This document shows positions 1-64,000 of a stretch of 64,000 bases of DNA, one piece after another. The DNA lies in contig QPMI01000457.1 in NCBI GenBank assembly GCA_004431415.1, positions 62,001 to 126,000 of the forward strand, written 5' to 3'. A program made the position numbers and the translations under genes. The notes beneath the pieces are model-generated. The model was not told where the DNA came from. It saw only the letters and a program-made list of their open reading frames with translations, and did not search any database. The stretch's first letter is position 1. Each line of letters begins with the position of its first letter. The DNA is from Cyanophora paradoxa CCMP329. Its lineage: Eukaryota > Plantae > Glaucophyta.

Positions 1-57
1 TGCCTCCGGCGCAGCGCGGAGCTGGGGCCCCTCCGCCCCGAGCCCCGCGCCCTCCAT

Positions 58-1192
58 TCACGCGGCCGCGCCGGCGGGCCGCATCTCGTGCGGGTGCATC
101 TCGCTGGAGTGCTCCAGGATCTGGGGCAGGCGGCTCGCCACCGCCGGCTTCTCCTCGGCCGCCGCCCGAGGCGGCGACACCCGGCCGAACGACGACGCCG
201 CGAACTTGCCGACCGGGGTGCTGTGCACGCAGTCGGCGAGCTTGCCGAGCTGGAGCCGCTGCTGCAGCTTCTCCGCCAGCCGGGACGCCGCCGGGGACGA
301 CTTGTAGAAGTAGAAGATAACGCCGAGAGCGAACGTGCACGAGATAACGGGAAGACCGATGCACAGAGCCGCGCCGATCAAGATAGGGGCCGCGCACGCC
401 GCTGCGACCGTCACGCAGATGAAGATCAGTAAGTTGAGGCCTGGGGCGGCGTGAGCGCTCAGCGCCGAGAAGCGAGCGGCGGCGTACCGAGCAAGCCGAT
501 GCCCAGCGCCGAGAAAACAGTTGTCCAGAAAGCGAACAAGACGCTGGCGACAACGATGAGGCAAATCGCAACCAGCACCAGGACCTCGAGAAGGCCTGTT
601 TCAGCGTTAGCAGCCCGTACGTGTAAATCAAAAAGGAAGGTCTAGAAACACTAGGTGTAGAGAGAGAAGGGGAGCCTCATTCGCCACGAGAGGAGAAGCG
701 GCAAACGGTGTGGATGTGAACGGAAAAACCCGCCGCTCACGGCCCGAAGCTCGTTGAGCGACGGAAAGCATCTATAGGATGTACATGAACGGAATGCGAA
801 AGTGCCGCAGACAGTGTACCGGAGGGCTAGAATCGAGAATCTAGGGGAGAAGCCCCGGTCTGCCCGGCCCGGCGTTCAAGAGGCGTCCGGCAGTCGAACC
901 TGCTGTGAAGAAGGGACCAAGCCGAGTGTAGATGGCCTTGCCGCAGACGCCCGCCTTCTTGGCCGGAGCCGGAATTTCTATGTGGCTGTGCGTGCGTTAG
1001 CATCCGCGAGGGGGCGCATTCTTCCGCGAAAGAAGCAGGTAGAGGGGCGTAGAGGGACGTTAAAGCTACAGGAGAGCCGGCGCGCCGGCCCGTTCCGCTT
1101 GACCGCTAAACGGTGGGAGAGCGGGCCCACCTGAGTCGGGTCTGCACATCACTCATGAGGTCTGTGAGCGGCTTGGCGTTCATCGCCTTCAT
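58..1192 (-). CDS. Multi-exon hydrophobic-hairpin membrane protein (possible lipid-droplet/ER protein); 5' exons uncertain
   Basis: Exon 595-488 (LLEVLVLVAICLIVVASVLFAFWTTVFSALGIGLL) splices through a GT-AG intron 487-441 into GLNLLIFICVTVAAACAAPILIGAALCIGLPVISCTFALGVIFYFYKSS...; stop at 58. Plausible upstream exons (MKAMNAKPLTDLMSDVQTRL; HIEIPAPAKKAGVCGKAIY) extend to about 1192. Confidence 0.55.
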
Positions 1193-1307
1193 CTGGGCGG
1201 GCCTCGAAGCGCGGGAGCGATAACTGGGGTACTGCGGCGGGTGAGGGGGGCGAAAAGGGGGGGCCGAGCGGCGAAGGGGTAGTAGTGTGCAGCGCGGGAT
1301 CGCAGAA

Positions 1308-1909
1308 ATGACGCGGTGCGCCCGCCCCCGGCCACGCACCGCGCCGCTGAGCACGCCGGCAGGCTTTACATCAAGGGTGCCATCCTCGGCTACAAGAGGT
1401 GCGCTCCCAATCGCTTGATCGCCAGTGCTGGCCATATGGGTCCAGCCGCTGGCCGTGATGGCGGCCTTACGCCTCTGGATGCAGGAGCATGGCCAACCAG
1501 TACAACCACACCTCGCTCGTGAAGATCGAGGGCGTGCACTCGCGCAACGAGGTCGACTTCTACCTCGGCAAGCGCCTGGCGTACGTTTACAAGGCCAAGA
1601 AGGCCCGCAACGGCTCCCAGTTCCGTGTGATCTACGGCAAGGTCCGCGCGGCAGCCCTGCTAGCTCGGGAGGCGGCTGCAGCTAGCTGCGGATCTGGGGC
1701 TGCGGTCGGGCGGGGGCTGCAGGACGCGAGTGCTTAAAGCGCTTCGTACTTTTCTCCTATGCATCCGATTGCCGACCTCCTTCGCCCGCGTGCAGGTCAC
1801 CCGCCCCCACGGCAACAACGGCATCGTCCGCGCCAAGTTCCGGAAGAACCTGCCGCCCAAGTCGCTCGGCGCGACCCTCCGCGTCATGCTTTTCCCCAGC
1901 CGCGTGTAA
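1308..1909 (+). CDS. RPL35A: 60S ribosomal protein L35a (eL33), 4 exons
   Basis: Spliced product [104 protein letters not shown], with three GT-AG introns. Confidence 0.97.
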
Positions 1910-2761
1910 GGTCAAAGCCCGCGCGACCGTACGCTAGCCCGCTAGGGCCCCGGATGTAAGCTGTCCAAACACGCTGCCCTTTTCGACGCCGGCGGCCGCT
2001 CATCGCACACATATTGGGACGGGACGTTGCTGGATAGCAGAATCTGGACGGGACAGCGCGGCTGGCAGGCGGTGGGGCGGCGCGGCTGGACGGTTTCTCG
2101 GGATCGGCATGCGGCATCGCAGCAAGCTCTAGCAGCGCCGCCGGGGAGCCGCCTCGCTCTTTTCCTTTCTCCGACTTTCACTGACTTGCAACGGAGAACA
2201 CCGTTTCCATGTGACTCCTTACCTCGTGCACGCCACTCTTACAGTTCCGCGCTCCTCTCGCTCGATTCCGACAACTTCGCTTCATCTCTCCCTTGCACGC
2301 GGCCTATTCGCACTTCAGAACCGATGTTCTCCCTCTATCTAGACTCCCGCTTTCCCACTACGAGGGGAATTCGCCAAAGCATTCCTTTCTGCTTCTTCTA
2401 GGCCCACCTCATTCACTCCTCAAGGCCCGTCCTGTTCGTCTTGGCCCCGGGGTTGTGCCGACAGCGCTCGCTAGCTCGGATTTGCATGCTGCATCGCAAG
2501 GGGTGCAGTTCAACGCCGCAATGCGCGCGGGGCGCATGCTGCGCCAGCTGTGCAGCTGGCAGGCTTGAGCCTGGCACTGCGGCAGGCCCATGCACTAGCA
2601 CCATGCAAGACCTCGGTGATCGGTGCCTCGAGCCTCGCAGATCTCCAAGCACAGCGTATACGTAGACGAAGCGGTGCTCTCGCGGGCGCCCTAATCTACA
2701 ACTTGGGCGCCGCGCTCCCGCGCTAGGACAGGAAGGGGCGGGGACGGGAAGCGGGCCTGGC

Positions 2762-5670
2762 CTAGGGCGCCGGCCCCTCTTCCTCCCCCCCGTCGGCCGC
2801 CATCTCGGCGTGGAAGAGGCCTTCGACGTACCTGGGAGCCAAGAGGGGTGAGGGGGGCGGGGCGGGGGGCGGCGCGGGGCCGGGGGGCGGGGGCCAAGGC
2901 GTACGCGTCGAGGATGTCGGAGAGCTCGGCCGTGTTCTGCTCGAGCAGCTCCTCCAGGATGTCGTCGGCGACCCTGGAGCCCCGCGGTCGGCCCGCCGGC
3001 GCGCGCGGGGCCGGGCGGGGCGGGCGGGCGGGGCGCACGACTCGACGATGGAGGTCGGGTCGAAGGTGCCCCCGGAGAGGGCCCGGTCCGTCCGCCGCAG
3101 GTGCTCCTCGAAGGCAGCCCGGCCCGCCTCCACCGCCCGGATCCAGTCCGCCGACAGGATGGGCGGCGCCCGCTGCGCCCGCGGCGCCGGCCGCGGGGAC
3201 TCCGGCGCCGGCGAGGGGCTCCGCTCGGGGGGCGGCGCCGGCGGCTCGTCCCGCAGGGGACGATGAGCGGGTCGGGGGCGGGCCGCCGGGCCCCGCGCCT
3301 GGCGCCGGCGAGCTCGATCTGCGGGGGCGGTGCGGGCGGTGAGGGGCCGGGGACGGAAGGGGCGCGGGCCCGCCCACCGGGGGCGGCGCCTCCTCGAGGG
3401 CCGGGGCGGTGGAGCCGTAGTCGAGGGCGGCGCGCTCGGGGAGGGGCTCGGCGAGGCCGTAGCGGGCGCGGAGGGCGCGCTCCTCGGTCTCGAGGGCGGC
3501 GAGGGCGGCGCGGATGCCGCCGACGCGCTCCCAGTCGCGCTCGAGGGCCGCCTCGACGCGGCGCTCGCCCTCCAGGCGGGCCAGGGCCCGCGCCGTGTCC
3601 TCCAGCGCCTCGTCCAGGACGGCCTCCGCCAGCTCGTCCATCCGCTCCACCACGCCCCGCGCCGACGCCCGCGCCAGCCGCCCCGCCAGGGGCGCACCCG
3701 GGCCCTCCCCGGGCCCGCCCTCGCGCGAGATCCGCGAGACGGAGCGCGCGGCCGCCCGGTCGAGCGCCGCCCGCAGCGGGTGCCCCTCCAGGGAAGCGCG
3801 GGCCGAGGCCGGGGCCGGCTCCTCCCGAGGCGGCGGCGCCCGCAGCGCCTCCGGGTGACTCTCTAGCCACGCCGCCCGCGAGACCTGCCGGCCGGCTCAG
3901 GCGGGCGCGGTGAGCAGGGCGGGGCGGGGCGGGCGGGCGGGCGGGCGCGCCTCCCGCTGGAGGAGCTGAACGTGCTGCTGCCCCACCCGCTCGAAGGCCG
4001 AAGCGAGCCTGCGGGGCGCCTCAGCCGCATCGCGGGAGGGGAGGCGGCGCGGCGGCCGCACCGGTCCACTGTACGTTCAAAGCGACCCTGCGCGCCATCG
4101 AGCAGCGGCCGCAGCCGCTCCTCCAGAGCCTTCGCCAAGAGCGCCTCCCCGCCCGCCGCCCACGGCGCCGACGCCGAAGCCACCGCCGTCGCCGCGGCCG
4201 CTGCGGCGGCCGCCGCCGCCTCAGCCGCAGCCTGCGCCCGCACGCCGCCGGCCGCCGTGGCGCCGCCGCCGCCGACGGGGGCGTAAGAGGAGGGAGCGGA
4301 GATCGGCCGCCCGCGGCCGAGGGATGATGCCTGCCGCCGAGAGCCGACGCGCTCGGATCCCGCGGCGCCGCCACCGACGATCCAGCGGCCGGCGTTCGGG
4401 TCGACCCACGCGGGCTTCTTGCCCCGGCCCGCCGCCGCCTCTCGTAGCCTCTCGTTTCCCGCGACCTTGCGTGCCGCCGCCCGGATCATTCCCGCCAGCT
4501 CCGGGCTCACGTGGGCGCCCGACGCCTCCGCCTGCCCCCCGACCCCGTCGGCGGGGCGCGCGGAGGCCGGACGGCAGCGGCGGCGGCGCGCACCCGGCCC
4601 AGAGCCTCCTGCGACGCCCGAACGAGAGCCTCGATCGCCTCCCGCCGCTCCGCGTTCCTCCTGTGCATGGCCCTCACCTGCGCCGCGCCGCCGGTGAGCG
4701 ACCGGCCGTCGGCATGGGCCGTCGCGCGCGCCTTCTCCGTGGACTGGACCTGTGGCGGGCCTGTGCGCGAGCGCTCGGCCATCAGCTCTTTCGACAGGTG
4801 CTCGATCTGCGGCGGGCTCGGCGTTGGGGCGGTGCGTCGGGCGGGGCCCCCTCGCCTTGCGCTTCAGCGCCGTGACGGAGGACCGCGCATCCAGCTCCTG
4901 CGAGACGCGGCACCTGCGTCGCGGCCTTTAGGCACGAGAGCCCGTGCTTCCGGATCCTCGCGAGGGGCGCACGCGTCGCACGTCTCGTCGTGCCGGTGTG
5001 TGGCGCAGCCAGTGGGTAGTGCCGCTGCTCTTGGCGGCGCCTGCTTGAATTTTCCGCCAGCGAAGAACGGCCTTTTCCCCGCAGGAGCTGGGGCGGCAAT
5101 GTACGCGGTGCGCCACCTGCTGTCGGGCTGCGGCTGCCTGACGTCCGGCCACGTTCCAGGCTGGGGCGCCTCTCTCGAGGCTTCCTTCGCGCTCGCTTGC
5201 ACGCGTCCGCTTTGGGCTGCTCCCGCCCCGCGCTCCGCGGTCCTCGAGGCACGCGCCTCCTGCTCCGCGAGCGACGCCTGCATCTGTTTTCGAAACTCGA
5301 TGTCCCGCCTCGCCAGGATAGTCGCCAGCTGCAGCGCTTTCGCGCGGTGCGCAACGAGCGAATCTATGTCCCAGCGAGCCGGTGTCCCGGAAGCCAGAGA
5401 GCCGGATGCCGCCGCCGCTACCGCTGCCGGCCGCGGAGCCGGGTGGAACACAGGCGTGGGCGGATCCCAGGCGACGCGCATGGCTGCCGAGTTCGCCTGC
5501 CACGATGAAGGCTGCACTGCCGGCTGAGCGAAGGGAGGCGCGGCGGCTACAGCTGCCCGATGGCTGGCGCTCGGGCGGCGCGCCTCAGAGAGCTGGATCG
5601 GGCGCTCGTGAGGAAGCGCCCATTCGCCGCCGCCGGTCAGCGAGAGCGCTGTTGCTGCGGCGACCTGCAT
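2762..5670 (-). CDS. Moonraker/KIAA0753 (OFIP)-like centriolar protein
   Basis: N-terminal LQLATILARRDIEFRKQ, central LAALETEERALRARY and spliced C-terminus FEEHLRRTDRALSGGTFDPTSIVES|VADDILEELLEQNTAELSDILDAYVEGLFHAEM resemble the three conserved blocks of KIAA0753 as I recall them. Multi-exon; start uncertain. Confidence 0.65.
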
Positions 5671-6817
5671 TCAAAAGCTGAAGCAGGGGTACTCGTATAC
5701 AATCCGCTTTGACTCCCCCTCTGGATCTGAACCCGGGTTACTGCGATCGTGGCCGCACGCGTACACACGCGTACGTACTACGTACTACTATAGCTCGTAC
5801 CCGGGTACTAGTAGCTATAGTATACTGCATGCATGATCGATCGCGACATGTACACCACGGACCGCATGCGAATGCATGTACTGGAGAACTAGTTAATTTA
5901 TAGTACAGGAAAATAATTATATATATATATACAACGCTTAATTTAACATTTTCACATATAATTCTTGTTCGATCGGCGTTCGGAAATCTGACGAAAACCG
6001 TTCGAAATGTCCTAAATTTCCGCATCCTGTGTAGGCGGTGATTGGCTGCGCTCAGCGATTGGCTGCTGTTGAGTGAGTGAAGTGGTGGTCTTAGTACCAA
6101 CCGTCGTTGAACCGTCGACGTCTTGTGTACACTCTCCGAGTCGATCTTTTTTTGGCGACCATATCCTGTACGCGTGCCGCGAATACGTATACGTACGCGT
6201 GGCAACACTGGCAAGCCTATAAGAGGGCCGACCACTCGAGGGGCAGTTCGCAAGAGGGCCCGGGTACATAAACATATTGCCGAGCTCGAGCGCTCGAGTA
6301 GAATTCGAAGCTGAATCGAAGGCGACCAAGACGCGCCGCACTGGCATCAGTGCCACACGCCGGCGCGTACGGCCCGGTACGGGTGCCACACTGCCACGGT
6401 GCGCTGCCGTACGTGCGCATGCGACCGCGAGTCCGCGACTCGGCGACTGCTCCACCGGTACCGAGCCAGGAACTTCGAAGCAGCTGCAGCAGCACAGCTG
6501 CAGGCCCCGCGCCGCGACACCCTGCCCGGGACCTTACCGTACCACAGTATAATAGTATGTGTGCGCGCTGGCCCAGTGGAAGATGATCGACGCAAGGCAG
6601 CGGTTGATGTTCTCGTAGCCGAGTCCGAACGAGCGCAAAGTCACTTGTAGGACTTGCGGCACACTCGCCGGCACCGCGACCGAGACTGTCCGAGCGTTTC
6701 GGCGCGCGATTCCCGTTTTCGAGCGACGCTGCAACAGCCGCAGGCCGCGGCCGGTTGGTAGCTTAGCGGCATCATCAGCTGCGACAGGAGCACCGCATCT
6801 GGAATAGCCGAGTCGCG

Positions 6818-9800
6818 ATGATGCAAGGCGAGGCGGCGGACTCGGGCGGCATCACACTTCTTCCCTCGCGGACGGACGAGCCATGTACATCGCCGCCGGC
6901 ACTCCAGCGACGCGGCAGCGCGTCTGGATCTCCGACGGTGAAGCAGGAGCGATGCGCTTTCGTGCTCCTGGACCGCGGGCGGAACTCTGGTGCGTGCCCG
7001 GCGATTCCAATGCTCGACTGCGCCCGCGTGCGAGAGCGCACCGCAGGTTTCCAGCCGATCCCGCCAGCCACGGAAGACAACGCATGCCTGACGTACCACC
7101 TCGTGTCGCACCGCCAGTTTAAGTTGCAGCCGCGGGACCCGGGCGAGAGCGCCACCTGGGCCCGGCGCCGCCTCCAGCTCTCCCTCGTCTACGCCGGTGC
7201 GGGCGCCCCTCACGGACGCTTGCACTCGGCCGGCCGAGTCGAGCCGGGAGGGGGTGGGGCCTGCAGACGACGGGACGCCGGTGCGGCACGGTACGGGCGT
7301 GCACAGCCGCGTGAACAATGAGGAGATGGACTTGCCGCTGCGCCATTACACCCTCCCCCGCCGCTTCGAGCGCGTCCTCTTGGTGCGCCCCGCCCCGCCC
7401 CGCCCCGCCCCGCCCCGCCGACGGCTTCGCAGTGCACCCTGCCGCTGGACGACAAGGGGACGACGGTGCACAGCTTCTCCATCACGGCCGCCTCCGTGAG
7501 TTCCAGCGCGCCCCTCGAAGCTTGCCGGCGCGCGCCCGGCTGAGCGGCAGCGGCGGGGCAGCACCGGCACGGGGGCCGCCTCTTCCGGCTGTACCTGGTC
7601 GATGCGGACACGGGCGCGCCGATCCCCGGCCGCATCCTCGTCCACACGCGCTCGCACCGTGCGCGCCGTGCCGCGCTGCGCCGCCGCCTGCGCCGCCGCG
7701 CAGTGACCCGGCCGGCAGCGTCTCGCTCGGCCGGCATCGCGGACCTGCTCCAGAGGCTGCAGGCGCCCGACGCCGTCGCTGCGGCGGCGGCGGCGGCAGC
7801 GGCGGCCACCAAGCGGCCGCGCGGGGCGAGGGGCGCGTCGACGGCCGCGGGCACGCGGGGCTCGCCGCGGGGGTGGCAGGGCCCCGGGACGGGCCCGCGC
7901 TCGCGGCAGCCGTCCTTCTCCGAGTGCTCCTCGGACGGGGACGCCTCGTTCGAGGACGAGGAGTACGAGAGCAGCGGCTCCGTGCGCCCGCCCCGGCCCC
8001 GGCCCCGGCCCCGGCCCCGGCCCCGGCCCCCGCGCGCAGGCGCCCCGACGCGCGCCCCGCCGGCGCAGGCGGACGACGCGGCGGCGGGGCCGCCGAAGCG
8101 TGCGACGGCGCAGGCCGGGGGCAGCACGCCCAAGGGGACCCCCGAGGGCCTCTCGCCGTGCACGCCGATCGTGGCGCTCGAGGGGCTGGGCCAGGAAAAG
8201 GTCGTCAACGCCGAGGTCGTCGAGGTGCTCCGCCCCCTCCCCTCCCCTCTGCTCAGCTTCGCTTCGGGGCGCGGGGCGGGGCGGGCCCGACGGGGGCGGG
8301 GCCGACGGGGGCGGGGCGGGGCGGGGCAGGACGTGGACTCGAGCGACGAGGGGAGCCCGCCGGGCCCGGGGGCTGGCGAGGGCCAGCTCTTCGACGTCGA
8401 CGCCGCCCTCGACGCCCTAGAACTAAGGCACGCCCCGCCCCGCCCCTCGGCGCCCGGCGCGAGCTGAGCCCGCCCCGCAGCCTCCGCACCGGCACCGGCC
8501 TCCGCATCACCGACGAGGGGCCCTCTGACGGCGCCGCCGGCGGCGGCGACCGGCCGGCCTCGGTGCGCCCCGCCCCGCGCCCGCCGGCACCGCGGCGCGC
8601 GACCGGCCCGCCTCCCTCGCGCAGGCGACCTTCGGCGAGGAGCTTTTCTGGATAACCGCCGAGTGCGGCCGGCCCGGCCCCGCCCCTGCCCCGCCCCGCC
8701 CTCCGCCTCACACCCCCGCCCTGGCAGGGACGCCCGGCGGCTCGCCGTCTCGTACCCCTCGCGCTCGCCGCCCCTCTACCTGCCCGACGCCGAGCACGAG
8801 GAGGCGCGCAGACCCCCCGCCCCTGCGTGCAATCGCGAGCCGCGCTGACGGGCGGGCGGGGGGCAGCTGTGCGCGGCGTTCCGGCGGCTGAACGACCCCG
8901 TCGCCCTCGAGTCGCGCATGACCGTCCGCAACCTCGTCACCGTGCGCCCCGCCCCGCCCTCGATCCCGAGCCCCCCCGCCCCTGAGCCCCTGAGCCCCGC
9001 CCCCGCAGCTCCTGCTGGACCCCCGCGTGCTCGCCTCGCGCCTCTACCGCACCTTCGAGGGCCGCTACGCCCTCCGCCGCGCCTTCCACAACCTCCGCGA
9101 GGCCTCCGCCTACCCCGCCGTGCGCACCCCCCGCCCTCCTTCGCCTCTACCCCCCGCCCGGCGGCCGACCCGGGCGCGGGCCGCGGGGCAGGTCGGGGTG
9201 ATTGTGGAGAGCGCGGTGGACGCCGTCTGCGCTATCCCGCCCTCCTGCACCGACCCGTGCGGCCCCCGCCGCACCCCGGCCCCTCCCTTCCGCCCGGCGA
9301 CGCCCCCGGCCGCGCAGGGCCGACGCGGAGGCGATGCTCGACCTCTGCTACGGCCTCCTCCTCGCCGGTGCGCGGGGGCCCGGATCCGGAGGCCCCCGCG
9401 GGGGCCCTCCCTGACCGCAAGCGGGGGCGGGCAGGCACGTCGGAGATCGCGCCCTGCTCCCCCGACCTGGCGTACCTCTCCTGGGGATCCACGAAGCGGG
9501 CGCGCCCCTTTGCCGCGGCTGGGCGGGCGCCACGGCAGAATGCTGACCGCCGGGCCGGGGCGCAGCTGCTTGCGTTCGCGGAGGCGGTGGCGGGCCCGTG
9601 GCGGGGCCAGGATCGCGCCCTCCACTGCCGCGTCCTCCACCGCCGCGCCATCGCCTTCTTCCACGTGCCCCGCCCCGCCCCGCCCCGCCCCGCCCCTCCG
9701 CCCCCGGACGGCGCCCCTGAGACCTGCGGCCGCCGGGCAGCACGGCTTCACCGACGCGGCGCTGGAGCTCGGGTTCGAGTCCTGGAGCGGTCCGCACGGG

Positions 9801-11243
9801 CCCCGCCCGCACCGCCCGCCCGCTCGCTCCTCTCGCCGGCGCCGAGCTCACGGGGTGGGCGGGCAGAGCTGATCCGGAGCCAGCACACGCCCTCGCGGAT
9901 CGAAGCCGCCGTCCTCCGCGACCTCGTCGAGATGCACCGTGCGGCCCCGCCCTTCGATCCGGCGCCGGGGCCCTGCCCTGCCGCTGCCGCGGCTTTCTTA
10001 GCGCGGTGCGGACAGTGTACGCGGGGCGGATGCGGGAGGTGCGGCAGCTGGCGGACCGCCTCTACTACTTCCCGGGGGAGACGGCGGAGGACGTGTTCCT
10101 CGAGGCGCAGGTCAACCACCTCCTCGGTCCGCCCGCCCTCCCCCGCGCCCTTCCCCGCCCCTCGCCACCGGGCCCCGGCTGAGCTGGCGGGCGCGCAAAC
10201 AGCGATCATCGTGAACAGCGTGCACAAGCGGCCGAAGAAGGCGATCGCCCTCGCCTCCTCTGCCGTCGCCGCCTTCGAGCGCATCCCCGACGAGGCACAC
10301 GCCCCCGCCACCCCTCTCGCTCCGGCCGAGCGCCTCTGCCCGCATCTGAGCGCGCGCCAGGCGTACCGGCACTACGGGGCGCGCACGGTGGGCCTGCGCT
10401 CGGTCCTCTGCTCGCAGGCGGGCAAGCTGCGCACCTCGGCGGACCAGTACGTCTCGATGCTCAAGCACATGTCCTCCACCCACGAGGTCTGGTCCACCCT
10501 CTGGGACCAGTTCTTCGTCCTCAGGTCCCCTTGACGCCCCTGCCCCTGCCCCGCCCCCCCCTCCGAGGCCCTGCCTGAGGCCCAGGCCGGCGGCGGGCCC
10601 GGCAGGTACGCGTGGCTCCACTCGCCGGTGGCCCCGCCGCCCGAGGGCGTCTTCGCGCCCCTCCCCGCCATGCTCCGCTTCATGGGCCTCTTCGTCTTCG
10701 TCGTCCCGGTACCCCCGCCGCCCCGCGCCCCCCCCCGCCGCCGCCGCCTCGAGCTCCGCGCAGCTGCTGGACAAGAGGCGGGCGACGCCGATCCTGGGGC
10801 ACGCGCAGTACCAGCTGGGCGTGGCGTACCTGCGGGCGGGGGCCAACGCCAAGGCCCTCGCCTCCCTAGAGCGGGCCCACGCCTACTTCCGCGCCCACCT
10901 CCCCAAGGCCCGCCCCCGCCCCCGCCCCCGCCCCCGCCCCCGCCCCCGCCTCGAGGGCGCCGCCCCTGACTGTGCACTGTGCCCTCGCAGCACTTCCCGC
11001 CCTCGTCGCCGCGCATGCAGGCGATCGAGGCGGCGCTGCGGGAGGCGCGGGCGCGCACGGGCGGCCCCGCCGGCGCCGGCTCGCCCAAGGGGGCGGGCCC
11101 CGGGCCCCCGGGATGGACGTCTTCTGCTTTACGGCGCGCGCCATGTCGCCGGCCGCCGCCCTCGCCGCCCCCTCCGCCTTCGGCATGACCCTCGACCCCG
11201 CCCTCCTCCCCGCCGCCCCGCCGGCCCCCTCGAGGCCCCGGCC

Positions 11244-11276
<33 letters not shown>

Positions 11277-11318
11277 GCCCGCAAGGACGCCAGCTCCGCC
11301 ACCTGCTCCCTCATGTAG
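6818..11318 (+). CDS. Large multi-exon protein: N-terminal beta-rich domain (possible p53/STAT/CudA-like Ig-fold DNA-binding domain), low-complexity linker, C-terminal TPR-like helical region
   Basis: Consistent GT/GC-AG spliced exons: LQLSLVYA|DDGTPV..., FSITAAS|HRHGGRLFRLYLVD...RILVHTRSH; C-terminal HAQYQLGVAYLRAGANAKALASLERAHAYF is TPR-like. Ends approximate. Confidence 0.55.
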
Positions 11319-12062
11319 CCGGCTGCCCGGCCCGGCCCGCGGCCCGCCCGGCCCCTGCTTCTGCTTGTGCACTCCGCTTTTTCGTATGATCCTTCGCTGC
11401 CCGTCTCCAGTACAGGACTAGCGAGGCGCCACTCTTCCCTAGATTTGCTAATTATAATTATGCCCTTCCTCCACTCCCCTCCCCTGATTTATTCTATGCG
11501 TGCGAAGATACATTTTTCAATCCCGCGGGCCCCGCCCCGCTTTTCCGTTGTACATTACTTCGAAGTCCTAATGTCCGTGTCCTTCTCAGGCTACCAAACA
11601 AAACATTTACTTCATTCGGATGCGTGTAGCTGTAGCCGATAGTTGCCTGCATTCTTTGCCACCGAGTTATGATCACTCCCAGCTGCATCTTTTCCGGGCG
11701 CAGATCCCCTGCCTTTGAATCTGATCACGTGCATGATCAGCAAAATAGTTACAAAAGAGTACAAATAGTTAACATTCGCTTTCCAGTAGAATTCGCGTTA
11801 AGACCGTTAAGATTTACGTATACTTTGTAAGTTTCGTACTCTATGAATTATACGAATCTGAACTATTCTTCCGTGAAGCAGATCTTGATCTTGATCTAGA
11901 TCTAGATCTTAGCAAGCCTTACCTAGCGCGTTAGCAAGCAGATCTAGATGATCATGAAGCACGGCGCCCCGCGGCGCTCTAGATCATAGCAAGCCTTCGG
12001 TCTGAGGTCCGATGACCGCGGCCCGGACCGAATTCGAAGCCGCCCGCGCGCGGCGCCGCCGG

Positions 12063-12281
12063 TGACCCAAATGCGGCGCCGACGCCGTGACGTGGATGAC
12101 CCGAAATTAAAGGCCTGCCAGGCGGAGCCGAAGCTTAAGCGCGCACACGCTTCATCGCCGCCGGCGCCGATGACCCAAATGCGGCGCCGACGTGGATGAC
12201 CCGAAATTAAAGGCCTGCCAGGCGGAGCCGAAGCTTAAGCGCGCACACGCTTCATCGCCACCGGCACCGATGACCCAAATG
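12063..12281. repeat. Tandem repeat, ~100-bp unit, about 2.2 copies
   Basis: GACGTGGATGACCCGAAATTAAAGGCCTGCCAGGCGGAGCCGAAGCTTAAGCGCGCACACGCTTCATCGCC at 12089 and 12189; TGACCCAAATG occurs three times. Confidence 0.9.
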
Positions 12282-12306
12282 GCCTTCCGGGGGAGCCGAA
12301 GCCGAC

Positions 12307-12310
12307 AAAA
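12307..12310 (-). terminator. RNA polymerase III T-tract terminator of tRNA-Pro
   Basis: TTTT on the minus strand 2 nt after the tRNA 3' end. Confidence 0.6.
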
Positions 12311-12312
12311 GA

Positions 12313-12384
12313 GGGCTGCTGCGGGAATCGAACCCACGACCTCTTGCACCCGAAGCAAGAATCATACCCCTAGACCAAGCAGCC
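12313..12384 (-). tRNA. tRNA-Pro(CGG)
   Basis: Reverse complement GGCTGCTTGGTCTAGGGGTATGATTCTTGCTTCGGGTGCAAGAGGTCGTGGGTTCGATTCCCGCAGCAGCCC: 72 nt, paired acceptor stem, anticodon arm CTTGC-TTCGGGT-GCAAG, T-loop GTTCGATTC. Confidence 0.96.
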
Positions 12385-12671
12385 GGTTGAAAGAGTCGAT
12401 AGACACACGAACGTCATTCCCTGCCACGGGTGTTCAGGGACACGCGCCGGGCGCGGCGGGAGGACGTGCGCGCGGGTCAAAGGTTCTCCTGCGGTGCGGC
12501 CCGAGCGGTGAATCGCGAGCTCGAAGCGCACGCGTAGTCCGAGTGGTCGGACCCGCGTACCCCGGCGTAGAAGACGCAGCTTAGACGCTCAGAAAACGCC
12601 CAGCAGCCATCGCAACGAGCGCTTAACGAAGCCGCGTAGGAGGGGGAGTCCAGCGCGCCCGCTGCTCGCCC

Positions 12672-15600
12672 ATGGACCAGGGCAGCGCGTCGGATGCGGG
12701 CTCCACGACTGGACGGGATGGACGGTCGCGGACCCGCCTGAAGGACATGCTGAAGGACTTCTACGGAAAGGGGGCGAAAGCTCCGGCGCGTCCTGCCCCG
12801 GCCCACATTGCCGCCGCTGACTCGCGCGAAGGACGGGAACGACAAGGACACCGCAAACATCGATGGCGTCGCCTTCGATGCGCAGAAGTACTACGAGAAG
12901 CTCCTCGCCGAGCGCTCTCTGGCAGAGCTCATCGGGTCGAACAACGACCTCGTCTCGGGTGCGCTCCGGCCGCCGCTCGGCTGACGGTGGCGCTCCAGGC
13001 GATGCTGAGATGCCCCGCAGAGATCAAAACGCTGGACAACGACATGCAGATGCTCGTTTACGAAAACTACAACAAGTTCATCAGTGCCACGGACACCATC
13101 CGGAAAGTGCGCGCCGCCGCGGGCCCGGAACGCGGGCCGCGCCTGCGGCTCCGCGATGCGGGGCGCTAGCTAGAACCTGCCGCGAGCGCGGACCCGACGC
13201 GGCGCCGGCAGATGAAGACGAACGTGGAGAGCATGGAGAACGAGATGGAGAAGCTGTCGTCGACGGTGGACGAGATCTCGCGGCAGAGCGAGGCGATCAA
13301 CTCGAACCTCTCAGCCCACCGCTACAAGATCGAGCAGCTGAACGGCGTCCGGCGGCTGCTGAAGAAGGTGCCGCGCCCCCCGCCGCCCCCGCGCCCCCCA
13401 CGGCCCCCGCGCGAGGGCGAGCGCCGCGCCCGCAGCTCCAGTTCCTGTTCCAGCTGCCGGACCGCCTCAACCGGGCGATCAAGCTGGAGGCGTACAGCCA
13501 GGTGCGGGCCGGCCGGCCGGCGCCGCAGGGCCTGGGCCGCTCTCGCCTGCCGGCCCCGCCGACGCGGGCGGGGGGCGGGGCAGGCGGTGAAGTACTACGC
13601 GACGAGTGCGAACGTGCTGCGGCAGTACAGTCACATGGCCTCGTTCGGGGCGATCTACCAGGAGGCCGAGGCGATCGCCGACGCGCTGCGGGAGCGGCTG
13701 CGGGAGCGGATGACGGCCGACGGGGCGCCCTTCGCCGACGTCGCCGAGTGCGTGCGGCTGCTGGTGGACCTGCGGGAGCCCGAGGCCGAGCTGCGCACCC
13801 GCCTGCTCGAGTCCCGGCGCGAGATCCTCAAGGACAAGCTCGAGGTCGCCATGGTGCAGGAGGAGGCGCCCCACAGGGGCGGCAAGAGCTCCCGCATCCA
13901 GGCGCGGCCCCGCCCCGCCGCTCCGCCGCCAGGGCTCTTCCAGGGCTCTTCCTCACGCCCCGGCGGGCTTGCTCGCAGGACTTCCTCTCCGAGTTCGTGA
14001 GCACGGCCAACGCCTACCAGACCCTCTTCATGGGGCCCGCCGCCGGCGGCAAGCCGGCCCCGGGCGCCCCCGCCGAGGCCGGGCCCTCCGCCTCCTCCTC
14101 GTCCGCCGCCGCCGCCGCGGGCGCCCCGCAGCCCTCCGCCCTCTTCAAGCGTGCGCCCCGCCCGCGCCCCCTCCCCTGCGGCCCCGCGTTGCCTGACGGT
14201 GCGGGCGGCCGGCAGCGGCGGGGGCGGCCGAGGCGAGGCGGGAGGCGGTGGTGATGGAGGCGCGGCGCCAGCTGACGGAGTGGTCCAAGGCGCGCCCGCT
14301 GTCGCCGGCCGCGCCGCCCCCGCCGCCCTCTCTGAAGGGGCCGCGCAGGAACTCTTTGGGGACTACTTCGCGATGACGTCGACGCGGCTGACGGAGGAGG
14401 ACTACTCGGGGCGCGTCGGCGAGCTCGCCGCCCTCCTCTCCTCCTTCTTCGAGGAGACCGCCGCCGTCCACAAGGTTCGCCCGCCCGCTCTGATGGCGCG
14501 GGGCGCCCCTGAGCCTCGTCCCTCTCAGGTGGTGCCGGACGCGCGGCTGGCGGACCGGGCGGCGGACGTCGTGGAGCGGACCGTGGGCCACCTCTCCGAC
14601 GACCTCTTCGGCGCCCTCCGCGCCTCCCTCGTCCGTGCGCGCTTGCTTGCTTGCCTGCGCGCCGGCGCCGGCGCCGGCGCCCGCCCGACGCGGCGCAGAG
14701 GGCGTGTCGGCGCTGGCGGCGGGGGCCGGCGGGAAGCAGGCGATGGCGGACGCGGTGGGCGGGGCGGTGCGGGGGGCGCTGGAGGAGTCGGAGCGGGCGC
14801 TGCTGAAGCTGAAGCCGCTCGTGGCCGCCGAGAGCGGCTTCCTCGCCTCGTACGCGGCGACGTGCACGTCGCTCGTGCACACGAGCACCCGCGCCACGCT
14901 TCTCGCCCTCCTCCAGGCCGCCGTCGTCCGCCCCGCCCCGCCCCGCCCCGCCCCCTCTTCCTCCTCGCCTCGTTCATCTCACGCCGGCCGGCGCCCGCAG
15001 CGGGAGGCGGAGGAGGGCGCCCAGCGCGCCGCCGCCGCCGCCGCCGCCGCCTCCCCGTGCGCCTCGCCCCCGCAGGGGCCCGAGCCGAGCTGAGGGGCGG
15101 GCGGGGGCGGCAGGGAGGCGGGGCGGCCGACGGCGGTGCTGCTGCTCGCCAAGTTCTGCCTCGCACTGGACGAGGGCGCCCTCGCCGAGGCGCGCCCCCG
15201 CCCGCCCCGCCCGCCCGGGGGGGGGGGGGGGGGGGGGGGGCCTCACGCGCTTCGTTCGCAGATCCAGCGCGTCCTCACGACGCACTTCCCCCCGCCCCGC
15301 GGCTCCAGCGTGGCACGCGCACCCCCCCATCTCTCCCCCCGCCCCCGCCCGCCCCTCACGCCCCTCCCCGCCCCCGCAGTTCAAGGTGGCGGAGCTCAAG
15401 CAGGAGGCGCGCTCCTGCGCCGACGTGCGCCCCGGCCCCCTCCCCGCCCGCCCCGCCCCGCCCCGCCCCGCTCAACCCTGGCGGCAGCGGCTGCTGGGGA
15501 TGTACGTGGAGGCGCAGTCGAAGCGGGTCTCGGGGATCCTGCGCAAGGGCGTCGAGTCCGTGAACTGGCTCACCGTGAAGCCGCCCAAGGACGTCCGCCT

Positions 15601-16393
15601 CGTCGCCGGGCTCGTGCTCGAGGCGGTGGCGGCGGTGGACGCCGAGGTCATCCAGATCGTGGGGCGCGACGCCGCCGCCCCGCCCGGCCAGCGGCCCCCG
15701 GAGGCCCCGCCCCGCGTCTACGCCGCGGCGCGCCCGGCGCGGGGCGGGGCCCCCGCGGCCTTCTCGCGGCGGGAGATCGACCGGCTCTTCGCCCAGAAGC
15801 TGCGCCTCTTCGCGGCGCCAGCCTTCCAGCACAAGGCCATCCTCACCGCCATCATCCGCGTCGCCCTCAAGGCCCGCCCGCTCCGGATCCCCGCCCGCCC
15901 GCCCCACTCCGCTCGCCCGCTCGCTGGCTGAGAGCGCGCGCGGGGGAGCGCAGGGCCTGATCGAGTGTGTGCGGCTGCGGACGGTGAGCAAGGCCGGCTT
16001 CCAGCAGATGCAGCTGGACACGCACTTCCTCCGCATCATGCTCCGCCCCTACGTCAACGAGGAGACGTGCGCCGCGAGCTCCGCCATCCCTGCCAGGCTG
16101 ACAGGGCGGGCGGCAGGGTGCTCGAGACGCTGGCGGACGAGGTCATCACGAGCGCCGCCGACCGCTGCCCCGAGCCCGTGCCCCTCGAGCAGGCCGTGCG
16201 CCAGACCGGCCCTCCTCCCCGAGCCAGCAACTCAGGCCCCTCCCCCGCGCAGTTCGTGGACCAGGTCTGCGAGGCGAAGCGGGCGCTCCTCGGCGGGAGC
16301 GCCGCCGCGCCGGCGGCCGGCGGCCCGCAGGGGGCCTCCCCCGCGGCGGGGCCCCTCGCCTCCCCGCCCCACTCCCCCGACGACCTCACCTGA
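12672..16393 (+). CDS. VPS51: Vacuolar protein sorting 51 (GARP/EARP complex subunit)
   Basis: Signature [38 protein letters not shown]...[15 protein letters not shown], and C-terminal [34 protein letters not shown]; many short introns; stop at 16393. Confidence 0.95.
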
Positions 16394-16898
16394 GGCGCCG
16401 CGCCGCGCTTCCCACTGTGCACCCAATTCGAAAGCCATAGCGCCTCATGTTAGCGCTGGTTGCGCGCGCGGGGCGTGAGCTTGAGGACGCTTGCGGGCGA
16501 GGGGCAGGCCTGCGCCAAGTGACGCGCCGCGCGCCGCCGGCACTCCTGGGCCTAGGCTTCATGATCAGGCTGCAAACTCTTGACCGACAGTACTAGTGAG
16601 TCCCGGCCTGGGTCAATTACCACGTGCACGGCGGTTACTGCAGCTGCGAACGCAGCGCCGGCGCGTGCGCAGCTGTACCCTATCTAGGCCTCGCTCAGGC
16701 TCGCTGGCAAGGTCTGGCATATGCATTGGCCGCCTGGCCGGCAGTTAAGAGCCTCGTTCCGAAGTTCGCACCCGGGCGCAGCCAGCGGTATGCCCTAACC
16801 TGCAGCTGTGCCTGGCCCACGATTCTCTAGATCTGCGCATGCCAGGCTGACATGCACCTTGCTGCGCACGCAGTTCGAATTCCTGCGATCATCGGATT

Positions 16899-18333
16899 AT
16901 GGCGCGAGCTCGAGGCTGCAGCCCCGAAGAGAAGGTGCTCCTTCTGGGGTTCGAGAAGCGCGCTGTGTGGCCGACAGCGGAGATCGAGCGCGCCGGCCCC
17001 GCGAACGTGCGCGCGCTGGACGTCGGCCGCAACTCGCTGGCGAGCGTCCCCGGGGAAGAACTCGCGAAGCTGACGGGCCTGGAGGTGCTCCTGCTGTACA
17101 GCAACAGCATTGCAGCGCTCCCGCCGGAGATCGCGCGGCTCGCCCGCCTGCAGCAGCTGAACGTCAGTTACAACCAGCTCGCGGAGCTGCCGCCGCAGAT
17201 CGGGCAGCTCGTGTGCCTGCAAGAGCTAGACTTGAGATCGAACCAGCTGACGGCTCTGCCCGCGGAGATCGGGGCGCTCGCGTTTCTGAAGACGCTGAAC
17301 GTGAGCTCCAACCAGCTGGCGGCTCTGCCGGAGGAGATTGGGCGGCTCGTGCGCCTGGCGCATCTGTATGTAAGCTACAACCGGCTGCAGGCGCTTCCTC
17401 CGGAGATCGGGCACCTCCCGAGCCTCCAGCAGCTGGCCGTGAGCTTCAACCAGCTTGCGGCGCTGCCGTCCGAGATCGGGCAGCTGTCTGGCCTGCAGGA
17501 GCTGCGCGCGAGCGGCAACAGCCTGTCGGCGCTGCCGCCGGAGATCGGGCGGCTGGAGTGTCTGCAGATGCTGGACGTGGGAGAGAACCGGCTCACAGCG
17601 CTGCCGGCGGAGATCGGGCGGCTGGCGGCCTTGCAGGAGCTGGACGTCCGTCGAAACCCCCTCACAGACATGCCAGAGCACGCCCGCGGGTCCGGCGAGG
17701 CCGCCCTCGCCTACCTCCGCTCCCTCCCTCGGCCCGCCGCGGCCGCTCCGCGCACGGCCGCGGTGCGCTCAAGCTGCGCGCGACTTCCGTCCGCTCTCCA
17801 TCCTCTGATTCTGCCCCGCCGTTCTCCAGGACCACATTAGACAGGCCGTGCACGCGGGCCCCGCTGCCGCGGCTCCGGTGCGCACGGGGTTCGGCCCCAG
17901 GCCTGCCCGCCGCGCCGCCCCCGCTCCGTGCGAGTCACCGCCGCTCCCATCGCAGGCCGGAGCCTCGGCGGACGTGCCCCCGCAGCCAGCGCAGCAACCG
18001 CCGACGCCGGCGGGGCCACCGGACTGGGCGGCGGCGCTGAAAGCCGAGAACGCGGCACTCCGGAGGCGCCTCGCGGCGCTGGAGGGGCGCCTGGGGCTCT
18101 ACGAGGGCTGGGCCGTCCCGGCCGCGCTCGGCGGCGGCGGCCACGGCCAGCCGCAGTGGGGCGCGGGGGAGCTGGAGGCGGCGGCGGAGCGGCTGCGCGC
18201 GGCGGCGGCGCGGGTGGAGGAGCTGCGGGTGGAGGCGCGGGCGGCGGCCCTCGCGGAGGGGCGCGCCAAGCGGAGGCGCTGCGAGGAGCCCGACGCCGAG
18301 CCGGGGCCGGGGCCCCCGGGCCCCCCCAGCTGA
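16899..18333 (+). CDS. Leucine-rich repeat protein (~10 x 23-aa LRRs) with C-terminal coiled coil
   Basis: Repeats of LxxLxVSxNQLxALPxEIGxL, capped by NPL...ALAYLRSL; one intron at about 17763-17830, then ALKAENAALRRRLAALEGRL...AAAERLRAAAARVEEL. Confidence 0.9.
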
Positions 18334-18816
18334 CCGCCGTCGCCTGCCTCGGCCTAATCCCGCCCGGCGGCTCCCTGCAGGCCCCGCCCGCTCCGCCAGC
18401 TGCAGACCCCAGCCGCGGCCGGCCTCGCGCTCGCGATCGCCTCGCCCCTGAGCGGCCCCTCCCCGCGGTCCGCGGCTCGTGATCGGGATTCGGGATCCGT
18501 CAACGCCGCGACCGGCCGCCGACCGGCGGCGCCGGCGCCGCCGGCCGATCGCGATCGCGACTCGCGAGCTCGAGCCGGCGCCTACGTTCAGAGAAAAAAG
18601 AGACTCCCATGAGTAAAAAAGCAATAGTTGGGCCCTGCGTAGCCTGCGTAGCCGAACGTAGGGCTGCGCCGGCCCTTCTAGCTACTTGCTTCTCTTGCTG
18701 CTTCTCGCATATTGCGTATGGGAGCCACCTGCAGTTGCTTAAGCTCATCGATATCGCATTCTCGAGTACGCATACGTAGCGCTAGCGTGTCCACGGCAAC
18801 GACGGCCGCAGCTACC

Positions 18817-21157
18817 ATGGCCACCACGAAGACGCCGACGCCCACGCCGACGCGCGTGATCAACGCATTCGCCGCCTACGAGGCGGGCGCGCCCGTCAAG
18901 CCGGTGCGCATGCGCTCGTCCCGCGCGCGCGCGCCCTCGCCCGCCGCCCCGGCCTAGGCCTCGGGCCCCGATGTCTCTTGAGCTCTGATCGCGATTTGGA
19001 TCCATACTCGTCATGACATGCAAGCGCAGTACCAGTACGAGGCGAAGCCGCTCGGGCCTCTCGACGTCGAAGTCAAAATTCGGTTTTGTGAGTCTGGTTT
19101 GAATTCGAATGTCGCGATCGGAGAATGTGTATTTGCAGCTGAATTCGAGCAGGCGGCATCTGCCAGAGCGACATCGGCCTGCTTCAGGGCAAGTTTGGTC
19201 CCTAGTGCGTACGCCTTAAGCCACGTATACCTCAAATCGTATCATTGAATATCATGACACCGGTCCCCGCGCCCCTGGCCGCCCGCGCAGCTCGGTGTAT
19301 CCGCAGGTCTGCGGCCATGAGGTGAGTGATGTCGATATATATGTCTTAACAGCTGCAGCAGCTGCCCTAGTGCTCGAGATGGCTCGGGTGCGGCTCGAGC
19401 GCCGATCGGAATCGCGCACAGATTGTGGGCGAGATCACCGCCGTCGGCTCCGCCGTCCCTCACCTCAAGATCGGCGAGACGGTTCGAATTCGCGCTCTGC
19501 ATCTTACAAGCTTAAGCGAAGTCTCGTTTCGAACGCTGACGCGGGTCCGGCTCCGGCCGCGGGCGCTCGCTCGCGCAGGTCGGCGTCGGGGCGCAGCGGT
19601 CATCGTGCATGGGCTGCAAGTCGTGCTCCAGCGGCGAGAACCAGCACTGCCCCCAGCAAACGAGCACCTGCTTCGGCGGGGAGAAGGGCGGCTTTGCCGG
19701 TAATCTGCTCCATCGATCCGCCTTCGCCTGATTTCATTATTGATTTCGCGTCCCTTTCAATCAAAATCTAGATTACATCCGGGTCCCGTCGTTCTTCGCC
19801 TTCCCCATCCCGAAGGTTCGAATGAAATTCGCGCTGCGTCGCGGCGCATGCACGTGCAATACTGTCTGGCCGCTGGAATTGAATTCGTAACCGTCGTTCA
19901 TGATCAGGAGATCAAGCCGGAGCACGCGGGGCCTCTCCTCTGCGGGGGCGCCACTGGTGCGCGCGCGCGCCCCCCGAATCCGAAGGATCCTCGCGACCCA
20001 GGCCATGTGGTCACGCGCATGCGCCCCGCGGCGCCGGCAGTGTACTCGCCGATCTCGGAGCACTGCGCGCCGGGGATGAAGGTCGCCGTCGTCGGCATCG
20101 GCGGCCTCGGCCGTGCGTGCCCGCTCGCGCGCGGCCCTCGCAACCCTCGCCTTGCATTTGCCGCCCCCGGGCAGGCCCTGGCCTGGCCCGGACCGACCCT
20201 CGGGACCGCAGACCTCGCCGTTCTGTTCGCCGTCGCGCGCGGCTGCGAGGTGCCTAGTCCTCCACGCCACGCGCCGCCCCGCCCCAGTCCGACCCGGCCG
20301 GACCCGGGGCAGACGTGGGCGATCTCGACGTCGAAGGAGAAGCGGGCGGAGGCCCTCGCGATGGGCGCCAGGGGCTTCATCAACAGCAGGGACCCCGACC
20401 AGCTCAAGGCGCCCCCGGCCCCCGGCCCGCTGAAGGCCGCCGCCCCGGCCGGCGCCCTCTGACTTGAGCTTGTCTCGCGCGCAGGCGCAGGCGGACCAGT
20501 TCGACGTGGTGCTCGTGACGGTCTCTGCGGCCCTCGACTGGCAGCCGTACCTCGCCCTCCTCGCCCGCCGCGGTCCACGCCCGCCCGGCCCGGCCCGCCG
20601 CTACAGGTGCGATATATCGATGCCTAAACGAAAGTCAACTCCGCAGGCAAGCTGGTGTTCGTGAGCGCGATCCCGGGCGACATCACGGTGAACATCCTCA
20701 TGCAGCTCGTCATGAAACAGACCAGCGTCCACGGCAGGTGCGCGCCCGCCCGCGGCTGCCCCGCTTTCTCGGCAATTTTCGTGCCCACGCTCGCTTGCAA
20801 TTGGCTGCCCATATTCGTTACGGCCTAAATTTAACCGTGCAGCTGGATTTCGGGGCGGCGCGGCATGCAGGAGATGCTGCACGTGCGCTCTGTTTCGAAA
20901 TTAATTCTTGATCTCTCATTAACCGTGCCGCACTGCGGCGCGCGTGCGCAGTTTGCGGCCGTGCACAGGATTCAGCCCCTCGTCGAGCTCTACCCTTTCG
21001 ACAAGGTGTGCTGCTCCCGCGCGCTATGATCTGGCCATGGCCAGCCCGCGCCCCGCCCCGGGCAGACATCGACGCCGCCATGCAATCGCAGATCAACGAG
21101 GCGCTGCAGCGCGTCGTCGACAACAAGGCGCGCTACCGCGTCGTCCTCCGCCACTAA
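18817..21157 (+). CDS. Zn-dependent, probably NADP-dependent alcohol dehydrogenase/aldehyde reductase (CAD/Ahr-YjgB-like MDR), ~15 introns
   Basis: CGICQSD, GHE, structural Zn motif CMGCKSC...C, GPLLCGGATVY, GIGGLGHLA, LDWQPY and C-terminal KARYRVVL*. Confidence 0.93.
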
Positions 21158-21361
21158 ATATATATATAGCCCCGTGGCTGCTCTGTATATATCCTGCCAA
21201 CTTGAGGAATCCGATGATTGTATTCGAGTGCGCACATGCACCGCGGCCGTGGCACCTGCAGCTAGCGCTGACAGCAATTTCTTTGAGATACCCGATCGTC
21301 AGTTGCAGGGTGCGGGCCGGGGCCGGCCACGGCAGGGCACAGAATTCCGAATATGTTTGGG

Positions 21362-21392
<31 letters not shown>

Positions 21393-21429
21393 GGGAGGGG
21401 GAGGGGGGGGGGGGAGCAGGCCCTACTAA

Positions 21430-21825
21430 GCCAGCAACTTAGGCCCTTCGAAATTCCCCCGCGCAGTTCGTGGACCAGGTCTGCGAGGCGAAGCGGGCGC
21501 TCCTCGGCGGGAGCGCCGCCGCGCCTGCCGCCGCCGGCGGCCCGCAGGCCTAGGGGGCTTCCGAAGTTCCCCCGCGGCGGGGCCCCTCGCCTCCCCGCCC
21601 GGCCCCACTCCCCCGACGACCTCACCTGAGGCTCCGGGCGCCGCGCCGCGCTTCGAGCTCATTTAAAGAGTCATTTTATATTAATATTAATATTAATTCG
21701 AGCTCGCGATCGTGCTGGTGGCGCGCCGCGGCGCGCAAGGCTTGATCGACGTCGACCTCGAGGCCTAGGGGCGCTAGCGCTTGCGGGCGAGGTGCACGTG
21801 CGGGCCTGCGCCGAGTGACGCGCCG
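21430..21825 (+). pseudogene. Decayed duplicate of the VPS51 last intron end, last exon and 3' flank
   Basis: Matches 16223-16530 (TTCGTGGACCAGGTCTGCGAGGCGAAGCGGGCGCTCCTCGG...CCCGACGACCTCACCTGAGG) with insertions, including an introduced TAG. Confidence 0.9.
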
Positions 21826-22249
21826 AGGGTCGGCCGGATCCCCGTTATGCACCTTCAGGTGCACGTGCGCGGGAATTCGAGGGTGTGGGGGGGGGGGCAG
21901 CCGGGGGTACGCAGCGTTGAAGAAGAGCGCAAAACTTGAAAAGCTTGCGCATGCAATTGTTCGCCACCTCTCGCATTTGCCGCATTTGCTGCGTGCAAGT
22001 CGGGCTCGGTCTGAGCATCTCACGAAGCGCACGACGGAACGTCTAGACGGCGCGCAGGGTAGAGAACGAGTGTCCGGGGCGAGAACCAGAACCAGGTGCG
22101 GCGCTTGCGAGCCTGATTGTACCAGTATCTAACCGCATACGCACGCGCGCAGCAGCGGCGCAGCAGCAGCAGTCTTCAAGCGCGTGCTTTAAATTTCTAG
22201 CTCCTCGTGTGCCGGCCGCGCCCGCGCCCGCGCCCGTGCCGCTCGCCCG

Positions 22250-25200
22250 ATGGATCCAGTGGCCATCCTTCGCGGCATCGTTCAGGTGCCTCGACCGGCC
22301 GCCGCGCGAAGCCGCGCCGCCGCTGAGCGCGGGCCCCATGATCAGGTCGCCCTCACGATCCGCGACGTGGCCCAGACAGTCAAGCTCAACAAGGCCAAAT
22401 GCCAGCGGCTGGCTCGACGCGTGCAAGACCTGATTCCAACCCTCGAAGGTGCGCGCGCGCCGCGCGCATATGCATGCCGCGATTGCATTTGCAAGCGGAG
22501 CGCGGGGCGCATGCGCAGCGCTGTCGAGCTCGCCGCGGGCGTGCAGCGAGCAGGCGCGCGGGGCGGCGGAGTCGCTGCTGTGCGCGGTGCAGGAGGCGGA
22601 GGCGCTCGTGCGCAAGTCGAGCGCGCGGGGCGGCTCGGCGCTGCAGCGGGCGGCGGCGCTGGTGACGCTCTGGGCGGACGCGGAGGCCTTCGACGAGGTC
22701 CACGTCGGAATGGACCGCGCCCTCTCTACTCTCACCGCCGTCCTCCAGGCGCCCGCCCGCCCGCCTCTGGAGTCTATAAAGGCGCCTTCCGCGCCCCGCC
22801 CCGCGCGCGCTGACGTCGCTCAGGTGCGGCTGGAGGAGCGGGCAGCGACGGCGGAGGAGCGGGCGGCGGACGCGGCGGAGGACGCGCGGGCGCTGCAGGA
22901 GGCCCTGGCCGAGGCCGGCGACGCGCGGGCCCGGCGGGACGCCGGCGCTGCCGAGCCCCGCGTCGTCAAGGAGCGGGAGGTCAAGGTGCCCCCTCCCCGC
23001 CCGCCCGCGCCCCCGCGCCCCGCCCCGCCTCGCTGAGGCCCCTGGAAGGTCCGCTGGGCTGAGCGGCTGGGCGTGGCGGGGAGCGGCGTCTTCCGCGGCG
23101 AGTGGCTCGGCCTCCCCGTCGCCGTCAAGCTGGCCCGCCCCGCCCCCGCCCGCCCGCCCTCCTGAAGGCTGTGCTGAGCGGCGGGGCCGTGCAGGTGCCG
23201 TCGGGCGGAGCGAGCGGGGCCGGGCGGAGGCGGAGCGGCAGGCGGCGCTGCACGGGGCGGCGCGGCACGCGCACGTCGTCGGGCTCCTGGGGGCCTGCGT
23301 GCGCCCCGCCGGCCGCTCCGCCGCCGACGGGGGCCCGAGGGCGAGGCCCTCCTCCTCGTCATGGAGCTCCTCGAGGGTCCGCCGCCCCCGCCCGCCCGCC
23401 CCGCGCGCTCTGCCTGGGCCCTTGTATTGACCGGGGCACGGGCCAGGCGGGACGCTGGCGGAGGCGGCGCGGGCCGGGCGGCGCGGCGGGCGGCGCCGGA
23501 GGAGCGGGCGGCGCAGCTGCTGCCCGTTGCGAGGGCCCTGCACCACCTCTCGAGCCTGCCCGACCCCATCGTCCACGGCGCGCCCGGCCCGGCACCGGCC
23601 CTGACTCCGGCGGCGCCGCCCTGACGCTAGTCCGGTGCAGGGGACGTGCGACCGGCGAACGTGCTGCTGACGGCGGGGGGCGTCCCCAAGCTCGCCAACT
23701 TCCGCGCCGCCCGCCGCGCCTCGGGGGCGCGCGCCGGGGCCGCCCCCCGGCCCCCCGACTCGCCCACCTACGCCCCGCCCGTGCGCTCGGTCCCTCGCCC
23801 CGCCCCGTTCCGGCCAGAGCCCGAGCGGGCGGGCGCGGGCAGGAGCTGTGGGTGGCGGGGGCCGGCCCCAGCGAGGCGGGAGATGTCTACTCCTTCGGCT
23901 GCACCCTCTACGCGCGCCCGCCCCGCCCGCCCCGCCCCCCCGCGCCCTTAGCTGACGGTCCTGGGCAGGAGGCGGTGGCGGGGCGGGCGCCGTGGGAGGG
24001 CACGGGGCGCGAGGAGGCCTTCCGGCGGGCGCACGGGGTCGGGGAGCGGCCGCCGATGGACGGGACGTGGCCGGGCCCGCTCCGCAGCCTCCTCGCGAGC
24101 TGCTGGCAGGCCGACCCCGCCCGCCGCCCCGACTTCGGCCTCGTCGTCCAGGCGCGCGCCCTAGCTCCCAAGGCGCTGCCTTCGCCTGCCCGGCGCACTC
24201 CTCACCACGCCGTCGCAGACGCTGGAGTCCCTGGCGGGCCTGGGGCCCGCCCCCGAGCTGGGGCGGCCCTTCCGCCCCGAGCTGCCGGCGCCGCCGCTGG
24301 TGGTGGACCCCAGCGGCCCGCCCCGCTGCCTCCGCAGCATCGCTGAGGCGCTCCGGCGGGCCGCCCCGGGCCAGGACATCCACATCCGCCCCGGCCTGTG
24401 CGCCCCCGCTCTTCCCTGTTCGCTTCGGCGCCGGCGTGTGAGCGGGGGCCGCCAGGTACGACGAGGGGGCGCCGCTGGTGCTGGACCGCGACGTGCGCCT
24501 CATCGCCTCCCCCGGGGCCGTCCTCGAGTGCCGCGCCGGCCCCGCCCTGCACTGCCGCGGGCCGGCGGCGCCCTACGTCTCGGGCCTTGCGGTGCGGGGC
24601 CGGGGCGCGCGGCACGTGGCCGTCTTCGTCTCGGAGGGCAGCCGCGCCCGCCTGGATGGGGTCGAGGTCACCTCCGAGGGCCTCGCCTGCATCGAGGCCC
24701 GCCCCCCGCCGCCGCTCTCTCGGCGCCGCCCTTACGATTCGCGTCAGGTGCGGGACCCCGGGACGCGGCCGCAGCTGCGGGGGTGCGGGGTGCGGGACGG
24801 CCCGCGGGCCGGAGTGCTGGTGCGCCTCGGGGCCGAGGCGCTCCTGGAGGCCTGCGACGTCCGCGGCTGCGCCCGCGCCGGCGTCGAGGTCTGCGGGGCG
24901 CGCCCCACGCTCCGCGCCTGCCGCATCTCCGGCGGCGCCGGCGCCGGCGTCTTCGTGCACTGCGCCGGCGGGGGCCTCGTCGAGGGCTGCACCATCGAGG
25001 GCAACCGCAAGGCCGGGGTGGAGGTCGCCGGCGAGGGCGCCTGCCCGACCCTCCGCGGCAACGCCGTGCGTGGCTGCGGCGGGCCCGGCATCGCCTTCCT
25101 CGGCGGGGCGAGCGGCGCGGCCGAGGAGAACGCGGTGGCCGGCTGCGGCGGGGCCGGCTTCGAGGTGGACGCCTCGGCGCGCCCGCTCCTCCGCGGCAAC

Positions 25201-25828
25201 ACCCTCGACGGGCGCGAGTTCGGGCCCCGCCGCGACCCCTCGAGCTCCTCCTCCCCCTCCCCGCAGCTGAGCGGGGGCGGGCACCGACGGCCCCAGCTCC
25301 CCTGCGCCGGGCGCCCCCGGTCCGCCTCCCTCCCGACCCTCGCCGTCCACATCCCGGACGCCGCCGCCTCCGAGGCCGCCCCGGGCCCCGGCCGCCCTCC
25401 TCGCCGCCCCAGCCGCCCCCGGACCGCCCCGCCCGCCCGCCACCAGGACCCGCCCCGCCTCCGCTGGGAAGAATGCCGAGCCGCCTCGCTCCCACCCGGC
25501 GGCCCCGCAGGCGCTGGTGCGCGCCCCTCGTCAGCACGACCGGCCCCGCCCGCCCGCCCACGCCGCCCTCGCGCAGGGGCGCGGGCGGGCGCAGTCGGCG
25601 GCGGACCTGCGCATCGGGCGGCCGGCCTCTCCCGAGCCTGAGTGCGAGCCCGGTGAGGCCGCGGCGCGCCCCAAGGGTGCCCCGCCCCCCGCCCATCCCA
25701 GTCTAGCCCGCCCCGGCCTCTCCACTCTAAGCCTCGCTCGGGCAGGTGCGCTGCGGCGGCGGGCCTCGGCGGTCTCGACGGCCGTGCGCGTGCTCGAGGC
25801 GATCGCCGCCAAGGGCGCCAGCAGCTGA
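22250..25828 (+). CDS. MLKL-like protein: N-terminal four-helix bundle + TKL-type pseudokinase + right-handed beta-helix (PbH1/CASH) domain
   Basis: Exons 22250-22285, 22346-22448, 22519-22748 and 22824-22985 give MDPVAILRGIVQVALTIRDVAQTVKLNKAKCQRLARRVQDLIPTLE...VQEAEALVRKSSAR...AFDEVHVGMDRALSTLTAVLQV. Kinase motifs: VAVK, HAHVVGLLGAC, HGDVRPANVLL, KLANFR, YAPPE, DVYSFG, CWQADPARRP. Beta-helix: SIAEAL...IHIRPGLY followed by GVxVxxxxxxxLxxCxI repeats. Two or three 1-bp frameshifts at 23195-23480; 3' end uncertain (25641 or 25828). Confidence 0.85.
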
Positions 25829-26287
25829 GCCCGCTCGGCGACGGCGTTCCCAAAGGCGCACCTCGTCTGCTTCTTTTGCATGTAGTAGCTACAGGAATAC
25901 GTTTCGTTGGCAGCTGCAGGCACGGCGATTTAAAACGCTGGCCATGGCTCCACGGTTATTGTCTACGCCGCCCCCTCTCGTTTCTGGCCTCCTAGGATCA
26001 CGGGGCTCAGCGGCTCTCGCCTTTGATAAACGCCTCAACCTGGCAAGCTTACTCTGGATCTGCAAAGGCTTGGTACGGTTTTCGAATTAGAGGAAAATGT
26101 ACATACGATACCGCGCTTCCTGCAGCTGTACGCAGGCTCGGTTTGGATTTATATATGTACATGTATACGATATGTATCGCACTCCGCTAAATCTCATGAT
26201 CATAGTCATGATCAGCTTGTCTAGATCTGCTGGCCGTGGGCTGCAGCTGGTCCAGCGGGCCCGGAGGCCTCGCGACCGCGCTCATGA

Positions 26288-28228
26288 TCAGGCCGCGAAT
26301 TCGAGCGAGGCGAGGGAGGCGGCCCCGGCGGCGAGGAGGAGGGCGAGGGCGGCGGCGAGGGGCCCGCCGGGGCGGCCCGGGCCGCCCGAGGCGCGCGGGG
26401 CGGCGAGGGCTGCCAGGCGCGCCTCCTCCTGCGCCAGCCGCCCGCACTCGGCGGGAGGGCGGCCCCCGTACCCCGGCGACGAGATCAGCGGCCCCTGGCA
26501 GAACTGCTCGAGGGGGTACCCCGCCTTGACCTCGTGGCACTGCGCGTTGCCCCAGCACCTGCGCGCGCGCCGGTGAGTCTCTTCTCGACGGGGAAGGATC
26601 GGGCGGGGGGTACGGGGGCACCAGGCGCATCCGCGGCTGGCGGCGCACTCGGCGCAGGAGCTCCGCGAGGGGCACGCGACCCGCGGGCAGTCCCCCTTCT
26701 GCTCCGAACATCAGAGCAAACCAAGATTTAAGTTTAATGGAAGGGAGGGGGCACCACGAGGGCGGTGCGGTTGCAGGGTACGGAGAAGCGGCCGGAGACG
26801 GGCTCCACCTCCACACACGCGTTCGCGTCCCCGCACCTGAGGGGGGGGGGAGTCAGGGGCGGGGGGGCGAAGGGTGGGACGGGTGGGACGGGTGTAGCGG
26901 CCGGCGCGCCAGCCGCAGGTGCGCTGGGCGGTGCAGGCGTCGCAGGAGGGGAACGCCGCGCAGGGCGGGGGCGCGGCGGCCGCCCGGGCCCCCGCCGGCC
27001 CCCCCGCCGCCCCGCACTGCCCGCCCCAGTACGACCACCTGCGCGCGTAAGACAAAGAGGGGGGAGGAACCGGGGTGGGGGTAGGGCGGACTTGGTGCAG
27101 GGCATGGGGGCGGCGCCGGTGAGCGGGGCGGCGGAGGAGCCCTGCCCGATGAGCGAGGAGGCGGGGGAGCCGCCCCCGGAGCCGAAGGCCGGCAGCACGC
27201 TCCGCACGCAGCCCTGCCAGTGCCGGGGGAGGGGGGGTACAGCGTCGGAGTGCCGGGTACACGTTTTGAGCAGAGAAAGGAATCGGGGGGGGGGGGGGGG
27301 GGGGAGGACCTGGACGTCGTCGCACCAGCCGCAGCCGGCGCGGAAGGTGCACTCGGCGCAGGTCGCGTACCCCAGGCAGGAGCCGCCCTGCGTCAGCCAG
27401 CACTGCTCGGGGCGCGCGACGAAGCGGCCCCCAGCCGACCCCTCCGACCCTGCGCGCGCGTCTCTCGGGTCTTGGAGGGGAGCGGGTAGGGTAAGTGAAA
27501 TGGTGCCGGCGCGCCGTCGGCGGCGCCGCAGGGGATCATCGGCTTGTCCCCGGTGGCCCGGAGGCACTGGCCGGCCCGCTGTCTTCAGCCGCCGGCGGGC
27601 AGCGGGGAGGGCGGAGGAGGCCCGCGGCGGACCTTGCTCCGGGCCAGGCACCAGCCGCAGCCGAACTCGGACGCGCACTGCTCGCAGGCCCCCAAGTTGT
27701 CGCACTGGTTTCGCGTCAGCGCTAGCGCTGGCGGGGAGAGCCGCGCTGGCGGGGCGCCGCGCGGCCGGACCTTGGACGGGCAGTAGCCGGCGTTAGTTAC
27801 AGAGCAGCCGGAGGAAGCGCACCGAGCTCCGTTCGAGCACCAGCCGCACTTCAATGGCGAGCCGACGCACTCGTCGCAGCCCTTGATGAAAGAGCACGGG
27901 TCCGCTGCGAGCAGGAGCGTAAGCGACGTAATCGGACGATTCAACGCGACGTGAAGCTCAAGCGCGCGGGGAGGCGTGGGCGGTGGCGGAGGTGGAGGTG
28001 GTGCCGCCTGCAAACGCCGTCGTTCAGGTCAGGTACCAGTTCAAATTGCTGATGAAACCGATTTCTCACCGCGGCGGGCTGATCGAGGCTCGCGGCGGGC
28101 CGATCGGAATTTGCGGTCGAGCTTTGCGGTTGCGCCCAGGCTCCGCCGGTCAGCCCAAGCACGCAAACCGCAATCGCGAGAGTGCGCAGCTGAGCGCAAG
28201 GCACGCGGGAGTCGCGGCGGGCCGGCAT
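26288..28228 (-). CDS. Secreted/GPI-type PSI (plexin-semaphorin-integrin) repeat protein
   Basis: Signal peptide LAIAVCVLGLTGGAWA; four CxxxxxCxxC...CGWC repeats (e.g. CSFIKGCDECVGSPLKCGWC, CDNLGACEQCASEFGCGWC); hydrophobic tail PLAAALALLLAAGAASLASLEFAA*. Confidence 0.8.
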
Positions 28229-28401
28229 TTGCCTCGAGTTCCAATTTGGGCGTACCCCCCTCAAAACACGACTGGCCTGGCCCGCAGCTGAAGAGTGGCT
28301 CCAGGGCGCGCCGCGGTGTAAGGCCTTCGAGCCTGCGCCCACGCGAACCCATCGATCGAGCCCGAGGGTCGGGAAACGTCCAGCCCGGGAGGTGATCTAC
28401 A

Positions 28402-30410
28402 ATGGAGGTAGAGCAAGGTGCGATCGTTTCGGGTTTCGAGCTTCAGCGCGAATTCGAATGTTTCCTAAGCACCCCGGGCTCCGAAAAGCTGCTGACTCGC
28501 CGTAGCTCGCGGATCGGGCCCCGAGCCCGCTGGGCTCTGGCCCCCCACGGTTGACGCCGTTTCACTGAAGGAGTTCTTCGCGCACGAGGTCTTTTCAAGC
28601 CCGATCTCCGCCCTTCGCGCCCTCTGGGGGACAGGCTCCTAACCCGACCCCCGCATCCGCCGGTACGCGCAGACCGAGCTCTGCAACCTGCTCCGGAAGT
28701 ACCGGCCCACCAATACTCGGGACCAACGAGACAGTGCCGCTAGGAACGCGTTGGTGCGTTCGTGCAGTTTGCGCGCCAAGCGTGCCTCGTCAGTCTCAGC
28801 GGCCCGCAGGCGAGCCAGATTGCGCGAGACCACTTGACTATCGAGAAGGTTGGAGTGCTAGAGAAGCCAACGGCTGAGGAGTTCCTTGCCAAGGTTGGTG
28901 TCTTACCCTTCCCAACTTCCAATTGCGGTCTGCCCTGGATCGGATCGTGGGCCCCGGTCGCCTTCGCGGGCATTTTGGGGGACCTTGTAGAGATAATTTC
29001 TCTCTGGCATCGTGTATGCAAGCGATCCGATCCAGGATGCTGACCGCCTCGCCCCGGCGCAGTGCATCCAGCACGACGAGCCGTTTCTCCTCCGCGACTC
29101 AGTCGTTACGCGGGAGAAGGAGCTATGGAGCACCGCGACGATCGAGAAGGTCGGCTCGTACGAGCACCGCGTTCGCGACCTGGTCCGGGAGGGCGACGTG
29201 CGCATGAACATCGGGGTCTTCCTCGAGAAGCACATCATCCGGTGCGATTGTTTCCTTCCATCAAAAGGAACCGGCGGTGCGCACGCGGCTTCTGACAAGT
29301 GCGCCCGCGCTCGGCCGGAGCAGCGACGAGCTGGACGTTGACCGGGACCAGCTGTACTACCTGATGGACCTGCAGGCGCTGGATTACGTACCCGAGCTGT
29401 ACGACGACATCGAGCTGCCCGACTACCTCCGGGACGACCAGTGCGCCGGCCCCGCCCGCCTTGGCGATCCGATTCGCCGATTTGATCCGCGGGCAGCCCG
29501 GACAACCTGATGAGCACGAGCCCGCGGCACACGCACGTCGTCCACGTCGGCGGGCGGCTCACGTACTCGGGCCTGCAGCTGAACCCAGGGGGCACGTGGT
29601 CGTGGCACTACAACGCGGGGCCCTCGGCGCGCGCCTTCATGGTCTTCGGGGCGAACCAGGCGGCGACGCTGCGGGAGTACACCGCGATGCGGGACCTGCT
29701 GATCCGGCGCCCGCCCTTCTACGTGCCCCTCGAGGTCTTCGTCAAGCAGCGCATCATGCCCCGCATGGTCGTCGTCCAGGTGGCCGCCCCCGCCCCGCCC
29801 CGCCGCATCCGCGCCCCGCCGCCGAGCCGCCCGCCGACGCCGCCCCGCAGCCCGGTGAGCTGGTGGTCATCCCCGCCAACTGCGCCTACCAGGTCCTCAA
29901 CTACGTGCGTACCCCCCTGCCCCCCGCCCCCCCGGGCGGCCTGGGCCGGGCCGGGCCGAGCGGGCGGGGGCGCGCAGGGCGAGAACATCTCGATGTCGGG
30001 CTCGTTCCTGCCCTTCCAGAAGGCGCTGGCGGCGCTGGAGCAGCTGCGGCGGGACCGGCTGCTCGTCCGCGGGGCGACCTCGAGCGCCTCGGTCAAGAAG
30101 CTCGTCTGGAACTACGTCATCCGCCTCCTCAAGCGCGGCAACGAGATCTTCGCGCCCGGCAAGGACCCCGGCGCCTGCACCCTCCAGCTCCCCGGCGGCC
30201 GCCGCCGCGCCGGCAGCGACGGCGGCGAGAGCTCGTCGCCCACCTCCCCGGGGCCCCTCACGAGCCCGCGGCCGAACACGGGCGAGTCGGCGCCGCCGCT
30301 GCTCTCGCCGACGGGGACGGGCGGGACGTTCACGGCGGCGATGGTGCTGGCCGGCATGTTCGGCGGGCCCGAGGACCAGGAGAAGGCGAAGAACATGCAG
30401 GCCAAGGCCC

Positions 30411-30449
<39 letters not shown>

Positions 30450-33400
30450 TCGGGGACTCGAGCGGGCCGCGGGGCGACGGGAGCCCCGTGCTCGGCTCCA
30501 GCTCGGCCTCGGACTGCCCCGTGCCGCCGCCCATCGCCGACGGCTCCAAGCCGCTCGCCGTGGGCAGCGTCGTCCAGGTCGCGGCGCCCCCGGGCAGGGC
30601 GCCCCCAAGCCCCAGGACGCCCCCGCCGACCCGCCGGCGGCGGCGGCGGCCCCGGAGGCCGCCAGCGGGCGGCCGGCGGGCGGGGTGCGGCCCTCGCTGG
30701 AGATCAAGCTGCCCTCGTCGGCGGGGACGGGGGTCACTCCCGCCGGCGGCACGTCGGCGACGGGCGCGATGGACGTCGTGGAGGTGATCGTCACCCCGCA
30801 GGGCGCCGACGCCGAGCCCTCCAGCGCCCCCGCCCGCGCCGCAGCCGCCGCCACGGCGGCCCCGGCCGCTGCGGCGGCGGCGGCGGCGGCGGCGACGGTG
30901 AGCCCGTCGAAGGAGAAGGCGCACGAGGGGGACGTCAAGGAGGAGAAGGACGGGGCGAAGGCGCCCTTCGCCTTCGCGGACGGCCCCCTCGTCCCCGGCG
31001 GCTCCACCTTCGCCATGAAGGGGCCCCACGGCACGCCCCTCTCCCCGGGGGCGGCCGCCCTGCCCGCCCCGGGCTCGATCCTCTCCCCGGCCTCGTCGGT
31101 GGCGATCAAGGCGGAGGGGCGGGAGGAGCACGGGGCGGCGGGGGCCGAGGGCGGCGACCCCGCGACGCCGCCGCTGGGGGCGGAGAACGAGGCGGCGGTG
31201 CGCAAGGAGCTGCTGGAGCGGCTGCGGCCCCTCCTCCGCGCCTTCTTCCTCATGCTCGAGGAGGAGCAGAGTGCGCCCCGCCCCGCCCCGCGCCCTCTGG
31301 CGCGCCCGCCGCGCCGCGCGGCTCACCGGGGCGCGCCCGCAGCGATCGAGGGGAAGCCGCGGCTGGTGCCGGACTGGGAGGACCACAAGCTGACCCCGAA
31401 GCTCTCCCAGCAGAGCCTCGCCCAGTGGGTCAAGCGCTCCCGCTCCGGCGACGAGCAGGTGCTGTACATCAACCGTATCATCTGCGACTGCTGCGAGTCG
31501 GAGATCTTCAACGTGCACGTCCACTGCGACGACTGCGCGCCCGACGAGGACATCGGCACGCTCCCCTCCACGCGGGGCCCCGCCGCCCCCGAGGACCCCG
31601 ACGAGGGGGCCATCTCGGGGGACTACTGCCTCCCCTGCTTCGAGTCGGCGGGGCTGGACGCGCGCACGCGGGCGAAGATGCCGACGAAGCACCAGGCCTG
31701 GCACCGGGGCGAGTCCCGCGAGCGCATCCGCCACGCCCGCATCCGCGAGGTCGCCCGCGACCTCCTCCTCCTCCGCGACGCACTCGAGCGCGGCGTGCGT
31801 CCCGCCCCGCCCCGCCCCGCCCCGCTCCGTCTGCTCTGCCCGCCTCGCCGCCGGCCGGCCCTGACCCCGTCGCGTCGTGTCGCGCAGGCGGCCGTGGGCT
31901 CGGTGGGCCCCTTCAACAGCCGCGCGTGGGAGCCCTTCCAGGGCGAGGCGCGCCCGCACCGGGAGCCCCACGGCGGCCCCCCGGCCTCCTCGCGCCCCCG
32001 GGCCCCCGCCACTCGGCGGGCGGCTCCGGGGCCGGCGCGGCTGGGGCGGCGGGGGCGGCGCTGGGCGGGTACGAACGGGCTCGGGGCGCCGCGGTGCAGC
32101 AGCAGCACCACTACCAGCAGCAGGCGGCGCCGGCGCTGGGGCGGGAGGACTCGAAGTACCAGGCCTTCAACGCGCTGCGGCGGGTGCTGCGGAACCACCC
32201 CAAGGTCAAGGCCGACCTCAAGCGCTACTGCAAGGGCAAGCCCCGCGGCGTCGACAGCCTCAAGAAGTCCGAGCTCATCGAGCTCGCCAACGAGCTCGGC
32301 ATCGACCTCGCGCCCTTCGACGCCTACGTCAACTCGGGGCGGCCGTCGGACGGGCCGGCCCCCGCGGCGGCCCTCGCCGCCGGGCACCACGGGGAGGCGC
32401 CGGGCGGCGCCGGGACCACGAGGCGGCGGCGAAGCGGCGGAAGCTGCCGGCCGGCGGCTACGCGGCGATGGCGTCGGGCGGGCGGTGGCGGACAAGGCGA
32501 AGCGGCGGCGGGACTACGACGAGCAGCTCGGGGAGCTCAGGCGGCTGCTCGCGAACCACCCGGAGGTCCGCGGGCCCAGCGGGGCGGCCGGCGGCGGCCT
32601 CCTCGCCGGCCGGCCCCGCGGCGTCTACTCCATGTCCAAGCACGAGCTCCTCGAGCTCGCCACCCAGCTCGGTGCGCCCGCCGCCTCCCGCGCCGCCGCG
32701 ACCGCGACCGCGCCGCGGTCTGTCTGTCTGACGGCGCTGCGCGGCGCGGCAGGGATCGACCTGACGCCGTTCGACGCGTTCGTGCACGCGGGCGGCGCGG
32801 CTACGAGTACGCCGGCGAGGCGGGCGCCGAGGACCTCGACGCCGGCGACGTGCGCCCGCCCCCGCCCGCCCCGCCCGGCCCGGCGCCGACCCGCGCGCAG
32901 AGCGGGGACGAGGTGCTGGGCTGGGACGACGACGACGGCGGGCCGGACGCCGGGGCGACGCTCTCCGACGGGGACGCCGACTACGTGGACGAGGGCCCGC
33001 GGCGCAAGCGGCGCCACGCCTCGCGCCCCCGCCACCTCGACGACTCCTACGTCGACGACTTCGAGGCGCCCGTCCCGCGCCAGGCCTCCAAGCGCCGCTC
33101 CGAGACGGCGCCCTACGTCGGGGCCGACCCGGCCCTCGCCGGGGGCTACGGGGCGGCCGCGGCGGCGCCGGTGCCGCTGGCGACGCTGCCGGCGACGGCC
33201 TTCGCGGACCTCGAGCTGAGCCCGGCGCTCGTGGCGGCGATCAACCGGAACGAGCTCTGCGCGCGCATCCGCGACCACGAGGCGTACCGCTCGGACCGCT
33301 CCCGCTTCCTCGGCGGCAACGCCAAGGCCATCAACAACCTCCCCAACGCCCGCCTCATCGAGATCGCCGGCGAGCTCTCCATCGACGTCCCCGTCCGTGC

Positions 33401-34860
33401 GCGGCGTACCCCTCCCCCTCCCCCCCCCTCGCGCTCGCCCCACTGGCTCCTCCTGACGCCGAGCGGCCTCGCGCGCGCGCAGTGCCGGGCTTCTCGTCGC
33501 TGCCGGGCGCCGCGAACCTCCCCATCACGTACCACGCCGCCACCGCGCCGCCGCCGGCCCGCGGGCCCTCCCCCATCCCGCGCTCCTCCTCCCGGGGCCC
33601 CTCGCCGCTGGTGCAGCCGCTCGTGCCCGGGGCCGGCCCGCCGGCGATGGCCCTCCCGCGGCAGGCCGGGGCGCGCCGGCGGGGGCCCCGGGGCGCCGAC
33701 GCCGCCGCGGCCGAGCACGGGGGACCCGCTGCTGGACCTGAAGCTGCTGTACGAGGAGACGCGCGAGTTCCACGCGGCGACGGGCAAGTTCCGCCAGGGC
33801 GCCCACCGCCGCTTCGAGGCGCAGCTCCTCAAGGTCCCGCTCTACGCCGGCAACCCGAACCGCTTCGTCTCGGAGCAGGAGCGGGCCGAGGGCGTGCGCC
33901 TCCACCGCTACGTCGAGATCGCCGCCGCCGTCCTCCGCGCCGCCCGCGACGAGGGCCTCCTCCCCGAGCCCGGCGCCACGCCCCCGCGCGCCCCGGAGGC
34001 CGGGCCGGCCTCGGGCGCCCCCTACGGCCTCGCCGAGCGCCGCGTGAGCGTCGGGTTCGACGGGGACGAGGAGATGGCCGAGGCGCCGCCCCCGCCCCGG
34101 GCCCCGCCGGGCACTCCCACGGGCGGCCCCGGCGGCCCGCGCACGAGCGGCGGCGGCGGCGGCGGGGCGGCGGGCCGGCGGGGGCTCGCCGTTCGCGGAC
34201 AGCAAGCGGGCGGCGCGGCAGGGGGCGGACGGGCACGCGACGTCGCCCGAGGAGCTGCGGCAGGCCTACGCCGAGGTCCGCCGCTACATGGACGTGCAGG
34301 CATCCTTCCCCAAGGTCCGGATCCCCCACCCGCGCGGCTCGGCTCGGCTTGGCTGACGGGGCGCGCGCGGGGGCGGGCAGGGCTTCCCGATGCAGTTCTA
34401 CAGCATCATCAAGAAGCACCCGTGCTTCAACATCCACACGATGGTCCGCTCGGGCGAGCGCGTGCCGAACCTGCCCATGCCGCGCCTCGTCGAGATCGCC
34501 CACGAGCTCATGGCCATCGACGGCGGCGGGCCCAGCGGCGTGCCCCCGCCCGTCCCGCACGCACCCGGCCCCGCCTCCGGGCGCCGCAGCCCCTCCCTCG
34601 CCCACCACCACCCGCAGCACCGCCCGCCCCCGCCCTTGCCCACGCCCCCGCCCCGCCCCATGGCCCCCGCCGCGGCGCCCCCGACGGCGGCCCCCGCGCA
34701 GCCCCTCGCCCCCGCCTTCCACGCCCAGCACGCCCCTGCACCCGCCGCCCACGCCCACGCCCACGCCCACGCCCACGCCCACACGCACGCCCACGCGGAC
34801 CCCGCCGCGGCGCACGCGCCGGCCGGGCCGCCGCCCGCGGCCGCGCACCCCCCGCAATAG
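28402..34860 (+). CDS. JmjC-domain chromatin protein (Fe ligands lost) with Cys zinc finger and repeated HeH-like modules
   Basis: LPDYLRDDHPDNLM...VHVGGRLTYSGLQLN...WHYNAGPS...VVVQPGELVVIPANCAYQVLNYGENISMS; zinc finger ICDCCESEIFNVHVHCDDC..DYCLPC; stop at 34860. Start uncertain; internal frameshifts. Confidence 0.75.
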
Positions 34861-35132
34861 CGCGGGGGCGCCCCTGTACATTTGTAGATTCGATGTATGC
34901 CCCTCCTCGCGATCGCTCAGAGATTCTCTGTGGAACGAACCATGCCTTGACTCGCGAAGCCTGCGGCCGCGACCGGAGGCTAGGGCGGCTCGGCGGGGCG
35001 CCGCTGGTCACGAGCTCGAGACCACGAAACTGGCACAGGGCACAGGGCTGCTGCCGCAGTGCAGCTGGCGTCGCTTAAATTAGTAGTCTTTTATAAATTG
35101 TATAATGTATACATATATAACAAGTTAGGTCA

Positions 35133-36082
35133 TTAAATATCATTAATCGCGAGCCTACAGGTGGCCCGGGTGCTCGGCGGGGCGGCCTCGAGCGCGAGCG
35201 CCTCGGCGCCGGCCAGCTGCAGCGCGCCGCCCTCTGCGGCGGCCGCGCCGGCGCCGGCGTCGGCATCGGCCGCGTCGTCCCCCGCGCCCCCCTCCTCCTC
35301 GCCGCACGCGTATACGTACGGAACGAGATCGTCCGCGGCCTGGAACAGGGCCGGGTTGAGGCTCGGATCAGAGTGCGCAGGGGTGGCCATGGCCACCGGG
35401 CAGGGGCTCACCTGCAGCTGCAGATCCTCGTCGAGCATGGAAGGGAACCCGCCGTAGTTGTACACTTTGGGGGCTTGGAGCGCCGGCGGGTTGTTCAGGA
35501 CGGCCAGCTTCTGGTTCTCATAGCCGAGGAGCCGCTGCTGGGCGCTGATCCAGTTCTTCTCGAGCTGGGCAACGAGCGAGCACGCCTGCGCGTACGCCGG
35601 TCCTTCGGTCGGCCTGAAGGAGCTCCCGCCGCGGTCCCTGCACCTGCATTGTCCGCGTCGGAAGGCATCTCTTTCAGATCGCGATCGGCGCGTAAGCGCT
35701 AGCGTCGACGTCACGCACTCAGCAGCTGTGACTCCGTTGGCTGTCTTCCAGTTGCATCCCTTGAACTTGAAACCTGAAGTTCAAAACAAAGCGAAATCAG
35801 ACGCCGGATCGAACGCGCAGGGAAGGCCGAGGCTAGGAACGAGGTAAGCGCGGTTTGCATGGATCCGGATGGCGGCGCACAGGTCCCGCGATGCGTTTTG
35901 AAGATAGCCGTGGCCTCGGCGACCTCCCTCTGGTAGTAGTCGAGATGAGCGTCAGCGGCCTCGCCGTACTGGTTGGCGCGAACGTAGGACTCCGTCGCCT
36001 GTCCATGTTGACTTGTTTGTTGATAGCTTTGGGGCCTAGCAACGGGGGTCGGACGCGAGACCGGTATCTGATCGAAGTTCAT
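35133..36082 (-). CDS. Hypothetical protein (about 3 exons)
   Basis: ORFs 36082-35711 and 35714-35133 joined by plausible short introns; coding-like segment YAQACSLVAQLEKNWISAQQRLLGYENQKLAVL; no family recognised. Confidence 0.55.
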
Positions 36083-36566
36083 CGCTCAGATGGCTAGCGG
36101 CGGTGTAACCGACGGCTGATGACTGTACCCAGGGCTGATGCCCAAGTTTGGTGTACCCACCGGCCGGTAACCGCTCGCCAGCCAGGCCAGCTGCGCATGC
36201 GCGATGCAGCCTGCAGCTAGCGCCCGACCCCGCGCGCGCGCTGGCGACATGCTGCAGGCGCTCAGCTGCAGGCGCCCCGTGCACGTGCGCAGATGCTAGC
36301 GCTGATCATCAGGCCTCTCGCGCGCGCTTTAATTAATATTTGCATTTGCGCATGCGCATGCCGCAGTGCGCGGCGCCAGCGGCCGCCGGGCGCGCGCGCG
36401 CACGCACATATGCATGTATATGAACGTCGACGCGTACGCCGCGGTATTGGGAGTGATGATGCAAGCTTAAGCTTAATCGTACACGTACAGAGAGCTCGAG
36501 AGCAATTGCAACCAGGCCTGAAGCTTCAAGAGGGTCCGGGGCAGGGCACGCGGCCTGCAGCTAGAT

Positions 36567-38983
36567 CTAGACCTGGAGGACAGTGGGGGCGGGCTGCGCG
36601 GGCAGCGGCGGCGGGCGGGACGGGCGGCGGGCGCGGGAGACGAGGAGGGCCACGACGAGGACGGCGCACACGAGGGCGGCGCCGCCGGCCGCCCCCACCG
36701 CCGCCGCCGCCGCCACGGGCCGCGGGAGGAGGCCGTGGGGCCGGCCTCGGGGTCCGCCTCGAGGCCCGAGGCGGAGGCGGAGGCGAGGCGTACCGAGTCA
36801 CTGCGCCCGGCCGCGAGGCGGGCGTCAGCTGCGGCCGCGGCGGGCGGGCCGGGGCGGCCGCGGGGGAGCGCGCACCGCCGTCGGCGCGGCCGACGTAGAG
36901 GAGGGAGGTGGGCGTGCCGGCGCGCTGCGCGGGCCGGCGTGAGGAAACCAGGCGGCGCAGGCTGTCCCTCGCCCTCGCCCCGGGGGCAGACGGACCAGGT
37001 CGTCGGGGACGGCGGCGGGGGTCGCAGCCCCTTCGAGGAGCTCGGCGAGGGCCGCCCAGGGCAGCTCCGGGTCCCGCAGGAGCGCCAGCGCCGCCGTGCC
37101 GGCCGCGTGCGGCGCCGCCATGCTTGTCCCGCTCATCACCCGCGTCTCTGCCCCGCCCCGCGCCGCGCCGGATCAGCCGGCGCGACGCGCCTGCGAATCT
37201 CGGATGGCGGAACGCACCGTTGTTGTTCGGGCCGATCCAAGCCGACCGGATGCTGCTCCTGCGGGCGGGGCGTGAGGGCGGGGGCCGCGGGGTCGGCGCA
37301 AGGAAGGGCCTGTACCCCGGGGCGAAGAGGTCGACGCAGGGGCCCCAGTTGGACCACGCGGCGCGGCGGTCGGACTCCGTGCTGCCCTCCGGCGTGAGGA
37401 AGGGCGGGCGGGAGTCCAAGGGAGGGGGGAAGGCGCCTGGCAGCGACGGTGAGGGCCTCGGGGACGCTGGCGGGGCTCGTGGCGCAGGCGGAGGCGTTCG
37501 AGTTGCCGGCGGCGACGACGGGGAGCAGGCCGTGCCAGGCCGCCGCCCGCTGCACCGCCGCGTTCACCGAGGAGGAGAGGGCGGTCCCCAGCGAGAGCTG
37601 CAGCACGGCCGTGCGCGGCCGCAGCGCCGCCGCCTGCGCCGCCACCCAGTCGACCCCCGCGACGACGCTGCTGAGCGTCCCGCCGCCGGCGCAGTTCATC
37701 GTCTTGACCGCCACCACCGTCGCCCGCCTCGCCACGCCTGCGGGGCGGGGCGGGGCGGGGCGGGTTCGGGCGAGAGCGGAGCTCCGGGCGGGAGACGAGG
37801 CCCCAGGCACCGTAGGTGTTGCCGGCGACGATGCCGGCGACGTGCGTGCCGTGCCCGTTGCAGTCGAACGCCGCCGTCCCGTTCGGCGTCGTCACTGCTC
37901 GCCCGCGCCCGCGAGGGGGAGGGCGTCAGCGAGGGCAGGGCGGGGCGGGGCGGGGCGGGGCGCGCACGGTCGACGCCCCAGAAGGCGCGGGGCCCCCGCG
38001 GTGACTGGAACTCGGCGTGGGTCACCTGCACGCCCGTGTCCACCACGAAGACGACGGGGCTCGGGTCGCCTGCGCCGCCGGCCGCGTTCGCGAGGGTGCG
38101 AGGGCCGAGCAAGGGGCGACGACGGTCACCGAAGGAGAAGGAACGGTCGAGGGGCCGAGAGCGCTGGTCGATCCTGTCCAGGCCCCACGTCCCTGCCGGA
38201 TGGAAGCATTTAATTTAGGATTAGACTCACACGCGGAAGGGCGGGTCAGAGGGCCGGAGCGCACCGGAGTCGACCGAGGCTTTCTCGACCTGCGAGACCC
38301 ACGGCTGCGTCGTCTGGAAGAGGGAGACGTTGCGGTCGGCCTCCACGTCCTCGACGAAGGGCTGGGCCAGGGCCGCGGCCCGCATCTCTTCGCTCATGCT
38401 GCGGGCGCGATCAATTAGTGGATTAAATAATTCGCGCGCGAAGGCGAGAGGGAATTACGGACCTGGCGACGAAGCCGGGAAAAGCGTGCGAGAAGGCGCG
38501 CTTCACCCGGAGTTGGGCAGGGCGAGGCAGCCCATGAAGGACCTTCTCGAGTCGAGCGGTCAGCGCGTCTCGCCCTGCAGCGATCTCCTGGCCGCGCGGG
38601 CGATCCTGGCTGCTCCCAGCTGCCGTTGCGGCATCCTTGTCTCTGAAACGCTGCGCGGGGTCCGAATTAGAGACCGCGCGGGCGCCGGGCGGCCGCGCGG
38701 CCGCGGCCGCGCGAATTCGAAAACCGCGGAAGCGAGGCAGGCGGAGCGGCCGAGGTGCTATGGACCCATCTAAACGTCCATATGAACTTGTCACCGGCCC
38801 GGCTCCTCGCCGCGAAGCCCGGGCGTAGCGCACCACGATGAAGTCTCGGGTCTCGACGTCGACGTACGCGTCCGCGTGCCCCGGCGCAGCAGGCGTCACC
38901 GCGATCGGACTCGCTGAAGCGATCTCGATGAGAACTAAGCCGAGCAGGAAGGCGGCCGACGCCGCGACGCTGCTTCTCGCCAT
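36567..38983 (-). CDS. Subtilisin-like serine protease (S8A, proteinase K subfamily) with signal peptide, I9-like propeptide and C-terminal TM helix
   Basis: WGLDRIDQ; catalytic D (VVDTG), H (NGHGTHVAG), S (SGTSMAAPH); oxyanion AAGN; SNWGPCVDLFAPG; C-terminal AALVCAVLVVALLVSRARR. Confidence 0.93.
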
Positions 38984-39459
38984 CGCTGCGCCGCTTTGAG
39001 TGCTGCAGGGCCACTGCGGGCCAACCAAGTGGCGCTAGAGAAGTTATTCATGATTTCAGCTCCGCAGTCAAGCTGAGTTCGAAGCGGCCGCTGTCAGAAT
39101 TGGTTCGGAAGGCAGAGGGCGGCTGGGCGGCCTGGGCCAGCAAGGGGGGTAGGGGCGCAAAACAGCGACCCGCCCTAGCTCCCCGCGCTCCGCGAGCCCC
39201 CCCGGCCCTCGTGCAGGCCTGGAGGTACTCTGTAACGCTGCTGGAGCTCGCGTACGCATCCGCGCTCGCCGCCTTCGCAGCGCCAGGCGGTGTCGACGTC
39301 AAATGTGGTTGTTCGGGCGTCTTCGATGACTCCATTCGCGTTCCAATCAGCTTTGATCGCTGTCACTGCACTCGCTTGCCGCTGTCACACGCTCGCAGGA
39401 GCACGACCGCTGCTGGCAAGCTTAAGCAGCAGCAATCGCAAGCAGCAGCGGTGGCCGAC

Positions 39460-40967
39460 ATGCGCGACGCGGATCCAGCAAGCTCGGGCGAATCGAGGGT
39501 TACGTTCTACCCTGCGGGCCGCAGCCCGATCGCCTGGACGGACAATGTGCGGCCGCCCTCGGAGCTGAGGATCGGCGAGCCGCAGCCGGAGGTCGCCACC
39601 ACGGCACCCCCATCGCCGCCTGCAGCGGAAAAGGCGCCTGAGGGCCCGGCCAGCGTCTCGGAGCCGCACATGCCGGGCCTGCTGCGCCCCGCCGACTTCC
39701 GCCCGCTGCATGACACGTCTGCCACGACCGTCATCGAGGTCCGTTTCAACCCTGGGCGCCCGCGCGCAGCGCCTTCTCTGCTGGGCGCTCAACCCGCGGC
39801 CGCGCAGTCGTTCGAGCGGCCGGTGCTGGAGATCGGCGCGGTCGTGACGGGCCTCCCGGCGATGTGCTTCGAGGCGGCCGGCCTCGTCTACGACGCCGTC
39901 CTCAAGAACTGCGCCCACGGCCAGGCGCGCGCGCCGCCGGCACCGGACGCGTGCGCGCGCTCCAGACCGCTGACCGCTGGCCTGGCAACGCAGCTCGGGC
40001 CGAACGCGCCGTCGCTCCAGCGGCCCTTCAGCGTCCGCATCCTCTCCGACGAGGAGGCCGCCGCCCTCGAGGGCCGCCCCGCCCCGCCCCCGCCCGTGCG
40101 CCCCTCCGCGCCCCGCGCCGCCGCCGGCCGCCCCGCCTCGTCTGACCGGACCGCGCCGCGCCGCGCCGCACAGGTCTGCGAGGGCGAGCAGTCGTACCTC
40201 TCCGACTTCTTTAAAATGGTGCGCAACTCCAGCAGCGTAATTATAAGCTGCGCCCCGCAGCTCCACTGACGCGGCTCGCCGCGCAGTTCAAGCCGGTGAC
40301 GGCGCTGGTGACGACGGTGGCGCTGCGGGGCCCGGCGGAGGAGCGGCTGGTGAGCGTGGAGCACGAGGTCGGCCCGCACGCGGACGGCGTCACCGCCGGC
40401 CTGCTCTTCCCCGCCATGCTCCAGGCGCCCCCGCCCGCCCGCCCGCCCGCGGCCCTCCGCAGCGCCCTGAGGCCCGCGCCAGGCGGCCGCCGAGGCCTCG
40501 GGCGTCGACATCGACGTCTCCAAGCTCCCCCACGGAGGGGCGGAGGATTCCCAGGCGGCCGAGGTGCGTCCGCCCCGCCGCCGCCGCCGCCCAGCGGTGC
40601 CCGTGCCGCCCCAACCGGCCCCACCAGACCCAGCCGGCGGGCCAGGACGCGGAGGAAAAGGAGGAGGAGGACGAGGAGGAGGAGGAAGAGAAGGAGGACG
40701 AGGACGAGGAGGAAGAGTCGCCGGGGGAGCAGAGCTTCTACGACATCCTGTTCGGCGCAGCGGCCTCGCCCCAGGTGACCCGTACCCCCCTTCCCCCTTT
40801 CCCCCCCCCCTCCCCCCAAGGCTGATCCCCCGCAGGACTCGGGGGAGGGGGGCTACGCGGAGGCCCCCGAGGCGGGGGCCGAGGAGGCGGGGGCGGCCGC
40901 AGAGGGGCCGGAGGGGGCGGTCCCCGCCGGGGAGGGGGCCCTGCCCCTGGAGGCCGCCCTCCTCTAG
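39460..40967 (+). CDS. Hypothetical protein with poly-acidic C-terminal region
   Basis: Spliceable exons SFERPVLEIGAVV..., VCEGEQSYLSDFFKM|FKPVTALVTTV..., EEKEEEDEEEEEE; stop TAG at 40965-40967. Confidence 0.55.
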
Positions 40968-41136
40968 ACGTAGGGCGCGCCGGGGCCCCCGGTTCTGAAA
41001 GAAGCTGCCGCGCGCTCTGCATTCGATGTACTGGAAATGCTGTTAGAATCCGAGGCAATTCCAATAATCCGGGGCCCGGGACAGGGGGCCTGCAGCTGCG
41101 AGCCTAGAGCAGCGCCCGGGGGCCTGGGACCGGGGC

Positions 41137-41300
41137 CCTACAGGTGGCCCGGGTGCTCGGCGGGGGCGGCCTCGAGCCCGAGCGCCTCGGGGCCGGCCGG
41201 CGCGTCGCGCCGGCGTCGGCGTCGGCCGCCTCGTCCCCCGCGCCCCCCTCCTCCTCGCCGCACGCGTATACGTACGGCACGAGGTCGTCCGCGGCCTGGA
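41137..41300 (-). pseudogene. Duplicated 3' fragment of the gene at 35133-36082
   Basis: QAADDLVPYVYACGEEEGGAGD(D/E)AADADAG...PPSTRATCR is shared with 35154-35344 in the same orientation. Confidence 0.8.
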
Positions 41301-41631
41301 CTCCGGAGCCCGGGCCCACGACCGAGCCCGGGTCCACGACCGGGAGATCGAGCATCGGCTGCAGAGCCGGGCCCTGGCCAGGCGGCCGCAGCCGTCCAGG
41401 CCTGCCATGGCTTACGGAGTCTGACACGGACACCCCGGGACACTAGCTGCCTTCCACGGCTCCAGCAGCTGGCCGGCGCCTGATCCACTACGCCTAGTTC
41501 TGAATTCGAATTCCGAGATCTAGAATTTGGATCGCGCCATTCCGAAGTTCGACTCTGAGATTTCTTTGAGAAATGGAAGCACACGGGACATGTATATATG
41601 ATGCGCTGCGAGCCGGTGCCCAGCAGCAGCC

Positions 41632-43898
41632 TCAGCTCTCGTGGAGCCAGGCGTCGGCGCCCTTCCAGGCGTCCGAGAAGCGGGTGGGCCAGGGCAGGCC
41701 CCGCTCCCTGCACAGCGCCTCCACGCTCTCCCCCGCCGCCAGGCGCCCCGCCACGCGCGCCCGGAACTCCAGCCACGCCCCCTGCAGAAGCGTCAGCGAT
41801 TCGACGAGGGAGGGGGGGCGGAGCCGCCGGGGGTACGCGCCTCGTCGGTGCCGGCGACGTCCGCCGCAAATTTGGAGTCCGACGTGGCGAGCAGGCGGCT
41901 GAGGGCGGGCAGGGGTACACCCCGCGCCGCCAGGAAGAGCACCCGGGGTACCGTGCGCGTCTCGAACGCGTACCTGCGGGGAAGGGGGTTACGCGAGGGG
42001 GCGCGGGGGCGGGGGTACCGGGGGCGGCGCGCTTGAGGAAGGGGGGGAAGCGGGCGAGGTGGTCGGGGGTGAGGCCCATGGGGCCCAGGAGGAAGCGCAG
42101 GCGCGTCCCTGCGCGACCCAGTCGGCCTTAAGCTTAAAACCGCAGAAGGGAGGAAGAAGAAGAAAAGGGGCGGACGCATGGTTGCGGTGCTGGAGGCGAA
42201 GAGGGTGGGGCAGCGGGCGACGACGGCGGCGGCGGCGGCGGGCGAGAGCCCCGCCTCCCGCTGCAGGAACGCGAGCTTCGAGCCCACGCTCGCCGCCGTG
42301 TTCCCGAGCACCTGCGAGGCCCGCTCGGGGGGTGGGGGGGGGTACGCGAGGGAAGGAGGGGCTCACGGTGGGGCAGGAGACGATGATCGAGCGGACGGGG
42401 GCGGGGGCGGGCCCGGCGTGCAGCGCCGGGGCGGGCGGCTCCGGGGCCGGAGGGGCCTCTTCCCCCCCCGGGCCCCCGTGGGGGGCGAGGGCCCGGACCC
42501 ACGCCTCCGCGACCGCCGCCTCCTCCTCGTCCCCCATCTCTTCCCCGCCATCGCCCCAGGGCTCCTCCCCCTCCCCCCAGCCGTCCCCCTCGCCCTCCTC
42601 GTCGTCCCACGCCCCCAGCGGCGACGCCGCCGGCGCCTCGCCTGCGCCCGCGCGCCTCAGGCCGCAAACACTCGCGCGGACGCTGCGGGGGAGCCGGGGC
42701 CGCACCGGCGCCGGAGAGGAGGGCGACGACGGCGCGCATCTCCTCGACGGGGGCGAAGAAGCTGAGGACGCGGCAGACGCGCCGCACCTCGGCGTCCCCG
42801 AGGCCGGCCTCCCTTAGAAAAGCGACCTTGGGGCGAAGGTTCTCCTCCAGGCTGTAGTTGAGGAGGTGCGGGTTGCGGAGGAGGACGGTGGGCAGGTCGG
42901 AGTCGCCCAGGGCCATCTCGCCCCGCATGAAGGCGAGGTGCGGCCGCAGCGACTTCTCGACGCTCAGGGAGAGCACGCTCGGGCTCTTCGCCGCCAGCGC
43001 GGCCGCCTGGTCGCCCGTGAGGCCGGCCTCGGAGGTCAGGAACGCGAAGTGCTCGGCGAGGGCCTCGGGCGAGTGCCGGAAGACGCGCGGCGCCGTCAGC
43101 ACCGCCCGCCGCAGCGCCGCAGCGCCGAAGCCGGCCGCCGCCAGCGCCGTCGCCGTCTCCCGGAGGCCCGCCACGGACTGCCCGAGCAGGTTCGGCCAGA
43201 GCGCAACCATGCGCCCCACCTGCGGCGGCGCGCCCGGGGGCGCCGTGAGCGGCTGCAGGCGCGAGGCGCGGCGGGGCGACCGGCCGACCTCGGCGCCCGT
43301 GAGGCCGATCTCGTCTTGGAGGAACGACGCCACGCTCCGCGCGCCCTCCACCCTGCGTATGCGCCCGCGTCACGCGAGCACGCGTCGCGTCGGCGTCGCG
43401 CGGCGGCCGCCGGGCGGCCTCCGCGCACCCGACACCGTCGAGGCCGGGGAAGTCGAAGCGCGCCTTGTCGATCTTCGCCGCCGACAGGCGCAGCTCCTTT
43501 TGCATGAAGCGCTCCAGCTCCGAGGGCGCCGCTCGCTCAGAGTCCGTCGACGTCCGGCGGCGGCCCCGCGCCGCCAGCGCGCAGCAGGGCGCTGGGGGAA
43601 GCGGAGCCAACGTCCGCGCAGAAGGGAAGAGGCGCGGGCTGCCGGCACGAAAAGGGACCAGCGTCCACGCCCAGCGCGAGGGCGGCTGCGTACACGACCG
43701 GACGGCTAGCGCTCGTCGGCTTGCTGGCGCGGGCTGCGGTCGGTCATCTTCGTGACGAGCTCGTACCGGCGCGAGCGATCTCGCTTCTCGCTCGCCGATC
43801 GCTACGCGGTGCGCGACCGCTGGCGCGATCCAGGCCGGTCGATCCCATACACTCGGCGATTGCGCGCCTCGTGTTCTTCCGGTACGATCCGGAAGCAT
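41632..43898 (-). CDS. mTERF-family organellar nucleic-acid-binding protein
   Basis: mTERF repeats: KSPSVLSLSVEKSLRPHLAFM, RNPHLLNYSLEENLRPKVAFLREAGL, YAFETRTVPRVLFL; basic Ser/Ala/Arg-rich N-terminus like a transit peptide; start uncertain. Confidence 0.85.
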
Positions 43899-44021
43899 GA
43901 GGGGACTCTCGAGCGCGACGCGCGACGGACCACGCCGACGGTGCGTAACTTGCGTGTGGTCTGGGGGTACAGTCTTTGCTTGCGTGGAGACTCCGCGAGG
44001 TCAGAGAGCGTCACAGCAAGC

Positions 44022-48474
<4,453 letters not shown>

Positions 48475-48604
48475 AGGTGCTCATCTTGGATGCGACGAAA
48501 GGGCGCGAAAAATGAACGGCCAGCTGAGCGTTAATTTTGCAATTGTGCGAAATGTAATTTGTGGATGAGCGGCTTTAATTCGACTTCGCGATCGAGGTCG
48601 GGCC

Positions 48605-50708
48605 TCAGAAGTCGCCCCCCGCGAGGGCGGCGTCGGGGAGGGCGTCGTCGGCGGCCTCGTAGAGGGGCAGCGCCTCCGCCCCGCACGCCTCCACCTCCCC
48701 GCCCGCCCCCCAGCCCCCCTCCAGCTCCTCCGCCCCGCTCCGGCACCGGCAATTGCACTGCGCGCCACGCCGGCGTGCGCCCCGCCGCCGTCAGAAGGGG
48801 CAGCGCCGCCGCGGGCCGCGCCGGGGTACGTGGGCGAACCGCGAGGAGGTCGGCCTCGGCGGTGGCCGCCTGCGGCCAAAGTCAGAGCGGGCGAGATCTG
48901 ACCCAGATCGTATTCGGGATCGCACGATTTCGATGAAGGCCTCCTCCTCGGCGCCGGCGTAGCGGTCCCCGCAGCGGCAGTTGCACTGCGCGCGCGAGCG
49001 ACGTCGGCGTTGGCGAGCGAGGCGGCAATTGCAAGCGTAGGAAGGGGCTGACGGCGGCGAGGTCGTCGTCATCGGCGACGCCCTCGGCGGCGAACGCGGA
49101 ATCTTCGGCGGCGCCGGCGAGGCCGGCCTCCTCCTCCGCGCAGTGCTTGCACCGGCAGTTGCACTGCGGACGCGAAAGAGCTCGCCAGTGAGCGCGAGTT
49201 TCATTTTCGTTGCGTGTGGGAAATTCAAATTAGATCCGGGCGAACGTCCATCACATCGTCCTCGCCCTCCGCGAAACCGGCGCCCTCGATGTCGGCGGTG
49301 GCGGCGGCGGCGGCCTCATCGTCGGCGCAGTTCTTGCAGCGGCAGTTGCACTGCGAAAAGAAACGAGTGAGCACTGGCGAAGGCCGCCGGGCCCTGGAAG
49401 GCTCCTACTGCGATTTTGCCTTCGCGCAAAAATCCGAAATCGAACGCATGCGCAGCCGCTCACCGCCTGGAGGTCATCGTCGGTCTCGGCGGCGGCGGCC
49501 TCGAACTCCTCCAGCGCGGCGACCGGCTCGGGGGCGAGGGCGGGGGCGGCCCCCGTGTAGGCCGGCGCTGGCTCGGGCGCAACCTCAGCGGTCTCGGCCG
49601 CGGGCACGGGCTCGGGCTCGGGCGCGGCCGCCTCAGGCGCGGCTTCGGGAGCGGCCTCCTCGTCGGCGAGGAGGGCGGTGACGAGGGCGGCGGAGGCGGC
49701 CGCGCTCTCCGCCGCCTCGCGCGCCAGGGCCGCCGGGTCCGCCGCCGCCTGCGTGAAGTCGCCCTCCCCCAGCCCCTCGATGTCGCTGCACGCGCGCACA
49801 GCCAGTCGAACGTTAACAGTGCGATCGGAGCTCGAGGCTACAAAGAGCGCGGGCGCCGCACCGGATGAGGTTCTCGGTGACGTCGGTGAGGTTGAGCACG
49901 ACGCCGTCCTCCGCCTCCAGCAGCTGCGTCAGCGGCACCTCCGCGTAGTTCGGCTGCGCGCATCAATGTTAACATTGGGCTTTTCGTGATTCGAGAAGCA
50001 GGAAGCAACCGGATTTTAGTTCGAGAAGCAGGAATTCGCACCAAGGGCGTGCCGTCCGCGCTGGGGCCGAAGCAGACGACAGTCGGGACGCCAATCTCGC
50101 CCGCAAAGGCCAGCTCCTTGAAGATCTGCCGGAAAAGAGATTTTCAATTAGTTTGTAATTAGATTCCACTCGGATTCGACATAAATATTATATTCGTATC
50201 CGCCGGCGCCCCAGCTGCAGCTGCAAGCCCGGGCGCGCCAAGGACGCGCACATTGCGGCACTCCTCGACGCCGTGCTTGATGTCGCACAGGACCTGCACG
50301 AAGTCGATGTCGCCAGCCGCTCGCACGCACGCCTCGTCCAGCGCCGGCGCGTACAACTTGCACTGCGCGCGAATTCGATTCGAAGGCTCGGTCGGTCCTA
50401 GATCTAGATCTACATATACAGGGCGTGGGATCCGGAGCGGACCTGAGAGCAATTCTCTTCGTCGGTGAGGTAGGCGACGACCTTCTTTCCCTGCCCCAGG
50501 AGCGCCTTGGTCTGCCGCGCGAGAGATCGTCGCCGGTCAGCGGTAATTCGAAGGATAACATCGCATATATACGCGAAATCAGGAGCGGCATAACCTCGTC
50601 CCAGGTCTTTGTCTGCAAGCAGCGGAGCGGGGAGCATGTAGTCGAGGATGCGTCGGACACGCCTTCGGCCTCCCCCAGTGCCGCGCCAGGCTCCAGCTTG
50701 TCCGCCAT
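48605..50708 (-). CDS. Thioredoxin-fold protein (CSQC) with acidic linker and four exon-encoded CNCRC repeats
   Basis: Spliced KVVAYLTDEENCSQ|CKLYAPALDE...IGVPTVVCF; tail DDDLQA|CNCRCKNC..., EDDVMD|CNCRCKHC..., DDDLAA|CNCRCG..., EADLLA|CNCRCRSG...AGGDF*. Confidence 0.75.
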
Positions 50709-51930
50709 TGATTTATTGTGCTCAAGCCTTGCAATTGGAGATCTAGCAGCTGCGCCGCGGCGCGAGATCGAGATTTACATATCAGCGGCTAGCATGCGCA
50801 GGCTAGCAACGTTTAACGTTAGCATCGTCGCACTGCGCGCGCACCTCGAAGTCGTCGTCGGCCGCTTCTTCTCCTCACTTGCTGCGAACTGCGAGGCGCA
50901 ATTAGGCTGACCGCGGCCTGCGCGGGCTGCGCGGGCCGCAGGCCCGCAGCCCGGCGCCGGCCGCTCGAGTTTCGAACCGGTTTTCAAGTGACCGGCGTCA
51001 GCGGATTTTTTTCCCGAACCGTTGAACGGTCAACTTGAACCACTAATCCTCGGAGCTTTCTGTGACACGGTGCGTGCCATGGAGTAGGTCTGAGACCACG
51101 TTTGACAACTTGGCAACACAGGGCACTGCGCATGTACCTGTCAAAGGTTCAACGGTCAGCGTGTAGGCACCTCGAGCTCGACCGATTAGATTAGAGTCGA
51201 CTCGGATCGACTAAATTAAAAAATCGGATCGACTCAGCGACCTTTCCAATGAAGTGGTCTAAAAATTTGATCGTGATCATCGGATGCCATGATGGTGAAT
51301 CAATACTGGTTGCCTAGCTATAGATCTAGCACAGGCTAGAACGATAACAGAACCAGAACTAGAAGATCTGACTTCAAGAACAACTTGCCTAGAAGTGGTC
51401 GACGTCTGACGTGACTCAGTGATATCGATCATGCATGGAGAACTTCGGTTCCGAAGTTCCCATCCATGGCCAATTGCAAGTGTCAGATGTGTGTTGAAGA
51501 AAACACCGGGCGGGAGGGGGGAGGGGGGAGGACGGGGGTGGGGGAGATCTAGGGCCAGGAGTGGGGTAGGGGAAGTACTGCGAGGGAGTGAAGAGGCTTG
51601 CGGCAGAGGAAGAGAATTGAGTTCGGGAGAGACAGAGTTTCTGTAGAGGAAATTAAGCCGGGCCGGAGCCCGGCGCCGCGGCTCGATCAAAGAATTAGAG
51701 AACGGGGCTAATTGAGATCGATATCTCGAGGGGATCGATCAAACTGATCATGCATATGAGATCTAGAGGGGATCGATCGATCGAGCAGCGTATGCTCAGT
51801 TCAGACTTCCAAAAACTTCACGGTGCGCTCCGCGGGCGCGCGCGGCGCTCGCGCGCCGCGGCGCATGCGCGTGCACGTGTGGTCCGTGCTGAACCGCACG
51901 CGTATACGTACGCTCCATTCTCCCGCAGCG

Positions 51931-52490
51931 ATGGACCAGGTACGAATTGCACGGGCCGAGGAGGAGGACGCCAAGGCGCGGAAGCACGAGGCCAAGAAGA
52001 ACGACGCGGAGGCGCGGGTTCGTGAGAATGCTCGCCGCGCTCCTGTGGCCGAAAATTGCGCCGCCGAAACAACCGCAATTTTTGCGACGCAGATCGCGGA
52101 CGTACAGGCTTCGAGCGAGTTCGGTGCGAGCGGCCCCGGGGCGGTCATCGACAAGATGAAGGAGTGCGCTGAGACCCGCGCTGACCCGCGCGCCGACGAG
52201 AGGCGACGCTAATTTCGGCGCGTGTGCGCGCGCAGGGCCGTGGGGATGTCCGAGGAGCAGAAGCTAATGAAGGAGGTGCGCCGAAAATTATTCTAGAGCC
52301 GAATATAGAACGCCTGATAAGATAACACACAAAACTTTACGCGCTTCGAAAACATGCGGCTGACTGTCGACGTCGTCCCGGCCCGCCGTTTACGCAGGCG
52401 GAGCACCAGGCGGCGGACGCGGAGAAGCACCTGCTCCGCGAGCAGCAGCTGCGCTCCAAGGCCCCCGGCACCGACGCCGACGTCTCGTGA
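51931..52490 (+). CDS. Small hydrophilic helical protein (hydrophilin/LEA-like), copy A, 4 coding exons
   Basis: MDQVRIARAEEEDAKARKHEAKKNDAEAR|IADVQASSEFGASGPGAVIDKMKE|AVGMSEEQKLMKE|AEHQAADAEKHLLREQQLRSKAPGTDADVS*; intron positions match copy B. Confidence 0.8.
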
Positions 52491-53127
52491 GGCTCGATTA
52501 CCAGGCGTTCGAATTCGTCTCGGCGCGCGGCCTGACTGCTTAAGCTAAGATGTCAGAGAGCTCGCCCTCAGGCTCAGGTCGTTCTTCTAAATGTGAATGA
52601 GGTTGCGAATAAAATATTGCGCGTTGATAACAGCAACAGTCAAGCAATTGCAATGCGCGCGCACGAGCAGAGGACGGGGCGCATCCGGCCGGGAGGCCTA
52701 GATCTAGAGTTCGGAAGATATCTATGGGCCGCTCGAGCTCGGAGAACAACTGCAGGTGGTGGCTGGGAGGGACGGGATCGGGACGTCGACCCGGGATGTC
52801 ATTATATCGATCCAGGGAGCGCTCGAATCGATCGATCGATCGACGTCGACCCGCGAATTAATTATATAAAGGAGACTAATCGAAGGCGCGAAATTACAGG
52901 AGGAGCTTATAAAAAAGCGAATTTTTGCAACCTCTCTAGATCTGCAACCTCTAGATCTCTGAAACCTCTCGCGGGGAGCTTGACAGGGAGGAGCTTGACT
53001 ACAGCGAATTTGAAAGCGCACGCGTACGCGTACGCGCGCGCCGGCGCGCTCTGTAGGCTTCTAGATCTAAAGTTCGAGCTTCTCCCGGACTCGATCAGAG
53101 CTGAGCCGCAAGCTCTCCCGTGCAGAA

Positions 53128-53665
53128 ATGGACCCCGTAAATCTCGCGCGTGCGGACATCGAGCAGGCGAAGGCTCGGAAGCACGAGGCCAAGAAGAACG
53201 ATACGGAGGCGAGGGTGCGCCGGTTTCCTCGCCTCGCATAGCTTTTTGCGGTCGATGCTGATGTATGCCGATCGGCGCAGCTTGCCGATGTGCAGGCTTC
53301 GCATGCAGCGACGGCGGAGAGCCCCGGGAAGGGCGCTCGTATCGTGGAGAAAATGAAGGAGTGCGCGCGCGGCCTTTCTATTTAATTTCGCAATTGACGT
53401 CGACCGCTGAATTATTTTGCAGGACTGTGGGGATGACGGAGGAGCAGATGCTGATGAAGGAGGTGATAGCTCTTGAATTCAATTTTATTCTTGAGAAGCG
53501 AGCCTAGGAGCCATCGAGGCTTACATTCGTCGGCTAATCATGACGTTGCCCGCCATTCCCGCGCCCGATCCGGCGCAGGCCGAGCACCAGGCGGCCGACG
53601 CCGAGAAGCACACTCTGAAAGAGCAGGCGCTTCGCTCCAAGGCCCCCAGCGCCGACGTCTTGTAG
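53128..53665 (+). CDS. Small hydrophilic helical protein (hydrophilin/LEA-like), copy B
   Basis: MDPVNLARADIEQAKARKHEAKKNDTEAR|LADVQASHAATAESPGKGARIVEKMKE|TVGMTEEQMLMKE|AEHQAADAEKHTLKEQALRSKAPSADVL*. Confidence 0.8.
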
Positions 53666-54299
53666 GCCTCGGAGGGCCACACTGGGGGCTCGAACTCGCA
53701 TGCGCATGCGCTGTTCAAATAATTCAATATAATGCTTGCGCATGATCACGACGCTGAATTACAACGCGTTCGTCTGTCGCGGCTATCTAGTACACCACAG
53801 TCTCTAAATCTGTACACGTACACGTGTTGAATGCTGACTCATGCCGGTCGTTCTAATTATAATACCAGGCCTAGGCCATGCACGTGTAAATGAAGCACAC
53901 CATAGAAAGAGCAGAAGTTTATAATGAAGGTTCGAACTCTGATTGCAATGCAATGCGAATGCCAAATACAGCATATGTACAGCTGTTCAAAATGCAAAAT
54001 CCGTTAACGTTCCAGTGCGCGAAAAAGTTCGCCGCGGAACTAAAGCCCCCCGGGGCTAGAGATGGCGCCGGCGGCGGGGGAGCGCGGCCCGCCCGTGGAA
54101 GAGAGGAGCCCATCGATCTCGCGCATGCGGACGCTCCACTCCTCCCGCGTCCTGCGAAAAGGAGCGCAACGTTAACGCCGACTGAGCCCATGGCCGGATA
54201 CACAGAGCAGTAATCATAAAAAGCTAGTCGGGATCCAGAGACGAGCAAAGGGTTCGATTAAGCTTAGGTAGAGTTAATCGACTGTCACATTATAAGCTT

Positions 54300-57131
54300 T
54301 AAGGGTCGGGCTGCAGCGAAGGCCGCGTGCGCACCGCTGGAGGCGCTCGCCGACCCGCTCCAGGTTCGCCCGAAGATCGGACGACGACTGCGAGAAATTT
54401 AAAGCTTAAGCTCGCTTCAAACACATAAGGTTTGCGCCCGGCGGCGACGTCGGGCTGCGGGCGGGCGCACGGAGAGGGCGGAGGCGAAGAGGGGCGGGGT
54501 CGAGCAGGCGGGGGTGCTCCCCGGCGAGCTCGAGGGCCGCGCCGAGCTCGGGCCGAGGCCGAGGGCGCGCGAGCCGGCGAGGATGGCGCCGATGGACCCC
54601 GAGGACGCCAGCCGCCCGCGGACGGAGCCGGCGCCCACCAGGGAGAGGGGTGTCTGGGCGCCGGAGCCGGCAGCCGAGCCGGCCGGCTGCAGGGGGCGGC
54701 CGTGGGAGGGGTAGGCGCCGACCGGCGTGGCCGCGCCGCTCGCGTTCGGAGTACCGCCGCCCCGGCGGAGGCGGCGGCCGGCTGCGTGTTCAGGGCCGCG
54801 AGCTTCAGGGTGAGGGCGGCGGAGGCCCCGAGGCCGAGGGAGCCGGCGCCGGCCCCGGCGCCGGTGCCGCGCGGGGTCGAGGCGCCGGAGCCAGCAACAG
54901 AGCCCGATCGCGAGTCGCCGGTGCCGGAGGGGGGGCGCAGCGGCGCCGGCTGCTGCAGCGGCGCCGGCTGCTGCAGCGGAGGCGCGAGCTGGGCCTCCGG
55001 GGCGGGGGCCGCGGCAGGCTGCAGCTGGACATGAGCTGTCGCGGTGGAATTGCCGCCGTGGCCAGGGGTCAGGGCTGCGGAGATCTGAGATGCGACGCCT
55101 CGACATCAGCCATTTTCGCGACATTTCGCGGTGGTCAATTCTAGCGGTGGCCGGTGCAAAACAATTCGTTGACGTTCACGCACGCGAGAGACAAGGCGGG
55201 CGCGCTCAGATTCCGAAGCGCGGGCTGCGGCCTGCGGGCGGCCTGAGGAGACTAGTACTTCGCGATGAACGGAGGTGGACTTGATGTAGAGCACCTTTAT
55301 GCGGGAGACTTCTGCCTCGAGGGCAGCCACGCGCTCCCCGGCCCTGCTCGAGGGGCGCGAAATTACAATCACGCGAAATCAACTAAAACCGACAGCGAGG
55401 CCGCACCGAACGGCAAGGTCGGAGTAGGCAGCTGACTGCCGCTGCGCTCTTCGAAATTCGCGATCGGCGGGTCAGGGGCTGCCGAAGGGCGGGGAAGCCC
55501 AACACAAGCTTAAGCGGGTGCGCACAAGGCGAGCTCTCGCTCCAGCGCCGACACGCGCTCCGCGCAGCTGCCGTCGCGAGAATAAATGAATTAGATGACG
55601 ACCGAAACCCTCGGAGAATGGCCGGCAGAGAAATTCCGTAAAGCCTGGAGCACCTTGTGGCGTACTTGCGCAACGAGTCCACCTCTTTCTCGGCTTCCTG
55701 TTGGGCGCAGGAAATTTAAAAATAGGTATGAGGACGTCCTTGCGATGAATTTGAATGCTTTAATTTTGCATGCCTGCCGGCCGCGGGAGGTGCGGTCCAA
55801 TCTAGGAACGGAGACACGGCGGGTGTCAGAAACCCGAAAAAATAACAATAAGAGAGTTGAAGCCAAGAACAAAACGCACTCTTCTGCGAGCTTGACGATC
55901 GTCTTCTCCTTCTCCGCGTCTCTCATCTGTCTCCGCGAATTTAGAGGGCGTTGCAGCGTCAAGTCCAATCTTATATAATAAAAAGGCAGGCTCGCCCGCA
56001 GTTCGGCGAGGAGCTTTCGGTTTGCGTCGCACTGCGACGCCAGCGCCGCCACCTCTTCCGCCGCCGCCTTCGCTCGTGCTCGTAGCGCCTGATCATGAGA
56101 GGGCGGGAGCGCCATCAGCACGACGCGGATCCCCGGATCGGGAGACAAGCTGCGGAAAGTTTCTGCAGCTCTGAAGCGATTGCAGCTGCAGGTACCTTTG
56201 TCGCATCCTTGAGAGACGCGTTTTCCGCCCGTAGAGCTGACGCCTGCGCTCACGCACATGCGATGAGTTCACTCGCGATCGATCGCGAGGCCCGCGAGGC
56301 ATATATATATATCCACGTGCACAAACCTCGCGCCCGATATCGGGGTGGTTCGGGCGCCCCCCATTGGTGCTGGTGCTCCCGATGCGCACGGCGGGACGCC
56401 GGCCGTGGGGCCGAGTGCACGGGGTCGGCTCGGTGAGAGCGCGCCTGCACGGGGTCGGCTCGGTGAGAGCGCGCCTGCAGAGCAATAATTGTAATTATTA
56501 TAATGAAATAATCGAGGCGCCGGTGCCAAATATGCGCAGCTCGCTTTCGCGCACCACAGTGCCGAGAAGATCCCGCCAGAGCTCGAGTCACGTGTTTGCT
56601 CAACGTCTTCCGAATCGCTGTAACTGTCGGCGAGTGAGACCGCGCGCAAAAGAGGTCAGTACGCCAACTTAAATGCCGTCGCCGCGTCTGACTAGATATA
56701 CAACCGCGTACGCACATCAAGCTGTCATTCTCCACGTGCACGCAAGCGCCCCTCGCAGCAGCCGCGGGTGAATCGCAATCTCGAGCTTCGTGATCAGGCT
56801 CCGATGGGCAGATGCTCGGGGCGCGCTGGAAAGCTGCCGCTGCTAGCTTCCGGCGCGCCAGCTCTTCAATCTGTGCCGCCGCGCGCGAGGCGAGGGGCAG
56901 CGGCTGCGACTCTGCAGAGAGCTCCGCCTCCGCGTCTAGGTGTGGCTGCTGCTTTGAATTCGAGCTCGACGGCGCGGGGGGCAGGGGCGCGACGGAAGAG
57001 CGCAGGCCGAACGCGCTAGCGAACGCGGCGTCGGGTTCGCTGCACGGTGCGAGCCAGCCAGGCTGTGCGCACGCGTACGCGCTCGAGTGCTGCTGCGACG
57101 CGGCGCCTACAGATAGATCCGCAGGAGCCAT
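54300..57131 (-). CDS. Hypothetical coiled-coil protein with Ser/Gly/Ala-rich C-terminus; boundaries approximate
   Basis: Coiled-coil-like exons ALRARAKAAAEEVAALASQCDANRKLLAEL, ERVSALERELAL and RVAALEAEVSRIK separated by GT/GC-AG introns. Confidence 0.4.
56416..56479. repeat. 30-bp tandem duplication
   Basis: TGCACGGGGTCGGCTCGGTGAGAGCGCGCC x2 followed by TGCA. Confidence 0.9.
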
Positions 57132-57948
57132 GTGCGCTGCTACTTTGCGACTCCTTGCTCGCCTCGAGCTCTAGATCTTCTCCTCAGCGGCAGCTGCTGC
57201 TTGACTGCCGCAGGGCTAGCGCCCCCAGCTTCATGGCGGCAACGTGACCGCTGTCCGACAATCCAGTTCTGACCGCTATAGCTACGTATACGCTCCAAGC
57301 TGACCGCTGACCACTGGGACAGCGTACCACTTTTTTCAGGTTGACGTCGGCTGTGACACGGGTCAAGCTGAATCGGAACTTGAATGCTTTTTTTCTTCGA
57401 AAGTGGTTTCGGGCTTTGACAGCTCGAAACCTCGAGACGTTGAATGCATTTTTTCGCGTTTGAATTAGAAAAGTGGTTCTCGGGCTTTGACGGTGGTTCC
57501 GGAGCCTTCCGCTTCGAAAGACTGTGCCCCGAGGCTCGGAGGTTCAAGAGCTGTCCGCGCCCCCTGCAGCTGCAGCCTGCAGCCCGCAGCGCTAGCAGCC
57601 CAAGTCTGGTTTTGGTGCCCGAATTTCGGACGCGAAGACCTAGCTATAGGCTCCGAACGCCGAGCCCTAGAGTCGATGCCCCCGGTCACCTTAGTCGCCG
57701 CGGCGGCCATCGGTAGCAACCTTCGGCTCCCTCAGACGCGCTCCCACCTTAAGCTTCGGCACCTGCACCCGCCCTCGTGCGTGCGCGTGCGCGTTCCCGC
57801 CGTAGCTTCTACTTCCAGCGGACCGTATCGATAACGCTGACTGCACGGCCTACAGCTGCTGGTGCCGCGTGTTCGCTCGCAGCTTCTCAGACAGAGTCTA
57901 GGCGTGAGCTTTCTTTGACCGGTATACGCAGTGATCTAGAAGCGCAAA

Positions 57949-60197
57949 ATGGAGGAGCAGCAGAACCCCGGCCTCGCGATTGCGAACGAGAAAGCGCCCG
58001 AGCACGCCAAAGTGCCCGACGCCGCCCCGGCGGCTGGGAAGCCGGCCGCAGCGGGACCCGCGGCTGCCGGGTCCACGACGGAGACCGTCAACCCCTCGGC
58101 AGACCCCGCCACCCTCGGCCTTGTTTCGGGCGTCGCGCAAGAGTTCGAGCACGCCACCGTCGTGACGTGGGATGAGGCCCGCACAATTTCGCCCACTCAG
58201 CACTTAAGCTTATGCGCGCCTCGCTTTACATTTTTGGCTGACTGGACGCGCACGCGCATGCGCAGGCAAAGGCAGCCATCGGGCAGGGGGCGCCTGTGGC
58301 GCTCTACGTGACGGCAGACGCCGAATGTGCGAATTCCTCGATTGCGTTGAAGCTCGTCGCAGACATCGATGTTTTAAAGCTTCCTCTTTCTGTAGGCACC
58401 TGGTGCCGCACCTTCAGCCCCGCCGTCGACGCCGCCGCGGACGCCCTCGCCGACCTCGGGTACAAGTGCCTCGTTGTCGACTGTGCGCCCCACTCAAGCC
58501 TTTAAATTTGTCTCGGGATCGATATCGGGGTCATCGGAATCGATATCGATTGCATATTCCGGATCCATCTCATGCACGCACCCGCAACCCTCAGGCGACA
58601 TCACAGGCAAGCACCCCTCCAAAGACAACGCGTATCTGGTAAATGAATTTCCTCTCGCGATCTGCGTGTGAATCCCCTTGTGTGTAACGCTTCAAATTCT
58701 TACAAATTCTTCAATTTCCGCGCGCAGATCTTCCACGAGCTCGGATACGAGGCCGAGATGGGCGTCCCGACGCTCCTCTTCTACCCGTCGGAGGTCCCCG
58801 CCGGCGCCGACGGCAAGCCCGACGTGGTGCGAAAGCCGGCGCCATCGTCTAAAATTTTATCCATGCTTAAGCTTTGAGCCATGCCATTCACAGTAAATAC
58901 ATAAAAGCCTTAATCAGAGCCGCACTGCACATGTGACCGTCGGACGTCAATGTGTATTACTAAGTTACGCTCTGGCTTGCCAGTTGCACCTAAGCTTGCA
59001 AGTGCATTAATTTCGCGTGTTTGCATTTATCGCCATCGTTGACCGCGCGCTGGCCGGCCGGGGCGCAGTCGAAGGGGTACGCGGAGTGCCAGCTGGCGCC
59101 GCTGGAGACGACACCGGAGGGCGCCCTCGTCGACGTCGAGGACGCCGCCGATAAGATCGTCTCGTGCGCGCCTCCAGTTGCTGAATCATTATAACTCTGT
59201 TTTATCTCCGCTTCTTTTTTGTCTCGTCTCGCGCTGACGACGACCTCTTCGCTTCGCGCAGGTTCGCGCTGACGGGGGTCCAGTTCGAGGCCCCGACGGA
59301 CCTGGAGGGGCTCGCGGTGGAGGGCGCCGAGGGCGCCGAGGGCGCCGGCCCCGCCCCGACCTTCGAGACCGGCGCCCTCGAGGCAGACGTCGACGTCCCC
59401 TCCGACGTGCGAAATCTCATTCGAAATTGAAATTTGAAATCCAGCCGCGCTCACGCTTTTGCTCGCAGGGGACGGGGGAGGAGCAGACGGCGGTTGTGGA
59501 TGAGGATGTCTCCGCCTTGGCCGTCGAGGACGCCGCGGAGCCCGCGGAGGTCGAGGCGACGGCGGTGGCCGATGCCGCGCCACCGGCCGACGCCGACTCC
59601 GCCATCGCCGCGGAGGTCCCCTCGGAGGCCCCGCCGTCGGAGGCGCCGGCAGAGGCGGCGGCGGCAGAGGAGGCGGCGGCGGAGGCGCCCGTGCTGGTGG
59701 ACGCGTCGCCCTTCCCGCCCGCCGACCTCGTCGTCGGCACCGCCGCCGAGCCGCCGGCCGAGCCCGAGCCTGAGCCCGAGCAGGCGCCGGCGCCCGAGGA
59801 GGCCGCACCCGTGGAGGCCGCGGCTGCGCCCGAGGAGGAGGAATACGACCCCGCCGTGCGCAGTGCCCATCCTGCCATTATTATAAACGTTCACTGTTCC
59901 TCATTCGAATTTATTTCGATCTTCTCGCGCCCGATCAGGAGCTGGAGACGGCCGACGAGGACCTCCTCGCGGTTCGTCCACGCGCTCCGCGGCGGCGCTG
60001 CCTCCTCTGACGGCGTCGCCCGCTTGCGCGGCGCGCAGTGCGACTTCCGGTGCCGGAGCGGGGCGGAGGCGGAGGAGGGGGGCTGGGGGGCGGGCGGGGA
60101 GGTGGAGGCGTGCGGGGCGGAGGCGCTGCCCCTCTACGAGGCCGCCGACGACGCCCTCCCCGACGCCGCCCTCGCGATCGCCGGAGGCGACTTCTGA
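57949..60197 (+). CDS. Thioredoxin-fold protein (CTWC) with acidic Ala/Glu/Pro linker; inverted paralog of 48605-50708
   Basis: VVTWDE|AKAAIGQGAPVALYVTADAEC(codon split by intron 58327-58395)TWCRTFSPAVD...EMGVPTLLFY; tail DEDLLA|CDFRCRSG...AIAGGDF*. Confidence 0.8.
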
Positions 60198-60915
60198 GGC
60201 CCGACCTCGAGCTCGAGCCCGCGATCGAGGCTTCGAATTCCTTGCCAGCTTCGAATTAAATATTCTTGGGGAGCTCTTTTCGCGAATCGAATTAAGCATA
60301 TACGTATACACCGCGACGATAGTATAACAATTGATCATGAACTTCGCGATCTGAAGCCCGTGGAAGCTTTGCAGTTATAATTACGTTATGTTTTTCGTGC
60401 ACGCGAGTTGACTCATCTTTCGTGCGACAAGTCGCAATTGCTACAGGTCTAGATCCGTGCCAACGTCGACCGCGGGCCCGACCGCGGGGTGTTGAACGTC
60501 AATATCACGATCAATGCCCGTCATTTGGCCTGAGCGCTTTTATTGCTCTTCGTGCCTGAGACCTCAACTATACACTGCGACGGCTGGGGCTGAGGGGAAT
60601 GCGCAAGCTGTCACATACGAGTCGTAATTTGTGAGTAGTGGCGGCCCTAGGCTTTTATACCGGCGCAGCCGTTATAACTTGATAAGCGGCCGGCCAGCGC
60701 CGCGGATCCCGGCCCGGCGGGCCTGGGATCATCGGATGGAGCGTACGTCGATCATCGATTGCCTCGTAGTTTCAATTGGGACTCCAGGAGTCGGACCGGG
60801 ACAGCTTGGCAAAGAGGCCCCGGCGCGATCGCGACGAAACTCTGGACTTGCCTAACGGCGGCCTGCTGAAACATGAAAGTCCCCCGCGGAAACTCGATTT
60901 TTTTCGAATTCGAAG

Positions 60916-63900
60916 TTGCCAAGTTGCTTCAAGACTGAAGTTCAAGTTGATGGGAAGTTTCACGATCGCGAACGGTTCGCCCCTCCATCAAAGGCTCCGC
61001 CGCTCCGAGCCTCCGACAGCCTCCGAGTCTCCGACTCCTCCGACTCCCGAAAAACGGGGCCTCCCCGAGAATGCGATTGGCCAGCGAGGGGTACGCTTTT
61101 GCGAAAAGGGGAGCTCCTTGCGCAAGTACGCATGCATATGCGCAAGGAGCCCCGCAGCAGGCTCCGCAGGCTGCAGCTGGCCATGGGAGCCTGGGAGTCT
61201 GGGTCCCCGACTCTGGGACCGCATGCGCAGCGCCGCCGCGCGCGTGTGCGCAACGCATCGCACGGTGATTCGTACCCCCAACGCATCGTACCGTTTCGTA
61301 CGGTGATTCATCCGCTGCGCCGGCGCGGCGGCGCCCCGCGCGGCGTGCCCGCATTTATTTACGCCAGCGCCCTGGCCTGGCCGGCGCCGCGGGCGCGGCC
61401 GTGCGTACGCGTATACATCGCTGACATGATTCGCTGTACATGTCTAGATGCAGGCCGCTTTCGCAGGCCATAGCTAGCTAAAGCTATAGCTATGCATACG
61501 CATGGCTATGACGCGGAGCACTTGGAGGAGGTGCGTGTGCTAACGTTGGCGCTGTGCCTGTACATGTGTCGGCCGCGGCGCCCGGCTCGCGTGCGCGCGG
61601 CCTGGATGCAGGGGCTCGCCCAGCCCTGATGCAGGTGTTCGCGCTTGCGCTGGATGGCGTGCGGGAGGAAGGCCTAGGCCCGGGGGTGGTCTGGCAGCCC
61701 GAGGTGGAGTCACTGGGCGGGCTCGTCGTCGAGTCGCGGTGCGCGCTTGCGCATGCGCGGGCGTGCGGCGTGGCCCCGCCGCGCCCAACGGTGAGCCGCG
61801 GCCGCCGACAGAGAGGCGGACAACGGCTTCCGCTGGTACCGCGCCGCCGTCGCGCTGGAGCTCCACCCCAGCTTCGTCGCCCGCAACCTCATCGTCAACG
61901 ACGTCCAGGCGAGCCCTGCGCATGCCCTGGGCCGTCCCGCGCGCCTGTCCTGTACCGGCGCCGCCCCGCTTGCCATTGGACTTATTCTCCTCCGTGGGTT
62001 CGAATTCTCCCCGTTGGACTGGACATCGCGACCCAGGACGCCCTCGGGTTCTCCGTGCGCGAGAACCTGGTCGACGAGTTCCCCGACGCGTCCCTAGGCC
62101 TGGGCGCGGGCGAGGAGCCGGCGGGCCGCGACCCGGACGGGCTCGGGGAGCGGGTCAAGTGCGTCCTGCACAGCGCGAACTACTTCGGTGCGCGTATTAT
62201 GCATGCGCAATATTAATTCGAGCGCTTCGCCTCTCATTGCGAGCAGGCCTGGAGGTGAAGGAGTTCCTGCTGTACGCCTCCCGGCGCCTGCCGGACGGCT
62301 CCGCACTCGCCGTGAAGCCCACGGCCGACCTCGTCGACGGCGTTTGGTACCTCCCCGACCATGTCTTTGATTTCCGGGCCGAAATTCGCAGCTCAGGGGC
62401 TGACAATGACCGAATTTGGGGCGTCGCGCAGGACGTCGATTCGCTTCCGCGAGCGGCTCCGCAGCCTCACCGTCTTCCACGCCTCCGCCGCGGGCGGCCC
62501 CCGGCCCTTCGGGGGCTCCAGCAGCTGCCGGTGCGCTCTCCTTGCGATAGATCTAAATTTATGTCTAAGTGCTGATAAATATTCGAGCTGATTCAAACAC
62601 GTCGACGTCGTCGATCGCAGGCTCTCCATTCTGTACTACAACGACAAGCCGAAGTTCAATGTCCTGAGGCTGGTCCCCGACTTCTGTGCGTTCTGCCTGC
62701 TTTGGTGATTAATATTCGGGTCTACAAGTTAATTCCGCCCAGTGACTCGACTCTGTACATGCCCAGGGTGGCGCCGCGTCTACTCCCGGATCCTGGCCAA
62801 CATGGCTATCCGGATCAAGCGGCACCTCCTGAGCCTCGCCATGGGGCCCGCGCCCTCGGGCGGCCCGCCGCTGCCGGAGGCCCCCCGGGGCCTCCGCGTC
62901 CCATTCGCAAGCGGGTCTGCGGCGTTCCCGTCGATTGCGAGCTCGCGGCGGGTCGGGGATCTGGAGGCGCCGCCCTCGCCCGCGGCCGGCGCGCTCGCGT
63001 CGGCCGCCCGCGCGCACGTGCACGCCGGCGGGCGCGATCGCGAGTCTCCCTTCGTGCTCCACTCGTACAGTGCCGGCGCGCGGGCGGCACACGCACACCC
63101 GGCGAACGCCGCGCTGGAGAACGTCGAGGAGGCGAACGGCATCAACTCGCTCTACCGGAGGCTCGTCAAGGACGGCTACGACCCCGAGAACGCCATCGAC
63201 CGCGAGCTTGAGGCGCGCAAAATTCGAAATTCTGCGATTTATTCGGATCCGTTCGTCTCACGGCGCACTGCAGAGCGCGCACGTGGTCGCCCTCCAGGTC
63301 AGTCTCCAGCATTTCGCGCATTTTCGCGGCGGTTGGGGGCCCGTCTGAGATTTTCGCAGGAAGCGGCGCGGGCGAGCCTGGACCTCTCGCTCCGCCTTTC
63401 CGGCCTCTCCCTCGCCGAAGGGGCGCCCGCAAAGGCCTCGCGATCGCCGGCTTCTGCTGGCGGTGCCCTCGCGATTGGCGGGACGGGTGCCGGCGGGGCA
63501 GCCAAGACCGGCTGCCGGCCCCGGCCGTGGGCCATCCTCGACGATGGCGACGGGGGCGAGGTGGATGGTCCGGAGGGCCCCAGGAAACTGCGCCCGCCCT
63601 TCGTCTCCTGGGGGGTACGCAAGCCCGTCACCTGCGAGGCCACGGCCAGACCTTGTCTCAAATTTCTGCCTCCTAACCCGAATGCGTGGTGTGCGCTTTC
63701 TGCAGGTGCCCCAACTGCCCCAAGCCGGCCAGCTGCAAGAGGAGCTGTCCATTGGCCGTCCGGTCCAGGGCAGCCGCGAGCACCTGCACCTGCACCCCCT
63801 CACGGCCGCGGCGCCGGCCGTCCCCGTCACCATGCTTCGGGCTTCCGCGGGAGCGTTAGCCCCAGCCCCGGACAGGGCAATGAAAGCGGAGCCGGCCGCG

Positions 63901-64000
63901 CGGGCGGGTTCGCGCTCGCGATCGGCGCGAAAATCGGACGACGACAGGTTCGCATGCAAATTTCCGCGGTCCTGTGATAATGCGCAAAATTACGCCGTCG
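60916..64000 (+). CDS. Hypothetical multi-exon protein, probably running off the window; start approximate
   Basis: Spliceable exons VFALALDGVREE..., RWYRAAVALELHPSFVARNLIVNDVQ, GLEVKEFLLYASRRL..., LSILYYNDKPKFNVLRL and WRRVYSRILANMAIRIKRHLL; no family recognised. Confidence 0.45.

Follow-up and report, generated by a model that had tools for sequence, protein, structure and literature searches.

The window analysed here, a stretch of 64,000 nt of Cyanophora paradoxa DNA, carries on its + strand a gene that, in our reading of the sequence, extends from an ATG at 22250 to a stop at 25828 (22250-25828) and comprises about 16 exons. The gene contains 14 clear introns of 51-75 nt each, 6 of the 14 being of the GC-AG type, plus one probable short intron, and it encodes a predicted protein of ~850-900 residues in which an MLKL-type four-helix head is followed by a brace, a pseudokinase, a beta-helix and a disordered low-complexity tail. 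A previous sequence-only reading had placed the gene at 22250-24230; its start holds, whereas the gene runs on well past the end proposed there. In the public annotation this one gene is represented by two models, tig00020723_g13448.t1 (P0001) and g13449.t1 (P0003); P0001 is a spliced model of 215 aa and is 99% identical to the exon 3 query. Exons were translated and searched singly, and P0001 and P0003 were searched as public models. The splicing of exons 6b-7, 7-8 and 9-10 in P0003 was rejected, as these exons are mis-spliced in the model and the HGD motif is lost. GC donors are located at 22749, 23133, 23578, 23912, 24152 and 24697, three of which are confirmed by spliced contigs, and several GC-donor introns were missed by the public models. 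The elements of the gene are as follows (X1, X2 and X5 are sequencing runs):

22250..22285, + strand: exon 1, ATG and first half of helix 1; the start of P0001 matches, and a GT-AG intron comes next
22346..22448, + strand: exon 2, end of helix 1, basic loop and helix 2; its 34 aa alone match Pfam MLKL_N (E 7.3e-5)
22519..22748, + strand: exon 3, helices 3 and 4 of the four-helix domain; P0001 residues 48-123
22824..22985, + strand: exon 4, helical brace, aligning to MLKL brace helix 1; 144/162 bases in a spliced contig
23049..23132, + strand: exon 5, eroded Gly-loop and VAVK; spliced contig X1 record 1
23195..23298, + strand: exon 6a, alphaC (probably Gln at the Glu position) and beta4; one-base frame offset relative to exon 5
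23299..23339, + strand: probable short intron of 41 nt, or of 47 nt ending at 23345; accounts for frame jump 2
23340..23376, + strand: exon 6b, beta5 and hinge, from translation
23447..23577, + strand: exon 7, alphaD, alphaE and start of the catalytic loop; frame jump 3 near 23465-23497
23641..23780, + strand: exon 8, catalytic Asp and Asn, NFR for DFG, activation loop
23843..23911, + strand: exon 9, APE Glu and alphaF
23969..24151, + strand: exon 10, kinase C-lobe to alphaI; spliced contig X1 record 2; TAK1 alignment
24219..24397, + strand: exon 11, Pro-rich linker and beta-helix cap; contigs X1 record 2 and X2 record 9
24456..24696, + strand: exon 12, first beta-helix coils; contigs X2 records 9 and 10
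24748..25516, + strand: exon 13, beta-helix to about 25200, then low-complexity tail with a frame change or intron somewhere between 25336 and 25450; contigs to 25335
25577..25676, + strand: exon 14, low-complexity tail; X5 record 18
25746..25828, + strand: last exon, short helix and stop; X5 record 18 and X1 record 6; end of P0003

Directly upstream (18816-21158, + strand) lies a multi-exon gene that by eye reads like a cinnamyl/YahK-type zinc alcohol dehydrogenase, and tail to tail with the MLKL-like gene (26300-27900, - strand) is a gene with repeated Cys-rich units (CGWC type, PSI-like). The segments 21429-21830 and 16222-16530 are partial copies of one another (about 82% identity); the copy at 21429 carries several short insertions, and a GT repeat and a long G run lie upstream of it (21360-21416). 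No paralogue of the MLKL-like gene was detected within the 64,000 nt, the remaining matches being low-complexity.

Parts of the gene stretch are present in eight sequencing runs, and six introns (22986-23048, 23578-23640, 24152-24218, 24398-24455, 24697-24747 and 25677-25745) are skipped in contigs of X1, X2 and X5, three RNA-like runs from two studies. The contigs cover 1757 of the 2692 modelled exon bases, as against 12 of 887 intron bases; since exons are covered and introns nearly not, these runs behave as RNA, the run type being our guess. Contig depth is low (3-5), and about 1,750 exonic bases match the transcript contigs without a mismatch. Moreover, brace and kinase are linked within the contigs, as are kinase exon 10, exon 11 and the beta-helix beyond. 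The six introns seen spliced all lie from exon 4 onward and none in the four-helix part, among the contigs listed, none of which covers exons 1-3, 6 or 9. The DNA of the head is confirmed, since a contig of run X7 spans 21900-22770, unspliced, with zero mismatch to the window.

The window sequence contains three frame jumps in the kinase N-lobe/hinge region, which the sequence-only reading did not mention. At the first, exon 5 ends in phase 0, but exon 6 is in the kinase frame only from two bases past the acceptor, giving a one-base offset; this acceptor alone fits the place where contig X1 record 1 ends, and other exon 6 acceptors were rejected because they do not. The second jump is probably, judging by its sequence, an ordinary short intron: with a matrix derived from the gene's own donors, the donor at 23299 ranks first of 534 exonic GT/GC sites and outscores each of the true donors in the leave-one-out comparison, and the phase is restored with an acceptor at either 23339 or 23345. 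At the third, the frame changes between 23465 and 23497, where an intron would not fit. X5 record 15, which spans 23457-23576, is 11 letters shorter than the window sequence there, and this length equals the offset of the jump. Of the three jumps, only jump 3 lies within a transcript contig among those listed, and that contig does not have it. Two offsets (jumps 1 and 3) are left that splicing does not account for. The assembly was produced from PacBio RSII reads and Illumina-corrected, with zero-coverage areas left as PacBio (PMC6704402), and the G+C content of the region is 80-85%. The offsets in the reference would be assembly errors or a strain allele, the former being the likelier cause; an inverted-triplication origin was looked for and not found.

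These offsets also bear on whether the gene is intact. We consider it quite unlikely that it is a decaying paralogue, in which the offsets would be real in the strain and the losses of kinase motifs would reflect relaxed selection and not a pseudokinase role. Such decay would fit the two offsets without a splicing explanation, an 11-base difference that exceeds the usual long-read error, the short insertions gained by the nearby duplicate, and the shallow contigs. However, the same 11 bases are missing from the transcript contig, the exonic bases cited above correspond to transcripts with zero mismatch, no stop occurs in the head, brace, C-lobe or beta-helix, and the splice signals are intact.

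The MLKL-like four-helix head proposed earlier was upheld by profile and sequence searches, and the quoted peptides and motifs were found where they had been placed. P0001 passes the Pfam MLKL_N profile (PF22215) with 49.1 bits against a cutoff of 27, over positions 3-135 of 142, and its only significant PDB matches are to MLKL N-terminal constructs (E 1.5e-4). Weaker matches were obtained with DUF7792, PUB10_N, RPW8 and MCAfunc, while DUF1221, the HeLo head type of seed-plant MLKL, gave no match to P0001 in Pfam up to E 1. The alignment of P0001 with human MLKL spans residues 7-148 and includes brace helix 1; the segment between head and kinase, which had been described as a helical brace, aligns to this helix and is helical in the AlphaFold model. 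In the Atlas, the head falls next to plant clusters of MCAfunc, MLKL_N and RPW8 (0.87-0.91). Two single-sequence AlphaFold runs (no alignment) returned four to five helices in a generic bundle, with pLDDT of about 72; Foldseek placed MLKL at rank 1-2 for these models, though not significantly and superposing badly (E 0.17-0.28, TM 0.28-0.45, rmsd 12-16), and VIA-align and Atlas fold searches with them returned generic bundles, MLKL not being in the VIA top 50. The membership of the head in MLKL_N rests on sequence. P0002, an FN3 repeat match of wrong composition, was rejected.

Helix 1 of the head is amphipathic (moment 0.43) and is followed by the basic residues K25, K28, K30, R33, R36 and R37. 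Residues 1-124 carry a net charge of only +2 and contain no transmembrane-grade segment (max KD19 1.29). The latter features would suit a head that is a non-lytic adaptor or an autoinhibitory or oligomerisation module, the protein being a signalling scaffold of the same architecture, a possibility that we regard as unlikely. Plant MCA/PLAC8 and U-box/ARM proteins are also headed by MLKL_N-like domains, and in wheat Pm13 neither the 4HB nor the 4HB plus brace kills alone (PMC11297308), both of which favour a scaffold. On the other hand, the MLKL-like brace and the dead kinase fit the layout of an executioner, and Pm13 signals via an active kinase, which is probably missing in the Cyanophora protein.

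The degenerate TKL-type kinase read behind the brace was borne out by profile and sequence searches, including the individual motifs. The C-lobe passes the Pfam profile PK_Tyr_Ser-Thr with 33.3 bits (partial model). In place of DFG the protein has NFR (23697-23705), aligned to the DFG of TAK1 and NEK7, the codons being taken from the assembly only. The alphaC Glu is probably Gln (23239-23241), with the register given by a weak STK16 alignment (E 1.1), and the Gly-loop (23067-23090) is eroded, having lost the register of the second glycine and one residue. VAVK is kept at 23118-23129, as is HGD, which is split by intron 23578-23640 and whose junction is present in a transcript contig. The beta3 Lys, catalytic Asp and Asn, APE Glu, alphaF Asp and C-lobe Arg are all kept, and an Arg sits two residues after the catalytic Asp. 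Further deviations from the kinase consensus occur at the Gly of DFG, at APE and at the end of the activation loop; these, with the low Pfam score of a partial model (33 bits), would again suit a decaying paralogue, against which stands the fact that the losses fall at the ATP/Mg motifs and the fold residues remain. A Ser is located close to the position of human MLKL T357, a single residue that may be due to chance.

A pseudokinase is defined by sequence as a kinase without the beta3 Lys, the HRD Asp or the DFG Asp (PMC4718504). Since the DFG Asp is Asn, by a codon known from the assembly only, the Cyanophora kinase is a pseudokinase under this definition and, as far as its sequence indicates, is probably inactive. 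It seems very unlikely that the kinase retains low or cation-independent activity and signals itself like wheat MLKL-K. The kept beta3 Lys, catalytic Asp and Asn, and the Arg two residues after the Asp would speak for such activity. CASK is a case of atypical kinase activity. JAK2 JH2 is likewise atypically active (PMC4718504). However, the DFG Asp, the DFG Gly, the alphaC Glu and the second glycine of the Gly-loop are all changed, and Asp184 is listed as needed for catalysis (PMC4718504).

In PDB sequence searches the kinase is nearer to NEK7, RIPK3 and TAK1 than to MLKL, which does not occur among the 47 matches to the catalytic core, nor among the best 60 of the 132 to the C-lobe. Thus, the label 'necroptosis-type' given to the protein stands for the layout, which is analogous, and not for orthology, because these searches give the kinase no specific tie to the MLKL pseudokinase. 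PADLOC and NCBIfam gave generic kinase and beta-helix matches only.

The right-handed beta-helix behind the kinase matches Pfam Beta_helix (PF13229) with 65-67 bits against a cutoff of 25.9 (E 2.5e-18). Its nearest listed relatives are bacterial (P0004, P0005 and P0007-P0010; 29-38% identical), with 33% identity to P0004 over the whole domain and 29% to P0005, and its sole PDB match is a weak one to a fucoidan lyase. These bacterial proteins share the beta-helix and combine it with caspase or AAA domains but, unlike the Cyanophora protein, lack a four-helix head and a kinase. P0005 (L001 475-2496) is a caspase plus beta-helix protein, with the caspase as its head; P0004 (L002 116-2564) has an unannotated helical N-terminal domain and lies 7 bases downstream of a PP2C phosphatase gene. 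Searches with the head, beta-helix and kinase, run within length limits and up to 8000 candidates, gave no orthologue among the matches listed, which comprise only the two public half-models and distant bacterial proteins, and metagenome and viral scans found no relatives.

MLKL homologues are known in animals, fungi and plants (PMC11476962, PMC9950082). One survey, which covered 67 protists and used only homology to human sequences, reported that it found none of the regulators of necroptosis (PMC7539657). In the literature, with few subscription papers covered, we found no glaucophyte MLKL-type case and no beta-helix fusion. Vertebrate MLKL shares with the Cyanophora protein the MLKL_N head, the brace and a pseudokinase with the beta3 Lys kept and the DFG Asp lost. 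In contrast to human MLKL with its HGK (PMC4718504), the Cyanophora kinase keeps the HRD Asp; moreover, vertebrate MLKL ends after the pseudokinase, whereas the Cyanophora protein continues into the beta-helix and tail, and vertebrate MLKL has RIPK3 as a partner, while none is known for the Cyanophora protein. Seed-plant AtMLKL1-3 share the four-helix head, brace, pseudokinase and a low-complexity C-terminal tail (10.1101/681015), but seed-plant MLKL heads are of the DUF1221 type (PMC11297308), which the Cyanophora head is not, and no beta-helix has been described for them. Poaceae MLKL-K (Pm13) is likewise an MLKL_NTD-kinase by independent fusion; its kinase, however, is active and needed for death, unlike one with NFR, an alphaC Gln and an altered Gly-loop. 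Because MLKL_NTD-kinase fusions arose at least three times within grasses (PMC11297308), the simplest reading of the sequence is that both the head-kinase fusion and the catalytic loss occurred independently of animal and seed-plant MLKL. The all-in-one NLRs of fungi (HeLo/HELL) and plants (RPW8) similarly combine an N-terminal 4HB-type effector, a switch and C-terminal repeats; their switch is a STAND NTPase instead of a pseudokinase, and their repeats are LRR, WD40, TPR or ANK instead of a beta-helix. The Cyanophora protein is best read as an MLKL analogue that was put together independently and has a candidate sensor built in, and not as an MLKL orthologue.

Our leading, tentative reading, to which we give slightly less than an even chance, is that this is a functional gene for an all-in-one defence/stress receptor with an MLKL-type head gated by a pseudokinase. 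By analogy with MLKL and AtMLKL (10.1101/681015), the brace and pseudokinase would hold the head shut until it is freed, either by a ligand that binds the beta-helix or by another kinase that phosphorylates the activation loop. The beta-helix is suggested as the trigger because its position, a repeat behind a switch, resembles that in HeLo/RPW8-headed all-in-one NLRs (PMC12881547). The freed amphipathic helix 1 and the basic patch might then engage anionic lipid, and oligomers could disturb the membrane, leading to ion flux and possibly to cell death. The receptor reading is favoured by a bacterial protein in which a related beta-helix is joined to a caspase head; against it stand the non-killing 4HB of Pm13 and the immunity of AtMLKL, which is separable from death (10.1101/681015). 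A more far-reaching proposal, which we find rather doubtful, is that of a self-contained algal immune receptor, in which the beta-helix of bacterial affinity would sense a molecule from a pathogen or from damage, and the gate of an MLKL-type lytic head would be a pseudokinase in place of an NTPase; the protein would then belong to a family with exchangeable heads and represent a further independent origin of the MLKL layout.

Our collective results indicate a real gene, a variant of the MLKL layout with an extra beta-helix, whose lytic function is a candidate one and whose reference copy is imperfect. With such a head-brace-pseudokinase protein, the MLKL layout and its catalytic loss would recur by convergence and would not need multicellularity, the host being a unicellular member of an early-branching archaeplastid lineage, the glaucophytes. 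The attached beta-helix would offer a direct route to ask for the trigger without RIPK3, and the question would arise of a genetically encoded lytic defence in a unicellular alga. At the opposite end of the protein from the head, the last exon (25746-25828) codes, besides a basic Ser motif, for a short helix that looks amphipathic.

What the first reader, a model, noticed from the sequence alone, without database searches (positions are those of the whole stretch)
24290..25210. Right-handed beta-helix fused C-terminal to the MLKL-like module: a built-in sensor?
Seen: directly after the pseudokinase, in the same spliced frame, come LVVDPSG...SIAEALRRAAPGQDIHIRPGLYDE..LVLDRDVRLI and about 7-8 ~23-aa parallel beta-helix turns (GVLVRLGAEALLEACDV, GVFVHCAGGGLVEGCTI, GVEVAGEGACPTLRGNAV). 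Established: this is the PbH1/CASH pectin-lyase-like fold, also the substrate-binding region of FBXO11. Canonical MLKLs end after the pseudokinase and are triggered by an upstream kinase. Inference: a single-chain sensor-switch-killer in which the beta-helix binds a glycan or pathogen protein. I do not recall this architecture being described.
Basis: partly seen in the sequence, partly recalled or inferred. Interest (0 to 1): 0.85.

Follow-up and report, generated by a model that had tools for sequence, protein, structure and literature searches.

The report
Algal MLKL-like protein with beta-helix sensor
In the alga Cyanophora paradoxa, a repeat-built beta-helix that the same genome also attaches to TIR and other immune-type enzyme domains is spliced onto the end of a protein built like the cell-death protein MLKL, which suggests a one-piece sensor-and-killer receptor, though neither sensing nor killing has been tested and the reference gene has frame breaks.

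Summary
Observation confirmed. The window is Cyanophora paradoxa. A right-handed beta-helix of about nine coils (24297-25212; Pfam PF13229 E 3e-19; AlphaFold pLDDT 94) follows the kinase C-lobe in one spliced frame. An RNA-type contig crosses intron 24152-24218 without mismatch, and there is no ATG for a separate gene. The helix belongs to a 16-member Cyanophora family whose other members carry TIR, SAM-TIR-ARM, lipase or RING heads. Variation among their repeats falls on one face. Bacterial relatives carry TIR, caspase, CHAT, SIR2, PNP or kinase heads. This supports, but does not show, a modular sensor role. The ligand may as well be a protein (FBXO11 is a close relative) as a glycan. Weak points: the MLKL-like head rests on a sub-threshold Pfam hit plus a weak Atlas hit, and two or three unresolved frame breaks lie in the kinase N-lobe exons. 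I found no paper describing 4HB + kinase + beta-helix. This scan has already noted this gene and similar builds elsewhere in the genome. Verdict: new variant of all-in-one effector-sensor receptors, function untested.

The parts
22250..22285 (+). exon 1, start codon, first helix of the MLKL-like four-helix bundle
   Evidence: sequence, GT-AG intron with branch-like motif; not covered by RNA contigs
22346..22448 (+). exon 2, helices 1-2 of the 4HB-like head
   Evidence: Pfam MLKL_N E 7.3e-5, 22.8 bits, cut-off 27
22519..22748 (+). exon 3, remaining helices of the 4HB-like head
   Evidence: ESM Atlas first hit for 22521-22985 is an MLKL_N/DUF7792/RPW8 cluster, score 0.78, a lead only; no Pfam hit alone
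22824..22985 (+). exon 4, charged helical brace-like linker
   Evidence: RNA contig joins it to exon 5 (X1 record 1)
23049..23132 (+). exon 5, kinase N-lobe start: degenerate Gly loop, VAVK lysine kept
23195..23376 (+). exon 6, alphaC to hinge; alphaC Glu position is Gln; frame break at its 5' junction and a second frame change near 23320-23340 (a slip, or a 41-nt intron 23299-23339)
   Evidence: codon model and kinase profile by frame; no read coverage shown
23447..23577 (+). exon 7, alphaD-alphaE to catalytic His; frame break near 23475-23490
   Evidence: no read coverage shown
23641..23780 (+). exon 8, catalytic loop (HGD..N kept across the junction), DFG replaced by NFR
23843..23911 (+). 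exon 9, alphaF
23969..24151 (+). exon 10, end of kinase C-lobe
   Evidence: Pfam PK_Tyr_Ser-Thr E 2.6e-5; RNA contig
24152..24218 (+). 67-nt GC-AG intron that joins kinase and beta-helix in phase 0
   Evidence: skipped in X1 record 2 with 0 mismatches; unspliced in X7 record 23
24219..24397 (+). exon 11: Pro-rich linker (24219-24296) and beta-helix N-cap (from 24297)
24456..24696 (+). exon 12: end of cap and first coils
   Evidence: RNA joints on both sides; alignment with homologues
24748..25212 (+). exon 13, first part: remaining beta-helix coils
   Evidence: Pfam PF13229 E 2.9e-19; RNA contigs
25213..25828 (+). low-complexity Pro/Ser/Arg tail over several exons (inner boundaries uncertain), ending in a short helix and stop in last exon 25746-25828
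   Evidence: RNA continuous to 25358 and spliced into 25746; EukProt model ends at the same stop
25829..26182 (+). 3' untranslated region (minimum extent)
   Evidence: RNA contigs X1 record 6, X2 record 12, X3 record 18; strand not shown by contigs

Best explanation
A cytosolic, single-chain immune or stress receptor. The C-terminal beta-helix is a variable ligand-binding module from a family expanded in Cyanophora and swapped between effector heads. Here it is fused to an MLKL-like four-helix bundle, a brace and a probably inactive TKL-type kinase. Shown: the spliced kinase-to-helix fusion, the fold, the paralogue family with different heads, and variation on one face of the family's repeats. 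Inferred: binding of a non-self or damage ligand (more likely a protein or peptide, possibly a glycan) clusters the protein or moves the pseudokinase, which frees the bundle to oligomerise at a membrane, so no upstream RIPK3-like kinase is needed. The frame breaks are taken to be long-read assembly errors.
For: Fusion in RNA, and no separate start codon. The helix sits in a 16-gene Cyanophora clade, SH-aLRT 99, and its nearest rows are two TIR + beta-helix proteins. Paralogue heads: TIR (5 genes, one of them SAM-TIR-ARM), Lipase_3, RING/coiled coil, WW, weak PIN-like. In 22 double-coil units from 6 paralogues, positions 4, 5, 8, 10 and their equivalents 27, 28, 31, 33 have 1.9-2.9 bits of entropy against at most 1.3 elsewhere, as on an LRR binding face. 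Non-algal relatives carry TIR, S/T kinase, caspase, CHAT, SIR2 and PNP heads; the best structural match in the Atlas is a bacterial TIR + beta-helix cluster, TM 0.89. Two separate exons of the head point to MLKL_N. Kinase: DFG to NFR and alphaC Glu to Gln. All-in-one 4HB/HeLo receptors and HELL-kinase proteins are known in fungi (PMC12881547).
Against: No functional data of any kind. The MLKL_N hit is under the cut-off and covers 30 residues; the Atlas score of 0.78 is below what the tool calls reliable; there is no sequence hit to solved MLKL structures. Two or three frame breaks are unresolved and no contig bridges the whole gene. This copy's own coils are short (about 9) and diverged, so the variability was measured on paralogues, and many positions in that test were fixed by the search pattern. 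No dN/dS could be computed. Two bacterial loci inspected are not obvious defence islands, and no PADLOC model matches the helix part. Several paralogues have heads with no immune link.
Confidence: 0.45

Rival explanations
1. A non-lethal signalling scaffold. The beta-helix binds an endogenous protein, as the FBXO11 CASH domain does. The pseudokinase and the 4HB-like bundle act as adaptors, as MLKL_N-like domains on plant U-box and ARM proteins are thought to (own knowledge). No pore is formed.
For: FBXO11 orthologues are among the top 150 hits and match at TM 0.83. A clade of Cyanophora helices plus FBXO11 is not rejected: AU p 0.75, and the constrained tree scored better than the quick free search. 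CASH is described as the substrate-recognition domain (PMC13394945). The Atlas cluster matching the head also carries DUF7792. Paralogues include RING-type heads.
Against: The commonest recognisable partner of this helix in the genome and in bacteria is TIR, followed by other defence-type enzymes. The family is lineage-expanded, clustered (five copies on one contig) and variable on one face.
Confidence: 0.27
2. A recently broken copy of such a receptor. The frame breaks in exons 6-7 are real, so the transcript gives a garbled or truncated protein and the helix is not part of a working MLKL-like chain.
For: Two or three frame changes within about 350 nt. Low contig depth of 3-5. The automatic gene model starts only after the breaks. 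The coils are more diverged than in paralogues.
Against: All breaks shift the frame the same way and lie at or near G runs in an 82% GC stretch that no listed short-read contig covers, while covered stretches show no differences; this is the pattern of unpolished long-read error. There are no stop codons, codon bias is strong on both sides of each break, and four introns are correctly spliced.
Confidence: 0.15
3. The helix is a carbohydrate-active enzyme or lectin (lyase/epimerase type) acting on a polysaccharide, and the fusion regulates that activity.
For: All solved structures it resembles are glycan lyases, epimerases, esterases or tailspikes. One bacterial TIR + beta-helix gene lies between sugar-transporter operons.
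Against: Identity to those enzymes is only 10-18%. The helix has short regular turns without the long groove loops. The face varies among paralogues instead of keeping a catalytic set. I saw no signal peptide in the N-terminus, by inspection only.
Confidence: 0.1
4. The beta-helix is a separate neighbouring gene.
For: Only one sample gives the bridging contig, and a contig is not a single molecule.
Against: The contig removes exactly a canonical in-phase intron with 180 and 107 letters on the two sides. There is no ATG in 24100-24480 and no AT-rich intergenic stretch.
Confidence: 0.03

Closest known systems
Animal MLKL and Arabidopsis MLKLs (4HB + brace + pseudokinase)
   Same: Same order and size of head, brace-like helix and TKL-type kinase with lost catalytic motifs.
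   Different: An extra C-terminal beta-helix and tail. The kinase is degenerate in a different way (DFG to NFR, catalytic Asp kept). No RIPK3- or EDS1-type activator identified. Killing not shown.
Cereal kinase fusion proteins and MLKL-K (Pm13, PMC11297308; R3AK, bioRxiv 10.64898/2026.08.07.743466)
   Same: MLKL_NTD plus kinase used in immunity, arising independently; integrated domains act as sensors in other kinase fusion proteins.
   Different: Those MLKLs have putatively active kinases and no C-terminal repeat sensor; R3AK needs a separate NLR.
All-in-one fungal HeLo/HELL-NLRs and plant RPW8-type NLRs (PMC12881547, PMC9815663)
   Same: Membrane-attacking helical head and a repeat domain at the far end of one chain.
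   Different: The switch is a pseudokinase instead of a NACHT/NB-ARC ATPase; the repeat is a beta-helix instead of WD40, TPR, ANK or LRR.
FBXO11 / DRE-1 CASH (PbH1) domain
   Same: Homologous beta-helix with the same cap motif and 23-residue coils; binds protein substrates.
   Different: No F-box or UBR zinc finger here; about 9 coils against 19; placement relative to FBXO11 unresolved in trees.
Bacterial TIR-, caspase-, CHAT-, SIR2-, PNP- or S/T-kinase + beta-helix proteins (uncharacterised)
   Same: Same helix subfamily, always C-terminal to an interchangeable enzyme head; some have helical domain + kinase + beta-helix (P0036, P0070, P0084).
   Different: Their kinases keep HRD and DFG. The N-terminal helical domain that was modelled shows no similarity to MLKL 4HB by profile or fold. 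I found no paper or PADLOC model describing them as a system.

Membership tests
Right-handed parallel beta-helix (PbH1/CASH, PF13229) | Profile match above the curated cut-off | tested here: met
   69.7 bits against 25.9
Right-handed parallel beta-helix (PbH1/CASH, PF13229) | Three-sheet solenoid with N-terminal capping helix | tested here: met
FBXO11 orthologues | F-box and UBR zinc finger around the CASH repeats | tested here: not met
   no such domains in any exon or in the gene model
FBXO11 orthologues | Beta-helix groups with FBXO11 in a tree | tested here: inconclusive
   separate in free trees, but a joint clade is not rejected, AU p 0.75
MLKL / MLKL-like | N-terminal 4HB of the MLKL_N family | tested here: inconclusive
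   exon 2 E 7e-5 but under cut-off; exons 3-4 Atlas top hit 0.78; whole domain not searched or folded because the joined step was left out
MLKL / MLKL-like | Brace helices between 4HB and kinase | tested here: inconclusive
   a charged, helix-forming 54-residue exon lies there and is spliced to the kinase; no structure
MLKL / MLKL-like | Kinase fold with lost catalytic motifs | tested here: met
   DFG to NFR, alphaC Glu to Gln, degenerate Gly loop; Lys and HGD..N kept; inactivity itself is a prediction
MLKL / MLKL-like | Protein ends after the pseudokinase | tested here: not met
   frame continues into the beta-helix
MLKL / MLKL-like | 4HB-dependent membrane permeabilisation and death | not testable with these tools
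   needs expression assays
MLKL / MLKL-like | One intact reading frame from 4HB to kinase | tested here: inconclusive
   2-3 frame breaks in the reference, uncovered by reads
NLR (STAND) receptors | NACHT or NB-ARC NTPase | tested here: not met
   none in the exons scanned; works-like resemblance only
Polysaccharide lyases / epimerases of the pectin-lyase fold | Conserved catalytic residues and substrate groove | tested here: inconclusive
   10-18% identity; binding face variable across paralogues; no assay

The most novel reading that the evidence does not exclude
Glaucophyte algae and many bacteria share an undescribed class of receptors in which a diversifying beta-helix plays the part that LRRs play in NLRs, and this gene is the version that wires it through a pseudokinase straight to an MLKL-type pore-forming bundle: necroptosis-like death in a unicellular alga from a single self-triggering protein.
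Probability: 0.3. Interest if true: 0.85.

Novelty: new variant of a known kind. Interest (0 to 1): 0.6.

Why it matters
If right, it adds a new sensor scaffold (the FBXO11-type beta-helix) to intracellular immunity and shows an MLKL-type executioner that carries its own trigger. It would extend 4HB-based regulated death to a unicellular member of the earliest-branching plastid lineage. It is directly testable by head-only expression, helix deletion and helix swaps with the TIR paralogues, whose NADase output gives a simple read-out for ligand hunting. If wrong, it remains a clear case of domain shuffling of a lineage-expanded repeat.

Full report
Source. The beta-helix ORF matches EukProt model tig00020723_g13449.t1 at 100%. 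Paralogues with the same naming are labelled Cyanophora paradoxa. The region is 73-82% GC with introns of 51-93 nt, many of them GC-AG.

The upstream module. Exon 2 hits Pfam MLKL_N at E 7.3e-5 (22.8 bits, cut-off 27). The non-overlapping exon 3-4 stretch has an MLKL_N/DUF7792/RPW8 cluster as first Atlas hit, at 0.78. Two weak but separate pointers make the assignment likely, not proven; PDB sequence searches gave nothing. The kinase keeps the VAVK lysine and HGD..N, but has NFR for DFG and Gln at the alphaC Glu position, so it is a predicted pseudokinase. In the reference the frame changes at the exon 5/6 junction, near 23320-23340 and near 23475-23490. The middle change could instead be a 41-nt intron with an unusual acceptor, hence two or three breaks. 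All go the same way, sit at or near G runs and lie where no short-read contig was listed, which fits long-read error; this is unverified. The EukProt model starts after the breaks and lacks the head.

What the helix is. A search of 1.84 billion representatives gave 4494 hits. By cap similarity the closest are all Cyanophora gene models. With a further search the family has at least 16 members, which form one clade (SH-aLRT 99). The nearest rows to this gene are two TIR + beta-helix proteins (g15404, g13970). Heads in the family are TIR (five, one SAM-TIR-ARM), Lipase_3, RING/coiled coil, WW, a weak PIN-like domain, and several unassigned. Five members lie on one contig. Across 22 double-coil units from six paralogues, eight positions that stack 23 residues apart carry 1.9-2.9 bits of entropy while the other unconstrained positions carry 0.3-1.3. 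That is the pattern of a repeat scaffold with one variable binding face. Caveats: the search pattern fixed many positions, and the window's own coils were too diverged to enter the test.

Outside the alga, the same helix subfamily sits C-terminal to TIR, Ser/Thr kinase, caspase, CHAT, SIR2, PNP, Hsp70 and F-box domains (the 66 N-termini were hand-picked, so the counts are not frequencies). The best Atlas structure match is a bacterial TIR + beta-helix cluster (TM 0.89); FBXO11 follows at 0.83. PADLOC models match the heads only, and two loci inspected are not evident defence islands. Some bacterial proteins have helical domain + active kinase + beta-helix; a Gemmataceae relative has the same head and kinase with a different, LRR-like tail. 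The modelled head is not 4HB-like. Whether the algal family came from bacteria or from an FBXO11-like ancestor is unresolved (AU p 0.75).

Mechanism. Best reading (0.45): a cytosolic one-chain receptor in which ligand binding to the helix clusters the protein or shifts the pseudokinase and frees the bundle to attack a membrane. Shown: fusion, fold, shuffling between heads, one variable face. Inferred: ligand, switch, killing. The closest characterised homologue of the helix, FBXO11 CASH, recognises protein substrates (PMC13394945), so a protein ligand is at least as likely as a glycan. Rivals: non-lethal scaffold (0.27), recently broken copy (0.15), carbohydrate-active domain (0.10), separate gene (0.03).

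Comparison and novelty. Animal and Arabidopsis MLKLs end with the pseudokinase and need upstream activators; cereal MLKL-Ks have putatively active kinases and arose independently (PMC11297308); wheat R3AK kills as helper to an NLR. All-in-one HeLo/RPW8 receptors and HELL-kinase proteins are known (PMC12881547). I found no description of 4HB + kinase + beta-helix, nor of this helix as an immune sensor, in the held library, which lacks most subscription papers. The principle is known and the combination appears new: a new variant of a known kind. This scan has already noted the same gene (s1-528590) and similar builds elsewhere in the genome (s1-524994, s1-595977, s1-525085, s1-525450). I confirmed the TIR + beta-helix paralogues myself but could not retrieve a second MLKL + kinase + helix gene.

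Method note. 

Verdict. Real, spliced, apparently undescribed architecture with circumstantial support for a sensor role and no functional proof. Interest 0.6.

Noticed in passing
window 16899-17837 (+): A leucine-rich-repeat gene (Pfam LRR_14 E 1e-37) lies about 4 kb upstream; its repeats score best against bacterial LRR-effector models, probably only through regular LRRs.
   Followed up: partly
window about 26100-28300 (-): A convergent neighbour built of Cys-rich PSI (plexin) repeats; its 3' end lies close to the 3' UTR of the MLKL-like gene.
   Followed up: partly
window 18712-21160 (+): A multi-exon zinc-binding alcohol dehydrogenase-like gene (weak Pfam hit) directly upstream.
   Followed up: no
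window 24697-24747 and about 25320-25446: The EukProt model keeps intron 24697-24747, which RNA contigs splice out, and splices the tail at a site that RNA reads through to at least 25358.
   Followed up: yes
P0029 (Cyanophora g18254): A long, homogeneous beta-helix array flanked on both sides by Lipase_3 domains; EDS1-type lipase folds are immune hubs in plants (own knowledge).
   Followed up: no
L001:4001-7246 and L002:3992-6241: An unclassified seven-helix bacterial domain precedes a Ser/Thr kinase and is followed by either a beta-helix or an LRR-like repeat; no Pfam family and no PDB fold match. L001 is filed under Alcaligenaceae but its closest relative here is from Gemmataceae, so it may be mis-binned.
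   Followed up: partly
P0002, P0056, P0092, P0095, P0107, P0117, P0123 (N-terminal 120-150 residues): A recurring bacterial helical N-terminal domain in front of the same beta-helix; P0002's has no Pfam match.
   Followed up: no
L004:5001-6701: A bacterial TIR + beta-helix gene sits between two sugar ABC-transporter operons rather than in a defence island.
   Followed up: no
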